Positions 1 through 64,000 of a stretch of DNA of 64,000 bases are shown here, one piece after another. The stretch is from Patescibacteria group bacterium (lineage in GTDB: Bacteria > Patescibacteriota > Microgenomatia > Levybacterales > UBA12049): the NCBI GenBank assembly GCA_038064195.1, contig JBBTTO010000003.1:178428-242427 (forward strand). Reading direction: 5' to 3'. The notes below the pieces were generated by a model, which was not told where the DNA came from, made no database searches, and was given only the letters and a program-made list of their open reading frames with translations. Made by a program: the position numbers and the translations under genes. How positions within the stretch are numbered: position 1 is the stretch's first letter; each line of letters begins with the position of its first letter.

Positions 1-726
1 GGCAAGGGTAGCATCGGTCGGACTGCTGGGTGCAGTATAGGAGATAGCTCCGACTGACGTAGGTGAGCCCCATGACGTACCATCACTGCTGGCACAGAAG
101 CTGAAGACGGTCTGGGCCGGGTTTTGTGAAGTAGCGACATAGCGACGAAGTAACATCCCGCCTGCGGTATCGATCTCAGTAAATGGCGTCTTGCGGAGAT
201 CCTGCATCGGCCCCTCAGGCACGCTTCCTTCAAAAATACAGCCGTTGCCTCCCATAGCTGCTTGATAAATTTTGATCTGATAATTACCTTTGGTCAATAT
301 ATAGTTATCAATAATGGCGGTGTGGGTCGTTGCGGGTGTCCAGGTCAGAGGGTATTGAATCGTATACGTATTGAATGAGACACCGTTCAATTTAGTACTG
401 GTGAACGTTGCCCAGTCGGCTTTGGTCTGAGCTGAGGGCGAGGAAGGAGCCGTGGTCGGAGTTGCGACTTCGACTGTCGGAGTAGGGATCTGAGCCGGGG
501 AGGGAGTCGGGATGGGGGCAGCTTGCTGAGCTTTCAGATACATAAAGCCGCCCAGAGCAGCGATAATGACTACTACTGCAACTATAACCAGTATCATCAT
601 TTTGCTTTTGGGAGACGGGGGCATGGGTGGTGCCGGAGGAACCGGCTGTGAGGGAGGTGGTGTAGCTTGCGCCGATTGTGGCGGAGTTACCACAGGCGGC
701 TGATTAGTAGGGGCTGCTGGATCCAT
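1..726 (-). CDS. Pro-rich, single-pass membrane-anchored hypothetical protein (3' end runs off the window)
   Basis: Open minus-strand frame from ATG (rc at 724-726) to the window edge with no stop. Translation begins MDPAAPTNQPP...PPAPPMPPSPKSKMMILVIVAVVVIIAALGG (Pro-rich N-terminus followed by a TM helix). It is a paralog of CDS 31641-32441. Confidence 0.5.
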   Translation of the reverse strand, partial: MDPAAPTNQPPVVTPPQSAQATPPPSQPVPPAPPMPPSPKSKMMILVIVAVVVIIAALGGFMYLKAQQAAPIPTPSPAQIPTPTVEVATPTTAPSSPSAQTKADWATFTSTKLNGVSFNTYTIQYPLTWTPATTHTAIIDNYILTKGNYQIKIYQAAMGGNGCIFEGSVPEGPMQDLRKTPFTEIDTAGGMLLRRYVATSQNPAQTVFSFCASSDGTSWGSPTSVGAISYTAPSSPTDATLA

Positions 727-775
727 AGATCCAGTATTTCAAGTCAGAAAGAATAAGTCAAGCTTATTCCAACTG

Positions 776-1039
776 TTATTTTCTCTCAACGGTGATGGAG
801 CACTCGGTGACGAGGGCGGCGATAGCGCCTATTGCTGCAAGCGCGGGTGCGATCAAAGCTCCAGCCACGCCGATAGTGAGTGGGAATTCGACGATAGTCT
901 TGCCTTTTTTATCTTTAATGGTAATTCGGCGGATATTGCCTTCGTGAAGTAATTCTTTTACTTTCTTTAATAATTCTTCACCACTGACTTTGAATGTTTC
1001 AGTTTTTGGTCCGGTTTTTTTAGTAGCCATTGATATCAC
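776..1039 (-). CDS. DUF4342-like small protein
   Basis: 87 aa. The pattern FKVSGEELLKKVKELLHEGNIRRITIKDKKGKTIVEFPLTIGV plus a C-terminal hydrophobic helix matches the DUF4342 layout from memory. Confidence 0.5.
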   Translation of the reverse strand: MISMATKKTGPKTETFKVSGEELLKKVKELLHEGNIRRITIKDKKGKTIVEFPLTIGVAGALIAPALAAIGAIAALVTECSITVERK

Positions 1040-1172
1040 CTCCTCTCAAGTATGTCATCCTGAACTTGATTCAGGATCTACTGAGATGCTGAAATAAATT
1101 CAGCATGACAAAGAATTGAATTATAAAATATAATAAATTTTTGTGATGTGAGAAAGATCACGTTGGGATGTC

Positions 1173-1200
1173 CTGGGAGCGCGCAGCTGCGCGCTCCCAG
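1173..1200. terminator. 28-bp perfect palindrome (ctgggagcgcgcagctgcgcgctcccag) downstream of the SDR gene
   Basis: Perfect inverted repeat read directly. It lies between two minus-strand genes. There is no clear U-tract, so it may be a factor-dependent terminator or a protein-binding site. Confidence 0.4.
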
Positions 1201-1226
1201 AAACGAATCCTCTAGCCAAGTTAAGG

Positions 1227-2000
1227 TTAGCCCATCCAGAGTCCACCGTTGACGTCGATCACAGCTCCAGTGATGAAGCTTGCGTCGTCAGACAGCAGGA
1301 ACGCGACCACTCCGGCTACTTCTTCTGGTGTTCCCATCCTTCCGAGGACGGTGCCATTGATGAAGAAGTCCTGCACTTCTTGAGGCAGAACGCCGGTCAT
1401 GTCGGTCTTGATGAAGCCTGGCGCCACCGCATTCACTGTGATCGGGCGTTTGAGGGAGCCGTACTCCCGGGCGAGCGCCCGAGTCAAGGTGATGAGACCG
1501 CCTTTCGCCGCGGCGTAGTTGGCCTGCATCTTTTGGCCGGTCCGTCCGACGATCGATGCGATGTTGACGACACGGCCAGAACGCTGGCTTGACATGATCG
1601 GTAGCGCGGCCTGCGAACAGAGGAAGGGACCGCGAAGGTTGGTGTTGATGACGTCGTCCCAGTTCTCGATCGGCATTTTGGCAGTGGGGCCGTCACGTGT
1701 GATGCCCGCGTTGTTGACGAGGGCGTCGATACGCTTGGCAAACTCCAGCGTATCGTCGATGAGACGTTTCGCGCCTTCCGACGTCGAGACATCTGCTTTG
1801 ACAAGATGGGGAATGCGTTCGCGGACTGCGCCGATTTCGAGCTTGGCGCTCTCGGCGACTGCGTCATCTCCGTGGTAGTTGACGATGAGCTCGTAACCGT
1901 CGGCGCTGAGGCGTTTGGCAATAGCCAAGCCAATTCCTTTTGTGCCTCCTGTTATGATGGCAACTTTTCCTTCTCCGGGTAACTTATTGTCGGTTCCCAT
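1227..2000 (-). CDS. SDR-family oxidoreductase, 3-oxoacyl-ACP reductase (FabG)-like
   Basis: Has the Rossmann TGGTKGIGLAIA motif, NNAG, and the catalytic S...YxxxK (NYAAAKGG). Markedly GC-rich relative to its flanks. Confidence 0.8.
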   Translation of the reverse strand: MGTDNKLPGEGKVAIITGGTKGIGLAIAKRLSADGYELIVNYHGDDAVAESAKLEIGAVRERIPHLVKADVSTSEGAKRLIDDTLEFAKRIDALVNNAGITRDGPTAKMPIENWDDVINTNLRGPFLCSQAALPIMSSQRSGRVVNIASIVGRTGQKMQANYAAAKGGLITLTRALAREYGSLKRPITVNAVAPGFIKTDMTGVLPQEVQDFFINGTVLGRMGTPEEVAGVVAFLLSDDASFITGAVIDVNGGLWMG

Positions 2001-2215
2001 GTCGTGGAGCTCCTTTCGAGCATGTTACTACGGAACGCCGGTGAGGCCGTCTAGTATTTCTAGACTGGCTCATGAGCGTTCCGTATTTGATGGGCTAAGT
2101 TATAAATGAGCTAGAGAATTAAAAGAACATTTGAACATCTGAAAACGCTTAAGTTTTCGTCTATTACAAACGCTTGAGGGAATTATACCTGAAGCTTATA
2201 ATATTTAGCAAAGAT

Positions 2216-3202
2216 CTAGCCGCGGATGATGAGGGAGAGGAGGTGGCGGGCGTAATTTTTCTTTGCATCAGTAATACGTACAACGACCATCCCGAGGTTT
2301 ATCTGTCCATAGATCACCAGTGCACCAAGGGGGGCAAGCATGATGGAGGGAAGTGCCAGTAAGTCCTCCTCACCATCAACGAACATGACCTGGGGGATGA
2401 TATTTTCGATGGCTTTTACTAAAAGCGGACCGAAGTCTTTGTTAATCGTGCCCGCGGGATTACTGATAGTGTAATCGGCTTGCGGAAAGTAAATATCGAG
2501 TTCTTTGGTATCCATAGGTTCCCGATGCGTCATTTTATCCAGAATTGAAAGAGTAACCGGGATGCCTGTCTTGCGGAGTGCAAGTGAGACGATATCGCCA
2601 ATAGTAATAATGGTAGTGTCATCGGTGATTTGTGCCTTGATCGTCTCAATATCGCGGGTGACTTCACCCACAGGCTGCTTGAGCATTTCACGGAGATTCT
2701 CAGGCAGAATATACTCAGGGCTGTCCACGAAAAATTTGAGATAGGAAGTCCCTTCCTGGTCTATGATTCCCTGGCGTATTCTCTCAGAGCTGACGGGCTC
2801 ACCGTCATCTGCTTTAACGAAAGGGACGACCACGATCTGCATTTCCGGAAGCTGACGATTTTTACGTTCGGTATTGATTTTCTTCGCGGTCTCTTCGGTG
2901 GCGGGACTGACGATGATCACATCGATACTCGGGTCAGTGAGTGTGGTGCCGTATTGATCTGTGATAGGAATGAGTGTAGTGCGGTCAAGAAGTTGATGAA
3001 TAGCCAGATAATTCTTCAGGGTCTGCTCACGGGTAGCGTAGTCCTCTATGACCTCAGCATAGTCTTTGTCCTGATACAATTCACTCTCGGCAATACCGAT
3101 CGTCACTCGTTCGGCACGCATGAAAGCATGGGCGAGAAGCATATGATGGCCCGGGTGGAGACGATCAAACGTCCCACCGATGATAGCATGTTGGGCAGGC
3201 AT
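2216..3202 (-). CDS. Fusion of archaeal/eukaryotic-type phosphopantetheine adenylyltransferase (N-terminal) with a DUF359-like domain (GTP-dependent dephospho-CoA kinase family; C-terminal)
   Basis: N-terminus GGTFDRLHPGHHMLL is the cytidylyltransferase H-x-G-H signature. The C-terminal half has ITIGDIV, VDGEEDLLALP and VIYGQ-N-GMVVV, which are reminiscent of DUF359. Confidence 0.55.
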   Translation of the reverse strand: MPAQHAIIGGTFDRLHPGHHMLLAHAFMRAERVTIGIAESELYQDKDYAEVIEDYATREQTLKNYLAIHQLLDRTTLIPITDQYGTTLTDPSIDVIIVSPATEETAKKINTERKNRQLPEMQIVVVPFVKADDGEPVSSERIRQGIIDQEGTSYLKFFVDSPEYILPENLREMLKQPVGEVTRDIETIKAQITDDTTIITIGDIVSLALRKTGIPVTLSILDKMTHREPMDTKELDIYFPQADYTISNPAGTINKDFGPLLVKAIENIIPQVMFVDGEEDLLALPSIMLAPLGALVIYGQINLGMVVVRITDAKKNYARHLLSLIIRG

Positions 3203-3322
3203 AAAGATATTGTAAAGAATTCAGAACCAATCGTCTACTCTGTTTGTTTGACTAACAGTGCCGACAAGCCTATAATACAGGCTTATTGTTCTTTAAAATA
3301 TTTTGGAAAGAGTAACTTCACA

Positions 3323-3357
3323 GTAAGTAGTACGTAGTTGGTAGTAAGTAGCAAGCC
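3323..3357. repeat. Degenerate tandem heptamer array (agtaagt agtacgt agttggt agtaagt agcaagc)
   Basis: Five contiguous 7-nt units read directly. It belongs to the same kind of array seen before other genes in this window. Confidence 0.6.
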
Positions 3358-3544
3358 ACATATGCGTGGATTTCATGCTTAGTATCTCGGTATTATTTGT
3401 TCTGAAGTCGCCTCTTTCCAATTCACATCATTTTTGGTAGGCGGCTTAGTGTTTGTATTTTTTATAAACAGTGAGCCGTCTATCACGTCTTGTGGTGACG
3501 TCGTCCCACCGGGAAACCGGTATATTTAAGCAGGAGGCCATGAT

Positions 3545-4249
3545 ATGGGAGAACCAACCGAACAAAAGGAAGAAGAAAAAGAGACCATTGCGCTGGGGAT
3601 TACGGCTCTTGGTCGTCTTGAGTACGCTGGAGACGCACTCCTCGCACGGGAGTTTTTTGAGAATGGTAGGATGCCCTTCGGGCTCCCATCAGTCGGCGAA
3701 GAGGCATCCGCCGTGTTGGCAACAACTGCCAACCTGGTAGCGCGATTGTTGTCTGAAGAGGCGTTGGTGGCAGAAGAGCTTGAGTCTCTTGGGCCGCCGC
3801 GTACTTTTCGCGGGACACCCCGGCTGACTCGGGGAGTCTACCTAGTCGCTCACCCGATCTTTATCAACATCCAAGAGCCTATTCTTAAAGATCTCGTCAA
3901 GGTACTACGGGATCTTCTGAGAAGGTTTCGGGTGATGGGGCCGCTACGAGTCGAGGTAGACGCGCTCGATCAGCTCACAGGAGTAGTCTACGCGGCTCAG
4001 GACGCCTGGGATGAGAAACGATTAACTCGTACTCTCAGGAGTAACTCTCCTCAAAGTCTGCTATCTCGATTGGAGGAACAGCCTGATCGGCCTCCGTCCA
4101 ACCGGCGAAGTGGTCTGGAACTGCGAGCCATTACCAGGATACTCCTGGACTACGAAAGGGTAGCCCCGGTTATTTTCGACACAATGTTTGGTGACGACGA
4201 AGAGATCAGTCCTGAGGGACCGGTGCTTGCCGAAGACGATTCGGAATGA
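3545..4249 (+). CDS. Hypothetical protein (acidic C-terminus)
   Basis: 234-aa ORF in a high-GC patch. No domain recognised. Confidence 0.4.
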   Translation: MGEPTEQKEEEKETIALGITALGRLEYAGDALLAREFFENGRMPFGLPSVGEEASAVLATTANLVARLLSEEALVAEELESLGPPRTFRGTPRLTRGVYLVAHPIFINIQEPILKDLVKVLRDLLRRFRVMGPLRVEVDALDQLTGVVYAAQDAWDEKRLTRTLRSNSPQSLLSRLEEQPDRPPSNRRSGLELRAITRILLDYERVAPVIFDTMFGDDEEISPEGPVLAEDDSE

Positions 4250-4353
4250 TGTGACCCGCTCGGCGGGTGAGGCGAGATGTGAGGGGTGAGGAGCGTAAGC
4301 TCCGAGCCCCTTTTTTCGTGCTTATGAATTGTGTTCAGAGGAGTCACCCCGCA

Positions 4354-4956
4354 TCACCTTGTAGGGCGGGGAGACACCTCTTCAAGCTTTAATTTTGGCC
4401 ATTTGGAAAGCCAGTTTTTCTCCTTTACTCTTCTTGTGAATAGCTCTGGATTATGGGCGTATTTTGTCGCGTAGTTTGGGATTTTTCGCAGTTTGAGTCC
4501 TACCAGATCCTCAATCCCATGTGGAGCACTTAAGATTAGTTTATTGTTTATCAAACTTACTCCGACACAAGTTGCAGTCTCGCTCCAGTCAGCCAGTGCT
4601 TCAGTTGAAGTTTTATATGGTTTGGTGTGGTGCGGGATGTGCATCCGGGCCTGGTTGGTCACCGACCATTCAGTATCGGGTATGAGTTGTTTTAATCTCT
4701 TCTGATAGCCATCCTCAACAGGAGTGCTATAGGTATACAGATTCTCAGGGAGAAAGTCAGAAAGGTCAAAATAGATGACATCAATATCAGGTAGAGGAGT
4801 TCGGGCTTGATAATTATGTAAAACATCCCAGACTTTACTCCTGACAAAGCCTGCGCCGATCCACCAGTCAGGCAAATTTAAGGTTTGGACTGCCTTCAAA
4901 ACTCCCATCATCCAGGGATCTTTTTCGATGAGTTTAAGCAGGGCTGATTCGTCCAC
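4354..4956 (-). CDS. Nucleotidyltransferase-family protein (PF06042-like)
   Basis: 200 aa. WWIGAGFVRSKVWDVLH...DIDVIYFD resembles the uncharacterised bacterial nucleotidyltransferase family. Confidence 0.45.
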   Translation of the reverse strand: MDESALLKLIEKDPWMMGVLKAVQTLNLPDWWIGAGFVRSKVWDVLHNYQARTPLPDIDVIYFDLSDFLPENLYTYSTPVEDGYQKRLKQLIPDTEWSVTNQARMHIPHHTKPYKTSTEALADWSETATCVGVSLINNKLILSAPHGIEDLVGLKLRKIPNYATKYAHNPELFTRRVKEKNWLSKWPKLKLEEVSPRPTR

Positions 4957-4971
4957 GGAGAAAGTATAACA

Positions 4972-5430
4972 TTATGGAGTTTTCTTTTTTCGAAGGAGAA
5001 CTAAAGAGAGGATAAAGACAGTCAGCATATTGATCTGACAAAGGACACAGACAGGACAGATGACATGGAGCTGAAAGAGTTCACGATAGGCGATGTAGAG
5101 ACAAAAGATGAGGCCGAAAGTGGCCATGCCCAGAAGTAATTTTGTCTTTTTGTATGTCGCGGCCAGAAAGATCACGATATAGCCGATGAGGCCGTAAATG
5201 GGTGTGGGAACACCTAATGTTTTGGCGACTTCGCCTTTAATGATGGCGTCGCAGTTGACCAGACTATTGATGGAGCACAAAGTACGAGTAGGTTGCTCCC
5301 ACTGTTCGTAGAGCAGGTAGAGGGCAAGGATTATACCGACGATCGCAAGTGCGCGGATGGTAAAGAAGATTTTGTCGACCATAGAATAATTATCAGGAGT
5401 TGGAGGAGAGCCGGCAGTGATTTGGATCAC
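4972..5430 (-). CDS. Vitamin K epoxide reductase (VKOR) family membrane protein
   Basis: Polytopic membrane protein with CSINSLVNC and a CPVC redox pair, as in VKOR. The true start may be the internal MVDK at about 5382. Confidence 0.65.
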   Translation of the reverse strand: MIQITAGSPPTPDNYSMVDKIFFTIRALAIVGIILALYLLYEQWEQPTRTLCSINSLVNCDAIIKGEVAKTLGVPTPIYGLIGYIVIFLAATYKKTKLLLGMATFGLIFCLYIAYRELFQLHVICPVCVLCQINMLTVFILSLVLLRKKKTP

Positions 5431-5794
5431 TCAGGTGTATAATAGTCATATGGAAGATCATGAATCAGAAGGAAGTTTGGGAAAAGGTCAGTCAAAACCG
5501 ACTATTGGCGATCTGACGTTGCAAAAAGCTATAGAGCTGGGTGAATACAGTCCTGATTTTTTAGGTCAGTTCCCGGAGTGGCATCAGCTTAGCCGGCATA
5601 TTCAGTTTGAGTATATCCGTACGGCTCTGGACAATCGTAATCGTCAACTCGTTAAGCAATGGGCCGAGATCGTCAATGTTTTGGATTTCAGTAAAAAACC
5701 GCATTTAAAAAATGCGTTAAGTAATATTGAAAATCAGCTTGAAGTTCTCAAACAAGATCGCGAAGATCTCTATGTGGAATATTCCGCCGCCTAA
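5417..5794 (+). CDS. Hypothetical protein
   Basis: 125-aa ORF with no recognised domain. The start is uncertain (alternative MEDHESEG). Confidence 0.3.
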   Translation: MIWITQVYNSHMEDHESEGSLGKGQSKPTIGDLTLQKAIELGEYSPDFLGQFPEWHQLSRHIQFEYIRTALDNRNRQLVKQWAEIVNVLDFSKKPHLKNALSNIENQLEVLKQDREDLYVEYSAA

Positions 5795-5888
5795 TTTTCA
5801 TAGAATGAGGAGAGGTGAAAGGCCCGGTCGCCTCAGCCAAAAGAGGCCAAGGCGAGGCCGGGTGCCTCTCGCGAAAAGATGTGGGGAA

Positions 5889-6341
5889 TTAGGACTGTGG
5901 TACGGTGACGACATCGATACTGGTCCCGAGATCTTGATGTGATCTGGTAAAGCGATAATCGTTAAATTCGAACCATCCCCCCGATGGGTTGTACCCGAAC
6001 GAACCGCTACCTTCCATCGTCTGACATCGCCAGAAATAGACGGCGAGATTGGGATTCCATGTGACGGTGACTTCATGGAATTGTTCCCAAGATCCACGTC
6101 GATAGTACAGCACCGTCATTGTGTCAGGGTCGGGGACCACGATGACTTCCCCATGGTTGGCTCGCTGGTAGATACGTGCACGCCCTGAGAGATTGACGGC
6201 ATATGTCGAAACAGAGGCCGTACGTTTTTTTGCCATGAGAGCCTCCAGTGCGTTGTTTCGTATTAACACCACCCAAAATAGATGGCGCTCTGAGTACCAA
6301 GACGGATACTCATAGGGCCATCTACTATATATTCCACACAT
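5889..6341 (-). CDS. Hypothetical protein
   Basis: 150-aa ORF that is GC-rich. An alternative start MAKKRT at 6236 is plausible. Confidence 0.3.
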   Translation of the reverse strand: MCGIYSRWPYEYPSWYSERHLFWVVLIRNNALEALMAKKRTASVSTYAVNLSGRARIYQRANHGEVIVVPDPDTMTVLYYRRGSWEQFHEVTVTWNPNLAVYFWRCQTMEGSGSFGYNPSGGWFEFNDYRFTRSHQDLGTSIDVVTVPQS

Positions 6342-6608
6342 TCTTAAAGAGCGAGAAGAAAAAAAGCTCCGCAGCAGTCAGAAAGCCAGAAATGACTTAG
6401 GACCATTGAGAAGCAGAGTTGTATTATAATCTTTTTGAAGCAAAAATAAAACTTATGGGACTGGTCAAGGTTAAATACTCATAGTAAATGGTCAATTGTT
6501 TGTGCTATAAACGAAAGTATACCCTTCTCGCTCAGTTTTGCAAACAATTTTAGCAAAGCTGAGCTCAGGGCATTATACAGAATTTGTAAACTTAAGCGTA
6601 AGGAGTAT

Positions 6609-7025
6609 ATGTTGCAGGGATTTAAGAAATTTATTTTACGGGGCAATGTCGTTGATCTGGCTGTCGGTATCGTCGTCGGAGCAGCTTTTAACAACACGAT
6701 CCAAGCATTTGTCAAAGGTGTGTTCACACCATTTCTCGGGATAGCCGGTGGAATCCCTGATTTTTCCAGTCTGACTTTCAAAGTTAATGGATCGGTATTT
6801 CTTTTTGGGGAGTTTTTTAACTCATTGCTCTCATTTCTCATCGTGGCCACAGTTATCTATTTTTTCGTCGTGGTGCCAGTGAACAAACTCAAAGATCTGG
6901 CGATGAGCGGGAAGAATGAAGACCCTTCAAGTAAGCATTGTCCTTTTTGTTACTCAGATATCCCTTTTAAGGCGACTCGTTGCCCCAACTGTACCTCCCA
7001 GCTCCGTGAAGAGAAAAAGAAATAA
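6609..7025 (+). CDS. mscL: Large-conductance mechanosensitive channel MscL with a C-terminal Cys4 zinc-ribbon extension
   Basis: N-terminus FKKFILRGNVVDLAVGIVVGAAF is the MscL signature. The C-terminus has CPFC-x13-CPNC. An AAGGAG RBS lies upstream. Confidence 0.85.
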   Translation: MLQGFKKFILRGNVVDLAVGIVVGAAFNNTIQAFVKGVFTPFLGIAGGIPDFSSLTFKVNGSVFLFGEFFNSLLSFLIVATVIYFFVVVPVNKLKDLAMSGKNEDPSSKHCPFCYSDIPFKATRCPNCTSQLREEKKK

Positions 7026-7034
7026 GATTTCTCT

Positions 7035-7058
7035 GTACTTTTGCGCCGCCAAAAGTAC
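7035..7058 (+). terminator. Hairpin gtacttttg-cgccgc-caaaagtac after mscL
   Basis: 9-bp perfect stem read directly, 10 nt after the stop. No strong U-tract follows. Confidence 0.4.
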
Positions 7059-7317
7059 CAAAAGCTCTCGCCCTAGTCTCCCTCAATGCAGAAAATTGTG
7101 ACTCATTCACTAAAAGTTTGTGCTATTGACTTGCAACTTTTACCTGAGGGTCGCTCATTCATCCCAATTTTCTAGGCTTTCGGCACGAGCGGGCGATCTG
7201 GGAGACGGCGTTTATATCTGTATGAATGGTAAGACTTTTAGTCCTGATGAGGCTGCGAAAAATGTTGGCGAAGGCAAATTTATTCTATCTTTGATGATTT
7301 ACAGTAAGTCATTGAGA

Positions 7318-7614
7318 TTAGGCAGGTAGGCCAAGATGGGCTTCGATGCGAGTAACTCTTTTTCGAGTTTTCATATTATCTTTATCGAGATAGTTAACCA
7401 CTTCTTTTATTTCATTTTTTAATTCCTTGTGGTTTTTGTTCATTCTGATTTCAAGATTTTTGACGCGATCCTTTACCACATCAATTTCATTCTGGAACGT
7501 CATCTTTATAAGAGTTAATTGTCCTCCTAAATCATCTCGTGTAGTTTGAGACTCAGTCTCTACTTCTTCGCGAACAACGTTGCGAATAAGATCTATATCG
7601 GATTTTGTTAGCAT
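7318..7614 (-). CDS. Hypothetical coiled-coil protein
   Basis: 98-aa ORF, charged and helical by composition. Confidence 0.35.
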   Translation of the reverse strand: MLTKSDIDLIRNVVREEVETESQTTRDDLGGQLTLIKMTFQNEIDVVKDRVKNLEIRMNKNHKELKNEIKEVVNYLDKDNMKTRKRVTRIEAHLGLPA

Positions 7615-7679
7615 GGTTTAACTATAAAGTTTGAAAAGTGCTTTTGCAAGATTATTAAAAAGAACAAAAGAGGTCAAAA

Positions 7680-7982
7680 CTATTTTCGTTTTTTACCCTT
7701 GCCCCGCTTTGGTCGAGTCGAAGTGGGCCATCTCCAGGAGGCTTTTTCGCCTCTGTGGTAGGAGATGAGGACGAGGATGGAGGTAAGGACTGCGGTGAGG
7801 AAGAAAAATATGACAGTTGAGACAGTTTGATTAAAGAGCGGATCTCGTAGTCTCTCTGAATAAATAAAAGCCAGTTTGATTTCCAGTATTAAATAGATAG
7901 CAAGCGTCAACCAGCCTTGCCAGGTGGCCGGATACCAACCGAAACTTATTTTTTTTGCTTTGGACCACTTTTTTTGTGCCAT
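7680..7982 (-). CDS. Small membrane protein with a basic C-terminal tail
   Basis: Two hydrophobic helices. Ends RPKRGKGKKRK. Confidence 0.4.
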   Translation of the reverse strand: MAQKKWSKAKKISFGWYPATWQGWLTLAIYLILEIKLAFIYSERLRDPLFNQTVSTVIFFFLTAVLTSILVLISYHRGEKASWRWPTSTRPKRGKGKKRK

Positions 7983-7994
7983 AACGTTAGTATA

Positions 7995-8025
7995 GCAGTT
8001 AGCAGTTAGCAGTTAGCAGTTAGCA
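7995..8025. repeat. Tandem heptamer (gcagtta) x4.4 immediately upstream of the CDF transporter promoter
   Basis: Read directly: agcagtt agcagtt agcagtt agcagtt agca. Confidence 0.9.
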
Positions 8026-8030
8026 TAGGG

Positions 8031-8036
8031 TATAAT
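8031..8036 (+). promoter_or_regulatory. -10 TATAAT box 6 nt upstream of a GTG start (leaderless-type promoter)
   Basis: tagggTATAATagtaacGTG. No room for an SD sequence. Confidence 0.5.
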
Positions 8037-8042
8037 AGTAAC

Positions 8043-9005
8043 GTGCACCACGACAAAGATTCGCGGCTGACTTCCAAACGCGTCATCCTCACATCATTCT
8101 CCATAGACATTCTCGATCTTGTGTCAAGTATCGTCGTGGCTTGGCTTTCAGGCAGTATTGTTATGTTCACCCAAGCCCTGGAGGGGTTTACTGACCTCGT
8201 CTCAAGTGGTTTACTCGTCTTTGGGTTGAAGAGATCACTGCGTAAAGCGGATAAAGATCATCCTTTCGGCTACGGACGGGAGATTTATTTCTGGACGCTT
8301 ATTTCAGCCCTTGTTATGCTCGGGAGCACGGCTGTATTGTCTCTTTACTTTGGCTATCAGCGCTTTATCCACCCGTATCATCTGTCAGATGTACCATATG
8401 CTCTCATAGTCTTAGTTGTAACTATTTTTACTAACGGTTACGGTTTTACTTTAAGCTATCGGCGTTTACTCAAGGGGAGATCGTTGCGTAATATAGCTAG
8501 GGTTTTTTATCGTTCGTCTCTTATTGAAATCAAGACAACTTTTATCCTGGATTTGATGGGGACTTGTGCCTCAGTTTTGGGTATTATCGCGATCGGTCTC
8601 TACGCGTTAACAGGAGATTCCCGGTATGACGGATTGGGAGCTATGACTATCGGTCTGGTACTGATCTTTTTTGGCTTTTTCCTGATTGCCGGGATACGGG
8701 ATCTCTTGGTCGGACGCAGTGCTGCTCCCCATGTTGAGCAAAAGATCAGAGAAGCTGCTCTTAATGTCCCTGAGGTTGAGGATGTGCTCGGGATTAAGAC
8801 TGTCCATGTAGGGTCTGAAAAATTACTGGTGGCACTTGATGTGCATATGCATAGTGATTTAAAGACGCGCGAACTTGAGATGTTGATGGATGAGATAAAG
8901 GCAGAAGTCCGTAAAGTTGTACCGAGTGTCAAATATATTCAGGTGGAGTTGGAGACGAGGGATAGAAAAGAGATTAGAGGTAAGGCTAAGTGGCACAGTG
9001 GGTAG
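8043..9005 (+). CDS. Cation diffusion facilitator (CDF) family metal efflux transporter
   Basis: 6 TM helices plus a C-terminal cytoplasmic domain. Resembles CzcD/ZitB-like transporters. Confidence 0.8.
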   Translation: MHHDKDSRLTSKRVILTSFSIDILDLVSSIVVAWLSGSIVMFTQALEGFTDLVSSGLLVFGLKRSLRKADKDHPFGYGREIYFWTLISALVMLGSTAVLSLYFGYQRFIHPYHLSDVPYALIVLVVTIFTNGYGFTLSYRRLLKGRSLRNIARVFYRSSLIEIKTTFILDLMGTCASVLGIIAIGLYALTGDSRYDGLGAMTIGLVLIFFGFFLIAGIRDLLVGRSAAPHVEQKIREAALNVPEVEDVLGIKTVHVGSEKLLVALDVHMHSDLKTRELEMLMDEIKAEVRKVVPSVKYIQVELETRDRKEIRGKAKWHSG

Positions 9006-9020
9006 GTTTTACTCCGATTT

Positions 9021-9347
9021 TCATGAGGGTTTTCTCTTCCAGGAAGCTACAAGAAAGCTCCCCAGCAAGTAAAAAAGCAGAAGTTGCCAGAAAATAATTG
9101 AGAGGAGTGTGGTTGAGAGAAAGATCGCGATCATATCACGCTGCGCACCGTTGATATCCAGCAAATAGCCACCGATTTTGCTGACTATCAATAAAATAGC
9201 TATTAATATCAGGGGCGTGAACATTACAGGGAAAAGGACCGGCCTACGGACAGTTTGTCTTATCTCTTTATAGGGGTGAAAGGTAAGCCCCAGGAGTGTC
9301 TTAGTCCAGATATAGCTGGCAAAAACGATAAAAGTTTTTTTCTTCAT
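9021..9347 (-). CDS. Membrane protein, third gene of the ECF sigma operon
   Basis: The start MKKKTFIV overlaps the upstream gene by ATGA. Three hydrophobic helices. Confidence 0.45.
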   Translation of the reverse strand: MKKKTFIVFASYIWTKTLLGLTFHPYKEIRQTVRRPVLFPVMFTPLILIAILLIVSKIGGYLLDINGAQRDMIAIFLSTTLLSIIFWQLLLFYLLGSFLVASWKRKPS

Positions 9348-9571
9348 AGATGATAAAAAACCTTGAGTACCAACTCCGTAAAGTTGTGGCCTAAAAGATT
9401 GCGAGCAATAAGTGTTATGAGCAAGGCAAGTGGTATCAGATACCGCCATGGATGGTCAGACAGCCAGGTCGTAACGAGTGCGAAAAGATGGGGAAGTGGC
9501 ATGTCTTCCAATAACTGATGCTGTTCTTTAGCACGTTCTTGCAATGATCGAATAAATTCACTCTCGTTCAT
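9344..9571 (-). CDS. Small single-TM protein, candidate anti-sigma factor
   Basis: 76 aa (MNESEFIRSLQER...). It sits immediately downstream of the ECF sigma gene. Its position and size fit anti-sigma factors. Confidence 0.45.
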   Translation of the reverse strand: MNESEFIRSLQERAKEQHQLLEDMPLPHLFALVTTWLSDHPWRYLIPLALLITLIARNLLGHNFTELVLKVFYHL

Positions 9572-10136
9572 AAGCTTTTTTAAAAGACTGCCGGGCTCTG
9601 AAAAGCAGCGATTCGGTTGCTTTGGGAGAGAGATCAAGCTGCAGCGCAATTTCTTTGATCGGGAGATCCTGTTCGTAGTGGAGCATGAGAATATGGCGGT
9701 ATTTTTCAGACAGAACATGATAGGCTTCTTCCATCCGGTCACGAATTTTATCTTTTTCCATCTGGAACTCGGGTTGATCAATTTCTCTGGCAAGAATATC
9801 CAGGAAAGGAAGTTGGGAGAGGACCAGTGATTTAACTTTCCTTTTGCGATAAAAGTCCACTATTTTGTGTTGAGCAATGCTATAGAGCCAGGAGGACAAG
9901 TTGGCATCTTCTTTGAGAGTAGGCAGGGCATCAATTGCTTCCATAAAGACTTCATTGACCAAGCCCTGGACGTCTTGGGGTGGGAGTTTGCGTGAGAGAA
10001 AACGGGCAATCCGGGGAGAAAATTGGTAGTAAAATTTAGTGACAGCCTGTTCATCACCCTCCAAAATAGCTTGGATTAGCTCTCTCATGGTCATATTATA
10101 CGCAAAAACGAATGATTTTGTCAGGTTTGACGACAT
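9558..10136 (-). CDS. ECF-subfamily RNA polymerase sigma-70 factor
   Basis: Region 2 (YYQFSPRIARFLSRKL, SWLYSIAQHKIVDFYRKRK) and region 4 HTH (LPIKEIALQLDLSPKATESLLFRAR). Confidence 0.8.
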   Translation of the reverse strand: MSSNLTKSFVFAYNMTMRELIQAILEGDEQAVTKFYYQFSPRIARFLSRKLPPQDVQGLVNEVFMEAIDALPTLKEDANLSSWLYSIAQHKIVDFYRKRKVKSLVLSQLPFLDILAREIDQPEFQMEKDKIRDRMEEAYHVLSEKYRHILMLHYEQDLPIKEIALQLDLSPKATESLLFRARQSFKKAYERE

Positions 10137-10154
10137 ATAAGTAGGAGAAAAAAA

Positions 10155-10349
10155 ATGATAGATCTTGAAAGACTGGTTTATGGCCCAATTGCTCTAAATA
10201 AAGATAATGTATCTGATCAAGAAGGTCGTGATCTGGATGAGGATGAAGGGATAGAGACCGGTGAGGGGCGTATATATATGGATTCCTCCCCACTACGGCC
10301 ACGTGAGGCGGCAGGATTTTATATGAGGAGGAAAGGATTATTAGATTAA
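10155..10349 (+). CDS. Possible small acidic protein
   Basis: 64-aa ORF filling the gap between the divergent sigma and idi genes. No support beyond ORF integrity. Confidence 0.25.
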   Translation: MIDLERLVYGPIALNKDNVSDQEGRDLDEDEGIETGEGRIYMDSSPLRPREAAGFYMRRKGLLD

Positions 10350-10352
10350 AAT

Positions 10353-10886
10353 ATGTTACCCAAGCAAATGCTGATGCTCGTTGATGAGCAGGATAATTTT
10401 TTAGGGGAGTATAAAGATATCACGACCTGCCATACCGGAAAGGGCGTGCATCATCGCGCTTTTATCGTCTTTCTTACTAATAAAAAAGGTGAAGCACTAC
10501 TGCAAAAGAGAAAACATGTCAGGTGGGATAATGTCTGGGATATTTCAGTGACGAGTCATACCCTCCATTTACCCGATCACGATGAGAGTTATCTTGAAGC
10601 AGCAACCAGAGCCTTAAAAGTTGAGATGGGTATTCCTGAGATACCGCTTAAGCGGACAGGAGAATTTAATTATTATGCTAAGCATGGTGAACAATGCGAA
10701 AATGAATTTGTGGCTATCTTTCAAGGCAACTATGACGGTCCGCTTACTCCCAATTCTGAGGTCGTTTATGAGTATCGATGGGTGAATCCGGAGCAGTTCT
10801 TTAGGGATATGCGTCACTCTCCTGATGACTATACTCCCTGGGCCAAACACGCGATGGCCACTCTTGAACGGAGGGAGCGGAGATGA
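10353..10886 (+). CDS. idi: Isopentenyl-diphosphate delta-isomerase, type 1 (Nudix fold)
   Basis: HRAFIVFLTNKKGEALLQKRKH...WDISVTSH plus a Nudix-like E-rich motif. First gene of the isoprenoid operon. Confidence 0.75.
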   Translation: MLPKQMLMLVDEQDNFLGEYKDITTCHTGKGVHHRAFIVFLTNKKGEALLQKRKHVRWDNVWDISVTSHTLHLPDHDESYLEAATRALKVEMGIPEIPLKRTGEFNYYAKHGEQCENEFVAIFQGNYDGPLTPNSEVVYEYRWVNPEQFFRDMRHSPDDYTPWAKHAMATLERRERR

Positions 10887-11959
10887 GTCAAATTCAGCAA
10901 GTAGTCAAACAAAATACTGACTATAATACTCATTTTAGTGATTATCTTACTGCTGCAGCTTCTGAAATAGATCGGGAGCTTGAAAGCACGCTGGTTGTTT
11001 GGGGCGATGAGGTAGCCGAGTCAAATCCAGCCCTCCTACCACTTTTTGAGGCATTTAGTCGGTCCTGTAAAGGTGGAAAAAGACTACGGGGAACGATGGT
11101 CAGACTGGGGTATGAGCTTGCAGGCGGGGATAGACCTGAGGCAATTCTTGCGCCAAGTGTGGCATTTGAGATCTTTCAGACTGCCATTCTTGCACACGAT
11201 GACATTATCGACAAAAGTCCTCTCAGACGAGGACAGCCCTCACTTTTTCAAGGCTTAGGAGGAGATCATTATGCTATCTCTCAGACTATCTCGCTTGGAG
11301 ATTTTGGTTTTTTCAAAAGTCTTGAGCTTCTTTTACAAAGTGACTTTCTCAATGAGTTAAAAAATAAAGCTGCAGTTTTTTTTAGCCAAAAAGTACTCAA
11401 GACTATAGAAGGTGAGATGATCGATGTCTATTTACCAACAACTACTGTCTACACACAGGAAGATATTCTTCGCTTAGCATCGCTCAAAACAGCTTCATAT
11501 ACATTTTCCGGGCCACTGGGTCTTGGGGCGCTCCTCGGGGGTGCCAATCAGGAACTCCTCACCCAACTTGAAAAATTCGGAATTAGTTTGGGTATAGCCT
11601 ATCAGCTGCATGATGATTACCTCGGAGTATTTGCTGATGAAAAGACACTGGGTAAATCCACCAGCTCAGATATCATGGAAGGTAAAGTTACCTTATTGTA
11701 TACTTACGCGCTTAAGCATGCAGCAGATGTTGAACGAGAAATTCTCCGTCGGCTTTACGGCAAAAATGATCTTACCTCTCAGGAGGCAGAGGTAGTGAGA
11801 GAGCTCTTCGTCAGTACCGGGGCAGTCTCTGCACTCCAGAAAAAAATGAATGCGTATATCGACCAGGCGCGTGAGGTAATCGATACGCTTACAGGTAACA
11901 GCTTACAAGCACAGCTTCTTTGGAGTATGACGTCGTATTTATTGGAGAGGGAAAAATAA
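10883..11959 (+). CDS. Polyprenyl diphosphate synthase (FPP/GGPP synthase family)
   Basis: Two Asp-rich motifs, LAHDDIID and YQLHDDYLG. Its start overlaps the idi stop. Confidence 0.8.
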   Translation: MSQIQQVVKQNTDYNTHFSDYLTAAASEIDRELESTLVVWGDEVAESNPALLPLFEAFSRSCKGGKRLRGTMVRLGYELAGGDRPEAILAPSVAFEIFQTAILAHDDIIDKSPLRRGQPSLFQGLGGDHYAISQTISLGDFGFFKSLELLLQSDFLNELKNKAAVFFSQKVLKTIEGEMIDVYLPTTTVYTQEDILRLASLKTASYTFSGPLGLGALLGGANQELLTQLEKFGISLGIAYQLHDDYLGVFADEKTLGKSTSSDIMEGKVTLLYTYALKHAADVEREILRRLYGKNDLTSQEAEVVRELFVSTGAVSALQKKMNAYIDQAREVIDTLTGNSLQAQLLWSMTSYLLEREK

Positions 11960-11960
11960 G

Positions 11961-12647
11961 ATGAAGTCACATGTCCCTCAATCTGTGGCCATAATTATGG
12001 ATGGGAACAGACGTTGGGCGAATAAACGTCATCTCCCACTTTTTGCCGGACACGAAAGGGGTGCACGTGTGATCGAACCGCTCGTTGATCATGCCATAAA
12101 GATCGGTATTTCGTATCTCACCTTTTGGGCATTCTCAACTGAGAACTGGAAGCGCTCAGAGGAAGAAGTGCAGACGTTGATGGATGTTTTTCGTAAAGCC
12201 CTCCATGATCCGATGATGAAGCGCCTGGACAGCAGTGGAGCACGGATCAAAGTGATTGGGGACATGACACCTTTCCCCTCAGATATTATTGAAAGAGTAG
12301 ATAAGCTTATCGAGAAAACCAAGGAGAATACCAAGCTGACGGTTAATTTCGCTTTAAATTATGGGGGGAGACAGGAGATCCTTCAGGCGGTGAATCGGTT
12401 GCTTAAGGAAAATAAAGGTGAGGTGACAGAGGAAATGTTTGCCGAGAAGTTATATACTGCCGGACAGCCTGATCCTGATTTAATAATCCGTACTGGTGGA
12501 GAGCAGCGCCTGAGTGGCTATCTGCCATGGCAGGGAGTCTACTCGGAGTTAGCCTTTGTTGATACCTATTGGCCTGATTTTAGTCCAGAGGTTTTTGATA
12601 CCGTACTTTCGGATTTTGCCTCCCGCCAGCGACGATTTGGGAAGTAA
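11961..12647 (+). CDS. uppS: Undecaprenyl-diphosphate synthase (cis-prenyltransferase)
   Basis: MDGNRRWA, ENWKR, IRTGGEQRLSGYLPWQ and ELAFVDTYWPDF are classic UppS motifs. Confidence 0.85.
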   Translation: MKSHVPQSVAIIMDGNRRWANKRHLPLFAGHERGARVIEPLVDHAIKIGISYLTFWAFSTENWKRSEEEVQTLMDVFRKALHDPMMKRLDSSGARIKVIGDMTPFPSDIIERVDKLIEKTKENTKLTVNFALNYGGRQEILQAVNRLLKENKGEVTEEMFAEKLYTAGQPDPDLIIRTGGEQRLSGYLPWQGVYSELAFVDTYWPDFSPEVFDTVLSDFASRQRRFGK

Positions 12648-12693
12648 ATAATTATTATGAGATTTCGCATAGGTATTTTGTTATACTGAGCTC

Positions 12694-13989
12694 ATGGGAG
12701 AGCAACCAGGTTATACTCCAGAGGAAGAAGCATCAATTACATCAGTTGAGATGCTAGCAGAAAGGCTTGGTTTTGAGCCGGAATCACCAGATAATCTTCC
12801 TTTTCCACTCGCGGGGACAATTGAAGGCGGCAAGTTTTTTTCCCGCCGTACTGTCCCAACCATGTTCCGTCTCACTCCTTCAGAAGAAAAAAAACCCGGC
12901 ACATTGCACTTCGTGTCGCGAACAGTGGTCGATAGTCAGACCGGACAGCCAGAGGAGCGTCTATCTGTATTTAGCCAGGAAGACCCAGCTTATAAAGCCA
13001 AGCCGGCCATCAATATCTCGGAAAAGAATCTCATGCTGCCATATGAATATAAACCAGAACCTCAGCCGATGACCTGGTTATCTCCTCGTAATATCTTTAT
13101 GCCCTTTCCAGCAAATGCTGATTATCAAGAAGTTTATGATAGGCTAAATCGGTGGCTCACTCCCTCTCGTCCTATGACTATTACTGTTGGAACAGAGGCT
13201 GTTAACGCACGAGTACGAGCTCTTAACTCTGAAGAGTATCTAGATGAAGCCTATGGCAATATAGATAAAGATTTATTTTTTGAGGATGAGACTACCGATT
13301 CCTTTGAAAAAGTAGTTGAAAAATTTACGGCAGCATTTCCTGAGAGTCTTGATGGGAAAGTTTCTCTGACCAAGGTACCTAAGCGGGGGGCACACGGCAT
13401 TATCTTGAAGGAGGGTAGTGGAGGCTTTACTCTTCAGGTAAGGGGAAAAGGAACGGTGGCAGTTTCACCTCTTTTCAGATCACAAAATCCCAATTTAGAC
13501 AGAGAATGGGATTTTTGGGAGGTAGAAGAAGCAATAGAGGTAACACAGATGAAGGAAAAGCCGCTTGAGATCAGTAATGGCCTTTTATCCCAAGCAGTAT
13601 CCTGGAACGAACAGGAAGATAGACCGTTTACCTTTCTTGACTTATTACGTGATCAGACAGGGAGAGAATTTGTTACTGACAAACGTCTTAAATCACTAAA
13701 AGGTCTAGGCGGACCGATGGTAAGAAGAGTACAGAAATTGACGTGGGAGGAATTTACCAAGCTGACTCAGGCACGGCTGGAAGCCTTAACTGATGATACT
13801 GTTGAGATAAGCGGTGTTGGGGTGCTATCGAGAGCCGATGCTCTTGCAGAAGTTACAAGCAATACGAAAGTCGGACGGAAAATTATGCGCAGGCAATTCA
13901 GGGAGATCGAAACTCAGCTCGCGCAAATACAGATGGAAGATTTTGCGATTTCTAAAGATATGCAGGCTGCTTTGAATATGCTTGCTTAA
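12694..13989 (+). CDS. Hypothetical cytoplasmic protein
   Basis: 431-aa ORF with no recognisable motif. Confidence 0.45.
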   Translation: MGEQPGYTPEEEASITSVEMLAERLGFEPESPDNLPFPLAGTIEGGKFFSRRTVPTMFRLTPSEEKKPGTLHFVSRTVVDSQTGQPEERLSVFSQEDPAYKAKPAINISEKNLMLPYEYKPEPQPMTWLSPRNIFMPFPANADYQEVYDRLNRWLTPSRPMTITVGTEAVNARVRALNSEEYLDEAYGNIDKDLFFEDETTDSFEKVVEKFTAAFPESLDGKVSLTKVPKRGAHGIILKEGSGGFTLQVRGKGTVAVSPLFRSQNPNLDREWDFWEVEEAIEVTQMKEKPLEISNGLLSQAVSWNEQEDRPFTFLDLLRDQTGREFVTDKRLKSLKGLGGPMVRRVQKLTWEEFTKLTQARLEALTDDTVEISGVGVLSRADALAEVTSNTKVGRKIMRRQFREIETQLAQIQMEDFAISKDMQAALNMLA

Positions 13990-13998
13990 CTTATTTGA

Positions 13999-14958
13999 CT
14001 ACTGCTGCAAGATGCGGGCTTTGAGGGAACGGGCAAAATTAATATACTCAGTCCAGTAAATTTCTGCCAGACTTCGTTCTTTACAGATTTCATTAAGCTG
14101 ATCCAGATCTGCTACTGTCGGAATGATATTTTCCGTTGACTGGGAGTACATGATAGCTTTGAGGTCATTGATATGATCCATGCCTCGGGCGTGTCCCAAC
14201 TCATGGGTCATTGTATGGATCAATTCGTCATGGGAGTTATTAAAATAAATTGAGATGGTGTTCGTGGCGCCATCATAGAGTCCCTCCTCAGGCTTGATAG
14301 ACAGTGATTGATTGAGAGCATCGATCGTGCTGTTAAGACTGCGGACCTGGGAGTTGTAATCTCTGGTTGACTGATTGAGCTCAGCAGCCATGGCATTAAG
14401 GGCTGAGGCCTCGGCCTGAAGCTCTGATTGTTGTTGTTTTAACCCCTGATACACATCAGGGGGCGCACCGCCCTGACTGTTCCATTTACGAATTTCTGCA
14501 TTGAGAGCAGCTGCTTTTTGGTCAAAAGCGGCTGAGCGTGTTTTGTACTCCTGGACTTTAGGATTGAGTGAGTTTTTATCCGTATCGACCTTCTGCTCAA
14601 GACTGTTGATCTGATTACTCAGAGCTGTGCGGGCATCATAGACGAGATTGATAGTGACACCTTTTCTTGTTGGCTCGAATTCAAAAATAGTCTTTTCCTG
14701 AGTCTGATTCCAAATGCCGGCGGCTTCTTTCAGATCAGCGATAGCTTCTTCACGGGTGAGATTGAAGCGATCATCAAGTGAACCGAGGTGGTAGCTGATA
14801 GGTGTATCACAGTATGAACCGGAGAGGAGGTAGCCGTTTGAAGTATGGAAGGCAAAAAGGAAAGCAGTGACACCGACGAGTGCAAAAAAGACAATAAACT
14901 TCTTCATAAAATGATTGTAAATAAAATGCATCGGGCGTGCAAGAAATTCGTTAGTCAT
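13999..14958 (-). CDS. Membrane-anchored metzincin (matrixin/M10-like) zinc metalloprotease with a coiled-coil stalk
   Basis: HELGHARGMDH is the HExxHxxGxxH zinc-binding motif. N-terminal TM anchor. The middle is Q/L/N-rich and coiled-coil-like. Confidence 0.65.
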   Translation of the reverse strand: MTNEFLARPMHFIYNHFMKKFIVFFALVGVTAFLFAFHTSNGYLLSGSYCDTPISYHLGSLDDRFNLTREEAIADLKEAAGIWNQTQEKTIFEFEPTRKGVTINLVYDARTALSNQINSLEQKVDTDKNSLNPKVQEYKTRSAAFDQKAAALNAEIRKWNSQGGAPPDVYQGLKQQQSELQAEASALNAMAAELNQSTRDYNSQVRSLNSTIDALNQSLSIKPEEGLYDGATNTISIYFNNSHDELIHTMTHELGHARGMDHINDLKAIMYSQSTENIIPTVADLDQLNEICKERSLAEIYWTEYINFARSLKARILQQ

Positions 14959-15081
14959 TTTCGTTTCAGCTTTCTTTCAGAATGCGCTATTATAGTAGAG
15001 AGATTGTTGCATGTGGAATTGCTAAATTGTTAGTAGTTCTCTATTCGGTCGCTCGCTGCGACCTCACTCGAACAATATATT

Positions 15082-15591
15082 ATGGATATCAAGAAAATTG
15101 TTCTAACAGTTGTGGTGGTTGGCAGTTTTGTGGCCTACAGTATCCATGAGCGAGAGGAAGCACAAGAAGCCGTAAATGTCGTCAGGACGTCTCAAGAGCA
15201 GGAAAGTCTCAATCCCCAATCATTTGTCACCCCGACTTCCGAGTCCGCGACCCAGCCACCTCAGAATTTTCAATCAGGCGGCATGATGAAGGGGCAGCAA
15301 ATGATGGGAATGTATAAAGACGGTACGTATATCGGCAGTACCGAGGATGTTTTTTACGGAGATATTCAGGTAAGGGCGACTATCCAGAGGGGGAGGATCG
15401 TAGACATAGAATTTCTCAATTACCCGGCTGATCGGGCTACATCAGTGCAAATTAATGAGGCGATGATGCCGATTCTCAGGCAGGAGGCCATCACGGCTCA
15501 GAGCGCTGATGTCGATATCGTCAGTGGGGCGACAGACTCGAGTAAGGGATTCAGAAGATCACTTGCCAATGCGCTGGCACAGGCACAATAA
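15082..15591 (+). CDS. Membrane-anchored FMN-binding domain protein (flavinylation substrate)
   Basis: N-terminal signal-anchor helix. The C-terminal domain has DIVSGATDSS, matching the Dxx(S/T)GAT flavinylation motif of FMN_bind domains. Confidence 0.7.
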   Translation: MDIKKIVLTVVVVGSFVAYSIHEREEAQEAVNVVRTSQEQESLNPQSFVTPTSESATQPPQNFQSGGMMKGQQMMGMYKDGTYIGSTEDVFYGDIQVRATIQRGRIVDIEFLNYPADRATSVQINEAMMPILRQEAITAQSADVDIVSGATDSSKGFRRSLANALAQAQ

Positions 15592-15606
15592 AAGAATTAA
15601 GAATTT

Positions 15607-15640
15607 GAAGTTAGAAGTCAGTAGTTAGCAGTTAGTTGTT
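15607..15640. repeat. Degenerate heptamer array (gaagtta gaagtca gtagtta gcagtta gttgtt) abutting the apbE ATG
   Basis: Read directly. Same g-agtta family as the array at 7995. Confidence 0.7.
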
Positions 15641-16420
15641 ATGAAAGTTACAAAGTTTATCATGGGGATGCCGATCATCGTTGAAGTAGTTGACCGGAGT
15701 GTTTTGAAAAAAGATTTAGAGGAAGTTTTTGCCTGGTTTCGTCGTGTTGACCGGCAGTTTAGTCCTTATAAAAAAACGAGCGAGGTCTCACGTTTGAATC
15801 GTAAAGAAATTACTTTTGCTCAAGCTTCAGCTGAGATGCGGGAGGTTTTGGTTTTGGCAGAGAAGGCCAAGCAGGAGACTCAGGGCTATTTTGATGTTAC
15901 AGCCCGCGGCTTTTTCGATCCTTCAGGGATTGTTAAGTCCTGGGCAATTGAGAAAGCCTCTCAATTATTACAAGAGAAAGGCTTAGCTCGCTTTTATATC
16001 AATGCCGGAGGAGATATCCAGGTCAGCGGGAGAAATGCACAGGACGCAGACTGGCTTGTCGGTATCCGTCATCCTTTTATACAGGATAAGATCGTCAAAA
16101 CAGTCAGAATACCTGGGGCGATTGCGACCTCGGGGACATATCTGCGCGGCGATCATATCTATGATCCACACCGGAAGGGGATCCTGAAACCAGCTTCCGC
16201 AAGGGACTACCTCTTGAGAGGGGCGCAGGATGACAACCTAGTCAGTCTGAGTGTTATTGCCGGGGATATTGTAACAGCAGACGTTCTGGCGACAGCCTCA
16301 TTTGCGATGGGGAGGAGCGGGATTATGTTTTTAGAAAAAACAGCAGATGTGGAGGGGTATATGATTGATAGGCAGGGAACGGCGACATACACAACTGGGT
16401 TTGAAAAATACGTTGTGTAA
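15641..16420 (+). CDS. apbE: FAD:protein FMN transferase (ApbE/Ftp family)
   Basis: The N-terminal FIMGMPIIVEV (MGT-type), the ARGFFDPSGIVKSWAIEKA region and the C-terminal TSGTY, GDHIYDP are ApbE hallmarks. No signal peptide or lipobox is present. Confidence 0.75.
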   Translation: MKVTKFIMGMPIIVEVVDRSVLKKDLEEVFAWFRRVDRQFSPYKKTSEVSRLNRKEITFAQASAEMREVLVLAEKAKQETQGYFDVTARGFFDPSGIVKSWAIEKASQLLQEKGLARFYINAGGDIQVSGRNAQDADWLVGIRHPFIQDKIVKTVRIPGAIATSGTYLRGDHIYDPHRKGILKPASARDYLLRGAQDDNLVSLSVIAGDIVTADVLATASFAMGRSGIMFLEKTADVEGYMIDRQGTATYTTGFEKYVV

Positions 16421-16480
16421 GTCTAGAAGACAGAATTAAGTATATTGTATACAGAATAAAAAGATAAAGAATAATCTTAC

Positions 16481-16508
16481 TTAATACTTAATACTTAATA
16501 CTTAATAC
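16481..16508. repeat. Tandem heptamer (ttaatac) x4 abutting the ATG of the membrane oxidoreductase gene
   Basis: Read directly: ttaatac ttaatac ttaatac ttaatac aaac ATG. Confidence 0.9.
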
Positions 16509-16512
16509 AAAC

Positions 16513-18033
16513 ATGCTTAATTTTATTGATTCATATCTCGATCGGATTACGATGTACAGGCTTGTCTTGTATTATCTGATCGTCTTGCTCGGAGCGGCTT
16601 TCCTATTGAGTCTCTTAGGCATTCTCAACTATAATCCACTCGGGATTTTATTTAACAGTATTTTTCTGGTCGTTATCTGTTATATCACCAATAGAGTTTT
16701 TGCCTCAGTTTTTAAGGCTCCGACCAACGTCGAGTCTGTCTATATTACATCTCTCATTCTCGCCTGTATCATCACGCCTTTTAAGAGTCTGCAGGATTTG
16801 CCGATGCTCGGCTTTGCGGCTGTGTTGGCAGTCTCATCCAAATATATCTTGGCCATCAAGAAAAAACATATTTTCAATCCCGTGGCGATTGCTGTCGTCC
16901 TGACGGCTTTCGGCTTTGGGGTCTCAGCGAGCTGGTGGATCGGGAACGCCTGGATGACGCCTTTTATCGTACTTGGCGGACTACTCGTCATGCGTAAAAC
17001 GAGACGCGAGCATATGGTCTTCATGTTTTGGGCAGTTGCGTTGGCTGTGATTTCCATTTTTACCCTTATTGATGGTAACTCATATGTCTTGATGCTTGAT
17101 CAGGTCTTCCTCCATTCGTCATTTTTCTTTTTTGCTTTTCTCATGTTCACCGAGCCGCTCACGACTCCGCCGACACGAAGTCTGCAGCTGATGTATGCGG
17201 TCCTCATCGGTCTCCTTTTCCCGCCTCAAGTTCATCTGGGAAGCTGGTATACCACGCCTGAGCTGGCACTTGTCATCGGCAATGTTTTTGCCTATCTGAT
17301 CAGCCCTCGGCAAAAGTTCGTCATGCTTCTCTCAGAAAAATTGCAAATCGCCCCTGATATCATGGATTTTGTTTTCAAGCCTCCTGAACGCCTCCGCTAT
17401 TCAGCAGGTCAGTACTTCGAATGGACTTTTCAACACCCCCAGACCGACAGCCGGGGGAACAGGCGCTATTTTACACTTGCATCAAGTCCGACAGAAGATA
17501 CACTTCGGATCGGGGTCAAATTTTATGAAGGCGGCAGCAGTTACAAAAAATCACTGCAAAAAATGGATGAGAAAGTACCGATTGTTGCTGCACAGCTGGC
17601 AGGAGAGTTCATTTTGCCTAATGATAAGACAAAAAAACTGGTTTTTGTGGCAGGAGGTATCGGAGTGACCCCTTTTAGGAGTATGCTCAAATATCTTATC
17701 GATACGAAAGAAAAGCGGGATATTATCGTCCTTTTCTCCAATAAATATGAGTCGGATATTGTCTATAAAGATATTTTGGATCAGGCAGAACGTGAACTCG
17801 GGATCAGAACTGTTTACACACTGACCGATACTGATAAAATTTCACCGACTTGGACAGGGGAGAAAGGAAGAATTTCCTCTGAGATCATCCAGAAAAATAT
17901 TCCTGACTGGAGAGAACGATTTTTTTATCTTTCGGGTCCGCATGCGATGGTCGTGGGTTTTGAGACGACGCTCAGGCAAATGGGACTGCCGGCATCACTT
18001 ATTAAAAAGGATTTCTTTCCGGGATTTGTATAA
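16513..18033 (+). CDS. Polytopic membrane domain (about 270 aa) fused to a C-terminal ferredoxin-NADP reductase-like FAD/NAD(P)-binding oxidoreductase domain
   Basis: About 6-7 hydrophobic helices at the N-terminus. The C-terminus has RYFTLASSP (RxYS FAD motif) and GGIGVTPF (NAD(P) motif). No Cys cluster, so no Fe-S centre. Confidence 0.65.
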   Translation: MLNFIDSYLDRITMYRLVLYYLIVLLGAAFLLSLLGILNYNPLGILFNSIFLVVICYITNRVFASVFKAPTNVESVYITSLILACIITPFKSLQDLPMLGFAAVLAVSSKYILAIKKKHIFNPVAIAVVLTAFGFGVSASWWIGNAWMTPFIVLGGLLVMRKTRREHMVFMFWAVALAVISIFTLIDGNSYVLMLDQVFLHSSFFFFAFLMFTEPLTTPPTRSLQLMYAVLIGLLFPPQVHLGSWYTTPELALVIGNVFAYLISPRQKFVMLLSEKLQIAPDIMDFVFKPPERLRYSAGQYFEWTFQHPQTDSRGNRRYFTLASSPTEDTLRIGVKFYEGGSSYKKSLQKMDEKVPIVAAQLAGEFILPNDKTKKLVFVAGGIGVTPFRSMLKYLIDTKEKRDIIVLFSNKYESDIVYKDILDQAERELGIRTVYTLTDTDKISPTWTGEKGRISSEIIQKNIPDWRERFFYLSGPHAMVVGFETTLRQMGLPASLIKKDFFPGFV

Positions 18034-18207
18034 TAATTTTTCTCTTGACCCCTCTCCTAATAGGAGAGGGTGGTACCGCTTGCGGAGGGTGAGGTTTAGG
18101 TTGCCTCTTTGCAATTTCTAAACAAATATGGTTTAGTGGGGGAATAATCTTGGGAGGCTTGCCCTCCGAAGCCTGACCTCATAGGGTTAATGCAAATTAA
18201 AGTGAGG

Positions 18208-18259
18208 AACGAAACCCGCCTTCGCTAAAGCTATGGCGGGCGAAGGGGGGTGATAGATA
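18208..18259 (+). promoter_or_regulatory. Conserved 5' leader RNA motif, copy A (aacgaaacccgcc-loop-ggcgggcgaagggggg) in front of the cupredoxin gene
   Basis: Near-identical core to 44279-44349. The stem cccgcc/ggcggg encloses a variable loop and the SD-like GGGGGG follows. Confidence 0.5.
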
Positions 18260-18721
18260 ATGAATAGTAAAATTCTTATAGCTGCTGTTGTACTCCTGGT
18301 AGTACTTGGTACAGGAGTGTATCTTTTGACAAAGAATTCGACCACGACTGCACCTGTCCCTGTTGCGACTCCTACACCGACAACTGCGGCTATCGAGGAG
18401 ACTCCGACAGCAGCACCGTCGGAGGCGATGACAAAGACATCAGGAACAGTCAAAGAGATCACCGTGACCGGTTCATCTTTCAAATTTGTCCCGGCTACGA
18501 TTTCTGTGAAAAAGGGGGACACGGTCAAAGTCACCTTTGTGAACTCGGGCGGCTCGCATAACTTTGTAATTGACGAATTCAGTGTCTCAACCAAGGTTAT
18601 TGCCAGTGGGCAGTCAGAGACTGTCAGTTTTGTGGCTGATAAAGTAGGAACGTATGAATACTACTGCACTGTGGGTAACCACAGGCAAAAGGGTATGGTG
18701 GGCAAACTCATAGTGCAATAA
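18260..18721 (+). CDS. Cupredoxin-fold (type-1 blue copper) protein, membrane-anchored
   Basis: N-terminal TM anchor and a Thr/Pro-rich linker. His in GGSHNF and C-x4-H-x4-M (YYCTVGNHRQKGM) are azurin/plastocyanin-like copper ligands. Confidence 0.65.
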   Translation: MNSKILIAAVVLLVVLGTGVYLLTKNSTTTAPVPVATPTPTTAAIEETPTAAPSEAMTKTSGTVKEITVTGSSFKFVPATISVKKGDTVKVTFVNSGGSHNFVIDEFSVSTKVIASGQSETVSFVADKVGTYEYYCTVGNHRQKGMVGKLIVQ

Positions 18722-18739
18722 GGTTTTTCCTATGAGATA

Positions 18740-18785
18740 AGGAGGCCCCGAGTCTGACTCGTGACCTCCTTACTTGTTTCTTACG
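18740..18785 (+). terminator. Rho-independent terminator after the cupredoxin gene
   Basis: Hairpin aggaggccccgagtc...gactcgtgacctcct followed by tacttgtttctt. Confidence 0.55.
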
Positions 18786-18820
18786 AAATTTCTCTCCAGT
18801 GTATGCTATCATCCGTCTGA

Positions 18821-19336
18821 ATGAATCGGATCTTTCTGATCGGCGGCTTGGGCGTCATCGCTATTGCCGCTGTCAGTGGATTTTTCCTCTCCCGTCCTGA
18901 CTCCGATACCACATCAACCGCAACCCAGTCATCCGCCGGTCCAACTCGTGCACCATCACCGACAACTACATCGGTACCAGAGATGAGTTTTCAGGATCTC
19001 CTCAGCTTGGGAGGAGATCATAAATGTACCTGGTCGGGAACGACTGGGGGGCAGACTATGGATGGGGTCGTCTACCTATCAGGACGTAAAGTGCATAGTG
19101 AGGCACATACGACTGTCCCGACACTCGGGGCGATGACAGCCTATGCTGTGGGGGATGGGACTACGATGACGATCTGGACGAGTATCGCACCAGCGCAAAA
19201 AACAACCATGCCCTATACGCAGATGGGAGCTCCGTCAAGTACGGATAAGCAGGCTTTCAATGCTTTCGCCCAGAAATATGCTTATCACTGCAGTGATTGG
19301 ACTGTAGATCCTACTCTGTTTGTGATCCCTAGATAG
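18821..19336 (+). CDS. Membrane-anchored secreted hypothetical protein
   Basis: Signal-anchor helix followed by a Thr/Ser/Pro-rich linker. Confidence 0.45.
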   Translation: MNRIFLIGGLGVIAIAAVSGFFLSRPDSDTTSTATQSSAGPTRAPSPTTTSVPEMSFQDLLSLGGDHKCTWSGTTGGQTMDGVVYLSGRKVHSEAHTTVPTLGAMTAYAVGDGTTMTIWTSIAPAQKTTMPYTQMGAPSSTDKQAFNAFAQKYAYHCSDWTVDPTLFVIPR

Positions 19337-19366
19337 CCTTGACGCGTTTGGTATAATATATCCAGT

Positions 19367-19939
19367 ATGGTAAGCAAGAGTCCTGAAGGTGATCTTCTTC
19401 CTCATCATGGAGCCTCTAAAGTTGACCTCTCCCAGTTTCGTAGGCTTGATGTGCAACGTATAGGACCGGGTGAAGCATTGCTTCTTTATAATTCCGATGT
19501 GCCTGAAGCCGAGGAGGCTGTTATGGATGTGGGCGCAGATGAGAGGCCCGTAATAGGAGAAATCTCCCCCCAGACAAGACAGATAGTAAAAGATTTGATA
19601 ACCGGGCACGGGGAAGCGATACGGCATGCGACCTCAGGCGAAGGACCGGATGATTTTGGTACTGAGAGAAGTGGGCGGGAAGCCCTTCATGCGGCTATAA
19701 CTGGGTTGAGAGGAGATCGTGCGGGTAGAGGTGCATTCGGGAATATGGTAAAAGAGATCGTTGCAAGTAATGCCACTAAGGGTGTGTACGACCCTCCGGA
19801 CGACTCACTCGCATTTGCAAATGCCATACAAAGGTATGTCCAAGATCAAGCGGATAGGTTTTATGATGAATACGGAGTGCGTTATGATACTAAGCCGATA
19901 CCAATTCGCGGCCAAAATAGAGTTTCTGATGTAGCCTAA
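19367..19939 (+). CDS. Hypothetical protein (GC-rich island)
   Basis: 190-aa ORF with no domain recognised. Confidence 0.35.
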   Translation: MVSKSPEGDLLPHHGASKVDLSQFRRLDVQRIGPGEALLLYNSDVPEAEEAVMDVGADERPVIGEISPQTRQIVKDLITGHGEAIRHATSGEGPDDFGTERSGREALHAAITGLRGDRAGRGAFGNMVKEIVASNATKGVYDPPDDSLAFANAIQRYVQDQADRFYDEYGVRYDTKPIPIRGQNRVSDVA

Positions 19940-20004
19940 AAATGAAAACGGGTTTGGCGGACAGGAATACCCGCCGCCAAACCCGGATACTTTCTCTCCA
20001 ACGT

Positions 20005-20385
20005 TCAGTCGGTGGTCGTCGCCTGGATAATGCCGGGCAGTCTCGCCAGATCCAGGTTTTGTCCCACCGGGTAGATTACGGCTACGCCAATGTAAGGGAG
20101 AGCAAATTCGATCGTCCCGTCGTATTTGACGGAGTAGGGCTGCGTTCCCTGCACGCTACATGACTTATTGTCGGTCTGTGGCGCTCGCCAGTTGGCTTCG
20201 GCGACCTCATCCCGGACAGCGATCTTATGACAAGTGAACTTGACCAGGTGACGATCAAGCGTGATTTGCTTGAGCGGCCCTCGGAAGCACTCGCCACCTT
20301 CAAAGACAGCGATATCTCGCCCGATGAGATCCCTTCTCGTAGCGAGAGCGGAGCAATAGCCTCTGCTGGAACTGCTCATACCCAC
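20005..20385 (-). CDS. Hypothetical protein (GC-rich island)
   Basis: 126-aa ORF. Confidence 0.3.
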   Translation of the reverse strand: MGMSSSSRGYCSALATRRDLIGRDIAVFEGGECFRGPLKQITLDRHLVKFTCHKIAVRDEVAEANWRAPQTDNKSCSVQGTQPYSVKYDGTIEFALPYIGVAVIYPVGQNLDLARLPGIIQATTTD

Positions 20386-20542
20386 CTCCTGTTAGTTAGA
20401 AACAAAAAGTTGAATGCTTTGTAAGTTGCATCCGACAACGTGTGCCGGGGCACCTTTTTCAGCACGCGCAGTATAGCAGAGTAAAGCTTTAGCTAGCAAA
20501 TATGGTCAACATCTTTTACACCGGTTTTGTTAACGCGCGTGG

Positions 20543-20548
20543 TAGAAT
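20543..20548 (+). promoter_or_regulatory. Extended -10 (tggTAGAAT) 6 nt upstream of the GTG start of the DUF2207 gene (leaderless)
   Basis: gcgTGgTAGAATacagtaGTG. Confidence 0.45.
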
Positions 20549-20554
20549 ACAGTA

Positions 20555-22240
20555 GTGAATAGGTTTTTGACATTTTTTATTTTTAGTTTTGTCACTTTTC
20601 TCCTCTTTCTCCCCGTGAAAGTCTCTGCACAGGAAGCTATTAATTCCTTTGATGTCTCCATGACTGCAGAGAAAAACGGAGATCTTAAGGTATCGGAAAA
20701 GATCGCATATAGCTTTGGTAGTTCGTACAGGCACGGCATTTATCGCTATATTCCACTCGTTTCACGAGTAGGTGATCTATATCGAGTAATCGACATCAAA
20801 TTTACCGGAATTCTCCGCGACGGGAAGAAAGAACAGTATTCCATAAATAGCAGTGGGGAGGAGATAAAAGTAAAGATAGGGGATGCCGACAAGACCATAT
20901 CCGGTCCGCATCTCTATGAGATCGATTACATCGTGCGAAATGGTATCGGGAGTAACTACGCGGATCATGACGAGATCTACTGGAACGTGACAGGGAATGA
21001 GTGGGGAGCACCTATCGAGGCTGCTTCGCTTTCTCTTGCCACAGATTTTGGTGTACCGGTTGGACGGACCATTTGTTTTACGGGACTGATAGGCTCAAAA
21101 GAAAGTAATTGTGAAGTGACCAATACGAATGGATCAGTAAAAGTCGCAACAGCTATCTCTCTTCCTCAGTCGCAAGGATTGACCTTTGTCTCGAAATTTC
21201 CGGTCGGGACTTTCCCTAAAAGTACCCTGCAAAAATCCATGCCTACCGACCCGGATGTCAAAGTATTTTTGATTATTGTAGGCATAGCATTTGTACTCCT
21301 CAATTTTATCCTCGCGCCATTCCTGCTCTCCTGGTATCTAAAAAAGCGCAATAAAACCAGATTTGGTCCGCCTACGGTGAATTTTGATCTGCCGGAGTCT
21401 TTTAATGGGGAGCGTATCAGTCCCTCAGAAGCGGGGACGATCGATAACACTAAGCTTGAGAAAGAAGATGTCGTGGCGACTATTTTTGATCTGGCGATCA
21501 GAAAATATCTCAAGATCGAAGGCACAATCAAAAAGACCAAATTTGGTTTGGGTGAGAGCCAAGACTTTACCCTCACCCGACTTGAGCCCCTCCAAAGGCG
21601 GGCAGGCCACTCATATGCCGAGCCACTCAATCAGTTTGAGAGTTATCTTATGGACAAGCTGTTTAAAGGTGAGAAGACCGCGACGTTAAAAACGGCCAAG
21701 CTGACCTATACGACTTTTTCAGATCTTGAGACCAAGAACTTCGCGTCATTGATCGGCCGCAATTTTTATAGCAAAAATCCCAAAACACAAAAATCATTCA
21801 GTCTGGTTTTTGGCCTCATGGCACTTTTTTCAGGATCGATCATCCTTGGCCCGGTGCTGTTGTATTTATCACGCAAATTAAATGGACGGACGACTCAAGG
21901 GGATGAGATGGATTGGAAGTTAGACGGGCTAAAGATTTTTCTCAAAGCGACCAAGAGATACGATGTCTGGCAGACCAAGAACTTTGTTTTCCTCGAGTCT
22001 ATGATCCCGTACGCGATGGCACTTGGGGTGATTGAGGATTACATGAAAGAGTTGAAGTTACTTAAGCCCAATTATAGTCCGAGTTGGTACAGCGGGCGGG
22101 GGAATTTCTATATGATGTATCCGCTTTTCAACTCAACAGCAAGCAGTAACGTCACGACCAGTGCCCCATCTTCCTCCAGTGGGTTCTCCGGTGGCTCCTC
22201 AGGTGGAGGAGGGGGAGGTGGCGGCGGCGGGTCTTGGTAG
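20555..22240 (+). CDS. DUF2207-family membrane protein with a Gly-rich C-terminal tail
   Basis: Signal peptide, large extracytoplasmic domain, TM helices, and a C-terminus ending GGSSGGGGGGGGGGSW. Confidence 0.7.
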   Translation: MNRFLTFFIFSFVTFLLFLPVKVSAQEAINSFDVSMTAEKNGDLKVSEKIAYSFGSSYRHGIYRYIPLVSRVGDLYRVIDIKFTGILRDGKKEQYSINSSGEEIKVKIGDADKTISGPHLYEIDYIVRNGIGSNYADHDEIYWNVTGNEWGAPIEAASLSLATDFGVPVGRTICFTGLIGSKESNCEVTNTNGSVKVATAISLPQSQGLTFVSKFPVGTFPKSTLQKSMPTDPDVKVFLIIVGIAFVLLNFILAPFLLSWYLKKRNKTRFGPPTVNFDLPESFNGERISPSEAGTIDNTKLEKEDVVATIFDLAIRKYLKIEGTIKKTKFGLGESQDFTLTRLEPLQRRAGHSYAEPLNQFESYLMDKLFKGEKTATLKTAKLTYTTFSDLETKNFASLIGRNFYSKNPKTQKSFSLVFGLMALFSGSIILGPVLLYLSRKLNGRTTQGDEMDWKLDGLKIFLKATKRYDVWQTKNFVFLESMIPYAMALGVIEDYMKELKLLKPNYSPSWYSGRGNFYMMYPLFNSTASSNVTTSAPSSSSGFSGGSSGGGGGGGGGGSW

Positions 22241-22440
22241 TTTTTTTCTTTTATTTTTCTTGGGGGTCGGTAGTAACTTTGAATCTTTTATCTTCGAACC
22301 TTTTATTTTTTTAGATCGATCTTGAATAAAGGTTACAGGACCATAAAAATTATTTTCAACTTTTTGTGAGTTGTGGGGTTCAAAATGAAGAAAATTTGAG
22401 AAATCTGCCCCTATTTTAAAAAGACTTTCAACGAGCTGGT

Positions 22441-22839
22441 TCATATTTTAAGTTCAATAATATAGAGTCTTCCTACTCCTGGAACGTTTTCCTGAGTCCA
22501 TTCGTATCTTCCATTGTGTTTTTTAGGATCGATATCATGTGCCTTTAAAAAACTGGTAGCTGAGACCGTTGCGTTGAACTTTTCTTTGGTAATTTTAAAG
22601 GTTGCTTTATCTTTATTATTAGTAGGCAAAATTCCTATTGCTCGTTTAGCTTTATCAAAAAATAAAATCACATAGTCATATTTTAAGATATCAGTAATTT
22701 TGCAAAATTTGGCTGAAAAGGCTATTGCGTAGTGCTGAGTAATAGAGATTTCTGCAGCTCCCGGAGTAAAGTCTTTCTCAAACTTAGTAAAGTTATAACT
22801 CATACTTCCCATAGTACCATTATATTTTCCCGTTGTCAA
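22441..22839 (-). CDS. Hypothetical protein carried on the approx 640-bp inserted segment
   Basis: 132-aa ORF. It is AT-rich and on the opposite strand to DUF2207. Confidence 0.4.
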   Translation of the reverse strand: MTTGKYNGTMGSMSYNFTKFEKDFTPGAAEISITQHYAIAFSAKFCKITDILKYDYVILFFDKAKRAIGILPTNNKDKATFKITKEKFNATVSATSFLKAHDIDPKKHNGRYEWTQENVPGVGRLYIIELKI

Positions 22840-22880
22840 TCTCCGTGTTTACCATTATCTCCATCAGTCTTTGCGGTAGT

Positions 22881-22921
22881 TCCTCAGGTGGAGGAGGCGG
22901 AGGTGGCGGAGGGTCTTGGTA
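22881..22921 (+). repeat. Direct repeat copy 2 of the DUF2207 3' end (in-frame relic ...GSSSGGGGGGGGGSW-stop without a start codon)
   Basis: tcctcaggtggaggaggcggaggtggcggagggtcttggtaa compared with copy 1 at 22196-22240 is about 38/41 identical. Confidence 0.8.
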
Positions 22922-23002
22922 ACCCCAGCTTCCCAATTCCTTCTCTCCAAGTAAAAAGAGAGTCGCGTTCTCTAGGTAATGGAATAGTGGTATAATGACC
23001 TC

Positions 23003-23236
23003 ATGCTAGAGAAAGAATATAAATATTATAAAGACAATCAAAAGGATTTCCTGAGTAAGTATAAAGGGAAAGTTTTAGTCATAAAAGAAGAAAAGCTTAT
23101 TGGTGTCTATGACGATGAAGCAGTTGCATATGATGCAACGGTATCTGTTCATCCACTGGGAACGTTTCTTATTCAAAGATGTGTGCCTGATAATGAAACT
23201 GTGCAATCATTCCACTCAAGAGTGATCTTTTCATGA
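23003..23236 (+). CDS. DUF5678-like small protein
   Basis: 77 aa. KGKVLVIKEEKLIGVYDDEAVAYDAT...GTFLIQRCVPDNE fits my memory of DUF5678. Confidence 0.45.
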   Translation: MLEKEYKYYKDNQKDFLSKYKGKVLVIKEEKLIGVYDDEAVAYDATVSVHPLGTFLIQRCVPDNETVQSFHSRVIFS

Positions 23237-23242
23237 AAAATA

Positions 23243-23827
23243 ATGCAAGACTTTCAAGCTTTTACTGTAAAGTATTCTGGTAGAACTAATGTACTTCAAA
23301 GCGAGGTAGCTATTTCAGCCGCGTTTGATCCCACTATAGTAGTCAAAGTGAATAGACCTCAATCCGTTAAAGCAATGGCGATTTGGGATACCGGTGCTAG
23401 CTGTAGTGTGATCTCAAAAAACTTAGCACAGAAAATTGGCCTTGTTCCTTCGGGGAAAACTACAATTACTGGAGTGAATCATACTACTTTGGAGAATACA
23501 TATCTCGTTAATGTATACCTACCAAACAATGTTTGTGCAGGATATATAAGAATCGCAGAAGTCCCTGCGTTATCAGGTGGTGCTGACGTCTTAATTGGAA
23601 TGGATATTATTGGTGAGGGAGACTTTTCGCTGTACTTAGAAAATGGGTGTAGCGTTATGAGTTATAGATTACCGAGTATTGGAGGAACGGATTATGTGGT
23701 TTTAGCAGGGAACATCAATAACCAGCAAGCTTTGCGTCAAAAAATTATGAACGAAAAATCAAATCTTTCTCGAATGAATAGGGCAAAGGCTATGCACAAA
23801 AGAAGGTCAAAGAAAAAGAAGAATTAA
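23243..23827 (+). CDS. Retropepsin-like (clan AA) aspartic protease with a basic C-terminal tail
   Basis: IWDTGAS (DTGA catalytic motif) and LIGMDII flap/dimer motif. The tail is KAMHKRRSKKKKN. Confidence 0.7.
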   Translation: MQDFQAFTVKYSGRTNVLQSEVAISAAFDPTIVVKVNRPQSVKAMAIWDTGASCSVISKNLAQKIGLVPSGKTTITGVNHTTLENTYLVNVYLPNNVCAGYIRIAEVPALSGGADVLIGMDIIGEGDFSLYLENGCSVMSYRLPSIGGTDYVVLAGNINNQQALRQKIMNEKSNLSRMNRAKAMHKRRSKKKKN

Positions 23828-23882
23828 TTAAACCTTTGATCAGTGGGCTCGTTATTCTAATCATAATCTTCGGATAAGGAAA

Positions 23883-24662
23883 CTATTTTAACAATGAAGC
23901 TTCTTCGTAGGTGTTAGGGATAATATTTTTCTCTATTGAATATACCGCAACTAATATTGAGTCATAAGTCTGAGTACTTTCATCATACCCTTGAGGATAT
24001 TGTTCTAATTGCTCTCCAAATAAATTATTAATTTCGTTAATTATAGTTGCTCTTTCTTTTTTTGAAAGAAGATAAGGAATTTCTCCAGTAGGGTTATCAG
24101 ATTTTGGATAATCATAATAGAGAGAGGCAATTTGGGGTGCCGATATAAAAATTGTTTTGAACCCACTATCTCTATCAGTGTTGTGCTTAGCAACCGCATA
24201 ACTTAAATTTTCTTCATAATTCGGGTCGTTATAGTCAATCTTTCGCAAATAGGCAATAAAATCATTATTTGCTTTTATGACCTTATTTGCTCCTAGAGTC
24301 ATACCTTCAGCACTGAGAGAAATTACTTGATTGGGGTCGTTAACATACTTCTGAACAGAAGAATTTCCATCTTTCATATAATCATTCTGTTTTAATAGAG
24401 TCGTAATTGCTTGAGTAAGAACGTCTTGGTCTTGGTGCGTATTTGTATTTTGACCAGCTAATTCATAGTAAGATAAGGCATTTAGTATATCCAACGAGGC
24501 CTCAACCTTATTTTGGGCAGACTTTACAATTCCGATTGTTGGAGTCATGACTTGAGATCCTTCATAAACTGTCTTAGTAGAATTATTTTGATTAAAATAA
24601 TATAACCCTCCAAGAACTAAAAGGATAATAATAAGCCAAGATTTATTAGTATTGTTTTTCAT
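23883..24662 (-). CDS. Membrane-anchored secreted hypothetical protein
   Basis: N-terminal TM helix. AT-rich. Confidence 0.45.
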   Translation of the reverse strand: MKNNTNKSWLIIILLVLGGLYYFNQNNSTKTVYEGSQVMTPTIGIVKSAQNKVEASLDILNALSYYELAGQNTNTHQDQDVLTQAITTLLKQNDYMKDGNSSVQKYVNDPNQVISLSAEGMTLGANKVIKANNDFIAYLRKIDYNDPNYEENLSYAVAKHNTDRDSGFKTIFISAPQIASLYYDYPKSDNPTGEIPYLLSKKERATIINEINNLFGEQLEQYPQGYDESTQTYDSILVAVYSIEKNIIPNTYEEASLLK

Positions 24663-24683
24663 TTGTTATAGTTTACTTCAAGT

Positions 24684-25130
24684 TTATAACCACTGGCTGA
24701 CACCGCCATGATGAGAGCATGTTCCACGCCTACTCTGACTAAAACTATATGTCCCGTCTCCACAGATAGCTGTTGCTCCTGCAGGTACAGAATTTGAGTA
24801 GGCAGGTGAGTGGACTTCATTTCCAGCACTATTTGTATAGTAATTATCATTACTTAGCCCTGATTGTGTTGTAGCTGCTGGGATTGGCGTAGGTGTACTA
24901 GTTGGAGCGACATAGATTTTTTTAGGTGTCGGTGTTGCGGTTGGAAAAGGAGTTGGAGTGTTGGTAGGAAGTGGGGTAGGAGTAACGATTTCTTGGACGG
25001 CTGTAGGTACAGAGGTAACGACAGTATTTAAGCCTTTTACTTCGCTTTGAGAAGGTTGACCATATGAAGATAAACCTCCAATGACGAGAATCCCTACCAC
25101 AGCCGCAATAGTAATTCCTTTAGTACTCAT
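24684..25130 (-). CDS. Secreted Thr/Pro-rich protein with a C-terminal DUF3761 domain
   Basis: The C-terminus CGDGTYSFSQSRRGTCSHHGGV matches the DUF3761 C...C-S-x-H-G-G-V signature. Confidence 0.55.
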   Translation of the reverse strand: MSTKGITIAAVVGILVIGGLSSYGQPSQSEVKGLNTVVTSVPTAVQEIVTPTPLPTNTPTPFPTATPTPKKIYVAPTSTPTPIPAATTQSGLSNDNYYTNSAGNEVHSPAYSNSVPAGATAICGDGTYSFSQSRRGTCSHHGGVSQWL

Positions 25131-25203
25131 TTATAGCCGGGCAGTTATCAGACTATACTCCTATAGTATTAAATTGTCAAGAAACTATAAGGTAGTGGTA
25201 TAA

Positions 25204-25908
25204 TTGCGACGAATGAAAATACAAGACGATATTATTTCTTACAGAGAGATGTGTGATATCGAAAATGTTCAAACCCTTCAAAGAGGTATGAATTATCGAT
25301 TAAACAGAGATTATTCAGTGATTCTCCTCTCTCAAAGAACTAATGCTCCATATCAAGACAAGATTCATGAAGACGGCATCTCTATTGAATATGAGGGTCA
25401 TGATATATCGAGAAAAGGCTATGATCATAATCCTAAAGCGTATGATCAGGAGTCAAGACTCCCATCTGGAAGATTAACTCAAAATGGGTTATTTCTTCAA
25501 GCGGCTGAAGAATATAAGCGTGGTCAACGAAAGCCAGAGTTAATAAAAGCCTATGAAAAAATTATGGATGGGGTTTGGTCATTAAAAGGCTTTTTTGAGT
25601 TAGTGGATTATAAAATAGAACATGATGGGGCTAGAAATACTTTTCATTTTATTTTAAGACTGACAAATGACCAGTCAGTGAGAAATATTGAAAAAATTGA
25701 TGTGGCTCACACTCGACTTATTCCGTCGCAGGTTAAAAAAGAAGTCTGGAAAAGAGATGGGGGTAAGTGTGTGATTTGTGAAAGTCGTAATAATTTACAT
25801 TTTGACCATGAACTCCCGTTTTCAAAAGGTGGGACAAGTCTAACCTCAAAAAATGTTCAACTTCTTTGTATGAAACATAATCTAGAAAAGTCTGCGAAGA
25901 TAGAGTGA
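25204..25908 (+). CDS. HNH endonuclease with an N-terminal SRA-like (putative modified-cytosine reader) domain
   Basis: C-terminus GGKCVICESRNNLHFDHELPFSKGG...CMKHN is an HNH motif. N-terminus DYSVILLSQRTNAPYQDKIHEDGISIEYEGHD resembles the SRA core. A TTG or internal ATG start follows directly after TATAAT. Confidence 0.55.
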   Translation: MRRMKIQDDIISYREMCDIENVQTLQRGMNYRLNRDYSVILLSQRTNAPYQDKIHEDGISIEYEGHDISRKGYDHNPKAYDQESRLPSGRLTQNGLFLQAAEEYKRGQRKPELIKAYEKIMDGVWSLKGFFELVDYKIEHDGARNTFHFILRLTNDQSVRNIEKIDVAHTRLIPSQVKKEVWKRDGGKCVICESRNNLHFDHELPFSKGGTSLTSKNVQLLCMKHNLEKSAKIE

Positions 25909-26007
25909 TTTTTGTACCTACCGCGAAGCAGTTAAAAAAGTGGAGCTCTAAATACCCAACTCTTCCATATTGCTTTTTGATTTTTGGGGATTTATACTAA
26001 TTCTTAG

Positions 26008-26433
26008 ATGAACTATCAGGTAAATTTACTCGCTGTTGTGATCGCCACTGTCCTGCAGTTTGCGGTCGGTGCAGTCTGGTACACTTTTATCTTCGGCAAA
26101 TTGTGGGGCGATATTCACGGCTTTCACAAACTGCCTAAAGAGACTCAGGACAAAATGAAGAAAGACATCACGCCGTATTACGCCCTCCAGTTATTCGTCA
26201 CCATCCTGGCCACTATTGTCCTTTCGATCCTGATCACCAATCTTCCTCAGTCCAACCCCTATGTCGTAGCCTTCCTCGTCTGGCTCGGCTTTACCGTCCC
26301 GGCACAGGCAAGCGCCATCATCTTCGGCAATGATGACAAAAAATGGCTGGTCAAAAAACTCTCAGTCCAGGCCGGTGCGGCACTCGCGTGCCTGGAAGTC
26401 GCAGCCCTCGTCCTCTCCATGTTCTCCCGCTAA
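26008..26433 (+). CDS. DUF1761-like membrane protein
   Basis: 4 TM helices. LLAVVIATVLQFAVGAVWY. Confidence 0.45.
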   Translation: MNYQVNLLAVVIATVLQFAVGAVWYTFIFGKLWGDIHGFHKLPKETQDKMKKDITPYYALQLFVTILATIVLSILITNLPQSNPYVVAFLVWLGFTVPAQASAIIFGNDDKKWLVKKLSVQAGAALACLEVAALVLSMFSR

Positions 26434-26598
26434 ATTAACTGTCTCATAGTATATATTTATTGGTCAAAATATGCTACAATATAGTTTCTGTGAATGCAGG
26501 GGAGGGAGGAATTCTTCCTTGCGCGTTTTCAGAAATCGCCGGGGGGCGATACGGATCTTTAACTTTCGAACGGATTTACCAAAAAGGAGTACAACGTC

Positions 26599-27147
26599 AT
26601 GCGCCGGATTTTCGCAATCTTCGCGTTGACACTCGGGCTCACGCTCGGGTTCGCCTACAGCGGCCCGGTTTCGGCCGCAAGTAGCTCAGTCTGCAAGATC
26701 CCCAACGGGGGTGATGCAGACAACAACGGCATCGGTGACGCCGGCGTCCGGGTCGTCTGCAACTACACCTCGGTGTACGCTTACGACAGCAGCGACGCCT
26801 ACTACTGGGACCTCGGCGACGGACGAATTTACACGTCTGCCGGGATCACCACGATCGACGACCTCGACCAGGACACGCTTTCGGTGTGTGACTACCAAGT
26901 CCACACCAAAGGCTCCTTCAATAACGACCCGTACCAGGACACCGGCGTGATCAGCAACATGATCAGGTGCTCTGGCTTTGGCGGCAACGCGACCTTCAAC
27001 TACCAAATCGTCCATTCGGATGATCCCCGTTACACGGGCAATCCCGACTGGGCGATCTGGGGCGACTGGGAGTACCACGTCCTGACCGAGTCAGGAAGTG
27101 GGAACGTCGTCCAGACGATCGTCGCGCATCTCAATCGCCCTGTCTAG
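26599..27147 (+). CDS. Secreted hypothetical protein, very GC-rich
   Basis: Signal peptide MRRIFAIFALTLGLTLGFAYSGPVSAAS. GGAGGAG-like RBS. Confidence 0.5.
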   Translation: MRRIFAIFALTLGLTLGFAYSGPVSAASSSVCKIPNGGDADNNGIGDAGVRVVCNYTSVYAYDSSDAYYWDLGDGRIYTSAGITTIDDLDQDTLSVCDYQVHTKGSFNNDPYQDTGVISNMIRCSGFGGNATFNYQIVHSDDPRYTGNPDWAIWGDWEYHVLTESGSGNVVQTIVAHLNRPV

Positions 27148-27179
27148 CTCGAACAAATCCGTTCCGCCCCCCAACCAAT

Positions 27180-27206
27180 GCCCGCCCCGAGTCATTCGGG
27201 GCGGGC
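27180..27206 (+). terminator. GC-rich hairpin gcccgccccga-gtcat-tcggggcgggc after the secreted protein gene
   Basis: 11-bp perfect stem read directly. Weak U-tract. Confidence 0.5.
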
Positions 27207-27270
27207 AACCGTACACTTGATTCGTCTCCAGTTGAATTATAGGCTCCACTAGGTATATAATCCTCTCACT

Positions 27271-27609
27271 ATGGTTGAATATCACGGTCCGAGTACAGAG
27301 CACGATAGGTATCAATCCAAATTTGTAAGAGTCGGTACGAGGCTCTACGTGACTGAACCCGGTGACACAAAGACACAACATTCAGAGTTGGCGGAGCAGG
27401 ACGGGTTCGTTGAGGAGTTGATCTCTTTGCGGGAGAACGACCCTTCGGCTGTCGACGCGGGTCAGATCGGGGTATCAAAGGACCCCGAGCAAATTTTGGT
27501 TATGGGTTTTTCCGGTACCCTGGATTTACCCCAAGGCGATGAAGCAAGACCCAGGACTATTGAGACTTTTCAGGAACAGACTCCGACTCACTCGGTCTCC
27601 GGCTTCTAA
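27271..27609 (+). CDS. Hypothetical protein
   Basis: 112-aa ORF. TATAAT at 27256-27261 lies 9 nt upstream of the ATG. Confidence 0.35.
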   Translation: MVEYHGPSTEHDRYQSKFVRVGTRLYVTEPGDTKTQHSELAEQDGFVEELISLRENDPSAVDAGQIGVSKDPEQILVMGFSGTLDLPQGDEARPRTIETFQEQTPTHSVSGF

Positions 27610-27656
27610 AGTATTTTCCTCCTTATTTTTAGTCTTTTGAGATATATAATCCGCCT

Positions 27657-28076
27657 TTGTACTTGCTGCTTCTTGTTTCCTGCTATACTCATAGAGTGAA
27701 AGATCTCCATCAGACCTACCACATCAAAGCGCCAGTCGCGAAAGTCTGGGACGCGCTCGTCAATCCCAAAGTCATTGAGAAATGGAGCGGGAGCAGGGCT
27801 GTCATGGATGCCAATGTCGGCAGCAAATTCAGTCTCTGGGATGGGGATATCAAGGGTACCAATATCAAAGTTGTGGCTGAACGCGAACTCGCTCAGGACT
27901 GGTTTGGCGGTAAGTGGGACGAGTCATCTCAGGTTGTTTTCCTCTTGTCAGAAAAAGATGGGGTGACGACTGTAGAACTCAAGCAAGAAAATATCCCGGA
28001 TAGCGAAGCAGCCGATATCGCGGATGGCTGGAAATCCTACTACATAGGTCCTCTGACTGATCTCCTCGAAGAATAA
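27657..28076 (+). CDS. SRPBCC/AHSA1 (activator of Hsp90 ATPase-like, Bet v1 fold) family protein
   Basis: IKAPVAKVWDALVNPKVIEKW is the typical AHSA1-domain N-terminus. Confidence 0.55.
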   Translation: MYLLLLVSCYTHRVKDLHQTYHIKAPVAKVWDALVNPKVIEKWSGSRAVMDANVGSKFSLWDGDIKGTNIKVVAERELAQDWFGGKWDESSQVVFLLSEKDGVTTVELKQENIPDSEAADIADGWKSYYIGPLTDLLEE

Positions 28077-28110
28077 ATGCGTAACTCGTACTGATTTAAC
28101 CATCTTTTGA

Positions 28111-28156
28111 CTGACAAAACAGCCTATTTGTTAGCTCTTTGTCAGGTATTTTGTTC
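28111..28156 (+). terminator. Hairpin ctgacaaa...tttgtcag plus T-run after the SRPBCC gene
   Basis: 8-bp stem with a nested inner stem, followed by gtattttgtt. Confidence 0.45.
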
Positions 28157-28347
28157 GTCAATGTTTTATCCTACATATGGAGTTACCCTATTATCTGAAT
28201 ATTATCCTATAATATGGTATAATTCCTGATATTACAGGAACGGCGTGACAGTTTTTTGCAGTTATGTTCGTGCCTGTTTTATTTTTTCCTGCCTGTCGGC
28301 AGGCAAGTCGTACATTGATATCGAACTAGAATACGCACAGGCTCGCC

Positions 28348-28737
28348 GTGTTTACTACACGTAAGCAGGGCGAGCCTGTGCAATCGTGCCTGAGCTCGAG
28401 TAAAATCAGGGGGAGATCCGTGGCCAGTTTTAATCAAGTTCGCAAAGTCGTATCTCTTCAGTCGCTTAGGGCAGGGCCCGTCTCTACGCCGAAGCCGGTT
28501 TCACACCCGTGCGGTGTTATGGAGGATCTTCCTCAGGACTTCAAATATCTTTTGATCTGGGTCGTTTCTGGGCCGATTGGGTGCCCTGACAGGTTTAGGG
28601 TCTACGCCAATCACGGCGACGATGACTTCCTGTTGCTCGGTCAGCTAAACGCTACAAAATGCTCGGAAATTCATGCCGAGCTCGTTACTCATTTCGGCCA
28701 AAAGCTGGCTGATGAGACCAGCATTCCGGCATTCTAG
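28348..28737 (+). CDS. Hypothetical protein (GTG start; doubtful)
   Basis: GC-rich ORF. The 5' end overlaps strong hairpins, so the real start may be the internal MEDLPQ. Confidence 0.25.
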   Translation: MFTTRKQGEPVQSCLSSSKIRGRSVASFNQVRKVVSLQSLRAGPVSTPKPVSHPCGVMEDLPQDFKYLLIWVVSGPIGCPDRFRVYANHGDDDFLLLGQLNATKCSEIHAELVTHFGQKLADETSIPAF

Positions 28738-28757
28738 TTCACGATTCACGTGTGATT

Positions 28758-28791
28758 GAGGCGGCCCGAAGTACATCGGGCCGCCTTTTTC
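28758..28791 (+). terminator. Classic rho-independent terminator (gaggcggccc-loop-gggccgcctc + TTTTT)
   Basis: Read directly. Confidence 0.7.
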
Positions 28792-28816
28792 GTATCCGCT
28801 TGACAGCCAAGCGGGA

Positions 28817-29371
28817 TTGTTGCTTAATAATGATATGCCAAAAGCAGGTGTTCGAAAAATTAAAAGGACTCCGACACTTTTCATGGTCATCATCGTCGGG
28901 CTGATCCTGCTCATCCTTGCAGTGTCTGCTAAGTATCTCACTGCCAAAAAAATCATGCTCTCATATAACAACCTTGCGACCCGTCAGGCTGCCCAATCTA
29001 CCGCCGAGCAGGCCAAAATCATCGCCACGACTATTACCACTCAGCCATCTATCACATCACCTCTTTATTTAGCTCCTGCGCAGCTAGAAGCGCATATCAT
29101 CCTGCTCAGTAAGCAGCTGGAGCGCGACATCGTTATCATAGATACAGAGCGTACCATCCTGGCAGATACTGTCCCTGCCAATGTCGGGAGTAAGTACACG
29201 GAGGATGACAACAAAGCTATCGATCAGACCCTACAGCAGGGGAGATTCGGAACTTTTGTTGAGAACAGCCGCGACTATCCAAAAGGTCTGGCAGAAGTCG
29301 TCATTCCGCTTCTCGATACTAAAAATCAGACCGTCGGAGCAGTTATCCTCTCCCTCAACCACACCCAATAA
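28817..29371 (+). CDS. Membrane-anchored extracytoplasmic sensor-like (Cache/PDC-like) domain protein without an output domain
   Basis: One TM helix followed by an approx 140-aa mixed alpha/beta domain. Confidence 0.35.
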   Translation: MLLNNDMPKAGVRKIKRTPTLFMVIIVGLILLILAVSAKYLTAKKIMLSYNNLATRQAAQSTAEQAKIIATTITTQPSITSPLYLAPAQLEAHIILLSKQLERDIVIIDTERTILADTVPANVGSKYTEDDNKAIDQTLQQGRFGTFVENSRDYPKGLAEVVIPLLDTKNQTVGAVILSLNHTQ

Positions 29372-29391
29372 CTCAGCCATAAACCTATAGT

Positions 29392-29420
29392 TTGCTATAG
29401 TATCAGTTTTTCGCTATAAT
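29392..29420 (+). promoter_or_regulatory. Sigma70-type promoter (TTGCTA-17-TATAAT) of paralog 1
   Basis: Read directly. GAAGGAA RBS downstream. Confidence 0.55.
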
Positions 29421-29467
29421 TGATCCTAATCTACCGATTCGTTCGTTCTTCGTAGAAGGAAATTTCC

Positions 29468-29917
29468 ATGGCACGTTCACCGAGAAGTGTGTTAACATCC
29501 GAGTATCTCATTCAACCTCGGCATTTCGACACACTTAAGCATTCCGTGGGCGCTACGGGCGTCGACCCGGATGAAGAGCCGTTTGCTCGGGCCATCATCA
29601 ATTTTTGTCAAGATCGTGGCGAGAGTTGGGGGCCTTTCACTCAAGAAGAGGTGGAGGCCTACCTCGTGGAGATCGAGGAAAAGCCATTAGACATCTATAG
29701 GGTCATGAAAAAGTGGGCGAGTCGTTGGCTCGTCTACGTGATCGATGAGCGCGAAGTGACGGTCCAGGATCCCCGCACAGGGAAAGACAAGAAGGTCATG
29801 AAAGCGACGTACATCTTGCGTCATTTGTTCGTGGCAGGTTGCTTTTCGTCAGCTGGGATTCGTCACTATCAGTCGATAGATCCTGAAGCACCCCAGGGCG
29901 GGGCGCCTCAGACGTAA
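29468..29917 (+). CDS. Hypothetical protein, paralog 1 (ends EAPQGGAPQT)
   Basis: 149 aa. Homologous to CDS 30096-30476. Confidence 0.5.
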   Translation: MARSPRSVLTSEYLIQPRHFDTLKHSVGATGVDPDEEPFARAIINFCQDRGESWGPFTQEEVEAYLVEIEEKPLDIYRVMKKWASRWLVYVIDEREVTVQDPRTGKDKKVMKATYILRHLFVAGCFSSAGIRHYQSIDPEAPQGGAPQT

Positions 29918-29936
29918 CCAACCGCTGCACATGCGC

Positions 29937-29998
29937 AGAGGAGAAGCACGTCGGGGCGTCCCTGACAACACCTGAGGTGCTTCTTCTCTTTTTCTTCC
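29937..29998 (+). terminator. Long-stem terminator (agaggagaagcac...gtgcttcttctct + TTTTTCTT)
   Basis: Read directly. Conserved with 30499-30560. Confidence 0.6.
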
Positions 29999-30021
29999 AG
30001 AACTCAACCTTATCCCATAGT

Positions 30022-30050
30022 TTGATTTAGTTTTTCCACTTTGCTATAAT
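30022..30050 (+). promoter_or_regulatory. Extended -10 promoter (TTGATT-17-TGcTATAAT) of paralog 2
   Basis: Read directly. Confidence 0.55.
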
Positions 30051-30095
30051 TTCCTTACTACCGTTTGGTGTAGGGACTTTCAAGAAGGAAGGGCA

Positions 30096-30476
30096 ATGAT
30101 CGTCAGGATGGTTGAGGCTCAGGTTGACCGTTATACGGTACAGCCAAGCCAGATCGATTCGCGTCGACACTTTTTTGGCGTATTCGGAAGTATTGAGTTG
30201 GCTCTCACGGCCACAATGATACTGAAGGTCTGCCAGAAAAAAAACAGGTGGACTTGGCTATCTCGAGATGAAATCCTCGAGCATGCCGGACAGAGGTTCG
30301 AGCACTACTCCCTGATGTTGGAGGAGATGATCGAGCTCGAGATGCTTATTCGCGACGAGCTGGGCAAGTACCACGTCACCAACGCCTTTGTGCGTGCGTG
30401 TTACTTCTCTCAAAACATCCCACTCTACAACTACGTAGTCACTGAAGCACCCCGAGGTGGGGCTACACCCGCATAG
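30096..30476 (+). CDS. Hypothetical protein, paralog 2 (ends EAPRGGATPA)
   Basis: 126 aa. Confidence 0.5.
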   Translation: MIVRMVEAQVDRYTVQPSQIDSRRHFFGVFGSIELALTATMILKVCQKKNRWTWLSRDEILEHAGQRFEHYSLMLEEMIELEMLIRDELGKYHVTNAFVRACYFSQNIPLYNYVVTEAPRGGATPA

Positions 30477-30498
30477 AGCGAGCTTTCTGTATAAGCAC

Positions 30499-30560
30499 AG
30501 AGAAGAGAAGCATGTCGGGGTCGGCCCGCAACATCTTGAGGTGCTTCTTCTCGTTTAATC
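30499..30560 (+). terminator. Long-stem terminator paralogous to 29937-29998
   Basis: gagaagagaagca...tgcttcttctcg followed by tttaat. Confidence 0.55.
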
Positions 30561-30641
30561 CATATTGGAATTATTTATATTCTCGAAAACTTCGTACTTT
30601 TTTGGATTGACAGACTTTAATTGAATTGCCATAGTAGAGAC

Positions 30642-30833
30642 ATGGCTAAGAAGAAAACGAAAATAACAAAGAAAGTTGCACATCACTCAGCTCATCGTCA
30701 CTTCCGTCCGAGTTATAAGGCTCATCCTGCCTGGCATCTAACCAGTAGCGCATTGGTACTCATCCTCTTGGGTATTATTATTTTTTGCCTGATCGCGTAT
30801 TACTCAAGTCTTTCGACCGTCCAGCCTTATTAA
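30642..30833 (+). CDS. Small His/Lys-rich single-TM protein
   Basis: MAKKKTKITKKVAHHSAHRHFRPSYKAHPAWH followed by a TM helix. Confidence 0.4.
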   Translation: MAKKKTKITKKVAHHSAHRHFRPSYKAHPAWHLTSSALVLILLGIIIFCLIAYYSSLSTVQPY

Positions 30834-30892
30834 TCAGTCTGTCCACGAAATTTACTCCGTTTTCTGAGCAAGTTCAGGTATAATAGATATCT

Positions 30893-31603
30893 ATGGATGA
30901 ACTAATTTTCTTAGACACCGAGACGACCGGGAACGACTTGCTGGCTGACCGCCTATTCCAGGTCTGCTACAAACATAACGGTAAGATGACGTCAGAATAT
31001 TTTAAGCCTCCTGTGCCGATCAGTGTTAAATCCCAAAGCATCACCCATGTGACCAACAAAATGGTGGCGGACAAACCCGCCTTCAAAGACAGTCAGATGA
31101 AGAAAGATTTGCATGAATTACTCAAAACGCATGTGATGGTGGCACACAATGCCGTCTTTGATATCGCCATGCTCGTCCATGAAGAGGTGAGTGTGCCCAG
31201 ATTTATCTGTACCCTCAAAATTGCCCGCTATTTGGATAAAAACGGTGTCATCCCTGAATACAATTTGCAGTACCTGCGGTACTACTTGGAGCTGGATGTG
31301 GAGGCACAGGCCCATGAAGCAGAAGATGATGTCAAAGTCGTTGAGGCACTTTTTAAGAGGCAATACGCCAAAATGCTCGAGCTCCATGGTGATCATGCGA
31401 AAGTCGTTGAGGAGATGATCAAAATCTCACTTGAACCGAGTCTGTTCACGCTTTTCCCCTTCGGCAAGCACAAAGGGCGTAAAATTGAAGAGGTCATCAT
31501 CAGTGATCGGCCATATGTGGAGTGGCTGCTTGAGCAAAAAATGCAAAACCCCGATGATCTGGACTGGATTTATACGCTCAAATTCCACCTTAAAACGCTC
31601 TGA
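30893..31603 (+). CDS. DEDD-family (DnaQ-like) 3'-5' exonuclease with a C-terminal DUF3820-like domain
   Basis: Exo I FLDTETTG, Exo II VAHNAVFDIAML. The C-terminus FGKHKGRKIEEVIISDRPYVEWL fits the DUF3820 motif. Confidence 0.7.
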   Translation: MDELIFLDTETTGNDLLADRLFQVCYKHNGKMTSEYFKPPVPISVKSQSITHVTNKMVADKPAFKDSQMKKDLHELLKTHVMVAHNAVFDIAMLVHEEVSVPRFICTLKIARYLDKNGVIPEYNLQYLRYYLELDVEAQAHEAEDDVKVVEALFKRQYAKMLELHGDHAKVVEEMIKISLEPSLFTLFPFGKHKGRKIEEVIISDRPYVEWLLEQKMQNPDDLDWIYTLKFHLKTL

Positions 31604-31640
31604 AATTGCTTTTCGGCAGAGTTTGGTCGATAATAATACC

Positions 31641-32441
31641 ATGGATCCGCAGCCACAGCCAGTACCACCGCCTCCACCTGTTGTCCCACCGCCAAGTCCT
31701 ATGCCCATGCGTAAAAGCCCACCGCTGATGATGATAGTTGGTGCAGTTATTCTTTTACTTATCGTCGCAGGTGGGGCGTATTTTCTCGGACTTCGTACTG
31801 GTTCAAAATCTGATTTGACCATAACTCCTGAGAGGAATGAAGCACAACCCCAAGCTCAGATTACGCAAGAACCAACTCCGACAATTGTTGTAGATGAAAC
31901 GGCTAACTGGAAAACATATACTTCTGTCTATGAAGGAGCGAGTTTTAAATATCCAGCTGATTGGGTCATCAAGACAACTACCAATCAATATTTGGAAGGA
32001 GAACAAGTAACACTTACTTCTCCTACAGGTGTTAAAGTCTATTTTCTGCCTTACGTAACAGGACTTGGTGGAGGATGTGATGCTGCTGATTGTCCGGTCG
32101 TCAAAACATCCCTGGTCAAACCATTGATGAGTACAGGGAGTGAAGTGCAGTTGTATCTGACTGAAAGTAGTTATCAGGGGATCAAAAGGATAGGGATTGT
32201 GAGCTTAATGGATAACAACCAATACATAACTATCCCAGTTGTCGGAGAGAAAAAAGGTTTTCCATATTATTTGATATTCCAAAATCATAAAGGTGATCAG
32301 GCAGGTTTTTATATGGAGTTAGGGAGTTTTAACAATCCGTATCCGCAGGCAAATCTTAAGGATATGGATGATGCGACGTTTTTTGCACTTCCTGATATCG
32401 CACGTTCTGTTCAGATCATTTCTTCACTCAAATATCAGTAA
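31641..32441 (+). CDS. Pro-rich membrane-anchored hypothetical protein (paralog of the partial gene at 1-726)
   Basis: MDPQPQPVPPPPPVVPPPSP followed by a TM helix and an extracytoplasmic domain with GGGCDAADCP. The ORF-track version from 31431 overlaps the exonuclease and is probably too long. Confidence 0.5.
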   Translation: MDPQPQPVPPPPPVVPPPSPMPMRKSPPLMMIVGAVILLLIVAGGAYFLGLRTGSKSDLTITPERNEAQPQAQITQEPTPTIVVDETANWKTYTSVYEGASFKYPADWVIKTTTNQYLEGEQVTLTSPTGVKVYFLPYVTGLGGGCDAADCPVVKTSLVKPLMSTGSEVQLYLTESSYQGIKRIGIVSLMDNNQYITIPVVGEKKGFPYYLIFQNHKGDQAGFYMELGSFNNPYPQANLKDMDDATFFALPDIARSVQIISSLKYQ

Positions 32442-32479
32442 TTTTTGCTTCTTTTTCTCCTCAAGCGTATAATTCCGGT

Positions 32480-33127
32480 ATGGATCAAACCGTTCAGATC
32501 AAAGTTGATGGCTTTTTCCGCAAATACAAAAAGCATAGCTATAAAAAAGGTGAAATGCTTATCCGTGCTGATGATGAGCCGCAGGGGACGATGTATCTGA
32601 CCAGGGGACGGGTAAAAGCATATTCCATCTCCCGCAAGGGTGAGGAAGTAATCGTCAATATTTTTAAGGAAGGTTCATTTTTCCCGATGTCATGGGCCGT
32701 CACTGACAGCCCCAATACGTATTTTTATGAGGCGTTGACAGAAGTTGAGTTATGGCGTGCTCCCAAAAATGACGTTGTTGTTTTCCTCCGAACTGAGCCG
32801 GATGTGCTTTTTGATCTTCTCAGGCGGGTTTTTATCGGTGTAGACGGCATCTTGCAGCGGATGAGTTATCTCATGGGTGAGGATGCGTATACACGTTTGA
32901 TCGCTGAACTTGTGATAACTGCCAAAAGATTCGGAGAAAAGACAGAAGAGGGAGCGGTAGAGTTAAAAATTTCAGAAAAAGATTTAGCCGCTCAGACAGG
33001 TCTTACGCGTGAGACGGTGAGTCGGGAGATAAAAAAGCTCAAGGATAAAAATCTGATAACTTTGCGTCGGGATGTGGTCCTGATACAAAGTCTTTCATAC
33101 CTTGAAAATGAGCTGGTGGAGGATTAA
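32480..33127 (+). CDS. Crp/Fnr-family transcriptional regulator
   Basis: cNMP-binding beta-barrel plus a C-terminal HTH (EKDLAAQTGLTRETVSREIKKL). Confidence 0.75.
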   Translation: MDQTVQIKVDGFFRKYKKHSYKKGEMLIRADDEPQGTMYLTRGRVKAYSISRKGEEVIVNIFKEGSFFPMSWAVTDSPNTYFYEALTEVELWRAPKNDVVVFLRTEPDVLFDLLRRVFIGVDGILQRMSYLMGEDAYTRLIAELVITAKRFGEKTEEGAVELKISEKDLAAQTGLTRETVSREIKKLKDKNLITLRRDVVLIQSLSYLENELVED

Positions 33128-33474
33128 AGTGTCCTTGTGATGAGTTCGGTGGTTGGGATAATCCGGTTGCGTTTTTTTTCACCAGTCGGTAAGCCTGTCG
33201 GGAGAAGATATCCCTGCCAGGTTCCATTTCCCGTATGTAACTCCAAATGGAGGAGGTCTGTCAAATCCGGTTCGTCCTCTACCTCATAAAGCCGGTAATT
33301 GCCCATAGACAGTATCGCGTCTGTCTTGTAGGGATTATGTGTTGTCACCAGTATCTCACCTATCTCCCCGGCGTTGATCCAGGCATATGAGCGATCCTCA
33401 TCAAGGGTGAGGATTTTGGTCTGTTTTTTGGTCTCAAGTAAGCGATATCTTCCCTGCGCATTTGTTGTGATCAT
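33124..33474 (-). CDS. Hypothetical protein
   Basis: 116-aa ORF downstream of the bactofilin-repeat gene. Its stop overlaps the convergent Crp gene by 4 nt. Confidence 0.4.
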   Translation of the reverse strand: MITTNAQGRYRLLETKKQTKILTLDEDRSYAWINAGEIGEILVTTHNPYKTDAILSMGNYRLYEVEDEPDLTDLLHLELHTGNGTWQGYLLPTGLPTGEKKRNRIIPTTELITRTL

Positions 33475-33483
33475 TGTCTCTCC

Positions 33484-34707
33484 TTAAATAATTTTTTTAC
33501 TGCGAAGCGTGTGGTAGTAATTTTTCTTTGTGAAGAGTATTGCTCCCAGACCGATACTGTAGGCCAGCACTGCCATAATGAGGTTAAGCGGGGTGATGTA
33601 GGAGAGCAGTTCGTAGACCAGGGCACCGGTTAGTAGGCCCAAAAGCATGCCTGCCTCTTTAGAGACGAGCCGTACCAGTCTCTGGCCAAAGGCTATGACT
33701 ATCAGAATTTTTGCCATATAGAGAGCGATCAGATAGGCCGCAAAGATCACGAGGGATAAGGGGATACCGATAACGGTTATAAAGATCAGGATGAGAATGA
33801 CCGGCATGACGATGAGGGTTACGAGTCCCAGCCCCAGGTTGGCCCACAGTCGAGAAAAGATTGTTTCTCCCAGCGTCTTAGTATAAACAGGCAGCAATTT
33901 GATCAGCAGAAAACCTACGATGACTGTTGAAATAAAGCTGATGATCTTGATCCAGGTCAGAATCGCTAGGACACCGAAAGCTGTCTTTTTGCCGGTATCC
34001 TGAGCCCTGGCCTGCCGGGGAGTTGTCTGATGATAGATAGTCTTACCTGCTACCTGTGCTCCTGATTCTATGGTGGCCTTATTACTGCCTGTGTAGGTCA
34101 GATTGCCGGCAATTTTAGTCTGGGGCATGAGGATCAGATCGCCGACAAATCCGGTGACATCTCCGCCGACTGTATTATTGAGTGTCAGCGTACCGGCAGC
34201 GAAATTGATATCGCGACCAACAGGTGCGTTAAGGACGATTTGTCCGCCGACCAGCGTCACGCTGCCTGCGATTTCGGCACTACCTCCGATATCGACATTA
34301 CCACCAACCACCGTGAGATTTCGGTCAATTTTCCCTGTGACGCTGATATTTCCTCCTGCTACTCTTACATCCTGTGTCACATCTCCGCTTATTGCGAGAG
34401 TCCCGCCTGCAGCCAGGATATCACCATTTACTTTGCCTTTGATCGTGACATTACCTCCGGCTGAGTAAAGATCTCCGTTGATAGTCCCCAGTACCAGCAC
34501 TGTATTACCTGCGGCAAAATAGTCATGATTGATAGTACGGGAAGGCGGAATAATAATCGTCACCGGTTTTTCGGTTTGAGAAGAAGCCTGGCTATTGGTC
34601 TTGCCAAAAAAACCTACTAATCCGATAAAGCCAAGAACCAGCAGCAAGGTTATTACCATTCTTTTTGTCATAAAAACAACTTTACGTAATAAAGAGTTTT
34701 CAGACAA
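33484..34707 (-). CDS. Membrane protein with bactofilin-like (DUF583) beta-helical repeats and a C-terminal multi-TM domain
   Basis: Repeats GGNVTIKGKVNGDILAAGGTLAISGDVTQDVRVAGGNISVTG. N-terminal TM helix and at least 4 C-terminal TM helices. Confidence 0.6.
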   Translation of the reverse strand: MSENSLLRKVVFMTKRMVITLLLVLGFIGLVGFFGKTNSQASSQTEKPVTIIIPPSRTINHDYFAAGNTVLVLGTINGDLYSAGGNVTIKGKVNGDILAAGGTLAISGDVTQDVRVAGGNISVTGKIDRNLTVVGGNVDIGGSAEIAGSVTLVGGQIVLNAPVGRDINFAAGTLTLNNTVGGDVTGFVGDLILMPQTKIAGNLTYTGSNKATIESGAQVAGKTIYHQTTPRQARAQDTGKKTAFGVLAILTWIKIISFISTVIVGFLLIKLLPVYTKTLGETIFSRLWANLGLGLVTLIVMPVILILIFITVIGIPLSLVIFAAYLIALYMAKILIVIAFGQRLVRLVSKEAGMLLGLLTGALVYELLSYITPLNLIMAVLAYSIGLGAILFTKKNYYHTLRSKKII

Positions 34708-34907
34708 TGATCTATATCACAAAGAAAAAGTGATACGTATCATTTATTAAAAGGATCTTTGTTTGTATTATGACTTTCGGATAATGAAAATATTATGAAA
34801 AGAATTATCTCGCTGATTTATAAAGTTATACGCTATTTGCGAAAGGAGGAAATGCTTCTCGCGCGGTTTTATACAGCGCCGATCATTTAAAGAGAGGAGG
34901 TGAAACT

Positions 34908-35234
34908 ATGTACTACTTAACAGGGTTAACAGGTTTATTATTACTCTTTGCTCCATTTGTTCTTGGCTATACAGACAACGCGGCAGCCTTTTGGACAAGT
35001 CTTATCGTCGGAGTAGGAGTTATCCTCGTCTCAACAGTTGAGGGAGTGGTCACAAAGCCGGGTAAATGGGAATATTGGGTAGCCGGGATTATGGGACTGG
35101 TTGCATTGCTTGCTCCATTTATTTTCGGTTTTAGTTCCATAACGGGGGCTTTTTGGGCATCTATTCTTGCGGGAGTAGTGCTTATGTTTGTTTCAGGGAT
35201 TGAAGTGTACTCAAATGATTATCGCAATGTGTGA
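34908..35234 (+). CDS. SPW-repeat membrane protein
   Basis: Two repeats each ending in a W-containing motif (KWEYWVAGIMGLVALLAPFIFGFS). Confidence 0.55.
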   Translation: MYYLTGLTGLLLLFAPFVLGYTDNAAAFWTSLIVGVGVILVSTVEGVVTKPGKWEYWVAGIMGLVALLAPFIFGFSSITGAFWASILAGVVLMFVSGIEVYSNDYRNV

Positions 35235-35317
35235 GTACATCAGAGTCAGCCGGACGGGAGCGTGATAGCTCGTGAGGCAGATCAACTCCCGTCTCGGAAC
35301 TCGAAAATTAAAAAACT

Positions 35318-35695
35318 ATGTTTACAGGCAATATCAAACATTTGGCAAAAGAAAATACTAATTTTCGTCAGGTAATCTATACCGGGCCACACGCGCAGCT
35401 TGTTTTGATGAGTTTGAGACCGGGTGAGGAAATCGGCGAGGAAACACATCCGACAACAGATCAGGTATTGTTCTTTGTCGCAGGCGATGAGGAGGTCGAG
35501 GCAATTATCAACGATACCCCTTTTTGGGTAGAAGAACACGGGGTGGTTTTCGTTCCTGCAGGCATTAAGCATAATATTATCAACAAAGGTTCTGATGCTC
35601 TTAAGCTCTATACAGTCTACGCACCGCCTGCGCATAAAGACGGGACTATCCATCAGACCAAAAAAGATGCTGCCAAGGAGGAGCCGTATGAATGA
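35318..35695 (+). CDS. Cupin-domain protein
   Basis: GEEIGEETHPTTDQVLFFVAGD...VFVPAGIKHNIIN is a two-His cupin motif pair. Confidence 0.65.
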   Translation: MFTGNIKHLAKENTNFRQVIYTGPHAQLVLMSLRPGEEIGEETHPTTDQVLFFVAGDEEVEAIINDTPFWVEEHGVVFVPAGIKHNIINKGSDALKLYTVYAPPAHKDGTIHQTKKDAAKEEPYE

Positions 35696-36380
35696 GACTG
35701 ACAGATTCTTCAGTAGTCGTGTCCAGGCAGGACGTATGCTGGCCCGTGAGCTGGGCTATGTTAAAGGATCAGATTGCATAGTTTATGCCCTTCCGCGAGG
35801 CGGAGTGGTCACTGCAGTTGAAATTGCCACATATCTCCGTTCTCCCCTCGAACTCTTACTGACACGTAAAATAGTTCATCCTCTGTCTCCTGAATATGCT
35901 CAGGCAGCAATATCTGAAAAAGGCTACCTGGTAAGTAGTAAGATCAGCAGGGAACAAATGCTTGAGGGTTGGTTTGAAGAGGCAATCCAAAAACAAATTG
36001 CGGAAATAGCCCGTCGCCGCTTGATGTATTCAGCCGGCAAAAAGAGAATGCGAGCTACAGGAAAGACAGCCATCATTGTCGATGACGGAGTGGCGACAGG
36101 TCTCACACTCAGGGCGGGAATTCTTGAGATTAGAGATGAAGATCCCCTCAAGCTTATCGTCGCGGTTCCTGTAATTCCCGAAAGTACTGCAGAGCTGATA
36201 AAAAATTCAGTCGATGATCTGGTAGCTCTTTCCATCCCTTCAGATCAGGACTATTTAGGAGCTGTGGGATCATACTATGAAGACTTTCATGAGATAAGTG
36301 ACAGAGAAGTGATAAAGATACTTGAGGACTTTGCTTATAGCAGTAAGGAGTACTCTTCTTTTGAAAGGAGAGCGCTATGA
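35688..36380 (+). CDS. Phosphoribosyltransferase-family protein (COG1926-like)
   Basis: FSSRVQAGRMLARELGY, ALPRGGVVTAVEIA and IIVDDGVATGLT are the PRPP-binding motif. The ATG overlaps the cupin stop. The ORF-track start at 35595 is probably too far upstream. Confidence 0.65.
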   Translation: MNETDRFFSSRVQAGRMLARELGYVKGSDCIVYALPRGGVVTAVEIATYLRSPLELLLTRKIVHPLSPEYAQAAISEKGYLVSSKISREQMLEGWFEEAIQKQIAEIARRRLMYSAGKKRMRATGKTAIIVDDGVATGLTLRAGILEIRDEDPLKLIVAVPVIPESTAELIKNSVDDLVALSIPSDQDYLGAVGSYYEDFHEISDREVIKILEDFAYSSKEYSSFERRAL

Positions 36381-36832
36381 ATATCGGAAGAGCTATAATG
36401 GATTTAGATGTTCAGTCCGGTGGAGGTGTGTCCAAGCGACCTCACTACTACGGTGATACGATCCGTAAGTTATTTTTTGCCTCAGCTTTCTTAATGCTTT
36501 TCTTTATGCCTTTTTTTACTGAGTATATCCCTGTCACTGTTCGTCAGGGACTCTTGGTTGTTCTTGCTGTGAGTATTTTCTCAGGATTAACCAACCCTAC
36601 ACTTTTTTGGATAGCTGTGATGGATCTGCTCATCTCAATCGGGGGAGTTTTTATTTTTGGTTACTATGCAGCGGATTCATATCTTCGTTATTCTATAAAC
36701 GATTTTTATTTTTGGATAAATCAAATTTTATCGGTCTTATTTTTGGCGAGCCTTTATTTTAGTATTAAGACCGTCCGGGGGTTTCTTGTTGGGCATAAAG
36801 TTTCAAAGCCTCCTGAGAATAGTAGTGCCTAA
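36377..36832 (+). CDS. Integral membrane hypothetical protein
   Basis: 4 TM helices. Confidence 0.4.
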   Translation: MNIGRAIMDLDVQSGGGVSKRPHYYGDTIRKLFFASAFLMLFFMPFFTEYIPVTVRQGLLVVLAVSIFSGLTNPTLFWIAVMDLLISIGGVFIFGYYAADSYLRYSINDFYFWINQILSVLFLASLYFSIKTVRGFLVGHKVSKPPENSSA

Positions 36833-37440
36833 TTACAGGCATTATCCGCCCAGAGGCCGATCCTGGCAGCAATCGCTGCTTTTTCTGCCTTTTTATATTC
36901 TGCTTGATATTTGTACGGCATCGCATAGGTATACTCATGTGCCATTCCTTCCTCAAGTGCCCCGAGGCCATAGTCATCAGATCCGTTGATAAAGACGTAT
37001 CTTAATAATCGTCCGTATTTATCTTTATCACTCTGTGTCGGATCAGACTCGAGGAAGACATATTTCCCCAAAAGTAATTCTTTGGCACGGTCTGAGGCGG
37101 CTTTACCCATACATTGAACGGGCTTACGCGGATCGACAGTCTCGGGAGTGTCAATTCCGATGACTCGGATTGTCTGGTTTTTCCCGTTGAGTATCACATG
37201 CAGCGTATCACCATCGACGACCTTAGTGACTTTTATTAGTCCGTTTTGCTCCTGGATACTTGTCGGGGTCGCGACTGTCCTCACGCCTTCGACAGCGGAT
37301 TGATGAGGGACAAGTGACGTGTAGGCTTTTTCACCGGCTATGAGGAAAATGATGATAAGAAGAGAGATGACAGCACGCCGTAGCTTACGATTCATGATCA
37401 TCCCGAGTATACCTTTGGGCGGAGCGGTTTTCAATCCCAT
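36829..37440 (-). CDS. Secreted thermonuclease (staphylococcal nuclease, SNase-like)
   Basis: VVDGDTLHVILNGKNQTIRVIGIDTPE, YGRLLRYV and EGMAHEY are SNase catalytic motifs. N-terminal TM anchor. Confidence 0.75.
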   Translation of the reverse strand: MGLKTAPPKGILGMIMNRKLRRAVISLLIIIFLIAGEKAYTSLVPHQSAVEGVRTVATPTSIQEQNGLIKVTKVVDGDTLHVILNGKNQTIRVIGIDTPETVDPRKPVQCMGKAASDRAKELLLGKYVFLESDPTQSDKDKYGRLLRYVFINGSDDYGLGALEEGMAHEYTYAMPYKYQAEYKKAEKAAIAARIGLWADNACN

Positions 37441-37466
37441 TTCTTTCTGCTAGAGTATATTTCACT

Positions 37467-37513
37467 CAGAGAACAGAGAACAGAGAACAGAGAACAGAGA
37501 ACAGAGAACAGAG
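37467..37513. repeat. Tandem heptamer (cagagaa) x6.7 upstream of the nuclease gene (read ttctctg on its strand)
   Basis: Read directly. Confidence 0.95.
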
Positions 37514-37526
37514 TTCGTGTTAGTCT

Positions 37527-37580
37527 TGTTTACTGTTTACTGTTTACTGTTTACTGTTTACTGTTTACTGTTTACTGTCA
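37527..37580. repeat. Tandem heptamer (tgtttac) x7.7 immediately upstream of the helicase ATG
   Basis: Read directly. Confidence 0.95.
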
Positions 37581-37587
37581 TTAACTT

Positions 37588-38904
37588 ATGACCCAAGCTG
37601 AAGCACTCGATATTCTCAAATTAGGCCACAATGCTTTTCTCACCGGGCCGGCAGGCTCAGGTAAGACCTACCTCCTCAATCAATTTATCAAATATCTCCG
37701 CCTTAACAATGTCAGTGTCGGAATTACTGCCTCGACAGGCATCGCTGCCACTCATATGGGTGGCACGACTATCCATAGTTGGTCGGGGATGGGGATCCGG
37801 GACGAGATGGATGAGCGGGCGATAGCAGATCTCCTCAAGAGACAGTATCTCAGAAAGCATTTTTTAAAGACCAAAGTCCTCATAATTGACGAGATCTCGA
37901 TGCTGCATGCTTTTCAACTCGATTTGGTGCACAGTATCTGTCGGGCTTTTAAAAAAATCGAGTACCCCTTCGGCGGAATGCAGGTCGTGATGTGCGGAGA
38001 TTTTTTTCAACTCCCGCCTGTCTCCAAAGCAGATGGTGAGTCCAGATTTGTCACCGACTCGACGATCTGGAACGAGATGAAGCTGCGCATTTGCTATCTT
38101 GATGAGCAGTACCGTCAGAGTGATCGGGCATTCCTGCGAGTTCTCAATGATATCAGGAGTGGGGATGTCAATGAAGACACAGTCGAAGTCTTATCCGAGC
38201 GGCTCAACAAAGAGCCGGAGGGATATACCCGTCCGACCCGTCTTTTTACGCACAACGCGGATGTAGACGTGGTGAACAAGACCCATTTAGATGCACTTGT
38301 GGGAGAAGCACATGAATATCGCATGATAGGGCGTGGCAATCCTAACCTGGTTGAAGTTCTGCGTAAGACCTGTCTGGCGCCTGAGAAGCTCATTCTCAAA
38401 AAAGGTGCACAGGTAATGTTTGTTAAAAATAATTATGAAGTGGGGTACGTCAACGGCACACTAGGTGAGGTCATCGGCTTTGATAAGGTCGATGCGCCTA
38501 TCGTCCGGACTTTTGACGGGGCCGAAATCGCTGTCAGTCAGATGAGTTGGGAAGTGAAAGAGGAAAACACTGAGTTGGCAGCCATCAGCCAGGTACCGCT
38601 TAGACTTGCCTGGGCGATTACTGTCCATAAGTCTCAAGGTATGTCACTGGATGCTGCGGAGGTTGACCTTTCACGTTCGTTTGTCCCGGGGCAGGGGTAT
38701 GTAGCGTTATCTCGACTCAGAGGCCTCAAGGGTCTAAAGCTTATGGGGATGAATCAGATGGCTTTGACGGTGAATTCTGATGTGGCGGAAATGGATAGGG
38801 AGTTTCGCCGTCTCTCAGATGAAGCAGTGCTGGATTTGCAAAAATTAGATTTACAGACCAAAGAGCAAAAGCAAAAAGACTACCTGCATTACTTGCAAAG
38901 ATGA
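37588..38904 (+). CDS. SF1B ATP-dependent DNA helicase, PIF1/RecD-like
   Basis: Walker A GPAGSGKTYLL, IIDEISM, GDFFQLPPV, QYRQSD and TVHKSQGMSLD. Confidence 0.7.
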   Translation: MTQAEALDILKLGHNAFLTGPAGSGKTYLLNQFIKYLRLNNVSVGITASTGIAATHMGGTTIHSWSGMGIRDEMDERAIADLLKRQYLRKHFLKTKVLIIDEISMLHAFQLDLVHSICRAFKKIEYPFGGMQVVMCGDFFQLPPVSKADGESRFVTDSTIWNEMKLRICYLDEQYRQSDRAFLRVLNDIRSGDVNEDTVEVLSERLNKEPEGYTRPTRLFTHNADVDVVNKTHLDALVGEAHEYRMIGRGNPNLVEVLRKTCLAPEKLILKKGAQVMFVKNNYEVGYVNGTLGEVIGFDKVDAPIVRTFDGAEIAVSQMSWEVKEENTELAAISQVPLRLAWAITVHKSQGMSLDAAEVDLSRSFVPGQGYVALSRLRGLKGLKLMGMNQMALTVNSDVAEMDREFRRLSDEAVLDLQKLDLQTKEQKQKDYLHYLQR

Positions 38905-38953
38905 GGTTAAGTGAGTATTTACAATTAAATATACATAATATAGTATACGGCAA

Positions 38954-39937
38954 ATGACCGGAAAGAAGAGCTTAGCTAAATCAGAAAACAAATCTATTTC
39001 TCTCCAGGAGTTTAAATCCCTCTTTTATCATCTTAATGCAAAGCCCGACTCTTCAATAAAAATCTTTAAAGAGTCGAGGAGAGTCCATAAGGAAGACCTG
39101 ATCGAACTAAATGAGAAAGTTGGCGAGAAGCTTAGCAACAATAACATAGTTGGGAGTTTTACCACCATTAAAGTCGCATTATCAGATAAGAGAATCATTG
39201 ATATTGCTACTTGGGAAGAGTTTCTTGAGCATATGTGGGACTATTCTTCGTATGTAACACATATTGATATCCAGTGGGATTTTAATATTGTTTTGCCTAG
39301 ATATAAATTACCACAGAGACATACTTTGAAGCTGAGAATAGGCTCTACAGTGAAACCAGGTGAGGCCCTGCAAATCCTTTTATCGACTGAAAGCGATATT
39401 GACGCAGAAGAATTAAGGGCTAAGGTAGTATGTAAAATTGATTATATTAATCCTGTTGTCTCTACAGAATTGCTCAATCTAGTAGAAGAATGGTATCTGG
39501 GATTGGAAAAAATCAGTGACCAAAATAAAGTTGTAGGTTTTTTTGTAAAACATGATGATGCGTTTACTCATGGATTTGAGTTGCTCTTCGATATCGGTGG
39601 AGTGCTGGTTGGGTATTCACTTGTTAGGGTAATTTTATATTTCAAACTATATTCTTCAGGCGAGAGTATTAGGGATATAGCTTTCTCCTTAGGGGTAATG
39701 TGGATAATTGTATACGCCTTTGGATACATTGGGAGGATGGTCTCCCGCAGAATTATAAAAAGCATTTCCAGCTTAAGAGATTATTCAATGTTTGAGATCA
39801 CAAAGGGAGACAAGAATAGGAATAAAGAGCTCAGTCGTAAAAATAATAAAGTAGTTAAGGAGATATTGATTGAATTTGGAGTTAGCGCATTTATCGATTT
39901 GTTACTCACAAGCTACCATATCTTCTTTAGGTCTTAA
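38954..39937 (+). CDS. Hypothetical protein with a C-terminal membrane domain
   Basis: 327-aa ORF. AT-rich. Confidence 0.4.
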   Translation: MTGKKSLAKSENKSISLQEFKSLFYHLNAKPDSSIKIFKESRRVHKEDLIELNEKVGEKLSNNNIVGSFTTIKVALSDKRIIDIATWEEFLEHMWDYSSYVTHIDIQWDFNIVLPRYKLPQRHTLKLRIGSTVKPGEALQILLSTESDIDAEELRAKVVCKIDYINPVVSTELLNLVEEWYLGLEKISDQNKVVGFFVKHDDAFTHGFELLFDIGGVLVGYSLVRVILYFKLYSSGESIRDIAFSLGVMWIIVYAFGYIGRMVSRRIIKSISSLRDYSMFEITKGDKNRNKELSRKNNKVVKEILIEFGVSAFIDLLLTSYHIFFRS

Positions 39938-39980
39938 CCTGTTTTTGATATTAATCACACATAACAGTATAATTACAGCT

Positions 39981-40934
39981 ATGAAATATCAAATTTTGTT
40001 GTATTACAAATATGTGGCCGTATCTGATGCTGAGGCAGTTCGTAAGGAGCAGCGGGAGTTGTGTGAAAGATTAAACCTCAAAGGGCGAATTATCGTAGCC
40101 ACTGAGGGAATTAATGGTACGCTTGAAGGTTTGGTATCCGACACGGAGGCCTATATTCACGCGATGGAGGAGTCTGGATACTTCAAAGGTATTAATTACA
40201 AAAAAAGCCAGGGAACGGGGCAGGCTTTCCCTAAGCTGTCCGTGAAAATAAGACCTGAGGTCGTCACCACAGGGGTTTCTGGTTTGGATCCTACTCAAAC
40301 AACCGGTAAGTACCTGTCCGCTGATGAGTTGCATGTGTGGTATGAAGAAGGCAAAGAATTTTATGTCGTTGATATGCGTAATGACTATGAGTACGCTTCA
40401 GGCCACTTTGAGGGATTTGTCCCCTCGGGTCTTGCCAATTTCCATGATCTCAAACAGGTACTTCCCAAGATCCAACATCTAAAATCTAAAACCATTGTCA
40501 CCGTCTGTACCGGTGGGATTAGATGCGAAAAAGCCTCAGGTTTCTTACTCCAAAACGGCTTCAGTGATGTCTATCAATTAAAAGACGGTATCCAGACCTA
40601 TATGGAGGCATACCCCAATGAGCACTTTAAAGGCAAGTTATATGTTTTCGATAATAGATTAACCCTAGGGTTTAACGTTAACGATTCCAAACATGAGATA
40701 GTGGGGAAGTGTGATCACTGCAGTAAGTCCTGTGACAGCTACGTCAACTGTGCCTATAACGAATGCCACAGGCACTATATAAGCTGCTCAGAGTGTTTGG
40801 ACAAAGAGACAGGCTATGCTTTTTGCAATCAGGAATGTAAAGAGAATTATTTCAAAATCACCATTCACCACCGCGCTCAGCGCGGTTTGCACCCAGCTGA
40901 GCTGGGCCACAAGCGCGTCATTCCGGCGTTATGA
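39981..40934 (+). CDS. trhO: tRNA uridine(34) hydroxylase TrhO (rhodanese-domain, UPF0176/YceA family)
   Basis: MKYQILLYYKYV...GRIIVATEGINGTLEG, rhodanese CTGGIRCEKA, C-terminal Cys cluster. The longer ORF-track start at 39870 lacks homology. Confidence 0.75.
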   Translation: MKYQILLYYKYVAVSDAEAVRKEQRELCERLNLKGRIIVATEGINGTLEGLVSDTEAYIHAMEESGYFKGINYKKSQGTGQAFPKLSVKIRPEVVTTGVSGLDPTQTTGKYLSADELHVWYEEGKEFYVVDMRNDYEYASGHFEGFVPSGLANFHDLKQVLPKIQHLKSKTIVTVCTGGIRCEKASGFLLQNGFSDVYQLKDGIQTYMEAYPNEHFKGKLYVFDNRLTLGFNVNDSKHEIVGKCDHCSKSCDSYVNCAYNECHRHYISCSECLDKETGYAFCNQECKENYFKITIHHRAQRGLHPAELGHKRVIPAL

Positions 40935-40943
40935 GGAGTTTGA

Positions 40944-41264
40944 TTGTCAGGTTTTCTTACAAAAGTGTGGTATACTATGGCTATGAAACTCGCCTCTCCA
41001 ACTCCCAAATGCTTTCAATGCGGTTCAATCCTGATCCAGATCAGCAAGATCGAGTCACACCCTGAAGGGTCGCTTTTCCCGCAAACGACCTCGATTTTTC
41101 GTTGTTCTAACGTCGAGTGCCAGGCTCAAAAGGACAAAGATGAGGCAAAGCGTATGAAGCTTCAGGAAGAGAAAAACGAAGCAGACAAAAATCGTGCCTC
41201 CCAACGGCAAAAACGCAGCGTGAAAGGAGCCTCAGAGATACTTGCAAAGCACTCTAATATTTGA
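40944..41264 (+). CDS. Small zinc-ribbon protein
   Basis: CFQCGS...CSNVEC followed by a Lys/Glu-rich tail. Confidence 0.4.
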   Translation: MSGFLTKVWYTMAMKLASPTPKCFQCGSILIQISKIESHPEGSLFPQTTSIFRCSNVECQAQKDKDEAKRMKLQEEKNEADKNRASQRQKRSVKGASEILAKHSNI

Positions 41265-41283
41265 CCCCGATAGCTATCGGGGT
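41264..41283 (+). terminator. Palindromic hairpin accccgata-gc-tatcggggt immediately after the zinc-ribbon gene
   Basis: 9-bp stem read directly. Its 3' end merges into the TTGACT of the next promoter. Confidence 0.45.
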
Positions 41284-41311
41284 TGACTATAGGTTAAATA
41301 TGTGCTATACT
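41283..41311 (+). promoter_or_regulatory. Consensus-like sigma70 promoter TTGACT-17-TGcTATACT with a long 5' UTR before the DEAD-box helicase
   Basis: Read directly. Confidence 0.6.
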
Positions 41312-41462
41312 ACACGCATGCAGATGGTACTGTCACGCCTCTGCTTATAAAGTTTAATTAGGTTTAGATAAAGATACCCTACTATTTATTTTTACTTCAG
41401 TATCTCCTAACTATTTACTCCACATTTAAGCAGAAGCGCGACAGTTTCATTAACATTTTTTT

Positions 41463-42692
41463 ATGCACCGTCACTACGCCAATTCCCGCTCTAATCGACA
41501 AGAATTCACCCGTCAGGCCCGCTCTCAGGGGCAGCCGGGTGGTAATTTTCGTGGCAATAGGGGACAACGCCCCGGGCGCGGCCAGCCCAAGCCACTTGAC
41601 GAACGTCTCTTTATCAATAAGGCTCAAGCTGTCGAAGTTGAGCAGGAGCCGGTAACGACAGTCAAATTTACTGATTTTCGCATTTCTGATAAATTAAAAC
41701 GCAATATCGCAGATCACGGCTATAGTACGCCGACTCCTATTCAGGAGCAGACTATCCCGCATTTACTTGAAGGTCGGGACGTCATAGGTATTGCCAACAC
41801 CGGTACCGGTAAAACAGCCGCATTTCTGATCCCATTGGTTGAAAAAATGACTCAGGATCGCAATCAGCGTGCGCTTATCATGACGCCTACCCGAGAGCTG
41901 GCGATGCAGATCTCAGATGAGCTGCGTATTTTTACAAAGGGCATGGAGATTGAGCACGTTTTGTGTATCGGAGGAGCCAACCTCCAGCGTCAGGAGAAAA
42001 AGCTCCATCATAATCCGCATTTTGTCATCGGAACACCAGGCAGGCTTAAAGATTTGATCAAACGTAAAACATTGAATTTGAATCTCTTTCAAAATATCGT
42101 ACTGGATGAGGTCGATCGCATGGTCGATATCGGTTTTATCCGGGATATCCAGTATGTTGTCTCGTTACTTCCCAAAATTCGTCAGTCACTATTCTTTTCA
42201 GCCACCATTGCTGATAAGGAGCGTGCTATTTTGAATACGTTTGTAACTGATCCTATTTCCGTATCGGTTAAAAAACGTGAGACAAGTGCCAATATCGATC
42301 AGGATATCGTGCGCGTCCGGCAAGGTGAGCAGAAAATTGATGTCTTACATAACTTACTGGCGACAGAAGGTTTTGATAAAGTTCTTGTCTTTGGTCGAAC
42401 CAAGTGGGGGATCGAGAAGCTGACACGAGCGTTGATTGATCGTGGCTTTCGCGCGGCTGCTATTCATGGTAATAAATCCCAGGGTCAGCGTCAGCGTGCT
42501 TTGGAGCAGTTTAAGACTAATCAGCTTCAGGTCTTACTCGCAACCGATGTAGCTTCACGAGGACTGGATATTGAGAATGTCTCACATGTCATCAATTTTG
42601 ACGCGCCTGCTTCATATGAGGACTATGTCCATCGTATCGGCCGTACCGGACGCGCGGACCGTCGTGGTGTCGCTTTGACATTTGTTAATTAA
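41463..42692 (+). CDS. DEAD-box ATP-dependent RNA helicase with an N-terminal Arg/Gly-rich extension
   Basis: Q-motif, ANTGTGKT, PTRELA, DEVD, SAT and HRIGRTGRA. Confidence 0.85.
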   Translation: MHRHYANSRSNRQEFTRQARSQGQPGGNFRGNRGQRPGRGQPKPLDERLFINKAQAVEVEQEPVTTVKFTDFRISDKLKRNIADHGYSTPTPIQEQTIPHLLEGRDVIGIANTGTGKTAAFLIPLVEKMTQDRNQRALIMTPTRELAMQISDELRIFTKGMEIEHVLCIGGANLQRQEKKLHHNPHFVIGTPGRLKDLIKRKTLNLNLFQNIVLDEVDRMVDIGFIRDIQYVVSLLPKIRQSLFFSATIADKERAILNTFVTDPISVSVKKRETSANIDQDIVRVRQGEQKIDVLHNLLATEGFDKVLVFGRTKWGIEKLTRALIDRGFRAAAIHGNKSQGQRQRALEQFKTNQLQVLLATDVASRGLDIENVSHVINFDAPASYEDYVHRIGRTGRADRRGVALTFVN

Positions 42693-42728
42693 TTTTATCC
42701 TCAAAGATATAAGGTATAATTATTTTTT

Positions 42729-43865
42729 ATGGTGGATATACCTGTCGAGCCTATACCTATAGCCACACTCCCTCCTGACGATCCTAAGAAAAGATCACGA
42801 GTTATTTTGCTGTCTGTTGTTGTGGTTTTGCTTGGCATATTTTTACTGTTGTTCCGTTTTATCCCCTTACAACCTTCATCATCTCCCTCTCTTTTGAGTA
42901 AAACTGTTTCCTCTCCGACGCCTTTTCCTTTTGTGGAGATGACTATCCCATATCTGCGGGCGAGATCGTATACAAGTAGCTTGGGACAGAGAGAGCTTTA
43001 CTCACAAGGGAGTAGTTATACTTCATACTTGAGTAGTTATACCTCTGATGGTTTGAAGGTGAATGGTTTGTTAACCATACCAACTGGTAAGCCAGAGGAT
43101 TATGGTTGGCCCGCCAGCAACGCTTTGCGTAGCAATGCGGGCTGGCCGGCTATTGTCTTTATCCACGGCTACCTCTCGCCGACTCTTTACGTTACAACTG
43201 AACGCTACAACGACTATGTTGACTATTTGGCCCGGAACGGATTTGTCGTTTTTAAGATCGATCTGCGGGGTCATGGGGAGTCGGAAGGGCAAGCAGGGGG
43301 AGGGTATTTCGGCTCTGACTATGTCGTTGATGCACTTAACGCCAGAGCGGCTTTGCAGTCAGCGGATTTCGTCAATAAAGATAAAGTCGGTCTGTGGGGG
43401 CATAGTATGGCCGGCAATATCGTCATGAGATCTTTAGCCGTCAAGCCTGAGATCCCGGCAGCGGTGATCTGGGCGGGAGCAGTCTATTCATATACCGATC
43501 AGCGTAAATACGGGATCAATGATCAGAGTTACCGTCCGTCCGGGACTCCCACGCAACAAAATAGACGTCGAAGTGACCTCTTCCAAAAAGTCGGCAGTCC
43601 GAGCGCGACAAGTCCCTTCTGGCGTGAGGTGGCACCGACCAACTATCTAGCGGATCTCAAAGGTGCAATCGAGGTCCATCACGCACTGGATGATACTGTC
43701 GTCAATATCGGTTATAGCCGTGATCTTGTGACATTACTTGATCAAACAACCGTTCCGCATGAGTTTTATACCTATCCCTCAGGCGGGCACAACCTTGAGG
43801 GAGCGAGCTTTACACTCGCCATGCAACGGACAGTCGAGTTCTTCAAGAAATATCTTTCTCCATAA
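42729..43865 (+). CDS. Membrane-anchored alpha/beta-hydrolase (S9/dienelactone hydrolase-like)
   Basis: GHSMAGN nucleophile elbow. N-terminal TM helix. Confidence 0.6.
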   Translation: MVDIPVEPIPIATLPPDDPKKRSRVILLSVVVVLLGIFLLLFRFIPLQPSSSPSLLSKTVSSPTPFPFVEMTIPYLRARSYTSSLGQRELYSQGSSYTSYLSSYTSDGLKVNGLLTIPTGKPEDYGWPASNALRSNAGWPAIVFIHGYLSPTLYVTTERYNDYVDYLARNGFVVFKIDLRGHGESEGQAGGGYFGSDYVVDALNARAALQSADFVNKDKVGLWGHSMAGNIVMRSLAVKPEIPAAVIWAGAVYSYTDQRKYGINDQSYRPSGTPTQQNRRRSDLFQKVGSPSATSPFWREVAPTNYLADLKGAIEVHHALDDTVVNIGYSRDLVTLLDQTTVPHEFYTYPSGGHNLEGASFTLAMQRTVEFFKKYLSP

Positions 43866-43936
43866 AGATTTTTCCTTACCTGTCTCTTACGTCTTTGTGA
43901 TCTTTAGCAGATTACTTATTGGTACAATGCAGCTCT

Positions 43937-44065
43937 ATGGCAGAAGTTAAATATACCTGTACACCCTGCGGAACTGACTTCAATGATCTGGAGTCACTTA
44001 ACCAGCATCAGTCTACACAGCACGCGACCAAAACTGAAGTTACTGTTGAAGGTGAAAGAAAGTAA
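43937..44065 (+). CDS. 42-aa peptide with a canonical C2H2 zinc-finger spacing (C-x2-C-x12-H-x4-H)
   Basis: MAEVKYTCTPCGTDFNDLESLNQHQSTQHATKTEVTVEGERK. TGgTACAAT extended -10 lies about 12 nt upstream. Not in the ORF track because it is under 60 aa. Confidence 0.4.
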   Translation: MAEVKYTCTPCGTDFNDLESLNQHQSTQHATKTEVTVEGERK

Positions 44066-44278
44066 CTGACTACTGACAACTAATATCTAATTACATACTA
44101 TATCTCTTGACGCGCTCATCTATATGTGAGTAGAGTAATAGTAATGCCCGTTCACTTGGGCTTTGGTATAGCCCGCAGACAGATTAATGTTTCCGGCAGG
44201 GATTTCACTGTAACTCCTCATCGAGGAGGGGGACTCCTTTTTCTTCAAAATTTTTTCCGACGAAACATACATATTACA

Positions 44279-44349
44279 AAACGAAACCCGCTTTCGTTAA
44301 CCCCGATTGAATTGGGGTTAAAACTACGGCGGGCAAAGGAGGTGAGAAT
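44279..44349 (+). promoter_or_regulatory. Conserved 5' leader RNA motif, copy B, in front of the DUF378 gene
   Basis: aacgaaacccgct-[hairpin ccccgattgaattgggg]-acggcgggcaaaggagg. Same core as 18208-18259. Confidence 0.5.
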
Positions 44350-44544
44350 ATGAAATCATTATTTATGGTAGCTACATGGCTTCTTGTTGTTGGCGGGTTG
44401 CTTTGGGGATATATGGGCGTAACTAATACCGATCTCCTTACTAACACTGTTGGCACGGGAGTTGCTGATATAGTTGAAGTCTTAGTCGGACTTTCAGCTG
44501 TTTGGGTCGGATACGTCATGCTTACCGGTAAGAAAATGAAGTAA
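44350..44544 (+). CDS. DUF378-family small membrane protein
   Basis: LLVVGGLLWGYMGVTNTDLL matches the DUF378 LNWGLVG-type motif. 2 TM helices. Confidence 0.55.
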   Translation: MKSLFMVATWLLVVGGLLWGYMGVTNTDLLTNTVGTGVADIVEVLVGLSAVWVGYVMLTGKKMK

Positions 44545-44604
44545 GTCGTGAGCCTGAACTTATAGTTTCCTCCTGAATTCCGCTTCGCGGGATGAAGGCG
44601 GATG

Positions 44605-44637
44605 AAAATCCTGCTTCTTGTAAGCAGGATTTTTTAT
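44605..44637 (+). terminator. Rho-independent terminator (aaatcctgctt-cttgt-aagcaggattt + TTTTT)
   Basis: Read directly. Confidence 0.75.
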
Positions 44638-44695
44638 TTACTGATTACTGGTCTCTGTTTTTTTGTTATTAATATGTGTTAGGATAGGGCAGTCT

Positions 44696-45352
44696 ATGCC
44701 CGAAAGCCTCAAAATAACTGTTGTCCGTTCACGTAGACGCAGTTTGTCTCTTCACATTGAATCCGACGGTACTGTCGAGGTTAGAGCGCCATTTTTTGCC
44801 CTGCAGCGTCATATCGATCAGTTCGTCAGGGAACATCGAGACTGGATTGATAAACATGTCCATAAAATACACATCGCCACCTCTTTAAAAGCTGATAATG
44901 AATATCTTTTTTTGGGCCAACGTCTCAAAGTGACTCCGGGTAACTATACAGAGATCAGGGTTGAGGGAGAGCATCTTTTTTTTCCTCAGTCACTCCTTTT
45001 TCGTAAGGAGAAAGAGATTGATCAGTGGTACCAACGGGAAGCGCGCAGACTTATCACAGCGCAGGTAGAGAAGTATAGTCAACAGATGGGGACTGAGTAC
45101 CGAGGTCTCACTTTTTCAGACACGACCTCACAGTGGGGAAGATGCAGCCATGATAATAGACTCCAGTTCAGCTGGCGACTCATCATGGCGCCCGTGCTCG
45201 TCCTCAACTACGTAGTCATCCATGAGTTGGCACATACTATGGAAAAAAATCACTCCAGAGCTTTTTGGTCAAAAGTCCGGCAATTCACCCCGTCATACAG
45301 ACAGCAAATGAAGTGGCTGAAAGACCACGGTCGCACCCTGCATAATGTTTAA
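44696..45352 (+). CDS. YgjP-like (DUF45) M48-family zinc metallopeptidase
   Basis: HELAHTMEKNHS is an HExxH motif and the start MPESLKITVVRSRRRSL is typical of the family. Confidence 0.7.
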   Translation: MPESLKITVVRSRRRSLSLHIESDGTVEVRAPFFALQRHIDQFVREHRDWIDKHVHKIHIATSLKADNEYLFLGQRLKVTPGNYTEIRVEGEHLFFPQSLLFRKEKEIDQWYQREARRLITAQVEKYSQQMGTEYRGLTFSDTTSQWGRCSHDNRLQFSWRLIMAPVLVLNYVVIHELAHTMEKNHSRAFWSKVRQFTPSYRQQMKWLKDHGRTLHNV

Positions 45353-45539
45353 GTTTAAATCCTAAATTCGAAGCACGAAATTCTAAACAAATTCGAATTA
45401 CCAAATCCCAAAACTTTCAGACCTTTGGATTAAAATTTTGATATTATTTAGGATTTAGATATTGGGATTTAGGATTTTGTTTAAGACTATATCTCTTGCG
45501 GTGATAATTCAGGTCTTGATAGAATAATAATTCGTTCTT

Positions 45540-46724
45540 ATGTTACGTCAGAATCGCAATTTGCTCATCATCGCCCTCATCGCAGTCGTTAATATGCTTG
45601 GCTACGGCATCATCATCCCGATCCTTTTTGCCTATTCACTCAAATTCGGCTTGAATGCTTTCCAGAACGGGCTGCTTTTTGCCGTCTTTTCAATCTGTCA
45701 ATTTATCTCAACCCCGATCATCGGTAGGCTGTCTGACAAATACGGTCGTAGACCTCTTCTTTTGATTTCGATTGTCGGTACAGCTTTGTCTTTTTTTATG
45801 ATGGCTTTTGCACCGAGTGCGATTTTCCTTTTTCTGGCGCGGGGACTTGACGGTCTGACAGCCGGGAATATCCCGGTGGCGTTTGCTGTCATTTCAGACT
45901 CTACCAAAGTGGAAGAGCGTGCCAAAGCCTTTGGCCTCATCGGGGCAGCCTTTAGCTTCGGATTTGTTTTCGGGCCGGCAATCTCCGGCCTCACTGCTGG
46001 CTACAGTCTCGCAATTCCCTTTATCATTGCCGGTGTGATCACGGTGATCGCGGCTGTCCTCACCGCACTTTTTCTGCCTGAGACCAATCAGCATATGGGG
46101 GAAGTGAAGAAGGAAAAATTATTTGATCTTCCCAAACTTTGGCATACACTTTTTGATCCCAATGTCGGAGTGACATTTATCATCACCCTAATTTTTTTCC
46201 TCGCATTTGCCTGTGCGATTCTGTATGGCTTCCAGCCTTTCACCATGGAGATTCTCAAGATCAGTCCCGCGCAAAACGCGCTCCTGTTCACGCTTTTCGG
46301 TATTGTCGGACTCATCTCCCAAACTTTCCTGGTGCAATTTTTCACCAAGCGACTCGGTGCGAAAAAAGCCTTTTCTATCTCTATTCTTCTGACAGCTGTC
46401 TCATTTCTCATCATGTTTTTCTCCAAAACGCTAGGGATTTTCATTGCCGGATCTCTTATCCTGGGCCTTTTCAATAGTATCGTTCAGACTTTGATCCCGA
46501 CCATCCTCTCACAAGAGACCGATGCCAAATCTCAGGGCTCAATCATGGGACTGAATGCCTCATATCAAAGTATCGGGATGATTTTCGGGCCGATCTTAGG
46601 TGGAGTAGTGGCTACAATTTCAATTCCATCACCATTTCTCGTCGGAGCGATCTTAATAATGGTTTGTTACTGGCTTTCCTTTAAGGTCCTTAGACCAGGT
46701 GTTGCTAAAGAGTCCGCTTTTTAA
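45540..46724 (+). CDS. MFS transporter (drug/H+ antiporter-like)
   Basis: 12 TM helices and motif A GRLSDKYGRRPLL. Confidence 0.8.
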   Translation: MLRQNRNLLIIALIAVVNMLGYGIIIPILFAYSLKFGLNAFQNGLLFAVFSICQFISTPIIGRLSDKYGRRPLLLISIVGTALSFFMMAFAPSAIFLFLARGLDGLTAGNIPVAFAVISDSTKVEERAKAFGLIGAAFSFGFVFGPAISGLTAGYSLAIPFIIAGVITVIAAVLTALFLPETNQHMGEVKKEKLFDLPKLWHTLFDPNVGVTFIITLIFFLAFACAILYGFQPFTMEILKISPAQNALLFTLFGIVGLISQTFLVQFFTKRLGAKKAFSISILLTAVSFLIMFFSKTLGIFIAGSLILGLFNSIVQTLIPTILSQETDAKSQGSIMGLNASYQSIGMIFGPILGGVVATISIPSPFLVGAILIMVCYWLSFKVLRPGVAKESAF

Positions 46725-46725
46725 G

Positions 46726-47121
46726 CTATTTTCCTTCATGGAGAACTTCGGGGAGCTCACGATCTTTGGGAATAAACTTGATGGAGAGAGAGTTCACACA
46801 GTGTCTGGTATCTTTATCAGTCATATGTTCGCCCTTAAAGACATGACCTAAATGGCCACTACAGTTGGCACAAAGTATCTCAGTCCGTCTGCCGTCAGCA
46901 TCTGTTTTCCTGACGACTGCGCCTTCGAAATGGTCATCAAAAGCCGGCCAGCCACACTGAGCGTCAAATTTGGTCTTAGCAGAATAGAGAGGATTGTTAC
47001 ATCTGCGGCAGATATACGTCCCGTCTTTGTAAAAATTGTCATATTCACCGCTGAAAGGCGCTTCAGTCCCTTTGCCCATGATGACGTGTGATTCTTCAGT
47101 TGTGAGGTCGTTATATGCCAT
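46726..47121 (-). CDS. msrB: Peptide-methionine (R)-S-oxide reductase MsrB
   Basis: CGWPAF, two CxxC zinc pairs, HLGHVF. The -10 TGcTATACT lies 6 nt upstream of the ATG. Confidence 0.85.
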   Translation of the reverse strand: MAYNDLTTEESHVIMGKGTEAPFSGEYDNFYKDGTYICRRCNNPLYSAKTKFDAQCGWPAFDDHFEGAVVRKTDADGRRTEILCANCSGHLGHVFKGEHMTDKDTRHCVNSLSIKFIPKDRELPEVLHEGK

Positions 47122-47243
47122 GCTGAAAGTATAGCATTGTCAGTCGTCACTCGTATTCCCTCCATAGTTAAAGTTTTAGTAGTACCGTCTGTTGAGGCAA
47201 TCAAAAATCCATATTTCTATCATTGAATAAGCCTGTAATGTCA

Positions 47244-47263
47244 ACCCCGATCAGATCGGGGGT
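47244..47263 (-). terminator. Palindromic hairpin accccgat-cag-atcgggggt, related to the element at 41264
   Basis: Read directly. Flanked by gTCAA/gTCAA. Confidence 0.4.
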
Positions 47264-47290
47264 CAATGATAATATAAGTGATCTATCTGT

Positions 47291-47860
47291 TTATTGATTA
47301 ATCGGTTGGGGAGAGAGGCTCCAGAGGTCAACCTGGGTACTATCAGTGTCCTTGGCGCAAACGGTGATGGATTGTGTTGATTTGTTCATTAGATCCTGAA
47401 AGGTAACTGAGGCAGTCGGGGAGATATTATAGGTGGTGGTGAGTGTGGACTGTTCGGTGCTGCCGCTGCATTGAGGGCCGCTCTGGAAATGGATTTGAGA
47501 ATAGACTGTCTGACTCGGGGTGAGTAAAAAAGTAGCTTGACCCTTCTTTCCCATACGTTTTGTCGTCAAGTTGCGGGCAGATGACAGGACATTAACGAAA
47601 TTGCTCCCGATGATATCACATTTTCCGGTTGAAGTATTTTGTATTGAAAGTATGCCGTAGATATTTCCAGCTGCCCCCTCAAGTTCGATCAGTGCTTTAA
47701 GGTTTGCGGGCTGACAAAAAGAAGAATCTTCATGGGGGGTAGAAACTGCTTTAGAAGGTGTAGGAAGCCCACTTCGTATATGTAACTCAGGTCCGTAGAA
47801 GAGATATATACCGCCTCCCAGTAAGACAAGAGCCACAAGAGCGAAAACTGCCTTTTTCAT
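47291..47860 (-). CDS. Membrane-anchored secreted hypothetical protein
   Basis: 189 aa with an N-terminal TM helix. Confidence 0.45.
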   Translation of the reverse strand: MKKAVFALVALVLLGGGIYLFYGPELHIRSGLPTPSKAVSTPHEDSSFCQPANLKALIELEGAAGNIYGILSIQNTSTGKCDIIGSNFVNVLSSARNLTTKRMGKKGQATFLLTPSQTVYSQIHFQSGPQCSGSTEQSTLTTTYNISPTASVTFQDLMNKSTQSITVCAKDTDSTQVDLWSLSPQPINQ

Positions 47861-47902
47861 AAGGGTATTGTACTTCCAAAGTCTATAGAGTGCAAAGACC
47901 TT

Positions 47903-48853
47903 TTAAATGAAAAGTCCCTTTTTGAGTTCCGTCATTGAGAATTCAACTTCAAATGTCGTTCGATCACCGACGTTCACATACAGCGATAAGATATCGGGAT
48001 AATTTTTTTTGATTACACCCCCGCATGAATAGACTACCCGTCTGGTGTCCGGATGGAGCTCCTCGACTAGTGGCAATCCCGCCTCGTCCAAAAAGTCGTC
48101 CGGAGTGAGGATAGGCTCCTTTTTTACAATTACTTCAAAAGAATTGCCTTTTCGGATTAATTTCGCTCTGCCGATACTATAAACATACTTCTCTTTTCCT
48201 TTGATAGTGTGCAGTGATATCCCATGAATAATAAAAAGTGCTTCATTTGGTGTCAACCAGATAGGTGGCATAGTTGTTCCAATCCGCCACTTCGCCCAAG
48301 GAAGATCTGTGGGAAAGGAGATATCATCTATTTTTTCGGCAATTTGCGAATGAAGCGAAAAGACTAAGAGCTTGTGGTAGTATGCCTCTACTTCGGGGCG
48401 AAAGAGATAGGTATTTTTATCAATAGGAGTCAGGTTCTTGCCGGGTCCGAAAGAATCAACGACAAGAAAAGGGGGGAGCTCTTTTTTCCACGAACTATGA
48501 GAGTCAATTTTGACAATTGCCGGAAAAGGGATAGGATGTCCTTTCCTGTCGCGAAAAACAGCCGTGAGTCCGATAATAAGATTTTCATTTGCGAGTTCCA
48601 AAGCTCTGGGATCTTCCAGATTGATACCCTCATGAATAGGTTGCCATATAACTTTATCATGGAGTATCCTCCCGTCCTTCGCTACTTCGAAAAGTTTGAG
48701 AATACCGGTGTCAGGTTCTCCGTTATCTCCTGCATTGGTGACTTCACGACCGATGAAAAAGAGTGAATCTTCGCCTGCTTTTTGCCAAACTGCTACATTA
48801 AAACGAGCAAGAGTAATATTTGGGAAAATGTCTTTGATTTGATGAACTTTCAT
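47903..48853 (-). CDS. Hypothetical protein, possibly a beta-propeller glycosidase/phosphorylase-like protein (GH130/DUF377-like)
   Basis: 316 aa. The FIIHGIS segment and size are weakly reminiscent of GH130. Confidence 0.3.
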   Translation of the reverse strand: MKVHQIKDIFPNITLARFNVAVWQKAGEDSLFFIGREVTNAGDNGEPDTGILKLFEVAKDGRILHDKVIWQPIHEGINLEDPRALELANENLIIGLTAVFRDRKGHPIPFPAIVKIDSHSSWKKELPPFLVVDSFGPGKNLTPIDKNTYLFRPEVEAYYHKLLVFSLHSQIAEKIDDISFPTDLPWAKWRIGTTMPPIWLTPNEALFIIHGISLHTIKGKEKYVYSIGRAKLIRKGNSFEVIVKKEPILTPDDFLDEAGLPLVEELHPDTRRVVYSCGGVIKKNYPDILSLYVNVGDRTTFEVEFSMTELKKGLFI

Positions 48854-50859
48854 TAATTGAGATCGGTGACCATGTAACTTGCCATAAGATATGAGACGAG
48901 AGATTCCGCTCCCTGATTACGATTGACTCGATCAGGATGGAGTCCGTCATAACAGCCACCACTCTCCCTGTCATAAAGAGCTACTTTGAGACTGTTATTT
49001 CCTAAGAACCAACTGAAGCATTTTTTGGCTAAAGTCTTATATTCTTCATTACCAGTGTAGTGATATGTAGTTGTGAGTGCAAGGATCATTGAGGCCGGGT
49101 CCTCAGGCTGTTGATCATAATAACTGCGTTCACCATTGTTTTTGTACCAGGCTGCATGACCGATAGGCATGTACGTTGCTCCGAATGTTTGACTAATCAA
49201 AAATCTAAGTGATGCAAGGGCACTTTTTTCATAGGTTTTATTCTTCAACAAATCACCAGCAATCAGCAAACTCTCCGGAAGGAGTGCGTTACTATAGTTA
49301 AGATGATTTTCAAACCAATGCCAATCATCAATCGAGTTCTGAGCAAAGGCTGTCATTAAATCTTCAGCATAGGAGGCAATACGTTGTAGCAGTTCATCTT
49401 TTTTCTCATTCAGAAGAGGAACAACAAGAGCATATGCTTTGATAGCAAAAGCTTTGGAGCGAAGATGATGGAGTGGTTGATGTAATGAAAAGTATTTGCA
49501 AAACATCCTGCTTGCATCTGCACGAATATTTTCGCTAAGTTTTTTATTTGTCATAATTTCACTTAATGCCCACATTGCTCTCGTCTGGCAATCTTCGATA
49601 TCCTCTGTCTTATTTTGCTCTGTCGGTCTTTTTTCTTTAAAACTGAGGTAGTTCATAAATGAACCGTCAGTTTTTTGACATCTTTTGATAAAGGTAAGGT
49701 AGAGTTGAATAAGCCTCGCCACATCAGGAGTTGGGGAGCGTTGGTAAAGCCAGCTGCAAACAATAAGTGCCCGGGCATTATCATCGAGGGTGTAGCCGAA
49801 ATCTTTGTCGGGGATACTTAATTTGGCAAATTGGAATAAGCCTGTACCATCGGTCATGTTCACTAAATGATCCAGTTTAAGAACCGGGACAATCATCCGA
49901 CCAAGAAGGGAAAGATAATCTCCGGCCACCGTATTCCAAAGCATAGGGCGAGTTGTGGTGTACGCATTTTGATGCATTCTGACAAGTCTTTTCCTATCCC
50001 CAAGGAGATCAAGCAGAGCCGTGGTGATAGCTTGCGAACTCTTAATCGGGACTAATCGTCCATTTGCCTCAGTTACCAGTTCTTTTGCCTGAGTAAATTC
50101 GGTGCTGACGACTGCGCGGCCGGTCCCGAGGGCATAGGACAAAGTCCCACTGACTGATTGATTCGGGTTGGTTGAAGTAGAGATATAAATATCGGTGGCT
50201 TTTAAAAATTCAAAAAGATCCGGCAGGCCGAAATATTGATCATAGAAGCGGACATGCTCCTCTAAGCCAAGCTTGGTGATCAATTTAGCCAGTTCGATGC
50301 GGTATTTCTCGCCCTCCTGACGTCTAATGACAGGATGTGTCTCGCCCAGGATAAGATAAAGAGCTTGTGGGTATTTTTTGATGACCTCAGGTAATGCATG
50401 GAGAACATATTCGATCCCTTTCCCGCGACTGAGGAGTCCGAAGGTGCTGAAGACAAAATGATCTTCAAGTTCTAATTTTTCTTTGTATTTTTTTGAAGCC
50501 GAAAAACTGATAGGGTGAATACCATGCGGGATCATAAATACTTTACCTCGTGATGCAGGATAAAGGTTCTCGATGATCTTTTTTGAATTGCCAGTCAGGA
50601 CGACGACTGTTGAAGCCAGTTGAATAATCCTGTCGGTAACTGCCCACATTTTAGGACTCGGGACAGGGAGGACTGTATGGAGAGTTACAAGCATAGGTTT
50701 GGTACAGTTCTCCATAAATGAGAGGAGAATTTCACCTTCGCGACCACCGAATATGCCGTATTCATGTTGGATGATGACACCCGTGATGTCGTTGTCAGCA
50801 TTTATATCTGATGCCAGATCAAGATGATCTTTCTTACTATTTTGGTCGATTTCCCACAT
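48853..50859 (-). CDS. Two-domain enzyme: N-terminal GT4 glycosyltransferase fused to a C-terminal alpha/alpha-barrel glycoside-hydrolase-like domain (GH63/GDE-like)
   Basis: N-terminal half: GT-B fold with ...STSTNPNQSVSGTLSYALGTGRAVVSTEF (GT4 E-x7-E region). The approx 400-aa C-terminal half is helical and Trp/Tyr-rich, resembling an (alpha/alpha)6 toroid. Confidence 0.5.
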   Translation of the reverse strand: MWEIDQNSKKDHLDLASDINADNDITGVIIQHEYGIFGGREGEILLSFMENCTKPMLVTLHTVLPVPSPKMWAVTDRIIQLASTVVVLTGNSKKIIENLYPASRGKVFMIPHGIHPISFSASKKYKEKLELEDHFVFSTFGLLSRGKGIEYVLHALPEVIKKYPQALYLILGETHPVIRRQEGEKYRIELAKLITKLGLEEHVRFYDQYFGLPDLFEFLKATDIYISTSTNPNQSVSGTLSYALGTGRAVVSTEFTQAKELVTEANGRLVPIKSSQAITTALLDLLGDRKRLVRMHQNAYTTTRPMLWNTVAGDYLSLLGRMIVPVLKLDHLVNMTDGTGLFQFAKLSIPDKDFGYTLDDNARALIVCSWLYQRSPTPDVARLIQLYLTFIKRCQKTDGSFMNYLSFKEKRPTEQNKTEDIEDCQTRAMWALSEIMTNKKLSENIRADASRMFCKYFSLHQPLHHLRSKAFAIKAYALVVPLLNEKKDELLQRIASYAEDLMTAFAQNSIDDWHWFENHLNYSNALLPESLLIAGDLLKNKTYEKSALASLRFLISQTFGATYMPIGHAAWYKNNGERSYYDQQPEDPASMILALTTTYHYTGNEEYKTLAKKCFSWFLGNNSLKVALYDRESGGCYDGLHPDRVNRNQGAESLVSYLMASYMVTDLN

Positions 50860-51126
50860 GACTTCCGGTGGGTATTTATAGGTATCAAGGGGGGAGAGAT
50901 TGAGAGCTGCGACTTGGCATTCGACCAGGGGACCGAGGAAATTTTGACTGGATTTGAGTAAGTCCTGAGTAAAGGTGGCTATGCCGCATTCCCGTGGAGG
51001 ATAGGTACTGAGAAAAACAATGGTTGGTCGAGCTTCTGAGATAGTCTCTATTATACTCCTTTAGCCACAAAATAGCTTGCGCAACCTGTAAATACATGTC
51101 TTATAATATTCTTACACAGTTATTGT

Positions 51127-51504
51127 TTGCAATCTCTACAAGTAGTGTCTATGATAATGGCAATGGCAACACTCATTATTACTTTTTTAATAGGATTAAT
51201 TATTGCTTATTTTGCCACACAAAATACCGGGCCGGTGACACTTCATTTCTTTACTTATTCATTTCCCGGGATTCCTACCTATTTTGTTGTAGTGGGTGCT
51301 TTATTAGTAGGATTATTTCTATCCTGGATCATCAGCGCAGTAAATAATATTTCGACAGGTTTTGCCATGCGGGGGAAAGAGAGCAAAATTAAAGATTATA
51401 AAAAAGAGAATGCAGATCTGATGAAGAGAATTCATCAATTAGAACTCGAGAACACCAAGCTTATGGCTGAGACCGACTCTCCTCCTGATGACAAGTCTCT
51501 GTGA
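51127..51504 (+). CDS. LapA-like (DUF1049) inner-membrane protein with a C-terminal coiled coil
   Basis: Two TM helices (MAMATLIITFLIGLIIAYFATQN...). The likely start is an internal Met at about 51154. Confidence 0.5.
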   Translation: MQSLQVVSMIMAMATLIITFLIGLIIAYFATQNTGPVTLHFFTYSFPGIPTYFVVVGALLVGLFLSWIISAVNNISTGFAMRGKESKIKDYKKENADLMKRIHQLELENTKLMAETDSPPDDKSL

Positions 51505-51971
51505 AAAGTTTACTCGCTAAAATCTGGCGTCTTCTGGCTCTTCCCAAGGGTATTCAACTCTCCATCATGCGCATCTTTCAGGATCAATTCCTGATCGGTG
51601 TGACGGGAATTATCTACAATGACAAAAAAGAGATATTGCTTTTCAAACATACGTATCGTCAGACCCGATGGAGTCTGCCCGGGGGGTATATCAAGTCTAA
51701 AGAGCATCCTTTTGAGGCCTTAGAACGAGAAATTGAAGAAGAATCAGGACTTGTCGTTAGTAGTGAGGAGCAGCTCAAGATCAGGACAGATCGGGAGTCA
51801 TCCCGACTGGACGTAACAGTGATAGGTAAGTTTATCGGTGGGGAATTTACGCCGACACATGAAGTATCAGACTATGGATTTTTCACTTTTGAAAATCTCC
51901 CGCTTATTTCTCAAAAACAGCTCTTATTGATACAGTCTACACTTCGTGCATTGATGCCTGAAAATCGTTGA
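51501..51971 (+). CDS. NUDIX hydrolase
   Basis: Nudix box GGYIKSKEHPFEALEREIEEESGL. Confidence 0.8.
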   Translation: MKSLLAKIWRLLALPKGIQLSIMRIFQDQFLIGVTGIIYNDKKEILLFKHTYRQTRWSLPGGYIKSKEHPFEALEREIEEESGLVVSSEEQLKIRTDRESSRLDVTVIGKFIGGEFTPTHEVSDYGFFTFENLPLISQKQLLLIQSTLRALMPENR

Positions 51972-51995
51972 TATACCCCCTAAAACTCCGGTGAT

Positions 51996-52472
51996 TTGGA
52001 TCACAGCCATTATCAAGGAATAGATATATTCTCAGAAAGAATGAAGTATAAGACATACCTCGTACTCCTTGTCGATCGGGAACATGCACAAATATTCCTA
52101 CTGCTTAACGGCGCCGTTGGGCAGATGAAAGAACTTAAGGATGACTATGTACGCAAGACAGTCAAGCATGTGGGTGGTGTGAGGGACGCAAGGGATAAAG
52201 TATCTCGTCGTATTGAGTTGCAACTTACGAGACATTTAACCAACGCTGGGGAGCAGGCCGGTCTTTTTGCAGAGCAGAACGGAATTGATGCGTTAGTTAT
52301 CGGTACTCATAAGCCACTATTTGGGAAAATAAAAAAGAATCTCCCTGATTCATTGAGGAAAAAACTTATGATCGAATTCGTAACCGAACTCAAGGGACCA
52401 TTTGGTGATATTCTTAAAAAGGTGGAAAAAGAAATACGGAATTTTGAGGAGGTGAAAATAGATGAAAAATAA
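51996..52472 (+). CDS. Hypothetical protein
   Basis: 158-aa ORF. Alternative start MKYKTYLVLL at about 52044. Confidence 0.4.
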   Translation: MDHSHYQGIDIFSERMKYKTYLVLLVDREHAQIFLLLNGAVGQMKELKDDYVRKTVKHVGGVRDARDKVSRRIELQLTRHLTNAGEQAGLFAEQNGIDALVIGTHKPLFGKIKKNLPDSLRKKLMIEFVTELKGPFGDILKKVEKEIRNFEEVKIDEK

Positions 52473-52632
52473 TGCAGGGAGTGGCGCAATCTATGGTATC
52501 GGAGTCCTGGGCGCACTGGTCTATTTTCTCCAACACGCAACCTCTTTTCTGGGAGGGGTAATCGGGATTTTTGAAGCGATTTTCTGGCCGGGAGTTGTTC
52601 TCTATAAGGTATTGGAGATGTTAAAAATGTAG
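52462..52632 (+). CDS. 56-aa small membrane protein (below ORF-track threshold)
   Basis: MKNNAGSGAIYGIGVLGALVYFLQHATSFLGGVIGIFEAIFWPGVVLYKVLEMLKM has two hydrophobic helices. Its ATG overlaps the upstream stop (gATGaaaaaTAA). Confidence 0.4.
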   Translation: MKNNAGSGAIYGIGVLGALVYFLQHATSFLGGVIGIFEAIFWPGVVLYKVLEMLKM

Positions 52633-52735
52633 AGAGAAAGCTATGGACAGACTGCTAAAGAATGTCCAGTAGTGATCCCGCTTTCCCGGAGAAAAAAATA
52701 GGGGAAATAGTATCTCAAAAGGCTCTATTTAAAAA

Positions 52736-53200
52736 ATGAAGTATTCCGTTCTTATTTTCTCAATCTTATTTTGCCTTGGGGCCGGGGCGATAGGGTCATT
52801 TTTTACGTTCTCTGCTATCCCCACGTGGTATATATATCTGGACAAACCGGCTTTTTCTCCGCCAAACTGGATTTTCGGACCTGTCTGGACAACGCTTTAT
52901 ATTTTGATGGGAATTTCCCTCTATCTGGTTCTCATGTCAGAGAATAAAAAAAGAAAAAAAGCCGTCAGGATTTTTATGCTGCAATTAATGCTGAATATAG
53001 CCTGGTCTATTTTCTTTTTTGGATTTAAAAATGCGACTCTGGGATTTGTGGATATTATTTTACTGCTTTTGACTATCATTTTGACTGCCAAAGTCTTTTA
53101 TCATATCTCAAAACCGGCAAGTTATTTACTCATCCCTTATATAGCGTGGGTAAGCTTTGCTGCTGTTTTGAATTTCTCCATTATAGTTCTCAACAGGTGA
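52736..53200 (+). CDS. tspO: TspO/MBR (tryptophan-rich sensory protein) family
   Basis: FSPPNWIFGPVWTTLYILMGISLYLV and 5 TM helices. Confidence 0.8.
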   Translation: MKYSVLIFSILFCLGAGAIGSFFTFSAIPTWYIYLDKPAFSPPNWIFGPVWTTLYILMGISLYLVLMSENKKRKKAVRIFMLQLMLNIAWSIFFFGFKNATLGFVDIILLLLTIILTAKVFYHISKPASYLLIPYIAWVSFAAVLNFSIIVLNR

Positions 53201-53379
53201 ATCTCGGCTGTTTAAAAGAAAGTACCAATGAAAGCAGGTTTTATCAGTTTTTAGCACGACGCGCGATAACGATAAAGCGCTTAATATCAGCAAAGCCGGA
53301 ACATGTATAGAGAATCAATGTTTCCTCCTCATTTGTCTGATTAAAGATATCGACCTGATCTGAGGAGACCTCAGTTATC

Positions 53380-54642
53380 TTATCTAAAGCCCAATCTCTG
53401 AACCGGCTTCCAGTGATTGATGTCTTTCCCAAGGCTGGATCGTAAGGCGGGAAGATTTATCAATGACTTAAGAAGTGCCGTGTATTCGACATAGCTTAAA
53501 ACGTAGAAAAGGAAATACATAACAGGAGCAAGCATGATATAGCGGATTTTATTTTTAAAACTGAGTGATTCTTCAGTTAGGATATTCAGTATTAAGTAAC
53601 CCGATATAACAAGAAAGGCTGATAAAAAAGTGAAGACGTCATGAACTTTAATAAGTAAAAAAAGAATATATAAGACAAAAAAAGGTTCGAGCAAGAACGC
53701 GAGATCGCTGAATATCGCGTAGGGAAGGTAAATCCAGGTGAGAGGTTTGGTAAATCTTTTATCTGTTGTAAAAAACATCGATTTATTTTTGAGGAATGTC
53801 TGGCATCGACCCCATTTCCAGCGGTATCGCTGCCTGATAAGGTCTTTAATCGAAACAACACCTTGAGTATAGGCGATAACGTCAGAGGCATACACAACTC
53901 TGGTATTTTTATTCCCGTTTTTAAGGAGCTTCATCGTCAGATCGATATCTTCAGTTACGGTATTTCCGTCATAATAACCGACTTGATCAAGGATTTCTTT
54001 TCTGAAGACAGACCCTATGCCGCCGATAATATATTCGATATTAAAGACTGTCTGAGCTCTTTTCATCCGGTAACAGACTATATATTCAAATCTTTGAATG
54101 AGGTTAAGGACTCCTTTATCTCTTTCAATTTTTACATTTGAAGCAATCGCTGCTACCTGAGGATTTTCAAAGTATTTGACAATATTTTGAAGAGCATTTT
54201 TATCCAGATAGGAATCAGCATCAAGACACATCACAAGTTCTCCTGTTGAGAAATTTTTCATGCCATTATTAAGTGCGGCTGCTTTTCCTGATCTTTTTTG
54301 ACTGACTACCGTTACATAGTTATTTTTAGTAAAGCCTGAAGAAGTAAGTATGGCGAGGGTTTCATCTGTTGAGCCATCATCCACGACGATAATTTCGGTT
54401 TTATCGAGCGGATAGTTATTTCCCAGCACAGATGTCACAGAATGAAGAATGCTGGGTGCCTCATTATGAGCGGGGATGACGACACTTATTTTGGGGTAGT
54501 TTTTTATCGTATGATTTTTATACCGGAGATGGTGGAGAAATGAATAAATATCCGAGCCGATTAAAAATAACGACATTCTTATGAGGTTAATGATGCCGAA
54601 AAATATGATAAGGAAGGTGATAATCTGAAGAAAAAAGAGCAT
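53380..54642 (-). CDS. Family-2 glycosyltransferase, processive synthase type (PgaC/IcaA/cellulose-synthase-like)
   Basis: PAHNEAPS, DDGSTDET, CLDADS (DxD) and QRYRWKWG (QxxRW). Integrated TM helices. Confidence 0.8.
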   Translation of the reverse strand: MLFFLQIITFLIIFFGIINLIRMSLFLIGSDIYSFLHHLRYKNHTIKNYPKISVVIPAHNEAPSILHSVTSVLGNNYPLDKTEIIVVDDGSTDETLAILTSSGFTKNNYVTVVSQKRSGKAAALNNGMKNFSTGELVMCLDADSYLDKNALQNIVKYFENPQVAAIASNVKIERDKGVLNLIQRFEYIVCYRMKRAQTVFNIEYIIGGIGSVFRKEILDQVGYYDGNTVTEDIDLTMKLLKNGNKNTRVVYASDVIAYTQGVVSIKDLIRQRYRWKWGRCQTFLKNKSMFFTTDKRFTKPLTWIYLPYAIFSDLAFLLEPFFVLYILFLLIKVHDVFTFLSAFLVISGYLILNILTEESLSFKNKIRYIMLAPVMYFLFYVLSYVEYTALLKSLINLPALRSSLGKDINHWKPVQRLGFR

Positions 54643-54645
54643 ATA

Positions 54646-54813
54646 TTAACGAAGCAGGAGTTTTAAAATACGCGTTCCGAGAGCAATAGAGATAACTGAT
54701 GCCCCGCAAAGTATAGAAAGAACAAAAAGAAAATGATAGAGCATTTCCCCTCTGGCCAATGATATGCCGAGTGCTGAAAGTGACGATAAACCTAAAATTG
54801 AAGTTCCGATCAT
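54646..54813 (-). CDS. 55-aa small membrane protein immediately upstream of the GT2 gene (below ORF-track threshold)
   Basis: MIGTSILGLSSLSALGISLARGEMLYHFLFVLSILCGASVISIALGTRILKLLLR. Its stop lies 4 nt before the GT2 ATG. Confidence 0.3.
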   Translation of the reverse strand: MIGTSILGLSSLSALGISLARGEMLYHFLFVLSILCGASVISIALGTRILKLLLR

Positions 54814-55065
54814 AATTGTTCAGGGGATTGTATACTAATAAGATCCTATAGTCAACTCCGACTTGCGTTTCGTCTAAAGCTTCGGCCAGCCTCGCCGTCC
54901 ACCTCGGATCAACCGAGTCGAGACGGGAGTCTAGGCGGGCAAGGCGAGTTGAATCGAAGTCAAAGATACTTTTTAGGGCTCAATATCAGGGTGTGATAGA
55001 AATCACATACGGGAATTTATCTTAAGCATAAGATATCCATTATGGGAGGATTGGGGATTGAAGGT

Positions 55066-55326
55066 ATGACTCACCAGCAAAGAGTCGCTCACAGAATAAA
55101 AATTGCCAAGGGGCATCTGGAAACTGTTCTTAAAATGGTTGAGGGGGAGAGATATTGTATTGATGTTATTAACCAGTCGAGAGCAGTGCAAAATGCTTTA
55201 AAAGAGATTGATTATCTTCTTTTAGAAAACCATCTTCAAACCTGCGTGGTAGATCTTGTTCATAAAGGGAAAGCAAAACAGTCAGTTGAGGAAATAATGA
55301 GACTTTTCAAAAGTAACGATAAATAA
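55066..55326 (+). CDS. csoR: CsoR/RcnR-family metal-sensing transcriptional repressor (copper-sensing CsoR-like)
   Basis: HLETVLKMVEGERYCIDVINQSRAVQNALKEIDYLLLENHLQTCV has the conserved Cys and His/Cys ligands in CsoR-like positions. Confidence 0.75.
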   Translation: MTHQQRVAHRIKIAKGHLETVLKMVEGERYCIDVINQSRAVQNALKEIDYLLLENHLQTCVVDLVHKGKAKQSVEEIMRLFKSNDK

Positions 55327-55327
55327 T

Positions 55328-55864
55328 ATGGCAGATAAAAAATTCATTATCATAGTTGCAATAATCACCTTAGTTATCATGCTTGGTGGTATTGCTTTGG
55401 TTAATAGTTCTTCGTCAACTCCTCAAATTTTGAGCTCAGAAAACGCCCGCCTGCAATTGTCTTCGCAAAGCGATGGCGGGCAGGCAAAAGCGGAAACAGT
55501 AGAACCAACAAGCTATGATTGGGGAAACATTTCGTATAGTGGTACTAAGGCAACAAAGACATTTGCTATCAGGAATACGGGAAGTGATCCTCTCAAGCTC
55601 TTTAATGTTAAAACCTCTTGTCATTGTACGAAAGCGCATGTAACAATTGATGGGAAAGACAGCCCAGATTTTGGAATGAGTGGTATTTCCAGCTGGGCAG
55701 GAGAAGTCCCCGTCGGTAAAGAAGCAAAAGTAACTGTTATTTTTGATCAAGCATTTCATGGCCCACAAGGTATTGGTCCCATTACCCGTTTTGTTTCCAT
55801 AGAAACAAATGATAGAGGTACTCCGAAGATTACATTTACGCTTACAGGAACCGTTGTAAAATGA
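55328..55864 (+). CDS. DUF1573-domain secreted protein
   Basis: TM anchor. FAIRNTGSDPLKLFNVKTSCHCT is the DUF1573 (TSC-x-CT) signature. Confidence 0.65.
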   Translation: MADKKFIIIVAIITLVIMLGGIALVNSSSSTPQILSSENARLQLSSQSDGGQAKAETVEPTSYDWGNISYSGTKATKTFAIRNTGSDPLKLFNVKTSCHCTKAHVTIDGKDSPDFGMSGISSWAGEVPVGKEAKVTVIFDQAFHGPQGIGPITRFVSIETNDRGTPKITFTLTGTVVK

Positions 55865-56817
55865 AAAAAAATGATGAATATATCGAATTAAAAATACCTC
55901 AGATTATCTTCAGAACAATTCCGTTATGGCTAGTGATACTCCTTGTCATTAATTCATCAATGCTTGTTGGATTTACCGAGTACTATTTCATGAAAAAAAT
56001 TTTTAACGATACTGTTGTTGAACTTTCTAAAAAAACAAAATCATCTGAAGAATTGTTTCAGGTAGTAAAACAGCAAGTAATTCCACAAAAAGGATTCACT
56101 CTCGGCGTTGTATGGCATGATATCGGCAAGCAGTTACTCGACTCAGGGGTTATTGATCAACAAAAGTATGACGAACTTTTTGTTAATGACCCTCAAGAGG
56201 AAGAAGCGATGAAGTATTTGACCAGTTCTTCAAAAGACCACATGAAAATTGATGAAAGAAACTCGCGTTTTATGGTGAATACACTTTGGGCTATTGGTTT
56301 GGTGAATAAAAACAGACTTTTAGACGAGGGAGACATGAAAGTAGAAGGAGAGGGGAATCCTATGAAATTCAGCTCAACAGGCGGATGGAATTTAGGCGCA
56401 AAACCGACCAGAGAGCTGTATTCTTCGACTCCGCTTATTAGTCTTTCTTTTCAGCAAGCAGAGCTTGTTAAAAAGATTGCTCAAAATGTGTATCGTCCCT
56501 GCTGTAACAATCCGACATCATTTCCTGATTGTAATCACGGCATGGCAGCACTTGGTTATATTGAGCTCGCTGTCAGCCAGGGTCTTTCAGAAAGAGAAAT
56601 CTATAAAGACGTTCTTGCGCTCAATTCGTTTTGGTTTCCACAAACATATCTAGAGCAGGCAATATATTTCCAAAAGCAAGCTAAGGCATGGGGCAGTATC
56701 GATGCGAAAGTCGCCTTATCAAAAAAATACTCCTCAGCCCAGGGAGCACAAATAGTCAGTCAGTCCATACAAGACGTACCTGGTTTGCAAGCGCCCGGGG
56801 GAGGATGCGCAGCCTAA
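55861..56817 (+). CDS. Membrane-anchored hypothetical protein with a Cys/His cluster (YRPCCNNPTSFPDCNHGM)
   Basis: N-terminal TM helix. Candidate metal-binding site. Confidence 0.45.
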   Translation: MKKNDEYIELKIPQIIFRTIPLWLVILLVINSSMLVGFTEYYFMKKIFNDTVVELSKKTKSSEELFQVVKQQVIPQKGFTLGVVWHDIGKQLLDSGVIDQQKYDELFVNDPQEEEAMKYLTSSSKDHMKIDERNSRFMVNTLWAIGLVNKNRLLDEGDMKVEGEGNPMKFSSTGGWNLGAKPTRELYSSTPLISLSFQQAELVKKIAQNVYRPCCNNPTSFPDCNHGMAALGYIELAVSQGLSEREIYKDVLALNSFWFPQTYLEQAIYFQKQAKAWGSIDAKVALSKKYSSAQGAQIVSQSIQDVPGLQAPGGGCAA

Positions 56818-56818
56818 T

Positions 56819-57652
56819 ATGGAATCAATACTTTTACAAACATCACTTATTGCCGCTTTTGTCGCAGGTATCGTAGCATTGTTTGCCCCTTGTTGCATTT
56901 CATTTTTACTACCGGCGTACCTCGGTAACGTCTTTAAAGAGAAAGAAAAAGTAGTATTGATGACGCTCATTTTTGGTGCCGGTATTTTTGCGGTTATGAT
57001 GCCCGCCGTTCTGGGTGTTGCAGCGTTATCTAAGTTTTTATTTGAATATCATGACAGTATTTATTATCTTGGCGGGTTTGTCATGATACTTTCGGCAGTC
57101 ATAACTTTTTTAGGGCTGAAATTTCCAATGCCCCAATTACCAGGCGGTGATACACGAAAAACTGATCCTTTGTCTGTATTTACCCTCGGTATATTTTCAG
57201 GTATTACCAGCGCGTGTTGCGCGCCGGTTCTCATCGGTATATTGGCATTGACATTTTTATCTCCTAACTTTTTTGGGGCCTTAGCAATAGGTGGTATGTA
57301 TGTTTTGGGAATGGTCATGCCACTTTTATTTATTGCCGTATTTCTTTCGGGAAAGATGACAAAGTTCATGTTTTTGAGAAAGAAAGTATTCAGTTTTCAA
57401 TTTTTAGGTAAAGAACGTACGGTGATTGTTAGTAATTTAATTGCAAGTATCATTTTTTTCCTCACAGGTATTTTAATAATCTATCTTAAATCTATCGGCA
57501 GGCTTGGTATGGAAGACACAGAAGGATTTACGAAGATGATCACCAATGCGAGCGGTTATGTTAATCAATTTGCGGGAGGGAACATGTTGCTTAACCTGAT
57601 ATTTGTAGCAGCTCTTATTTTTGTTCTTTATAAGATTGCAAAAAAGGTATAA
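56819..57652 (+). CDS. DsbD/CcdA-like polytopic membrane protein with two intramembrane Cys-Cys dyads
   Basis: About 8 TM helices. FAPCCISFLLP and SACCAPVL sit at the positions of the CcdA redox cysteines but are doubled. Confidence 0.5.
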   Translation: MESILLQTSLIAAFVAGIVALFAPCCISFLLPAYLGNVFKEKEKVVLMTLIFGAGIFAVMMPAVLGVAALSKFLFEYHDSIYYLGGFVMILSAVITFLGLKFPMPQLPGGDTRKTDPLSVFTLGIFSGITSACCAPVLIGILALTFLSPNFFGALAIGGMYVLGMVMPLLFIAVFLSGKMTKFMFLRKKVFSFQFLGKERTVIVSNLIASIIFFLTGILIIYLKSIGRLGMEDTEGFTKMITNASGYVNQFAGGNMLLNLIFVAALIFVLYKIAKKV

Positions 57653-57686
57653 GCTGAATATATATAAGAGTAAAGAGGTGAGTAGT

Positions 57687-58325
57687 ATGAAAAGAGACCC
57701 GTTAGTATATGGAATAGTTAGTTTTCTTATCGGAGGTGTCATCGTGTGGTTCTTGGCAACGACAGCAGTGAACAATAACCAGTATGGCATGATGCAGATG
57801 ATGGGATTGCGCGGGGGATATCAGAGTATGATCGGTAGCTCAAGCACGATTGATGCTCACTTTATCGAGCAAATGATTCCTCATCACGAAGACGCAATAA
57901 CTATGGCAAAGCTGGCCCTTACAAAAGCAAAACGGACAGAAGTAAAAGAGTTAGCTCAAAATATTATTGACTCACAAGGGAAGGAAATAGACCGGATGAA
58001 AAGTTGGTATAAAGACTGGTATGGAAAAGAAGTACCTTCCGGGGTAAATGTGATGGGTAGACATGGGATGATGGGCAGTAATGGGATGCACATGGGAGTG
58101 ATGGGAGATGAAACTGATTTATCAAGGCTTGAACAAGCAAAGGATTTTGATCGAGCGTTTGTTGAAGAAATGATTCCGCATCATCAAATGGCCGTCATGA
58201 TGGCAAGTATGCTGAAAGATGGAACACAGCGTCCGGAAATGGAGAAACTTGCTAATGATATTATTACTGCCCAAACGAATGAAATAGACCAGATGAGGGG
58301 TTGGTTGCAAAATTGGGAGATATAA
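57687..58325 (+). CDS. DUF305-domain protein (two HH-containing repeats), membrane-anchored
   Basis: FIEQMIPHHEDAITMA and FVEEMIPHHQMAVMMA are the duplicated DUF305 motif. AAAGAGGTGA RBS. The ORF-track start at 57621 is too long. Confidence 0.7.
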   Translation: MKRDPLVYGIVSFLIGGVIVWFLATTAVNNNQYGMMQMMGLRGGYQSMIGSSSTIDAHFIEQMIPHHEDAITMAKLALTKAKRTEVKELAQNIIDSQGKEIDRMKSWYKDWYGKEVPSGVNVMGRHGMMGSNGMHMGVMGDETDLSRLEQAKDFDRAFVEEMIPHHQMAVMMASMLKDGTQRPEMEKLANDIITAQTNEIDQMRGWLQNWEI

Positions 58326-58329
58326 GGAG

Positions 58330-58602
58330 GTGAGGAATATGTTGAACGCAAAAGCATTTGCGAATGCAAGTACTCTTGTACTTCTCGCAGTATATGTAGT
58401 TTGTCGAGTCGTATCACTGGTAGCGCCTGACTTTCTTTTTAGTATTGCTAAAAGCTGGTTTCATACAATTAGTGTTGACAGCTTAAGGGGAATAAGTCCA
58501 ATGGATTTGGGGACATTTTTATTCGGAGGGATAGCCTTAGCTGTTTTAGTTTGGGTGACAACCTACGCGACAATTACTCTCTATAACCGTTGGGCAAAAT
58601 AA
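58330..58602 (+). CDS. Small membrane protein
   Basis: 90 aa, 2-3 TM helices. Last gene of the CsoR cluster. Confidence 0.4.
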   Translation: MRNMLNAKAFANASTLVLLAVYVVCRVVSLVAPDFLFSIAKSWFHTISVDSLRGISPMDLGTFLFGGIALAVLVWVTTYATITLYNRWAK

Positions 58603-58659
58603 GGGGAGCTTATTATCTGATCTGAGTCAGAAAGTAGACACACTATCAGGTTAGTGTTG

Positions 58660-59433
58660 CTAGTGCTTATCCATCTGAGAAAATCTTTTGAAGAGTTTTA
58701 TAATTACTGCTGTTCCAATAAGACCAATTCCCAGTAAAAAGAGCAGGTAATACGCAGGAGTTAATACTTCAGCTACCTGTACTGTTATTTCATGAGGAAG
58801 AATTGGGATTGGCCCGCCCCTTCCTTGTGCATCAATGGAAGGTTTTGTGGTTCTGATAAGTAGTAAAAATATCATAGGAAGAGTGCTCACTAATAGCAAT
58901 ACAACAGCCGGACTGATCAATTTACCATAGCGATAGCTAAAATAAATCAAGCCGGCCATACATAAAGTAAGCGGAATGAAACTTAGTAAAAATAGGGTAA
59001 AAATAGTGGAATGCAGACTCTCATTGATAAAGGCAAGAATTCCCGCCTGTTTTTTTGTTTGTTCATCAGTTCGTTGATAATAAAACGGCTCAACCACCTG
59101 TCTGAAGATTTTCAACCTAATCTCTCTGGGAGAAAGTTTTTCAAGATCTGATTTTGTTATCGTGATATTCTTGTCAGGCAGGGGATGTAACACGTTTTGT
59201 CCGGATAACTCGAGTTTTTGCTTTACCTCCTCAATACCTTTAGAGTCGTCAAGTCCTTCAGGACTAAATTGAGTTGCGACGACTGCAGTTGCCAGTGGTA
59301 TAGCGATTTGTGCGCTGGTCAGGGTAGAGAGAGTAGAGAGACTGATAGTGAGTGAGAGGAGTAATGTCGTCAGAATCCCGAAAATCCATTTGAGATCGAC
59401 ATGCCAGTATGGTCTGACTTTTTCTTTTATCAT
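58660..59433 (-). CDS. Integral membrane hypothetical protein
   Basis: 257 aa, about 6 TM helices. Confidence 0.45.
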   Translation of the reverse strand: MIKEKVRPYWHVDLKWIFGILTTLLLSLTISLSTLSTLTSAQIAIPLATAVVATQFSPEGLDDSKGIEEVKQKLELSGQNVLHPLPDKNITITKSDLEKLSPREIRLKIFRQVVEPFYYQRTDEQTKKQAGILAFINESLHSTIFTLFLLSFIPLTLCMAGLIYFSYRYGKLISPAVVLLLVSTLPMIFLLLIRTTKPSIDAQGRGGPIPILPHEITVQVAEVLTPAYYLLFLLGIGLIGTAVIIKLFKRFSQMDKH

Positions 59434-59547
59434 AGTTCAGTTCTAGTATTACATGTTACAGAATACTCAGCAAGATCATAGTCTGTTTTCGTGTTCTTTT
59501 GGGGATATTCCTTGACAGAAGTAGCCCCGATTTTGTTAAATTGATGT

Positions 59548-60858
59548 ATGCCCGGAAAGAAAGCAAGAAAAACTAGTGTAAAAAGATCCCGTGCCACTCG
59601 TACTTCTCAGGTAAAAATTGTCGTTATATTTTTACTACTCCTTGGAATTGCTTTAATTGCCAGATCAGTAATGCTCCATGAGAACTACAAGGTACTTGGA
59701 GCTTCAACGCTTCTCGCCAGAGGCGGGGATGACTCCGGTAGTGGTGATGGTGGGGGAGGTAGTAACTCAGGAAGCGCCTCTTCGGGCAGTTCTGATTCTG
59801 GAAGCAGTGGTACCTCAGGCAGTACCGGTGGTAGCAATGGATCAGGGAATACCTCAGGCGGCTCCGGATCCGGTGGGAGTGATTCATCAGGATCCAGTAC
59901 TTCAAGTGGTGGATCAAGTAGCATCAGTGTCTCAGATAATACAAGGGTAATATGTACTGGACCTGATGGAAAGAAATTCGAAACAAAACGTAAAGATTGT
60001 GAAGAATTAAATAAAGCATGGAATAAACCTGTCAGCTTTACCGTGCTTCCTAATAAATCTAAATCACAACCTGTAAAAACAGAAACACGTACTCGATCTG
60101 TAGCACCATCTGTTAATCCTTCAATCAGTGAAACACCAGAAGTGGAAAATGAAGATGATGATTCAGGCGTCGAGACGAAAACAGAATCCAATGGAAACGA
60201 AGAAAGAACTGAAGTCAGGCTTTCTGAAACCGAAAGAATTCGAACAAGAATAAAAGACGGCAGAACCCGTATCGATATTACATCTGGTGGAATCAAAACA
60301 CGTTTGGAGGTCAGAGATGATCGGGTAGTCATAAAAGCTGAGCAGGAAGATGGTACAGAAGTTGAGTTAGAAGATGATGCCTTGTTAAAGATTGATGATA
60401 GGTTGGCAAAAAACAGTATCAAAATAGCAACAGCCGGAGCGGAGAAGTTCTTAGTCCAAAAAGGAGCTACAGCAGCTATCACAGATTTTCCTGTCTCAGT
60501 TGATCTTGCAACGAATACTGTCTTTGTGGATACGCCGAATGGAGAAAAATCCCTGACGGTACTTCCTGAACAGGCAATTCAAAACCTCATCGCAGCAAAT
60601 GTTGTGAATAGAATCGGAGGAGAAGCACTGGTTAACGAAGCAACAAATAATAATCTAACGTCTGTAAGCCAGTTAATTACTCTTGGTGAGAAAAACGGAA
60701 TACCTATCTATGAAATAACCGGAGTTTCAGATCAGAAACTACTTGGATTTATCCCAGTCGTAATTGAAAAAGAAGTTGTTGTTTCAGCTGAGACGGGGAA
60801 CGCTCTTTCTATCAATGAGTCCTTAGGTGCAAGAATTCTTGACGCAATTTCCTTCTAA
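59548..60858 (+). CDS. Secreted protein with a long Gly/Ser low-complexity linker
   Basis: TM anchor, an approx 90-aa G/S/D-rich stretch, then a structured C-terminal domain. Confidence 0.5.
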   Translation: MPGKKARKTSVKRSRATRTSQVKIVVIFLLLLGIALIARSVMLHENYKVLGASTLLARGGDDSGSGDGGGGSNSGSASSGSSDSGSSGTSGSTGGSNGSGNTSGGSGSGGSDSSGSSTSSGGSSSISVSDNTRVICTGPDGKKFETKRKDCEELNKAWNKPVSFTVLPNKSKSQPVKTETRTRSVAPSVNPSISETPEVENEDDDSGVETKTESNGNEERTEVRLSETERIRTRIKDGRTRIDITSGGIKTRLEVRDDRVVIKAEQEDGTEVELEDDALLKIDDRLAKNSIKIATAGAEKFLVQKGATAAITDFPVSVDLATNTVFVDTPNGEKSLTVLPEQAIQNLIAANVVNRIGGEALVNEATNNNLTSVSQLITLGEKNGIPIYEITGVSDQKLLGFIPVVIEKEVVVSAETGNALSINESLGARILDAISF

Positions 60859-60861
60859 TTT

Positions 60862-61344
60862 ATGAAAAAGGCTGAGGTAATGTTATCGCTGCTAAGAATT
60901 GCCATGGGAGTTCTTTTCACGTGGGCTTTTTTTGATAAAGTTTTCGGACTCGGATTTGCCACGACTTCTGCTAGGGCGTGGATTCATGGCGGATCTCCGA
61001 CTTCCGGATTTCTAAAATTTACTGATGGAACATTCTCACCCATCTTCCAGTTTCTTTCAGGAATTCAAATTATTGACTGGTTATTTATGCTGGGGTTGTT
61101 AGGGATTGGACTGGCGATGCTGTCAGGAATCGGATTACGTATCGCGGGATATGCGGGTGCTGTCTTTGGCGTTTTACTTTATTTGTCAGTCTTTCCACCC
61201 CAAAATAATCCGGTCATTGATGAACATCTTATTTATTCCTTAATTTTTCTCGTATTCTCAACAGGTGAGGTTGGACGTCGGTATAGTCTCTATTTATGGT
61301 GGAGTAAGCAGGCTTTGGTTAAAAAGTATTCATTTCTTCAATAA
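60862..61344 (+). CDS. DoxX-family membrane protein
   Basis: LRIAMGVLFTWAFFDKVFGLG and 4 TM helices. Confidence 0.5.
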   Translation: MKKAEVMLSLLRIAMGVLFTWAFFDKVFGLGFATTSARAWIHGGSPTSGFLKFTDGTFSPIFQFLSGIQIIDWLFMLGLLGIGLAMLSGIGLRIAGYAGAVFGVLLYLSVFPPQNNPVIDEHLIYSLIFLVFSTGEVGRRYSLYLWWSKQALVKKYSFLQ

Positions 61345-61380
61345 TTTTCATTTCAGATATTCACTCTAATGATCCACGAT

Positions 61381-61611
61381 TTACGTTTTAGTTTGTGTTA
61401 TTTCAAATTGCTTATTTTTAGATTTGTGTCCTGATAGCAAGGTGACAGCTCCCTTTTTAACGTGAAAGTGTCTGGCTAATGCCTCTAAGACTGCCTTATT
61501 TGCTTTATCTTCAAGAGGAGGTTCACTGACGTAGACATGAAGATTTTCTAAGAGGTCTATCTCTACTCGTGGCTTCTTTGAATTAGGATGGGTAATGACT
61601 GAAGTTCTCAC
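61381..61611 (-). CDS. DUF167 (YggU/UPF0235) family protein
   Basis: PLEDKANKAVLEALARHFHVKKGAVTLLSGHKSKNKQFEI matches the GKAN...SG.TSR.K family pattern. Confidence 0.6.
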   Translation of the reverse strand: MRTSVITHPNSKKPRVEIDLLENLHVYVSEPPLEDKANKAVLEALARHFHVKKGAVTLLSGHKSKNKQFEITQTKT

Positions 61612-61661
61612 ACTGAAATTATTATAACGGATTTACCTTCCACTTTTGCTAGAATGAAAGT

Positions 61662-61817
61662 ATGGGAAAAATAAATAAAGAGTGGCACGAAGCCAACAAA
61701 ATGTCTAAGAACCCAACCCTTGAGCAAAGAATTAAGTGGCATACTGAACACCAAAAGAATTGCCAGTGTTGGCCAATACCTTTAAAACTTCTTGAGGAGA
61801 TAAAAAAGCAAAAATAA
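61662..61817 (+). CDS. 51-aa hypothetical small protein (below ORF-track threshold)
   Basis: MGKINKEWHEANKMSKNPTLEQRIKWHTEHQKNCQCWPIPLKLLEEIKKQK. TGcTAGAAT lies just upstream. Confidence 0.3.
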   Translation: MGKINKEWHEANKMSKNPTLEQRIKWHTEHQKNCQCWPIPLKLLEEIKKQK

Positions 61818-61850
61818 GCAAAACTTTTCTTCGAATAAGGCTGCAGGTTC

Positions 61851-61859
61851 TGCTATAAT
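61851..61859 (+). promoter_or_regulatory. Extended -10 TGcTATAAT 6 nt upstream of the ychF ATG (leaderless)
   Basis: Read directly. Confidence 0.5.
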
Positions 61860-61865
61860 CTCAGG

Positions 61866-62963
61866 ATGAATCTATCTGTAGGAATTGTTGGATTGCCAAA
61901 TGTGGGGAAGTCCACGCTTTTTAATGCGCTTTTGAAGAAACAGCAGGCTTTGGCTGCCAATTATCCTTTCGCCACCATTGAGCCCAATGTCGGGATAGTC
62001 CCTGTGCCTGATAATCGTTTGACCCAACTTGCAGAGATTACAAAAGAAGAGGAAAAAATGGCAAGTCTGCCTCCTATTAAGCCAGCCACCGTGGAATTTG
62101 TAGATATTGCCGGTCTCGTGAAGGGAGCTTCAGAAGGTGCGGGACTGGGAAATAAATTCTTAAGTCACATCCGTGAGGTGAGTGTTATCGCACACGTCGT
62201 GAGGGCATTTGAGGATGCCGATGTGATCCGTGAGGGCAGTACGACACCGGATGAGGATTATAAAACAATCCAGACAGAATTAATTCTGGCAGATCTCCAG
62301 ACGCTGGAGAAAATCCGTGACAATCGTAAGATGGAGCCGATCAAACATACAGTCGCGATCAAATTAATGGCAGCGCTTAATAATGGTACACGGGCATTTG
62401 ATGTTTCGTTATCTGATGAGGAACGAGAAGCCACTCGGGACATGTTTTTACTGACGAATAAACCGGAGGTCATCGTCCTCAATGTCACCGAAGCAGAATA
62501 TAATGAATCCACAATTCTGGAGAGGATTTCTTCTTATGCCAAGGTTTTATCACTTCCTGAAGACCGCTTTGTCGTGATCTGTGCCAAGATTGAGTCAGAA
62601 CTTGCAGGGCTTGATGAAGTGGATCAACAAGTTTATCTCGCCGAATTAGGAGTAGGATCGTCAGGTTTGGAAAGATTGATTAAAAAGACCTACGAAAGAT
62701 TAGGTTTGATTTCCTTCTTAACAGCCGGGGAGAAGGAAGTCAGGGCTTGGACTGTAAGAAAAGGTAGTACTGCGCCTGTGGCAGCAGGGGAGATCCATAC
62801 TGACTTTATCAAAAAGTTTATTAAAGCCGAAGTAATTAGTTTTGACGATTATATTTCAGCGGGAGGCCGTAAAAAGGCGAGGGAAATAGGGAAAGCGCGC
62901 CTAGAAGGCAAAGACTACATAGTTGCTGATGGAGATGTAATAGAATTTAAAATCGGAAGCTAA
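61866..62963 (+). CDS. ychF: Redox-regulated ribosome-binding ATPase YchF (Obg-family)
   Basis: [17 protein letters not shown] and the C-terminal TGS domain. Confidence 0.9.
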
Positions 62964-63035
62964 AGCTAAATTCCAAAGGACAAAAAACAAATAAAAAAAA
63001 CAAATAGCAAGCATCAAATAAATATCAATGATCAA

Positions 63036-63395
63036 TTACCTGGCGTTTTTTAATATTGAAGAAAAAATCTTTATTAACTCGGTAGATTCAGCGATTAACG
63101 ACTGTCTTGTTTGACGGTAAGCTTCTGTTGATTCGGCCAAATCAAGCCATAATCTACTTTCTTTTGCTACTTTTCTACAAATTTTGATTTTCATTTCAAA
63201 GTCTTTTTTACCTAACGACTCATTAGCTTCAATATAATTTGCTGCAACAGAACCAGATGATCGTACTAGTTGTTTTGCATATTCAATGTTTGAGATTGAC
63301 TTTGGAAGAGTTTTCAAGTAATCTCTAACGTTCGTTGCATATAGTGAGGTTCTTTCCTCAAGATCGTAAATTTTTCTATCTGAAGATTGATTCAT
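63036..63395 (-). CDS. Four-helix-bundle protein (TIGR02436 family)
   Basis: SSGSVAANYIEANESLGKKDFEMKIKICRKVAKESRLWLDLA. Confidence 0.6.
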   Translation of the reverse strand: MNQSSDRKIYDLEERTSLYATNVRDYLKTLPKSISNIEYAKQLVRSSGSVAANYIEANESLGKKDFEMKIKICRKVAKESRLWLDLAESTEAYRQTRQSLIAESTELIKIFSSILKNAR

Positions 63396-63518
63396 TTGAA
63401 TTTATTTGTAATTTGATGCTTAGAGTTTGATATTTATAATACTATTCTACATTTATGTAGAAGTTTATTGCTACTTGCTAAAAGAGCCTCGAATTTGCTA
63501 TCATTACAGCTACGATCT

Positions 63519-63797
63519 ATGAGATTATATGATTTAGTTTTGGTTCTTAAGACATCACTTACTGAGGCGCAACGCACTAAAGTTGTCGATCAGGTAAAGA
63601 GTTGGCTTGGTGATGTCAAAGTCGTGAATGTTGATGACTGGGGTCAAAAGCCTCTCGCATATCCGATCAAAAAGGAAGCGGCAGGAGTCTATGTCAAGTT
63701 CAATTTAGAGACTGAGAAGACAATTCCTAATGATTTTGAAACAAGAGTTTTTAGAGCTGACGGTGTCCTACGACACCTATTGCTTAGAACTAAGTAA
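63519..63797 (+). CDS. rpsF: 30S ribosomal protein S6
   Basis: MRLYDLVLVL...DDWGQKPLAYPIKK. The ATG is internal to the longer TTG-initiated ORF in the track. Confidence 0.8.
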   Translation: MRLYDLVLVLKTSLTEAQRTKVVDQVKSWLGDVKVVNVDDWGQKPLAYPIKKEAAGVYVKFNLETEKTIPNDFETRVFRADGVLRHLLLRTK

Positions 63798-63904
63798 ACT
63801 CGAAGCACGAATTTCGAAGCTCGAAACAAATATAAAATAATAAATACAAAATAGTTTCGGATTTCGATATTCGGATTTGGAATTTCTTTCCGAAGGAAAG
63901 TGAT

Positions 63905-64000
63905 ATGGCACGAAGCTTGAATCGGGTTCAGTTGATCGGTAATCTCACACGAGATCCGGAATTGCGTTACACTCCGCAGGGAACTGCAGTTTGTACTATC
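63905..64000 (+). CDS. ssb: Single-stranded DNA-binding protein (5' end only; continues past the window)
   Basis: [32 protein letters not shown] is the canonical SSB N-terminus. This gives rpsF-ssb synteny. Confidence 0.8.

Follow-up and report, generated by a model that had tools for sequence, protein, structure and literature searches.

The 64-kb stretch of DNA analysed here (the window) carries at positions 7993-8025 a 100% perfect tandem array of 4.7 copies of the heptamer TAGCAGT (= GCAGTTA), which reads as (TAACTGC)4 on the minus strand. The array occupies the 36 bp that separate two divergent, back-to-back predicted -10 boxes. On the minus strand the -10-like box TATACT (7989-7994) lies 6 nt ahead of ATG 7982, the start of a gene coding for a 100-aa hypothetical protein (7680-7982). 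On the plus strand the end of the array at 8025 is followed by 5 nt (taggg), the box TATAAT (8031-8036), 6 nt and GTG 8043, the leaderless-type start of a gene of the CDF cation-efflux family (8043-9005), as the original prediction had described. The TATAAT box is inside the conserved segment TAGGGTATAATAG. A 14-nt block at the CDF promoter is 100% conserved in the relative L056 (3067-3080), where it is followed by 6 nt and an ATG, and the arrangement of TATACT, 6 nt and ATG is also conserved in this relative. The distance between the two boxes is 36 bp in the window and about 135 bp in L056 while the box-to-start distances are equal.

A -10-like hexamer stands exactly 6 nt before the start codon of 13 of the 80 genes in the window, against about one gene for each other offset. 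This positional peak and the conservation in L056 of the two boxes that flank the array, at their distance from the start, lead us to infer leaderless transcription; these promoter and leaderless assignments are predictions based on sequence. A scan for the sigma-70 consensus around 7995 gave no -35/-10 pair at the array. The possibility that the array supplies -35 hexamers was dropped, since none of the units offers a good -35 at a 16-18 bp spacing from the -10 box on either side. Positioned upstream of both -10 boxes, the array is probably part of neither mRNA. None of the motifs GGAG, GAGG and AGGA is found before the starts at 7982, 8043, 15641, 16513, 37440 and 37588, all neighbours of arrays. 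The gene of ribosomal protein S18, found outside the window in L068, is an exception with a GGAG after its array.

Tandem Repeats Finder and direct reading retrieve period-7 arrays of 4.4-7.4 copies at all six sites of the original prediction, four of them 100% perfect. The prediction also placed each one directly upstream of an ORF, which does not apply to the degenerate AGTAAGT-like array at 3322-3355 (units of the GTAGTAA/GTAGTTG type, read as TTACTAC on the minus strand; 77% matches over 4.9 copies). This array abuts no start: of the two divergent genes that begin at 3202 (minus strand) and 3545 (plus strand), the first starts 119 nt and the second about 190 nt away from it, and the array lies in the intergenic DNA between them (3203-3544). 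At ~15607-15640 a degenerate GNAGTTA array (GAAGTTA GAAGTCA GTAGTTA GCAGTTA GTTGTT; 4.7 copies, 76%) lies at the intercistronic junction between the FMN_bind and ApbE genes and abuts, with no gap and no Shine-Dalgarno site, the ApbE ATG at 15641, a start fixed by the conservation of the N-terminus MK.TK.IMGMPI in L056. The intercistronic TACTTAA (= TTAATAC) array at 16478-16508 (4.4 copies, 100%) stops 4 nt short of ATG 16513 of an RnfD/NQR2-FNR fusion gene, also without a Shine-Dalgarno site. Two perfect arrays lie between a thermonuclease gene, whose minus-strand start is at 37440, and a PIF1-family helicase gene. The CAGAGAA array at 37467-37513 (6.7 copies, 100%) runs as (TTCTCTG)n toward the thermonuclease gene, with a TATACT 7 nt beyond it on that strand. 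The TGTTTAC (= TTTACTG) array at 37527-37578 (7.4 copies, 100%) stops 9 nt short of the helicase ATG at 37588. A degenerate TAACTGA-type array on the plus strand at 44064-44092 (TAACTGA CTACTGA CAACTAA TATCTAA) is additional to the six named sites; it begins at the stop codon of a small zinc-finger-like ORF and its orthologue in L058 is longer. Two more arrays are found on the same contig in the 9 kb flanking the right end of the window (L068 12586-12652 and 19537-19572), near genes that include those of ribosomal protein S18 and a Na/H exchanger.

Translation does not extend over the arrays, and the PIF1 ATG is preceded by a TAA in frame. Gene calls that run into arrays move with the copy number, as observed between L060 and L061. 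The RNA of the arrays would be mostly unstructured. An Rfam gathering scan and a tRNA scan of the window were both empty, which places the arrays outside any described RNA family.

The predominance of period 7 is marked. Our own detector finds six arrays of at least three copies in the window against 0.0 in 20 dinucleotide shuffles, while periods 5, 6 and 8 give two, one and zero arrays of at least three copies, none with four. Among periods from 5 to 15 nt, no other than 7 reaches four copies in the window. Segments with lag-7 similarity number 8 in the 64 kb of the window and 9 in 711 kb of unrelated genomes, a density about 10 times higher, and lags 6, 8, 9 and 10 give no segment in the window. 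Two-copy heptamer duplications show no excess (3 observed, 3.6 expected), unlike arrays of 4-7 copies. All seven real arrays are intergenic, in a window with 13.4% of intergenic DNA (P~8e-7); none lies inside a gene or far from gene boundaries, contrary to the outcome that the original prediction had named as refuting it (repeats equally common inside genes and far from starts). The one lag-7 segment within a gene (40463-40494) was discarded as a chance occurrence, since it counts just 2.1 exact copies and L058 conserves it as coding sequence. Five arrays are 0-26 nt from a start codon. The nearest start is at a median of 10 nt from an array, as against 68 nt when positions are drawn at random from intergenic DNA (P=0.0025). 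The claim of proximity to starts is thus upheld, together with that of proximity to predicted promoters at 7995, on a small sample of 7-10 arrays in ~82 kb of a ~1.08-Mb genome.

An explanation by primase sites (CTG) or by replication strand was abandoned: the window belongs to one replichore, its GC skew being positive over the whole length, and yet the strand that carries CTG, plus or minus, varies from array to array.

Some period-7 signal has a different origin. The GATTTAG-type stretch at 45446-45477 was rejected as a simple in-situ microsatellite, since it corresponds to an arm of a palindromic, MITE-like element with dispersed copies. A full copy of this element at 63796-63886, upstream of ssb, has 32-nt imperfect inverted arms with a 7-nt sub-periodicity in each, and more copies are present in L058, one of them within the PIF1 coding sequence. 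The arrays themselves could likewise owe their distribution to mobility or copy-paste events, whether by miniature mobile elements or by recombination between arrays, instead of having been born in place. Three observations fit this scenario: the arms of the palindromic element at 45446 and 63796-63886, with its copies in L058; the inverted pairs formed by TAACTNC and GNAGTTA arrays (L056 2947/3036; L068 12586-12652); and the same order of variant units at different loci, best seen in the 88% identity over 33 nt between position 15609 of the window and L056 2947, both of which also match L060 118-154. Some degenerate arrays, such as this pair, look from their sequence like dispersed copies of one sequence and not like local expansions. 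The likeness of short degenerate arrays from one unit family is, however, partly expected by construction. The flanks of the perfect arrays are unrelated, inspection showed neither terminal inverted repeats nor target-site duplications, and the changes actually observed are whole units gained or lost in place. We consider spread by mobility unlikely as a general origin of the arrays.

Comparison of near-identical genomes reveals how the arrays change. The sister assembly L067 differs from the window by 3 SNPs and one extra CAGAGAA unit in 13.5 kb. The relatives L060 and L061 have 0 SNPs in 21.3 kb and their sole difference is (TTGGTCG)6 versus 4, a change that may reflect within-sample heterogeneity or assembler behaviour if these are two assemblies of the same or related read sets. 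Array copy number is thus hypermutable and changes faster than point mutations accrue, by whole units (+1 CAGAGAA; +2 TTGGTCG). Other arrays were stable in the genomes compared: the TGTTTAC array at 37527-37578 has equal copy number in L066 and L067, the arrays at ~15607 and 16478 are identical in strain L055, and the array at 7993-8025 is identical in L001, L071 and L072. The Logan k=31 contigs L002, L003 and L073 begin inside the latter, exactly where an allele of at least five copies would branch the assembly graph. Such breaks, and the tendency of short-read assemblers to mis-size repeats, could be taken as signs of an assembly or sequencing artefact. We give this explanation next to no credit, for the same arrays and flanks recur in assemblies that were made independently and differ in library and pipeline (ENA ERZ1292617, ERZ1300416, ERZ1292620 and ERZ1286166, JGI, Logan) and their length of 31-52 nt is below the sequencing read length.

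Copy-number polymorphism between near-identical genomes also speaks for strict contingency loci, in which promoter repeats are selected for phase variation as at the hmw genes of Haemophilus influenzae. The position of arrays between or beside putative promoters and the presence among their neighbours of transporters and a secreted-type thermonuclease gene agree with such a role. Against it, a unit added to a homogeneous array upstream of a -10 box leaves the -10-to-start geometry and the local sequence unchanged and moves only distal DNA; the genes concerned serve for the most part housekeeping or redox functions (ApbE, RnfD/FNR, PIF1 helicase, ribosomal protein S18) and not surface or host interaction. 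Four arrays have identical copy number across the sister assemblies examined. Moreover, many arrays are decayed and imperfect, a state in which switching would stop. Contingency loci in the strict sense are therefore a very improbable explanation.

Arrays are also carried by relatives at ~77-85% protein identity (L056/L058, L060). In L056/L058 they occupy orthologous intergenic regions upstream of the CDF gene, on both sides of ApbE and after the zinc-finger ORF, with partly different units, and the CAGAGAA unit is found in L058 at a different locus (17771-17805). No arrays were found in 21 kb of the relative L062-L065 (77% PIF1 identity), which has compact gene junctions, nor in the more distant L004-L007, retrieved by a CDF protein search and used as negative control. 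Arrays have been gained or lost between relatives, and this distribution is in line with the lineage specificity proposed in the original prediction. Its term "system" overstates the case: units and orientations are mixed and one fairly close relative is array-free.

Another explanation gives the arrays a cis-regulatory function, with a protein or the ribosome as reader, and their persistence in orthologous intergenic regions speaks for it. As tandem binding sites in the 5' leader or at the intercistronic junction they could recruit or block Shine-Dalgarno-independent initiation, with S1, cold-shock or CsrA-like proteins as mediators, a role already put forward for TAACTGA repeats; alternatively, a DNA-binding regulator could occupy them upstream of promoters reduced to a -10 box. 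Arrays adjoin starts that have no Shine-Dalgarno site (15641, 16513 and 37588), are closer to starts than expected by chance within intergenic DNA and would give unstructured RNA. A few unit families recur across loci and species, and three of the units differ by no more than one mismatch from TAACTGA, STRR2 or STRR3. Similar functions were proposed elsewhere (PMC4679880), and deletion of heptamer repeats in Nostoc altered reporter output (bioRxiv 10.1101/2022.06.06.494920). Other features fit poorly with recognition. Orientation to the downstream gene is mixed, with ~4 forward and 2 reverse cases for the TAACTNC family, based on few sites, and TTTACTG forward in the window and reverse in L056, whereas 147 of 170 TAACTGA sets point toward the start codon in Beggiatoaceae (PMC4679880). 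Orthologous sites bear different units, the downstream genes share no common function and the array at 7995, upstream of both -10 boxes, would be transcribed with neither gene. The same operon has array-free junctions of 0-27 nt at these intergenic regions in L060 and L062-65, showing that its genes do not need arrays. A cis-regulatory function of the arrays is plausible, and as a general explanation we hold it to be possible though rather unlikely. Its boldest version pictures the arrays as a tunable regulatory layer whose families TAACTNC, TTTACTG and TTGGTCG, within one base of cyanobacterial and Beggiatoaceae units, are read by a conserved factor or by the machinery of Shine-Dalgarno-independent or leaderless initiation; this we find doubtful.

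The explanation that we favour, and judge reasonably probable, is that the arrays are hypermutable heptanucleotide microsatellites of the same kind as the cyanobacterial STRR and the Beggiatoaceae TAACTGA repeats, tolerated where the sequence is unconstrained. They would gain and lose whole 7-nt units, most likely by slipped-strand mispairing at replication; an excess is seen only for arrays beyond ~3-4 copies. A 7-nt unit causes a frameshift in a gene, which would restrict surviving arrays to non-coding DNA. In this compact genome a -10 box placed 6 nt ahead of the start apparently drives the transcription of many genes, and many others lack a Shine-Dalgarno site. With starts of these two types the DNA just upstream of the -10 box or of the start would need little specific sequence beyond being unstructured, and it is there that the arrays would be accommodated. 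At 7995 the array would make up the entire upstream region common to two back-to-back leaderless promoters. A change in copy number would then modify how divergent promoters are spaced and rotated relative to each other, or how long an intercistronic leader is, and could generate heritable and reversible differences in expression. Start proximity, recurrence in orthologous regions and reuse of the TAACTNC, TTTACTG and CAGAGAA families exceed what a purely permissive model accounts for, and selection or a sequence-recognising factor could be responsible for this excess.

The high density of arrays in a Patescibacteria genome of ~1 Mb, with little room for junk and few regulators, widens the phylogenetic range of heptamer repeats. 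Their location between leaderless -10 boxes or in place of the Shine-Dalgarno region suggests a rule by which repeats accumulate where initiation signals leave DNA unconstrained. The Hainich groundwater time series offers copy-number variants on an almost SNP-free background, so that allele-resolved metagenome and metatranscriptome data could test an effect on expression directly. If the arrays did form a regulatory layer, rapid copy-number change would provide an ultra-small host-dependent CPR bacterium with heritable expression variation that needs no dedicated regulators. In practical terms, k-mer assemblies of these genomes break at the arrays, and the predicted gene starts shift.

The arrays are heptanucleotide simple sequence repeats, a class known for decades from cyanobacteria, Beggiatoaceae, Bacteroidetes and Xanthomonas. 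The cyanobacterial short tandemly repeated repetitive (STRR) heptanucleotides were reportedly described by Mazel in 1990. STRR1, STRR2 and STRR3 have the units CCCCAGT, TTGGTCA and CAACAGT. The TTGGTCG unit of L060 is one base from STRR2, and AAACAGT (= TGTTTAC) one base from STRR3. The nearest units are thus one mismatch off the strict STRR1-3 sequences and their host is a member of the Patescibacteria and not a cyanobacterium. The arrays are also shorter, with 4-7 copies, and occur in a minimal genome, where repeats are normally scarce. They share with STRR and with long simple sequence repeats of 5-11 nt the period of 7, the coexistence of several units per genome in many dispersed intergenic arrays, the over-representation of heptamers relative to other unit lengths and the variation in length and sequence between close relatives. 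The features defining this general type are all found here: head-to-tail units in at least three copies, an excess over chance and over other periods, a dispersed and predominantly intergenic location, and instability between close relatives by whole units. Heptanucleotides were the most abundant category of long simple sequence repeats in Mrazek's 2007 survey, and polymerase slippage was proposed to explain them, according to the summaries given in PMC4679880 and PMC4692102. On the strength of those accounts, intergenic heptanucleotide tandem repeats are an established class, at variance with the initial view that no annotated feature class explains the pattern. Searches of the literature turned up no description of heptamer or tandem repeats from Patescibacteria/CPR.

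The GGGAATC and GGGGA(T/C)T repeats of Xanthomonas and Nostoc (Rehm 2015, PMC4692102) are, like those described here, intergenic heptamer repeats enriched in particular lineages. Their units are G-rich and capable of forming G-quadruplexes, whereas the present ones are A/T-rich, without G-runs and mostly unstructured. The 7-bp repeats of the H. influenzae hmw1A and hmw2A genes (PMC12721329) would have in common with the arrays, if the predicted promoters are right, their position in promoter DNA or in the gap between promoter and gene, and they do share a copy number that differs between otherwise near-identical genomes. The hmw genes encode adhesins, surface antigens with known phase variation in a host-adapted pathogen. 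The organism and genes differ here, the array neighbours being a CDF transporter, ApbE, an RnfD/FNR fusion, a PIF1 helicase, a thermonuclease and hypothetical proteins, not a set of surface, virulence or host-interaction genes. The pattern is in addition genome-wide, with many arrays decayed.

The closest parallel is with the TAACTGA repeats of marine Beggiatoaceae, some cyanobacteria and Bacteroidetes, found a few nucleotides upstream of start codons without a Shine-Dalgarno site (MacGregor 2015, PMC4679880). Both are tandem 7-nt units, in 2-7 copies, nearly all intergenic and mostly a few nucleotides upstream of starts that lack a Shine-Dalgarno site. Both include "split" sets of related variant heptamers and occasional inverted pairs, and precede genes without a common function, with ribosomal protein genes among them in MacGregor's study and S18 here (L068, outside the window). 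The dominant family here, TAACTGC/TAACTNC, is one base off TAACTGA, of which a single literal unit occurs, at 44064; the units are thus not those of the TAACTGA network itself. Several unrelated units (TACTTAA, CAGAGAA, TGTTTAC, TTGGTCG) coexist in the present lineage, whereas Beggiatoaceae rarely repeat related heptamers, and orientation toward the start appears, from the few sites at hand, to be mixed instead of strongly forward. The host differs too, a Patescibacteria with a ~1.08-Mb genome, and the array at 7993-8025 lies upstream of predicted leaderless -10 boxes and not in a leader. A further distinction from the TAACTGA repeats is that copy-number polymorphism is directly shown here.

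Tandem Repeats Finder, run on the whole window, and direct reading recovered period-7 arrays at each of the six sites named in the original prediction. Perfect arrays are formed by GCAGTTA (7993-8025, 4.7 copies; the focal array), TACTTAA (16478-16508, 4.4 copies), CAGAGAA (37467-37513, 6.7 copies) and TGTTTAC (37527-37578, 7.4 copies), while an AGTAAGT-like array (3322-3355, 4.9 copies) and a GNAGTTA-variant array (15609-15641, 4.7 copies) have 77% and 76% matches, respectively. The units group in families: TAACTNC/GNAGTTA at 7995, 15607, 3322 and 44064, in the relatives L056 and L060 and in L068, the same contig past the window's right end; TTTACTG at 37527 and, reversed, in L056; CAGAGAA at 37467 and in the relative L058; TTGGTCG in L060; and TACTTAA at 16478. 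Of eight units, three differ by at most one base from TAACTGA or from the cyanobacterial repeats STRR2 or STRR3 (P~0.017, a post hoc figure). In our own scan the window has 6 period-7 arrays of at least three copies, and its dinucleotide shuffles have 0.0; for periods 5, 6 and 8 the counts are 2, 1 and 0, none reaching four copies. A looser lag-7 detector marks 8 segments in the 64-kb window and 9 across 711 kb of loci from unrelated bacteria; at lags 6, 8, 9 and 10 the window yields no segment. Exact two-copy heptamer duplications show no excess (3 observed versus 3.6 expected). The surplus is confined to heptamer arrays of at least four copies and thus reflects array expansion rather than array birth.

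All seven real arrays are intergenic, in a window whose intergenic DNA amounts to 13.4% on a simple gene map (P~8e-7). From array to closest start codon the median is 10 nt, compared with 68 nt when positions are drawn at random within intergenic DNA (P=0.0025, n=7, the arrays themselves forming much of these short regions). The outcome that the original prediction had set against itself, arrays equally common inside genes and far from starts, is not seen. Its wording that they abut start codons is accurate for the other named sites but not for the 3322 array, which lies more than 100 nt from both flanking starts. Arrays 15607 and 16478 occupy both junctions of the FMN_bind-ApbE-RnfD/FNR gene string and end 0 and 4 nt from ATGs devoid of a Shine-Dalgarno site; these starts are fixed by the conservation of the N-termini with L056. 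Arrays 37467 and 37527 lie together where the thermonuclease and PIF1 helicase genes diverge. The window belongs to a 1,075,823-bp contig from Hainich groundwater (ENA ERZ1292617), which carries two further arrays within 9 kb beyond the window's right end. One, (TATACTG)3, lies directly at a Na/H exchanger gene start. The other, ~600 nt past the end and between ssb and rpsR, consists of four TAACNAC-type units and then four inverted GNAGTTA-type units (L068 12586-12652), followed by GGAG and the S18 start. These two sets of units together form an imperfect hairpin of ~28 nt per arm that may be a terminator or attenuator made of heptamer arrays. Array RNA is mostly without structure.

Two hairpin-like stretches flank the 3322 array in its long divergent intergenic region (3203-3321 and 3356-3544), aagcctATAATACaggctt at ~3267-3285 and gaagtcgcctc...ggtaggcggctt at ~3405-3448. 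The adjacent minus-strand gene (2216-3202) fuses an archaeal-type phosphopantetheine adenylyltransferase to a DUF359/GTP-dependent dephospho-CoA kinase, an archaeal-style end of the CoA pathway in a bacterium.

At the focal site the layout is as predicted, the array ending at 8025, with TATAAT at 8031-8036 and a GTG at 8043 after 6 nt. The 60-bp divergent intergenic region (7983-8042) holds two -10-like boxes: on the minus strand TATACT, aacgtt and ATG, the putative box of a 100-aa gene, and on the other side TAGGGTATAAT, agtaac and GTG, the putative box of the CDF (cation-efflux) transporter gene. The array fills the 36 bp between them, and by a sequence scan and our own reading none of its units offers a convincing -35 at a suitable distance. 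L056 (~77% ApbE identity) keeps TATACT, 6 nt and ATG on one side and, on the other, a 14-nt block around TATAAT that is 100% conserved, followed by 6 nt and ATG. Its inter-box stretch extends over ~135 bp and contains two arrays, a degenerate one of GNAGTTA units and an inverted one of CTAACTN units. The boxes are thus constrained, but spacing and array content are not. Of 80 genes sorted by upstream sequence, 17 carry a GGAG-type Shine-Dalgarno site, a -10-like hexamer lies 4-9 nt ahead of the start in 22, and the remaining 41 show neither. The hexamer, often GGTATAAT or gcTATACT (8031-8042, 12680-12693, 32466-32479, 61852-61865), sits exactly 6 nt before the start in 13 of the 80 genes versus ~1 for any other offset. 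We infer from this sharp peak a signature of leaderless transcription, suggesting that leaderless mRNAs are widespread in this patescibacterial genome.

The arrays are hypermutable. Over 13,528 bp the sister assembly L067, from another Hainich library (ERZ1292620), differs from the window by 3 mismatches and one gap, an additional CAGAGAA unit. L060 (JGI) and L061 (ENA), which represent one relative, are identical over 21,317 bp except for (TTGGTCG)6 versus (TTGGTCG)4; they are possibly assemblies of related read sets, yet nothing but two whole units sets them apart. The Logan contigs L002, L003 and L073 all start within the focal array, apparently at the very k-mer where a k=31 graph, as used by Logan, would fork if an allele of at least five copies were present. 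Copy numbers of four other arrays are unchanged in sister assemblies. Automatic gene calls vary with copy number (121-aa versus 93-aa product, L060/L061 positions 1-100) and take up arrays or palindromic elements as parts of N-termini and loops (same positions; L058 10001-11410), so that start-codon annotation beside repeats is unreliable in these genomes.

The palindromic element is dispersed, MITE-like and ~95-135 bp long. Stretches 45446-45477 and 63796-63886 are its arms and were rejected as simple period-7 arrays. Copies lie at 63796-63886 and 45400-45480 of the window and twice in L058 (2375-2505, 10436-10563). Imperfect inverted arms of ~32 nt (left AAAyTCGAAGCACGAAATTCGAAGCACGAAAC, right GTTTCGGATTTCGATATTCGGATTTAGGATTTTGT) surround an AT-rich centre. 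In L058/L059 the gene for the PIF1 helicase holds one copy in frame within its coding sequence (469 versus 438 aa), an arrangement reminiscent of Rickettsia palindromic elements. Elsewhere, a non-coding stretch of ~250 nt (44093-44350) separates a small zinc-finger-like ORF (43938-44066) from a DUF378 gene (44351-44545). It opens with TCTTGACG...TAGAGTAAT, has a conserved counterpart in L058 (17186-17415) and no match in Rfam, and could be a leader region or a small RNA.

L056/L058 (77-85% identity) bear arrays in the same intergenic regions as the window. Unit family and orientation are common upstream of CDF, units differ upstream and downstream of ApbE, and after the small zinc-finger ORF the array is of the window's family and two units longer. 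Arrays lacking a window counterpart occur beside a stop codon where genes converge (L056 4009-4038) and, with CAGAGAA units, at another locus (L058 17771-17805). Two arrays lie within 21 kb of L060 (80% PIF1 identity), while none was found in L062-65 (77% PIF1 identity) or in 48 kb of the more distant relatives L004-L007, which agrees with the predicted lineage restriction. The FMN_bind-ApbE-RnfD/FNR junctions measure merely 0-27 nt in L060 and L062-65, so the neighbouring genes do not need arrays. The main alternative, a regulatory or translational role read from the array sequence, would account for proximity to starts, persistent positions and reused units. We consider it unlikely in view of the mixed unit orientation relative to downstream genes, the unit turnover and the relatives without arrays. 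Strict phase variation, mobile spread and an artefact are less probable still.

We favor, with some reserve, a reading of the arrays as hypermutable heptanucleotide microsatellites driven by slippage, kept out of genes because 7-nt arrays would frameshift them, and building up in DNA that leaderless and Shine-Dalgarno-independent initiation would leave unconstrained. Our confidence is greater in the microsatellite and slippage part than in the whole. Effects on expression, if any, would be by-products. The predicted lineage-specific promoter-proximal repeat system is retained for its position and restricted distribution, but not as a demonstrated system.

The idea that no annotated feature class accounts for the arrays is contradicted by established heptanucleotide repeats (PMC4679880, PMC4692102), which their features match. 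According to Mrazek 2007, as relayed in these two papers, heptanucleotides are the most abundant long-SSR category in SSR-rich prokaryotes, and polymerase slippage was proposed to cause the 7-nt preference. Our literature search found no earlier report of such repeats in Patescibacteria. TAACTGA repeats of Beggiatoaceae, cyanobacteria and Bacteroidetes mostly lie a few nt upstream of starts without Shine-Dalgarno site (PMC4679880), and deletion of Nostoc heptamer repeats near promoters and start codons changed reporter output (bioRxiv 10.1101/2022.06.06.494920). With copy number varying naturally among near-clonal genomes, the long-standing question of heptamer-repeat function becomes testable.

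Follow-up and report, generated by a model that had tools for sequence, protein, structure and literature searches.

Four consecutive genes on the same strand of a 64,000-nucleotide stretch of DNA from a Patescibacteria group bacterium (GCA_038064195.1 JBBTTO010000003.1:178428-242427; the window) are best read as encoding an NAD(P)H:cupredoxin oxidoreductase variant of the already predicted NQR/RNF-like system. All four ORFs, of 169, 259, 506 and 153 aa, lie on the + strand and are referred to here as genes i to iv. A first-pass annotation, made from the sequence alone, had proposed that they form a module, and both the ORF coordinates and the Pfam domain calls agree with this proposal, FMN_bind, ApbE, NAD_binding_1, Copper-bind and, weakly, FAD_binding_6 all being matched.

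Gene i (15082–15591, +) encodes an RnfG/NqrC-like FMN-binding subunit matching FMN_bind (PF04205, E 1.2e-8) at residues 92–165. The protein begins with a signal-anchor helix (approximately residues 6–22), followed by a Q/S/P/T-rich linker of about 60 aa, and carries the flavinylation motif DIVSGAT (D145 to T151; Thr151 codon at 15532–15534), as expected for the membrane-anchored protein with a Dxx(S/T)GAT motif that had been noticed earlier. The [ST]G[AS][ST] core (SGAT, SGAS and SGSS types) was seen in all 71 of the homologues listed, 67 of which also have an N-terminal TM helix. In this family the flanks of the anchor contain on average 2.45 Lys plus Arg residues on the N-terminal side versus 1.34 on the C-terminal side, a charge bias that predicts an N-in orientation with the FMN_bind domain outside.

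Gene ii (15641–16420, +) matches ApbE (PF02424, E 1.3e-39, 136.7 bits), aligns to the Vibrio cholerae ApbE structures 6nxi and 6nxj, and is a compact FAD:protein FMN transferase of the ApbE type. Its fold, catalytic His and metal/FAD-binding residues are those conserved in ApbE: the HIYDP motif is kept (His172; HIY[DN]P in 57 of 59 homologues), and Asp214 and Thr218 are invariant in the homologue alignment. A 14-aa insertion (GILKPASARDYLLR) is missing from the aligned relatives of other organisms. The apparent lack of a signal peptide, remarked on in the first-pass annotation, is real, since the ORF cannot be extended upstream and the N-terminal MKVTKFIMGMP is already the first strand of the ApbE core. 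Gene ii thus has neither the signal peptide nor the lipobox of a canonical extracytoplasmic ApbE. The same was true across the ApbE proteins of approximately 66 loci, which begin with MKxTRxIMGMP and have no N-terminal hydrophobic segment, signal peptide or lipobox. A leaderless enzyme whose substrate is predicted to lie outside means that the assumptions made about topology or maturation are incomplete in at least one point.

Gene iii (16513–18033, +) encodes a fusion of an RnfD/NqrB-like membrane domain (residues 1 to about 268; 16513–17316, +) with a cytoplasmic FNR-type FAD/NAD(P)H domain (residues about 269–506; 17317–18033, +). Some gene callers start the protein at Met14 (P0001, 493 aa), but residues 1–13 are conserved in the homologues and the start was therefore assigned to 16513. 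The membrane domain is an RnfD/NqrB homologue, matching NQR2_RnfD_RnfE (PF03116) with 28.6 bits (cut-off 27.7), and the C-terminal part matches NAD_binding_1 (PF00175, E 1.5e-17). Ten TM helices were predicted, with both ends cytoplasmic; together with the N-in anchor of gene i, this topology fits the proposed electron flow. Conserved motifs of the membrane domain include APTNVES, KKHIFNP, SASWW and TEPLTTPP. An alignment of 80 sequences revealed no conserved [ST]G[AS][ST] flavinylation motif in this domain, and conservation among the homologues revealed no Fe-S or heme-type ligands and no conserved Cys pairs, H119 and H241 being its only conserved His residues. The first-pass description of a polytopic domain fused to an FNR-like domain, with GGxGxxP (GGIGVTP, residues 381–387) and free of Fe-S and heme ligands, is thus accurate except for the flavin-binding motif, given as RxYS, which is really the variant RRYFT (residues 317–321).

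Gene iv (18260–18721, +) matches Cupredoxin_1 (PF13473) and Copper-bind (PF00127), with E values of about 1e-13 and a PF00127 score of 51.5 bits (cut-off 21.2). A signal-anchor helix and a linker rich in T, P and A precede its cupredoxin domain (residues about 60–153), which contains the motifs GGSHNF and C-x4-H-x4-M (residues 136–146). These supply the candidate ligands His100, Cys136, His141 and Met146 (codons at 18557–18559, 18665–18667, 18680–18682 and 18695–18697), and the His-Cys-His-Met set is conserved in 7 of 7 aligned cupredoxins of the clade. By its fold and ligand set, gene iv is predicted to be a type-1 (blue) copper cupredoxin, as had been claimed, and to be membrane-tethered. 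Its best solved relatives, 2dv6 (E 1.8e-16) and 6tfd (E 1.1e-15), are matched in the N-terminal tethered, electron-donating cupredoxin domains of three-domain Cu nitrite reductases. The loop YYC.(4)H.(4)M is common to gene iv and these enzymes, one of which (2dv6) is the nitrite reductase of Hyphomicrobium denitrificans; gene iv differs in being free-standing and membrane-tethered, and no nitrite-reductase core was detected among the window ORFs scanned. The 226-bp spacer between genes iii and iv (18034–18259, +) carries a perfect 9-bp hairpin (18050–18070) directly past the gene iii stop codon, a weak promoter-like site (18119–18148) and, ahead of the gene iv ATG, a strong ribosome-binding site (GGGGGTGAT). 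No consensus terminator was found in the spacer, its folding energy is ordinary (z = -0.89), and the corresponding spacers of relatives measure 66–252 bp.

The cluster had not been recognised as a described Nqr/Rnf cluster, which proved wrong. Meheust et al. (2021, eLife, PMC8238504), in their study of flavinylation-associated clusters, gave an operational definition of the NQR/RNF-like system. In the window, a single protein combines an NqrB/RnfD domain (PF03116) at its N-terminus with an NqrF-type NAD-binding domain (PF00175) at its C-terminus, and the genes for FMN_bind and ApbE directly precede it in the same orientation; by the published definition, applied here to sequence, the cluster belongs to that system. 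Huang et al. (2024, PMC10979944), modelling the Ktedonobacter racemifer complex, described an NqrB/RnfD-like subunit without the flavinylated Thr and an RnfG/NqrC-like subunit retaining its own; likewise, the window membrane domain has lost this Thr and gene i has kept T151. The window cluster and the NQR/RNF-like system share the same two subunits, an apbE gene in the cluster and the same phyla (CPR, Chloroflexota and Actinomycetota), but differ in the type-1 cupredoxin gene that follows the core here. The identity of the membrane domain does not point to a different function, since RnfD/NqrB, too, conducts electrons across the membrane by means of flavins. Neither Meheust et al. nor Huang et al. 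mention copper or cupredoxins, and no mention of the leaderless state of the associated ApbE was found in the text of either paper; these are two features that are new relative to both. The literature searched yielded no experimental report on any NQR/RNF-like system.

With canonical Rnf and Na+-NQR the window system shares homologous RnfD/NqrB and RnfG/NqrC subunits, the NqrF-type FAD/NADH module (of NQR), flavins as membrane-spanning cofactors and ApbE as maturase. It differs in lacking Fe-S clusters, the six-subunit operon and a covalent FMN site in the RnfD-like domain, and in having the FNR domain fused directly to RnfD; RnfA/E (NqrD/E), RnfB, RnfC and NqrA were absent from the neighbouring genes (Pfam) and from the annotation of relatives. 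In solved Rnf/Nqr complexes, the riboflavin of RnfD/NqrB lies near the cytoplasmic side and the FMN near the periplasmic side, about 8 Å apart; electron flow in the window system is predicted to be one-way outward, the reverse of the FMN to riboflavin direction in Rnf/NQR. MsrQ-like/PepSY-like systems with a C-terminal PF00175 domain and the eukaryotic and bacterial NOX/ferric reductases have two b-type hemes in their conduit, whereas the window conduit has the RnfD fold and no heme ligands. Listeria-type EET resembles the present case in that an FMN_bind protein facing outward receives its flavin from an enzyme of the ApbE family and relays electrons. FmnB of that system is an exported lipoprotein, unlike the leaderless ApbE of the window. 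A Listeria-type assignment was rejected, in line with the first-pass annotation: the NCBIfam PplA model scored only 18.3 bits (cut-off 325), neither Ndh2 nor EetA/B occurred in the neighbouring genes, and there is no quinone step.

About 60 of the 80 species-representative loci (Patescibacteria, Ktedonobacteria/Chloroflexia and Actinomycetota) have the order FMN_bind–ApbE–RnfD/FNR, and the window gene iii shares 53–55% identity with proteins of cultured Ktedonobacteria (L004 and L019), the class that includes the organism modelled by Huang et al. With the membrane domain alone (E ≤ 1e-30), the family comprises 392 clusters at 50% identity, far exceeding the 127 first reported. The neighbourhood that includes the cupredoxin is conserved within the clade of the window and reappears in two distant lineages, but most of the family lacks it. 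In 6 of 7 sampled clade members (the window, L081, L082, L085, L092 and L093, with RnfD-FNR proteins 63–86% identical) the cupredoxin gene lies directly downstream of gene iii, this position being taken by a non-cupredoxin gene in L094. Orthologous cupredoxins also occur near very distant RnfD-FNR genes, divergent-adjacent in L060 and two genes downstream in L095. Among the 80 representative loci, an adjacent type-1 cupredoxin is present only in L060; 77 have no cupredoxin-fold gene beside the core, and in L066 and L076 cupredoxin-fold proteins without the type-1 Cys follow RnfD-FNR. In L026 a second type-1 cupredoxin is found at a distance of about 4 kb, roughly as expected by chance within ±6 kb.

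We infer the following course of electron transfer, every step of it and the cofactor occupancy of the RnfD-like domain included. The cytoplasmic FNR domain of gene iii would oxidise NAD(P)H on FAD, and the RnfD/NqrB-like domain, which has lost the covalent-FMN threonine and probably still binds a flavin non-covalently on the cytoplasmic side, at the riboflavin-type site, would conduct the electrons across the membrane. They would pass to FMN attached covalently by ApbE to Thr151 of the outward-facing, tethered gene i protein, this FMN docking where the RnfD-like domain has an outer flavin pocket left empty. The next step in this lineage would be reduction of the tethered cupredoxin by the flavin domain, and the cupredoxin may in turn hand single electrons to a high-potential acceptor, a NirK-type copper nitrite reductase being the leading guess; the cupredoxin's role as physiological acceptor, and all that lies beyond it, is likewise putative. 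The scan of window ORFs detected no NirK, oxidase or multicopper oxidase that could serve as terminal acceptor. The flow from NAD(P)H through FAD and the membrane to extracytoplasmic FMN, put forward in the first-pass annotation, fits the topology, the fold and the proposals of Meheust et al. and Huang et al.; its final step, from FMN to the blue copper protein, is plausible from the gene neighbourhood.

It is probable, though by no means certain, that genes i to iii form a two-subunit NQR/RNF-like complex with its maturase that reduces the neighbouring cupredoxin in this lineage. About half as probable is that the three-gene core works as described while the cupredoxin is merely a lineage-inherited neighbour, the acceptor being Fe(III), oxygen, a host-derived quinone or a periplasmic reductase. 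The many representative loci without a cupredoxin-fold gene, the lack of any other conserved acceptor gene next to the core in these loci and the missing cupredoxin in L094 are consistent with this, as are two cupredoxin orthologues (L096 and L097) without RnfD-FNR nearby, the six clusters of Meheust et al. linked to the VIT1 iron transporter (PMC8238504), and the spacer with its possible promoter-like site. Moreover, an unrelated-looking M10-type protease is conserved as well as the cupredoxin in the window's clade, so part of the synteny there may be simple inheritance. On the other hand, the cupredoxin stays in the five relatives although their flanks diverge right behind it, and L060 and L095, whose RnfD-FNR genes are very distant, have members of the same cupredoxin family beside or near these genes, each in a gene order of its own. 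The proteins of genes i and iv are alike tethered and outward-facing, with a strongly downhill redox step between them. A role in copper handling, in which the cupredoxin-like protein would bind Cu(II) and the flavin would reduce it so that copper can be taken up or detoxified, appears the least likely of the readings. It might draw on the related flavinylation systems tied to iron reduction and uptake (PMC8238504) and on the proteins without type-1 Cys in L066 and L076, but in the window cupredoxin the type-1 ligand set for electron transfer is complete and conserved, the protein most resembles the donor domains of nitrite reductases, and the neighbouring genes include no copper transporter or chaperone by Pfam. 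A further point in favour of copper handling is a cluster at 55042–58602 of the window with a CsoR-type metal-sensing repressor.

The leaderless ApbE raises the question of whether the anchor is inverted, with the FMN_bind domain and its flavinylation in the cytoplasm and only the RnfD-like domain conducting electrons out to the cupredoxin. There are precedents, e.g. in Klebsiella pneumoniae, for an ApbE that acts in the cytoplasm on substrates located there, and there is no room for a leader in any of the approximately 66 loci. We consider this arrangement improbable, since the FMN_bind protein begins with MKK followed by the TM helix and has the higher positive charge N-terminally, it has a linker similar to the one in the cupredoxin, which is necessarily external, RnfG/NqrC is periplasmic in solved complexes, and a published AlphaFold-multimer model places the subunit on the outer face (PMC10979944). 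There is a similarly slight chance that flow from NAD(P)H to copper is coupled to Na+ or H+ export via the RnfD/NqrB-like domain, which would be compatible with cupredoxin reduction and add a function to it. NqrB is one proposed Na+ path in NQR, and the potential difference between NAD(P)H and a type-1 copper centre provides a large driving force. However, current models place the redox-driven conformational switch in RnfA/E (NqrD/E) with its intramembrane 2Fe-2S cluster, which is absent here, and both Meheust et al. and Huang et al. favour simple unidirectional transfer (PMC8238504, PMC10979944).

If cupredoxin reduction is the function, the cupredoxin that follows the core may be the electron acceptor of the NQR/RNF-like system, and the module would allow an organism that lacks a conventional respiratory chain to dispose of cytoplasmic reducing equivalents without quinones, hemes or Fe-S clusters. 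More tentatively, and with the odds against it, a subset of the ultra-small CPR/Patescibacteria may combine the NQR/RNF-like complex and the cupredoxin into a minimal respiratory-like chain, free of quinone, heme and Fe-S, running from NAD(P)H through FAD, flavin(s), covalent FMN and blue copper to a copper enzyme such as NirK, with a non-canonical ApbE route besides. The leaderless ApbE, being family-wide, would then imply that an exported protein is flavinylated in a non-canonical way, e.g. by modification of the C-terminal site of the FMN_bind protein before or during translocation. Papers on CPR bacteria state that the route of electrons to their cupredoxins and NirK is unknown; such a chain would supply the 'unknown means' by which the cupredoxins and nitrite reductases of these organisms are reduced.

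The product of gene iii (16513–18033, + strand; 506 aa) consists of a membrane domain of about 268 residues followed by an FNR-type FAD/NAD(P)H region (FAD_binding_6/NAD_binding_1; PF00175, E 1.5e-17). Residues 147–264 matched NQR2_RnfD_RnfE (Pfam:PF03116) at 28.6 bits, above the gathering score of 27.7. Because a profile of 12 such membrane domains gave a single match in the PDB, Azotobacter RnfD (8ahx_D), and that a weak one (E 0.0036), the RnfD fold was settled by structure comparison and not by profile search; an AlphaFold2 model built with 80 homologues was confident (pLDDT 89.9, pTM 0.83). The public entry identical to this product (P0001, 493 aa) begins at Met14. Homologues conserve the 13 residues before it (16513–16551), MLNFIDSYLDRIT, so the true ORF is the longer one.

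Helix positions and the Lys/Arg distribution in 80 sequences predict ten transmembrane (TM) helices and a cytoplasmic position for both ends, the loops at 113–122, 160–168 and 264–270 having Lys plus Arg values of 2.0–3.7, as against 0.04–0.45 in the alternating loops. This layout would place the FNR domain in the cytoplasm and the conserved SASWW and PQxH loops on the outer face. The first-pass annotation had seen no Fe-S or heme ligands in gene iii, and conserved candidates in the membrane part are indeed limited to H119 and H241; the FNR-like domain it had described is likewise present, but the motif given as RxYS reads RRYFT. The possibility that SASWW is a hidden flavinylation site in the RnfD-like domain was discarded: 20 of the 80 sequences have N, D or I at position 140, and the motif's Gly is lacking.

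The other three genes are what that annotation took them for: a membrane-anchored FMN-binding protein with a flavinylation motif, an ApbE flavin transferase without signal peptide and a type-1 copper cupredoxin. Gene i (15082–15591, + strand; 169 aa; PF04205, E 1.2e-8) encodes a protein with a hydrophobic anchor at its N-terminus and a ~60-residue linker; residues 145–151 form the flavinylation motif DIVSGAT, and this C-terminal site lies 18 residues before the end. Of 71 FMN_bind substrates, 67 have an MKK-plus-TM signal anchor whose positive charge is on the N-terminal flank. Gene iv (18260–18721, + strand; 153 aa; PF13473 and PF00127, E ~1e-13) has the complete ligand set His100, Cys136, His141 and Met146, in a C-x4-H-x4-M loop. 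Among solved structures it is most closely related to the tethered cupredoxin domains at the N-terminus of three-domain copper nitrite reductases (2dv6, E 1.8e-16; 6tfd, E 1.1e-15). The full-length iterative HMM search with this protein drifted to FMN_bind proteins through the shared TM-plus-linker region and was redone with the domain only.

The arrangement had not been recognised as a described Nqr/Rnf type, which was wrong. The 'NQR/RNF-like system' of Meheust et al. (2021) is by definition a flavinylation-associated cluster encoding a PF03116-PF00175 fusion, with 127 clusters chiefly from Actinobacteria and the candidate phyla radiation (CPR), and every testable element of this definition is present in the window. 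The gene iii product is 53–55% identical to proteins of cultured Ktedonobacteria (loci L004 and L019). The complex that Huang et al. (2024) modelled for Ktedonobacter racemifer has two subunits only; in it, the RnfD-like subunit has lost the flavinylated Thr and the FMN site of the RnfG-like subunit docks beside the flavin pocket of its partner. The part of the first-pass mechanism that concerns genes i to iii is thus essentially a published hypothesis, and a literature search found no experimental study of the NQR/RNF-like system. The locus is genuine and well formed; its core belongs to a system that is known, but by prediction only.

Full-length homologues are plentiful, mostly in Patescibacteria, and the membrane domain alone retrieved 392 representatives of 50% identity clusters at E ≤ 1e-30 and 1539 at E ≤ 1e-3. 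The order FMN_bind-ApbE-RnfD/FNR occurs in about 60 of 80 related loci from species-representative genomes, usually with overlapping stop and start codons; a divergent basal group with SGSS-type FMN_bind proteins and an ApbE of ~290 aa follows the same plan. Clustering of all neighbours in the 80 loci revealed no other conserved partner, ABC transporters, two-component systems and sigma factors each being present in at most 16. A metagenome scan with the window protein alone brought up no more than 3 loci (51% identity) and did not help with synteny among close relatives. An Rfam scan of the whole 64-kb window detected no RNA family.

Gene ii (15641–16420, + strand; 259 aa; PF02424, E 1.3e-39) encodes an ApbE of the size (~245–290 aa) found in the window and about 66 related loci. 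All of these proteins open directly with strand one of the catalytic core (MKxTRxIMGMP; in the basal group, FEAIGT), with no hydrophobic N-terminus and no room for one. The enzyme looks catalytically intact from its conserved residues: 57 of 59 homologues have HIY[DN]P, and both D214 and T218 are invariant. A Gly placed by the HMMER alignment at the catalytic His position of V. cholerae ApbE was dismissed, the true counterpart being HIY[DN]P a few residues upstream. The window protein has a 14-residue in-frame insertion, GILKPASARDYLLR, at residues ~179–192, directly after the catalytic HIYDPHRK motif. This insertion is absent from all seven aligned relatives of other organisms and present in L087, a second assembly of the same organism, where the gene call stops 29 residues earlier at the C-terminal end. 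In L093, a relative at 63% identity, RnfD-FNR directly follows FMN_bind with 117 bp between them (996–3079) and ApbE is missing from the cluster.

A leaderless ApbE with a predicted outward-facing substrate constitutes a paradox. RnfG/NqrC are periplasmic in solved complexes, and the known cytoplasmic ApbEs act on cytoplasmic substrates. Among the options, the C-terminal FMN_bind site may be modified before or during translocation, ApbE may be exported by a non-classical route, or the topology of the FMN_bind protein may be inverted. In the survey of Meheust et al. (2021), components without predicted signal peptides were discarded and CPR were 'strikingly underrepresented', perhaps because leaderless ApbEs failed this filter. 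A leaderless ApbE serving an outward substrate challenges the view that extracytosolic flavinylation needs an exported ApbE.

The cupredoxin gene directly follows RnfD-FNR in the window and in five members of its clade (L081, L082, L085, L092 and L093; RnfD-FNR 63–86% identical to that of the window), among which the flanking genes beyond it differ. Outside this clade, far away in a rough neighbour-joining tree, an orthologous type-1 cupredoxin adjoins a distant RnfD-FNR divergently in L060, and in L095 (a Daviesbacteria contig) a cupredoxin lies two genes downstream of another; in L066 and L076, cupredoxin-fold proteins without the type-1 Cys are encoded directly downstream. Against a strict partnership, an adjacent type-1 cupredoxin was found in only 1 of the 80 representative loci, L096 and L097 carry cupredoxin orthologues alone, a 226-bp spacer separates genes iii and iv, and an M10-type protease is just as well conserved alongside in the window's clade; in L094, a nested member of that clade, an unrelated 183-aa gene takes the position of the cupredoxin. 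We read the link, from gene order, as real but lineage-restricted, the cupredoxin probably serving as an acceptor module that is optional. Both the coupling to a cupredoxin and the lack of a leader in ApbE add to the described system, and neither was found in the searchable literature.

Several neighbouring features are worth recording. A hairpin 3' of gene iii was ruled out as a terminator, having no U-tract and an unremarkable folding energy. The protease (13999–14958, - strand) is a membrane-anchored, coiled-coil M10/matrixin-like metalloprotease (HELGHARGMDH) divergent from the module; its position is kept in every member of the window's clade (L081, L082, L085, L092, L093 and L094) and in none of the 80 representative loci. 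Two small genes after the cupredoxin (18821–19939, + strand; 171 and 190 aa), neither with a Pfam match, seem not to belong to the module; the 171-aa protein, TM-anchored with an S/T/P-rich linker and the only one of the two searched, recurs only in L081 (the 86% relative). In L095 (2091–4699), a malic-enzyme gene overlaps the start of the RnfD-FNR gene, with no adjacent FMN_bind or ApbE, which hints at a dedicated NAD(P)H source. Farther downstream in the window, a DUF2207 membrane protein (20555–22240, + strand) ends in a Gly/Ser run (…GGSSGGGGGGGGGGSW), and its gene is split in two in L087. GC content steps sharply between 22001 and 28000 (0.36–0.38 at 22–26 kb and 0.52 at 26–28 kb, versus ~0.45 around the module), which may mark foreign or differently evolving DNA. 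At 55042–58602 (+ strand), the gene for a CsoR-type metal-sensing repressor (PF02583) comes before those for DUF1573, two membrane proteins without annotation (one has a CC motif), DUF305 and DUF5676; this looks like a copper- or metal-responsive cluster and might be tied to the copper supply of the cupredoxin.

From architecture, fold, motifs, predicted topology and synteny, we infer that NAD(P)H would reduce FAD on the cytoplasmic FNR domain of gene iii, from which electrons would pass to a flavin bound non-covalently at the site on the cytoplasmic side of the RnfD-like domain, then to the Thr151-linked FMN of the tethered RnfG-like protein, docked in the outer pocket, to the type-1 Cu of the tethered cupredoxin and finally to a high-potential acceptor beyond it. 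Compared with Rnf/NQR, the RnfD/NqrB flavin pair would run in the opposite direction. No terminal acceptor (NirK, multicopper oxidase or oxidase subunit II) was detected in the 26 distinct window ORFs scanned.

CPR/Patescibacteria account for a large part of bacterial diversity and are usually portrayed as fermenters that have no electron-transport chain. Among them the NQR/RNF-like module is very widespread, with hundreds of 50%-identity clusters. Many of these bacteria encode cupredoxins and NirK, which are reduced 'by an unknown means', their electron supply being called unknown (Danczak et al. 2017; Adv Sci 2025). As NAD(P)H:cupredoxin reductase activity is directly measurable, the type-1 cupredoxin is a concrete, assayable acceptor candidate, and if the link is true, these organisms would have an outlet for reducing equivalents outside the cell.

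Follow-up and report, generated by a model that had tools for sequence, protein, structure and literature searches.

Why do two unrelated genes of one bacterium carry nearly the same hairpin-forming sequence directly upstream of their start codons? In the window, by which we mean the whole 64-kb stretch of DNA analyzed here, this is the case for a gene encoding a membrane-anchored cupredoxin and for one encoding a small membrane protein of the DUF378 family. The initial annotation took the likeness as a sign of a gene-specific cis-regulatory leader, comparable to a riboswitch. Our analysis favors, with a probability of roughly 0.7, a different origin, namely a dispersed palindromic mini-insertion, which explains the likeness of the two leaders and which would form a locally stable stem-loop next to the Shine-Dalgarno (SD) sequence without sensing any ligand. 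The organism to which the window belongs is a groundwater bacterium (Hainich groundwater); one database lists its cupredoxin under a Patescibacteria group bacterium, and a placement with the Levybacteria would follow solely from the set of genomes in which this subtype of the element occurs.

Two copies of one palindrome in two leaders

The shared sequence is real: the window contains the 17-mer AACGAAACCCGCYTTCG at two places only, 18208-18224 and 44280-44296, on the plus strand in either case, as compared with 0.37 matches expected from shuffles with three mismatches permitted. In both places GGCGGGCRAAGGRGG follows downstream (18235-18249 and 44328-44342). Embedded in these stretches is a palindromic element of 30 nt in copy A (18215-18244, plus strand), and of a longer, otherwise equivalent form in copy B (44287-44337, plus strand). 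R1, a covariance model which we built from 98 family members, scores them with 50.2 bits (E 9e-9) and 33.8 bits (E 3e-5), respectively. In copy A, the element has an outer stem, P1, which pairs CCCGCC (18215-18220) with GGCGGG (18235-18240) on the plus strand and encloses a loop (18221-18234) with inner pairs G18224-C18231 and C18225-G18230 around UAAA. The tail CGAA follows at 18241-18244 (plus strand), and the 5' flank CGAAA (18210-18214, plus strand), which in the alignment is common to all copies of what we call the Levybacteria type, is a repeat of this 3' tail, CGAA(G). In copy B, P1 is formed by CCCGCT (44287-44292) and GGCGGG (44328-44333), and the tail reads CAAA (44334-44337), all on the plus strand. 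The stem, including its closing U-G pair in B, had thus been described correctly; in a third copy, L016 from a related genome, the closing pair is U-A, such that the stem is kept by way of C-G, U-G and U-A.

The extra hairpin that had been noticed in the loop of B is present as well (TTAACCCCGATTGAATTGGGGTTAA, 44297-44321, plus strand), but it falls just short of perfect, having one G-U in its predicted 11-bp helix. This nested insertion of 21 nt lengthens a real inner stem, which comprises 2 bp in A, and it is restricted to contigs of the window's organism. The 5' half of B also constitutes a DNA palindrome, AACGAAA-N5-TTTCGTT. The predicted folds of both regions are much more stable than those of shuffled controls (z about -3.7). 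The two copies are no assembly artefact, being identical in 14 independent assemblies of the organism. Beyond A and B, a scan of the window with R1 yielded nothing above 17 bits; a weak, diverged relative of uncertain membership, CGCCCGCC-TGCAATTGT-CTTCGCAAAGCGAT-GGCGGGCAGGC, is located at 55443-55483 on the plus strand (16.8 bits, E 0.15).

Is the motif a known RNA? That the initial annotation did not recognize a known riboswitch class in it agrees with Rfam 15, in which the window (gathering threshold), both leaders (E<=10) and ten multi-copy loci (gathering threshold) gave nothing relevant, the loci returning only tRNAs and the best overlapping sub-threshold match being CRISPR-DR28 (14.4 bits, E 7). 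A weak match to whalefall-1 lies upstream of A. The combination of CGAAAC and a stem is suggestive of a hammerhead ribozyme; this was dismissed on the grounds that no CUGAUGA is found near A or B, that Rfam reports no hammerhead, and that the stem is followed by C-G-A instead of U-H. An H-type pseudoknot between the loop UUCG and the 3' CGAA was rejected on geometry, as zero linker nucleotides would remain.

The cupredoxin gene (18260-18721, plus strand; PF13473, 9.6e-14; PF00127, 1.4e-13) begins with the start codon at 18260, preceded by the SD region GAAGGGGGGTGA at 18242-18253 (plus strand). Conservation in five orthologues (named among them L355, L356, L358 and L359) points to a promoter at 18109-18137 on the plus strand, with the -35 box TTGCAA (18109-18114), a 17-nt spacer containing TG, and the -10 box TTTAGT (18132-18137), from which transcription probably starts near 18144. 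Counted from this conserved promoter, the leader would measure about 116 nt, and not the 180-220 nt previously assumed. Likewise, the AAGGRGGTGA portion of the 3' sequence that had been assigned to the motif is simply the SD. Gene order is conserved among the cupredoxin relatives (FMN_bind, ApbE, RnfD/FNR-like, cupredoxin), and the SD/start motif GGTGATAGATAATG is kept in the orthologues, but the stretch between promoter and SD varies. It spans about 100 nt in the window, with the motif at its end; in L355 (81% identity to the window protein) a degenerate variant of the motif adjoins the SD, in L356 (77%) other hairpins are found between promoter and SD, and in L358 (68%) and L359 (62%) a gap of about 30 nt has no hairpin at all. 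The motif is thus a lineage-specific insertion into a variable leader.

A similar picture emerges for copy B. The DUF378 gene (44350-44544, plus strand; PF04070, 4.9e-9) has its start codon at 44350 and its SD, AGGAGGTGA, at 44337-44345 (plus strand), and this SD is also present in orthologues that do not have the element. A consensus scan places a promoter-like site of the operon, TTGACG-18-TAGAGT, at 44107-44136 (plus strand), followed by a small upstream ORF with its ATG at 44144; the box together with the ORF start, GTAATGCC, is conserved in L017, L019 and L023. This ORF (44144-44353) reads through the motif in B, which corrects the earlier description. Only four DUF378 homologues were found. 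L016 (92% identity) has the motif, with its U-A closing pair and an A-type loop, in a leader whose remainder is unrelated to that of the window; the homologues L017-L023 (72-83% identity) are without it, even though L017 resembles the window in the 5' part of the leader. Judging from these orthologous leaders, the element did not belong to the ancestral regulation of either gene.

Could the palindrome be an ordinary intrinsic terminator, or a DNA operator recognized by a transcription factor? T-runs do follow some copies elsewhere (L256, and L278 and L304, both after a tRNA-Ser), a few family members are plausible terminators whichever way they are oriented, and the palindromic 5' half of B would be in keeping with an operator. 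However, there is no T-run beside A or B on either strand, so that their GC hairpins have no U-tract; both copies lie inside leaders, downstream of the promoters, and among the matches listed a T-rich tail accompanies 2 of 127 copies in plus and 8 in reverse-complement orientation. For an operator, the 21-nt difference in stem-arm spacing between A and B is hard to accommodate, as it argues for a nucleic-acid hairpin rather than a protein-bound palindrome. We therefore regard a terminator or operator as very improbable.

A family dispersed across phyla

Copies A and B belong to a family with the plus-strand consensus Y-CCGCC-TTCG-Y-TAAA-R-CT-W-C-GGCGG-R-CARG, 30 nt or ten codons in length, which folds into a 6-bp GC stem with a conserved 14-nt loop holding a 2-bp inner stem. 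A metagenome scan with the loop-centered core CCTTCGYTAAARCTWYGGCGG retrieved at least 128 copies in at least 120 contigs, the GC content of which ranges from 0.34 to 0.72 among the matches listed. A second scan, with a pattern anchored on the 5' half, covered species-representative genomes and gave mostly chance matches; it also revealed copies with the same loop in genomes labeled Levybacteria or Levyibacteriota (L134, L166, L221), in one of the Paceibacteria (L122) and in three Bacteroidota (L120, L142, L169), and looser variants in Saccharibacteria, Verrucomicrobia, Sumerlaeia and a Burkholderiaceae genome. The phylum attributions are those of the genome labels, the metagenome contigs having no taxonomy. 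R1 scores in genomes labeled with these several groups lie between 33 and 52 bits, and L142, on a Chitinophagaceae contig of 2.2 Mb, is the same as L166 from Levyibacteriota over 38 nt, without a single difference. No copies were found in about 40 kb of related genomes. In viral contigs, a 15-mer scan gave 93 matches, all of which were chance hairpins, terminators or hammerhead-like cores; true hammerhead-like cores were seen only as this by-catch.

Homologues with covariation are numerous, and the claim of a structured element is borne out. Among the matches listed, the outer stem pair is C-G in 42, U-A in 34 and U-G in 6 cases, and the inner stem pair C-G in 83 and U-A in 11, counts which may partly reflect subfamilies instead of many independent events. 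The resulting covariation score was reached by 0 of 500 shuffles, and it rests on these two pairs, as the retrieval patterns had fixed most stem positions. In all, 93.5% of the cells are paired among the matches listed. At the same time, 25% of the listed copies have a mismatch at one stem pair, as one would expect of repeats in decay more than of an aptamer under constraint. The family has random sequence on its 5' flank and a conserved CARG as its 3' tail (C 77%, A 61%, A/G 84%, G 61%, among the matches listed). The 3' side of the loop reads U[A/U]CG in 111 of the 127 copies listed. An alternative, shifted pairing register was considered as the true fold of the family and rejected, P1 being more stable in 111 of 127 listed copies.

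The behavior of the family is that of a repeat. Crude gene calls place the next gene downstream in sense orientation in 29 and in antisense orientation in 27 of the matches listed. L122 contains a tandem array of 3.3 units with a period of 33, more complex arrays are found in L169, L254, L268 and L351, the last three being multi-copy loci, and array units are joined at CGAAA. Beside the arrays no transposase or RAYT was seen, the neighbors being housekeeping genes. Copies within 60 nt of a tRNA amount to 8 of 128 among the matches listed; we judged this to be no association beyond mere intergenic location.

Is the element then confined to intergenic space? Among the matches listed, 27 of 128 copies have an open frame of 60 codons or more both to the left and to the right, compared with 249 of 600 random positions, which indicates that the element is depleted in genes but far from excluded. 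As our ORF-based gene caller is crude, we trusted a position inside an ORF only where Pfam domains flank the element, and such domains are present on both sides of the in-frame element in 10 of 10 genes checked: SecA, GluRS, a class I aminoacyl-tRNA synthetase, a class II ribonucleotide reductase, PEP synthase, HsdM, a CopA-type ATPase, GH97, an ATP-grasp protein and a MiaB-like radical-SAM enzyme, the last with a 33-nt array in frame. One strand yields the peptide [S/P]AFAKA[T/S]A[D/G]K (e.g., SAFAKATADK), the other L[S/P]A[E/V]ALAKA[D/G] (e.g., LSAEALAKAD) and, once, ARRSFSEGG. When CopA and PEP synthase are aligned to PDB sequences, a gap of 8-9 residues falls precisely at the element; CopA homologues at 80-81% identity do not have it, and excising exactly 30 nt (CCCACCTTCGCTAAAGCTACGGCGGGCAAG) restores Trp-Pro. 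As its length is divisible by three, and four of the six possible reading frames are open, the element is tolerated inside genes. No target-site duplication was seen at the CopA site, where the filled and empty sites compared, from homologues at 80-81% identity, have diverged too far for a verdict. For the CGAA repeats on either side of copies of the Levybacteria subtype there are two readings, a duplication or the joint of neighboring repeat units. As neither a transposase, nor a target-site duplication, nor a high-identity pair of empty and filled sites was found in our searches, the mobility of the element is deduced from its distribution.

These observations bear directly on the proposal of a ligand-sensing riboswitch, in which the loop would be an aptamer shared by two genes of one regulon, responding for instance to a metal. 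Conserved loop nucleotides, covarying stems, a variable insert at the stem tip in B, a position next to the SD and the failure of Rfam to assign a known family all speak for it. But the same sequence is encountered in both orientations, in arrays, beside tRNAs and translated within essential genes, it has no consistent gene association across the 128 copies listed, and many copies have stem mismatches in a structure whose loop measures only 14 nt. A consistent sense position in the 5' UTR of coherent genes is no trait of the family at large and is seen only in the Levybacteria subset (6 of 6). Nor is the position conserved between orthologues for either window gene: the leaders of L358 and L359 (cupredoxin) and of L017-L023 (DUF378) are without the element, and the orthologous genes work regardless. 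There is thus nothing of the aptamer-like conservation tied to gene function that characterizes riboswitch platforms, and we consider ligand sensing by the motif exceedingly doubtful; the claim of a gene-specific regulatory leader is not supported.

The evidence agrees better with a mini-insertion. The element is dispersed in chromosomes of numerous bacterial lineages, most of them uncultivated, with Patescibacteria and Bacteroidota among them, and two of its copies would have landed, or been retained, in sense orientation between promoter and SD of unrelated envelope-protein genes; it is for this reason that two unrelated leaders would look alike. Its spread may have depended on the hairpin and on a trans-acting mechanism, by analogy to REP and Rickettsia palindromic elements (RPE). 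Among the points that weigh against this reading are the copy number, as a classical REP would be more frequent than two in 64 kb, and the lack of any copy on the 72,556 plasmids and 50,697 phages that we searched.

Placement next to the SD and its possible consequences

A further objection to a purely passive insertion comes from the six Levybacteria-type copies themselves (A, B, L016, L134, L166, L221). All six are in sense orientation with the stem ending 16-20 nt upstream of a start codon, as is the L355 variant, whereas in the metagenome sample, which is unbiased with respect to flanks, an SD and start codon follow only 1 of the 128 copies listed. This placement is non-random and could mean co-option. 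They also have in common, again with the L355 variant, a junction of the form CGAAA, hairpin, CGAAG-G(SD). Moreover, the five independent downstream genes all encode membrane or secreted, that is, envelope proteins: the cupredoxin, the DUF378 protein, a 64-aa membrane protein, a camelysin-like secreted protein and an MscS-like protein.

What could the hairpin do in this position? Since the loop sequence CUUCG can pair with the CGAAG of the 3' tail, two registers compete, of which fold prediction leaves the SD free in the first (P1/P2) and pairs it in the second (shifted helix). In A, the shifted helix would extend over 18214-18251 on the plus strand, pairing ACCC (18214-18217) with GGGU (18248-18251) and CCUUCGCU (18219-18226) with GGCGAAGG (18239-18246), and would bury most of the SD, for the bases of which a mean unpaired probability of 0.38 is predicted. 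It is the minimum free energy (MFE) fold in four copies: A (-24.0 kcal/mol, versus -14.2 with P1 enforced), L166 (-24.9 versus -13.6), L221 (-22.4 versus -14.1) and L134 (-17.3 versus -15.1). For B and L016, the MFE fold is P1 itself, with the same values when P1 is enforced (-24.4 and -16.9 kcal/mol); here the SD is predicted to be free in B and largely free in L016, with 3 of 8 bases paired.

Given that in four copies, A among them, the SD is predicted to be locked up in the shifted helix, a local effect on translation in Levybacteria-type copies is plausible. If both window copies are transcribed within their 5' UTRs, they would act solely as stable stem-loops adjoining the SD, and neither would sense a ligand; owing to their different MFE registers, the predicted consequences differ between the two. 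In A, predicted masking of the SD by the shifted register, the more stable of the two, may dampen translation of the cupredoxin, in the manner of SD-sequestering leader hairpins, which the three other Levybacteria copies with the SD paired in their most stable fold also resemble. An RNA thermometer is not a fitting comparison, the helix of A at -24 kcal/mol being far too stable. Copy B is predicted to add, at most, a stable hairpin just 5' of a strong, free SD, akin to 5' stabilizer stem-loops, and would at most protect the mRNA. Unlike in SD-sequestering leaders, the SD-masking helix is not conserved from A to B.

A more ambitious interpretation is that the dispersed repeat has been domesticated in Levybacteria as a translational switch for the cis control of envelope-protein genes, alternating between P1/P2 with the SD free and the shifted helix with the SD masked, the balance being set by co-transcriptional kinetics or by a trans factor, i.e. 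a protein or RNA recognizing the conserved loop. The uniform placement, the two mutually exclusive registers with SD masking as the MFE state in A, L166, L221 and L134, and the kind of proteins encoded downstream would suit such a switch, as would the retention of the element between the window and L016 in leaders that otherwise differ. Set against this, B and L016 fold into P1 with the SD free, so that no common switch logic is conserved, and orthologues function without the element. The proximity to the SD could equally reflect a target preference (GAAAGGAGG-like; GAAA^GGAGG), or stem from the few neutral sites available in short CPR leaders, and five independent genes make a small sample. 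Domestication is thus a tentative proposal, to which we assign a clearly minor share of the probability. Equally speculative is the broader scenario that would combine it with the rest, in which an undescribed family of 30-nt palindromes, spread across phyla in a hairpin-dependent manner and tolerated in frame within essential genes, was domesticated in Levybacteria for bistable, SD-adjacent control of envelope genes.

Relation to known palindromic elements

Returning to the dispersed mini-insertion, which known elements does it resemble? RPEs and REPs are the closest known kinds. RPEs are hairpin-forming palindromes that reside between genes and, in frame, in unrelated housekeeping genes, the protein being preserved (PMC10969869). 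Our element shares with them the dispersed hairpin palindromes, the in-frame insertion of short peptides into unrelated conserved genes next to intergenic copies, and the absence of a transposase of its own; similarity in sequence to RPEs is not to be expected. RPEs are about 100-150 bp long and are not known outside Rickettsia and close relatives, in contrast to the 30 nt of the element and its occurrence in several phyla. REPs, for their part, are extragenic, high-copy and species-specific, have a GTAG head, usually occur as REPIN pairs and are linked to RAYTs. In common with the element they have an imperfect, GC-rich palindrome of 20-40 nt with a conserved tetranucleotide by the stem, the CARG 3' of the stem corresponding to CYTG 5' of the stem on the other strand, and an occasional role as terminator or mRNA stabilizer. 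The element departs from them in its low copy number, its presence in genes, its cross-phylum distribution, and the lack of a RAYT beside its arrays.

Two further classes are more remote. MITEs typically measure 50-500 bp, are AT-rich, and have terminal inverted repeats and target-site duplications (PMC10969869). While they are likewise small, non-autonomous, structured and able to alter the expression of neighboring genes, none of their features of size, AT-richness, terminal repeats or duplication is seen in the element. PARCELs, coding repeats that are likewise palindromic, are reported to be distributed horizontally in diverse microbes and can be read on either strand (PMC2996958). They are longer and repeat in tandem within the genes of surface proteins; the element is a single 30-nt unit that is mostly intergenic. 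In Rfam and in the searchable full-text literature, queried for the sequence, the encoded peptides and REPs in Patescibacteria, we found no description of the element, although an earlier one may exist.

What does this mean for the biology of these bacteria? For the window, a false riboswitch candidate is removed, as its two leaders would share an insertion and not a regulon. The element is far shorter than an RPE and nearly invariant in very distant phyla, and it does not break the SecA, aminoacyl-tRNA synthetases and ribonucleotide reductase in which it resides. If confirmed genome-wide, it would offer a tractable case for the movement of ultra-short palindromes within and between genomes, and would account for a class of strange Ala/Lys-rich insertions, and for spurious ORFs, in annotated metagenomes. 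Motif discovery would also be warned that covariation and conserved loops alone do not indicate a regulatory RNA. Finally, its placement next to the SD in Levybacteria bears on whether selfish hairpins get recruited to tune translation.

Element copies within genes and at tRNA genes

In metagenome locus L273 (679-800), copies of the 30-nt palindromic insertion (the element) form a 33-nt tandem array. It lies in frame in the part of a MiaB/RimO-like gene that codes for the radical-SAM domain, where it encodes SATFVKATADE repeats. In two further loci, L297 (1497-1587) and L348 (638-732), a tRNA-Gly gene lies on the strand opposite the element, whose 5' arm overlaps the first bases of that gene; owing to this overlap with the tRNA start, the 5' strand of the tRNA-Gly acceptor is part of the element stem. 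In the patescibacterial CopA homologue P0198, the surface loop in which the CopA-type gene of L285 has the element contains another insertion, YAAEAMEGKPIDA, which suggests that this loop is an insertion hot spot or that the P0198 insertion is a related element.

The DUF378 leader and other GC-rich hairpins

In the DUF378 leader, the element (copy B) is crossed in open frame by a small ORF (44144-44353), whose TGA stop overlaps the ATG of DUF378 and whose frame is preserved by the 21-nt nested hairpin of copy B. The start of this ORF, GTAATGCC, and a promoter box are kept in orthologues, and in two DUF378 loci lacking the element (L019, L023) the upstream small ORF encodes a membrane peptide of 39-49 aa. 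Downstream of the predicted promoter but upstream of the element, the leader contains a terminator-like hairpin, GAGGAGGGGGACTCC, with a T-run (44214-44246), to which a sequence in a further locus lacking the element, L017, is homologous.

More GC-rich hairpin words, among them GTTTCGTCTAAAGCTTCGGCCAG, CCTGCCTGTCGGCAGGCAAG and CCCGCTCGGCGGGTGAGG, occupy intergenic positions in the window (54866-54948, 28285-28306, 4252-4290 and 27178-27208), and the CCTGCC word is also found 5' of the element in L016, which holds a 92% DUF378 orthologue. The genome seems to contain several small repeat families of such words. As by-catch, the 15-mer scan returned the pattern GCGAAACCCGCCTTCGGGCGGGTC ... CTGATGAGCAGCC from viral contigs L068 (1267-1340, 6506-6580) and L071 (52-125); these look like hammerhead ribozyme cores.

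The cupredoxin promoter and gene module

The DNA that separates the cupredoxin promoter from the stop codon of the RnfD/FNR-like gene contains a hairpin, CCCCTCTCCTAATAGGAGAGGG followed by GGTACCGCTTGCGGAGGGTGAGG (18048-18096), of which the locus of the 77% cupredoxin orthologue (L356) has a near-identical version. It matches Rfam whalefall-1 weakly (20.5 bits; gathering score 37) and could be either a terminator or one more GC-rich repeat. The promoter itself, TTGCAA-17 nt-(TG)TTTAGT (18109-18137), is kept in five orthologous loci, among which the leader downstream of it ranges from ~30 to ~190 nt.

The cupredoxin, which is membrane-anchored, belongs to a conserved gene module (15641-18721) together with an FMN_bind protein, an ApbE flavin transferase and a 506-aa protein in which an RnfD/NqrB-like membrane domain is fused to an FAD/NAD-binding reductase. 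Common to several related genomes, including L356 and the locus of a 62% orthologue, L359, this module may constitute an extracytoplasmic electron-transfer unit.
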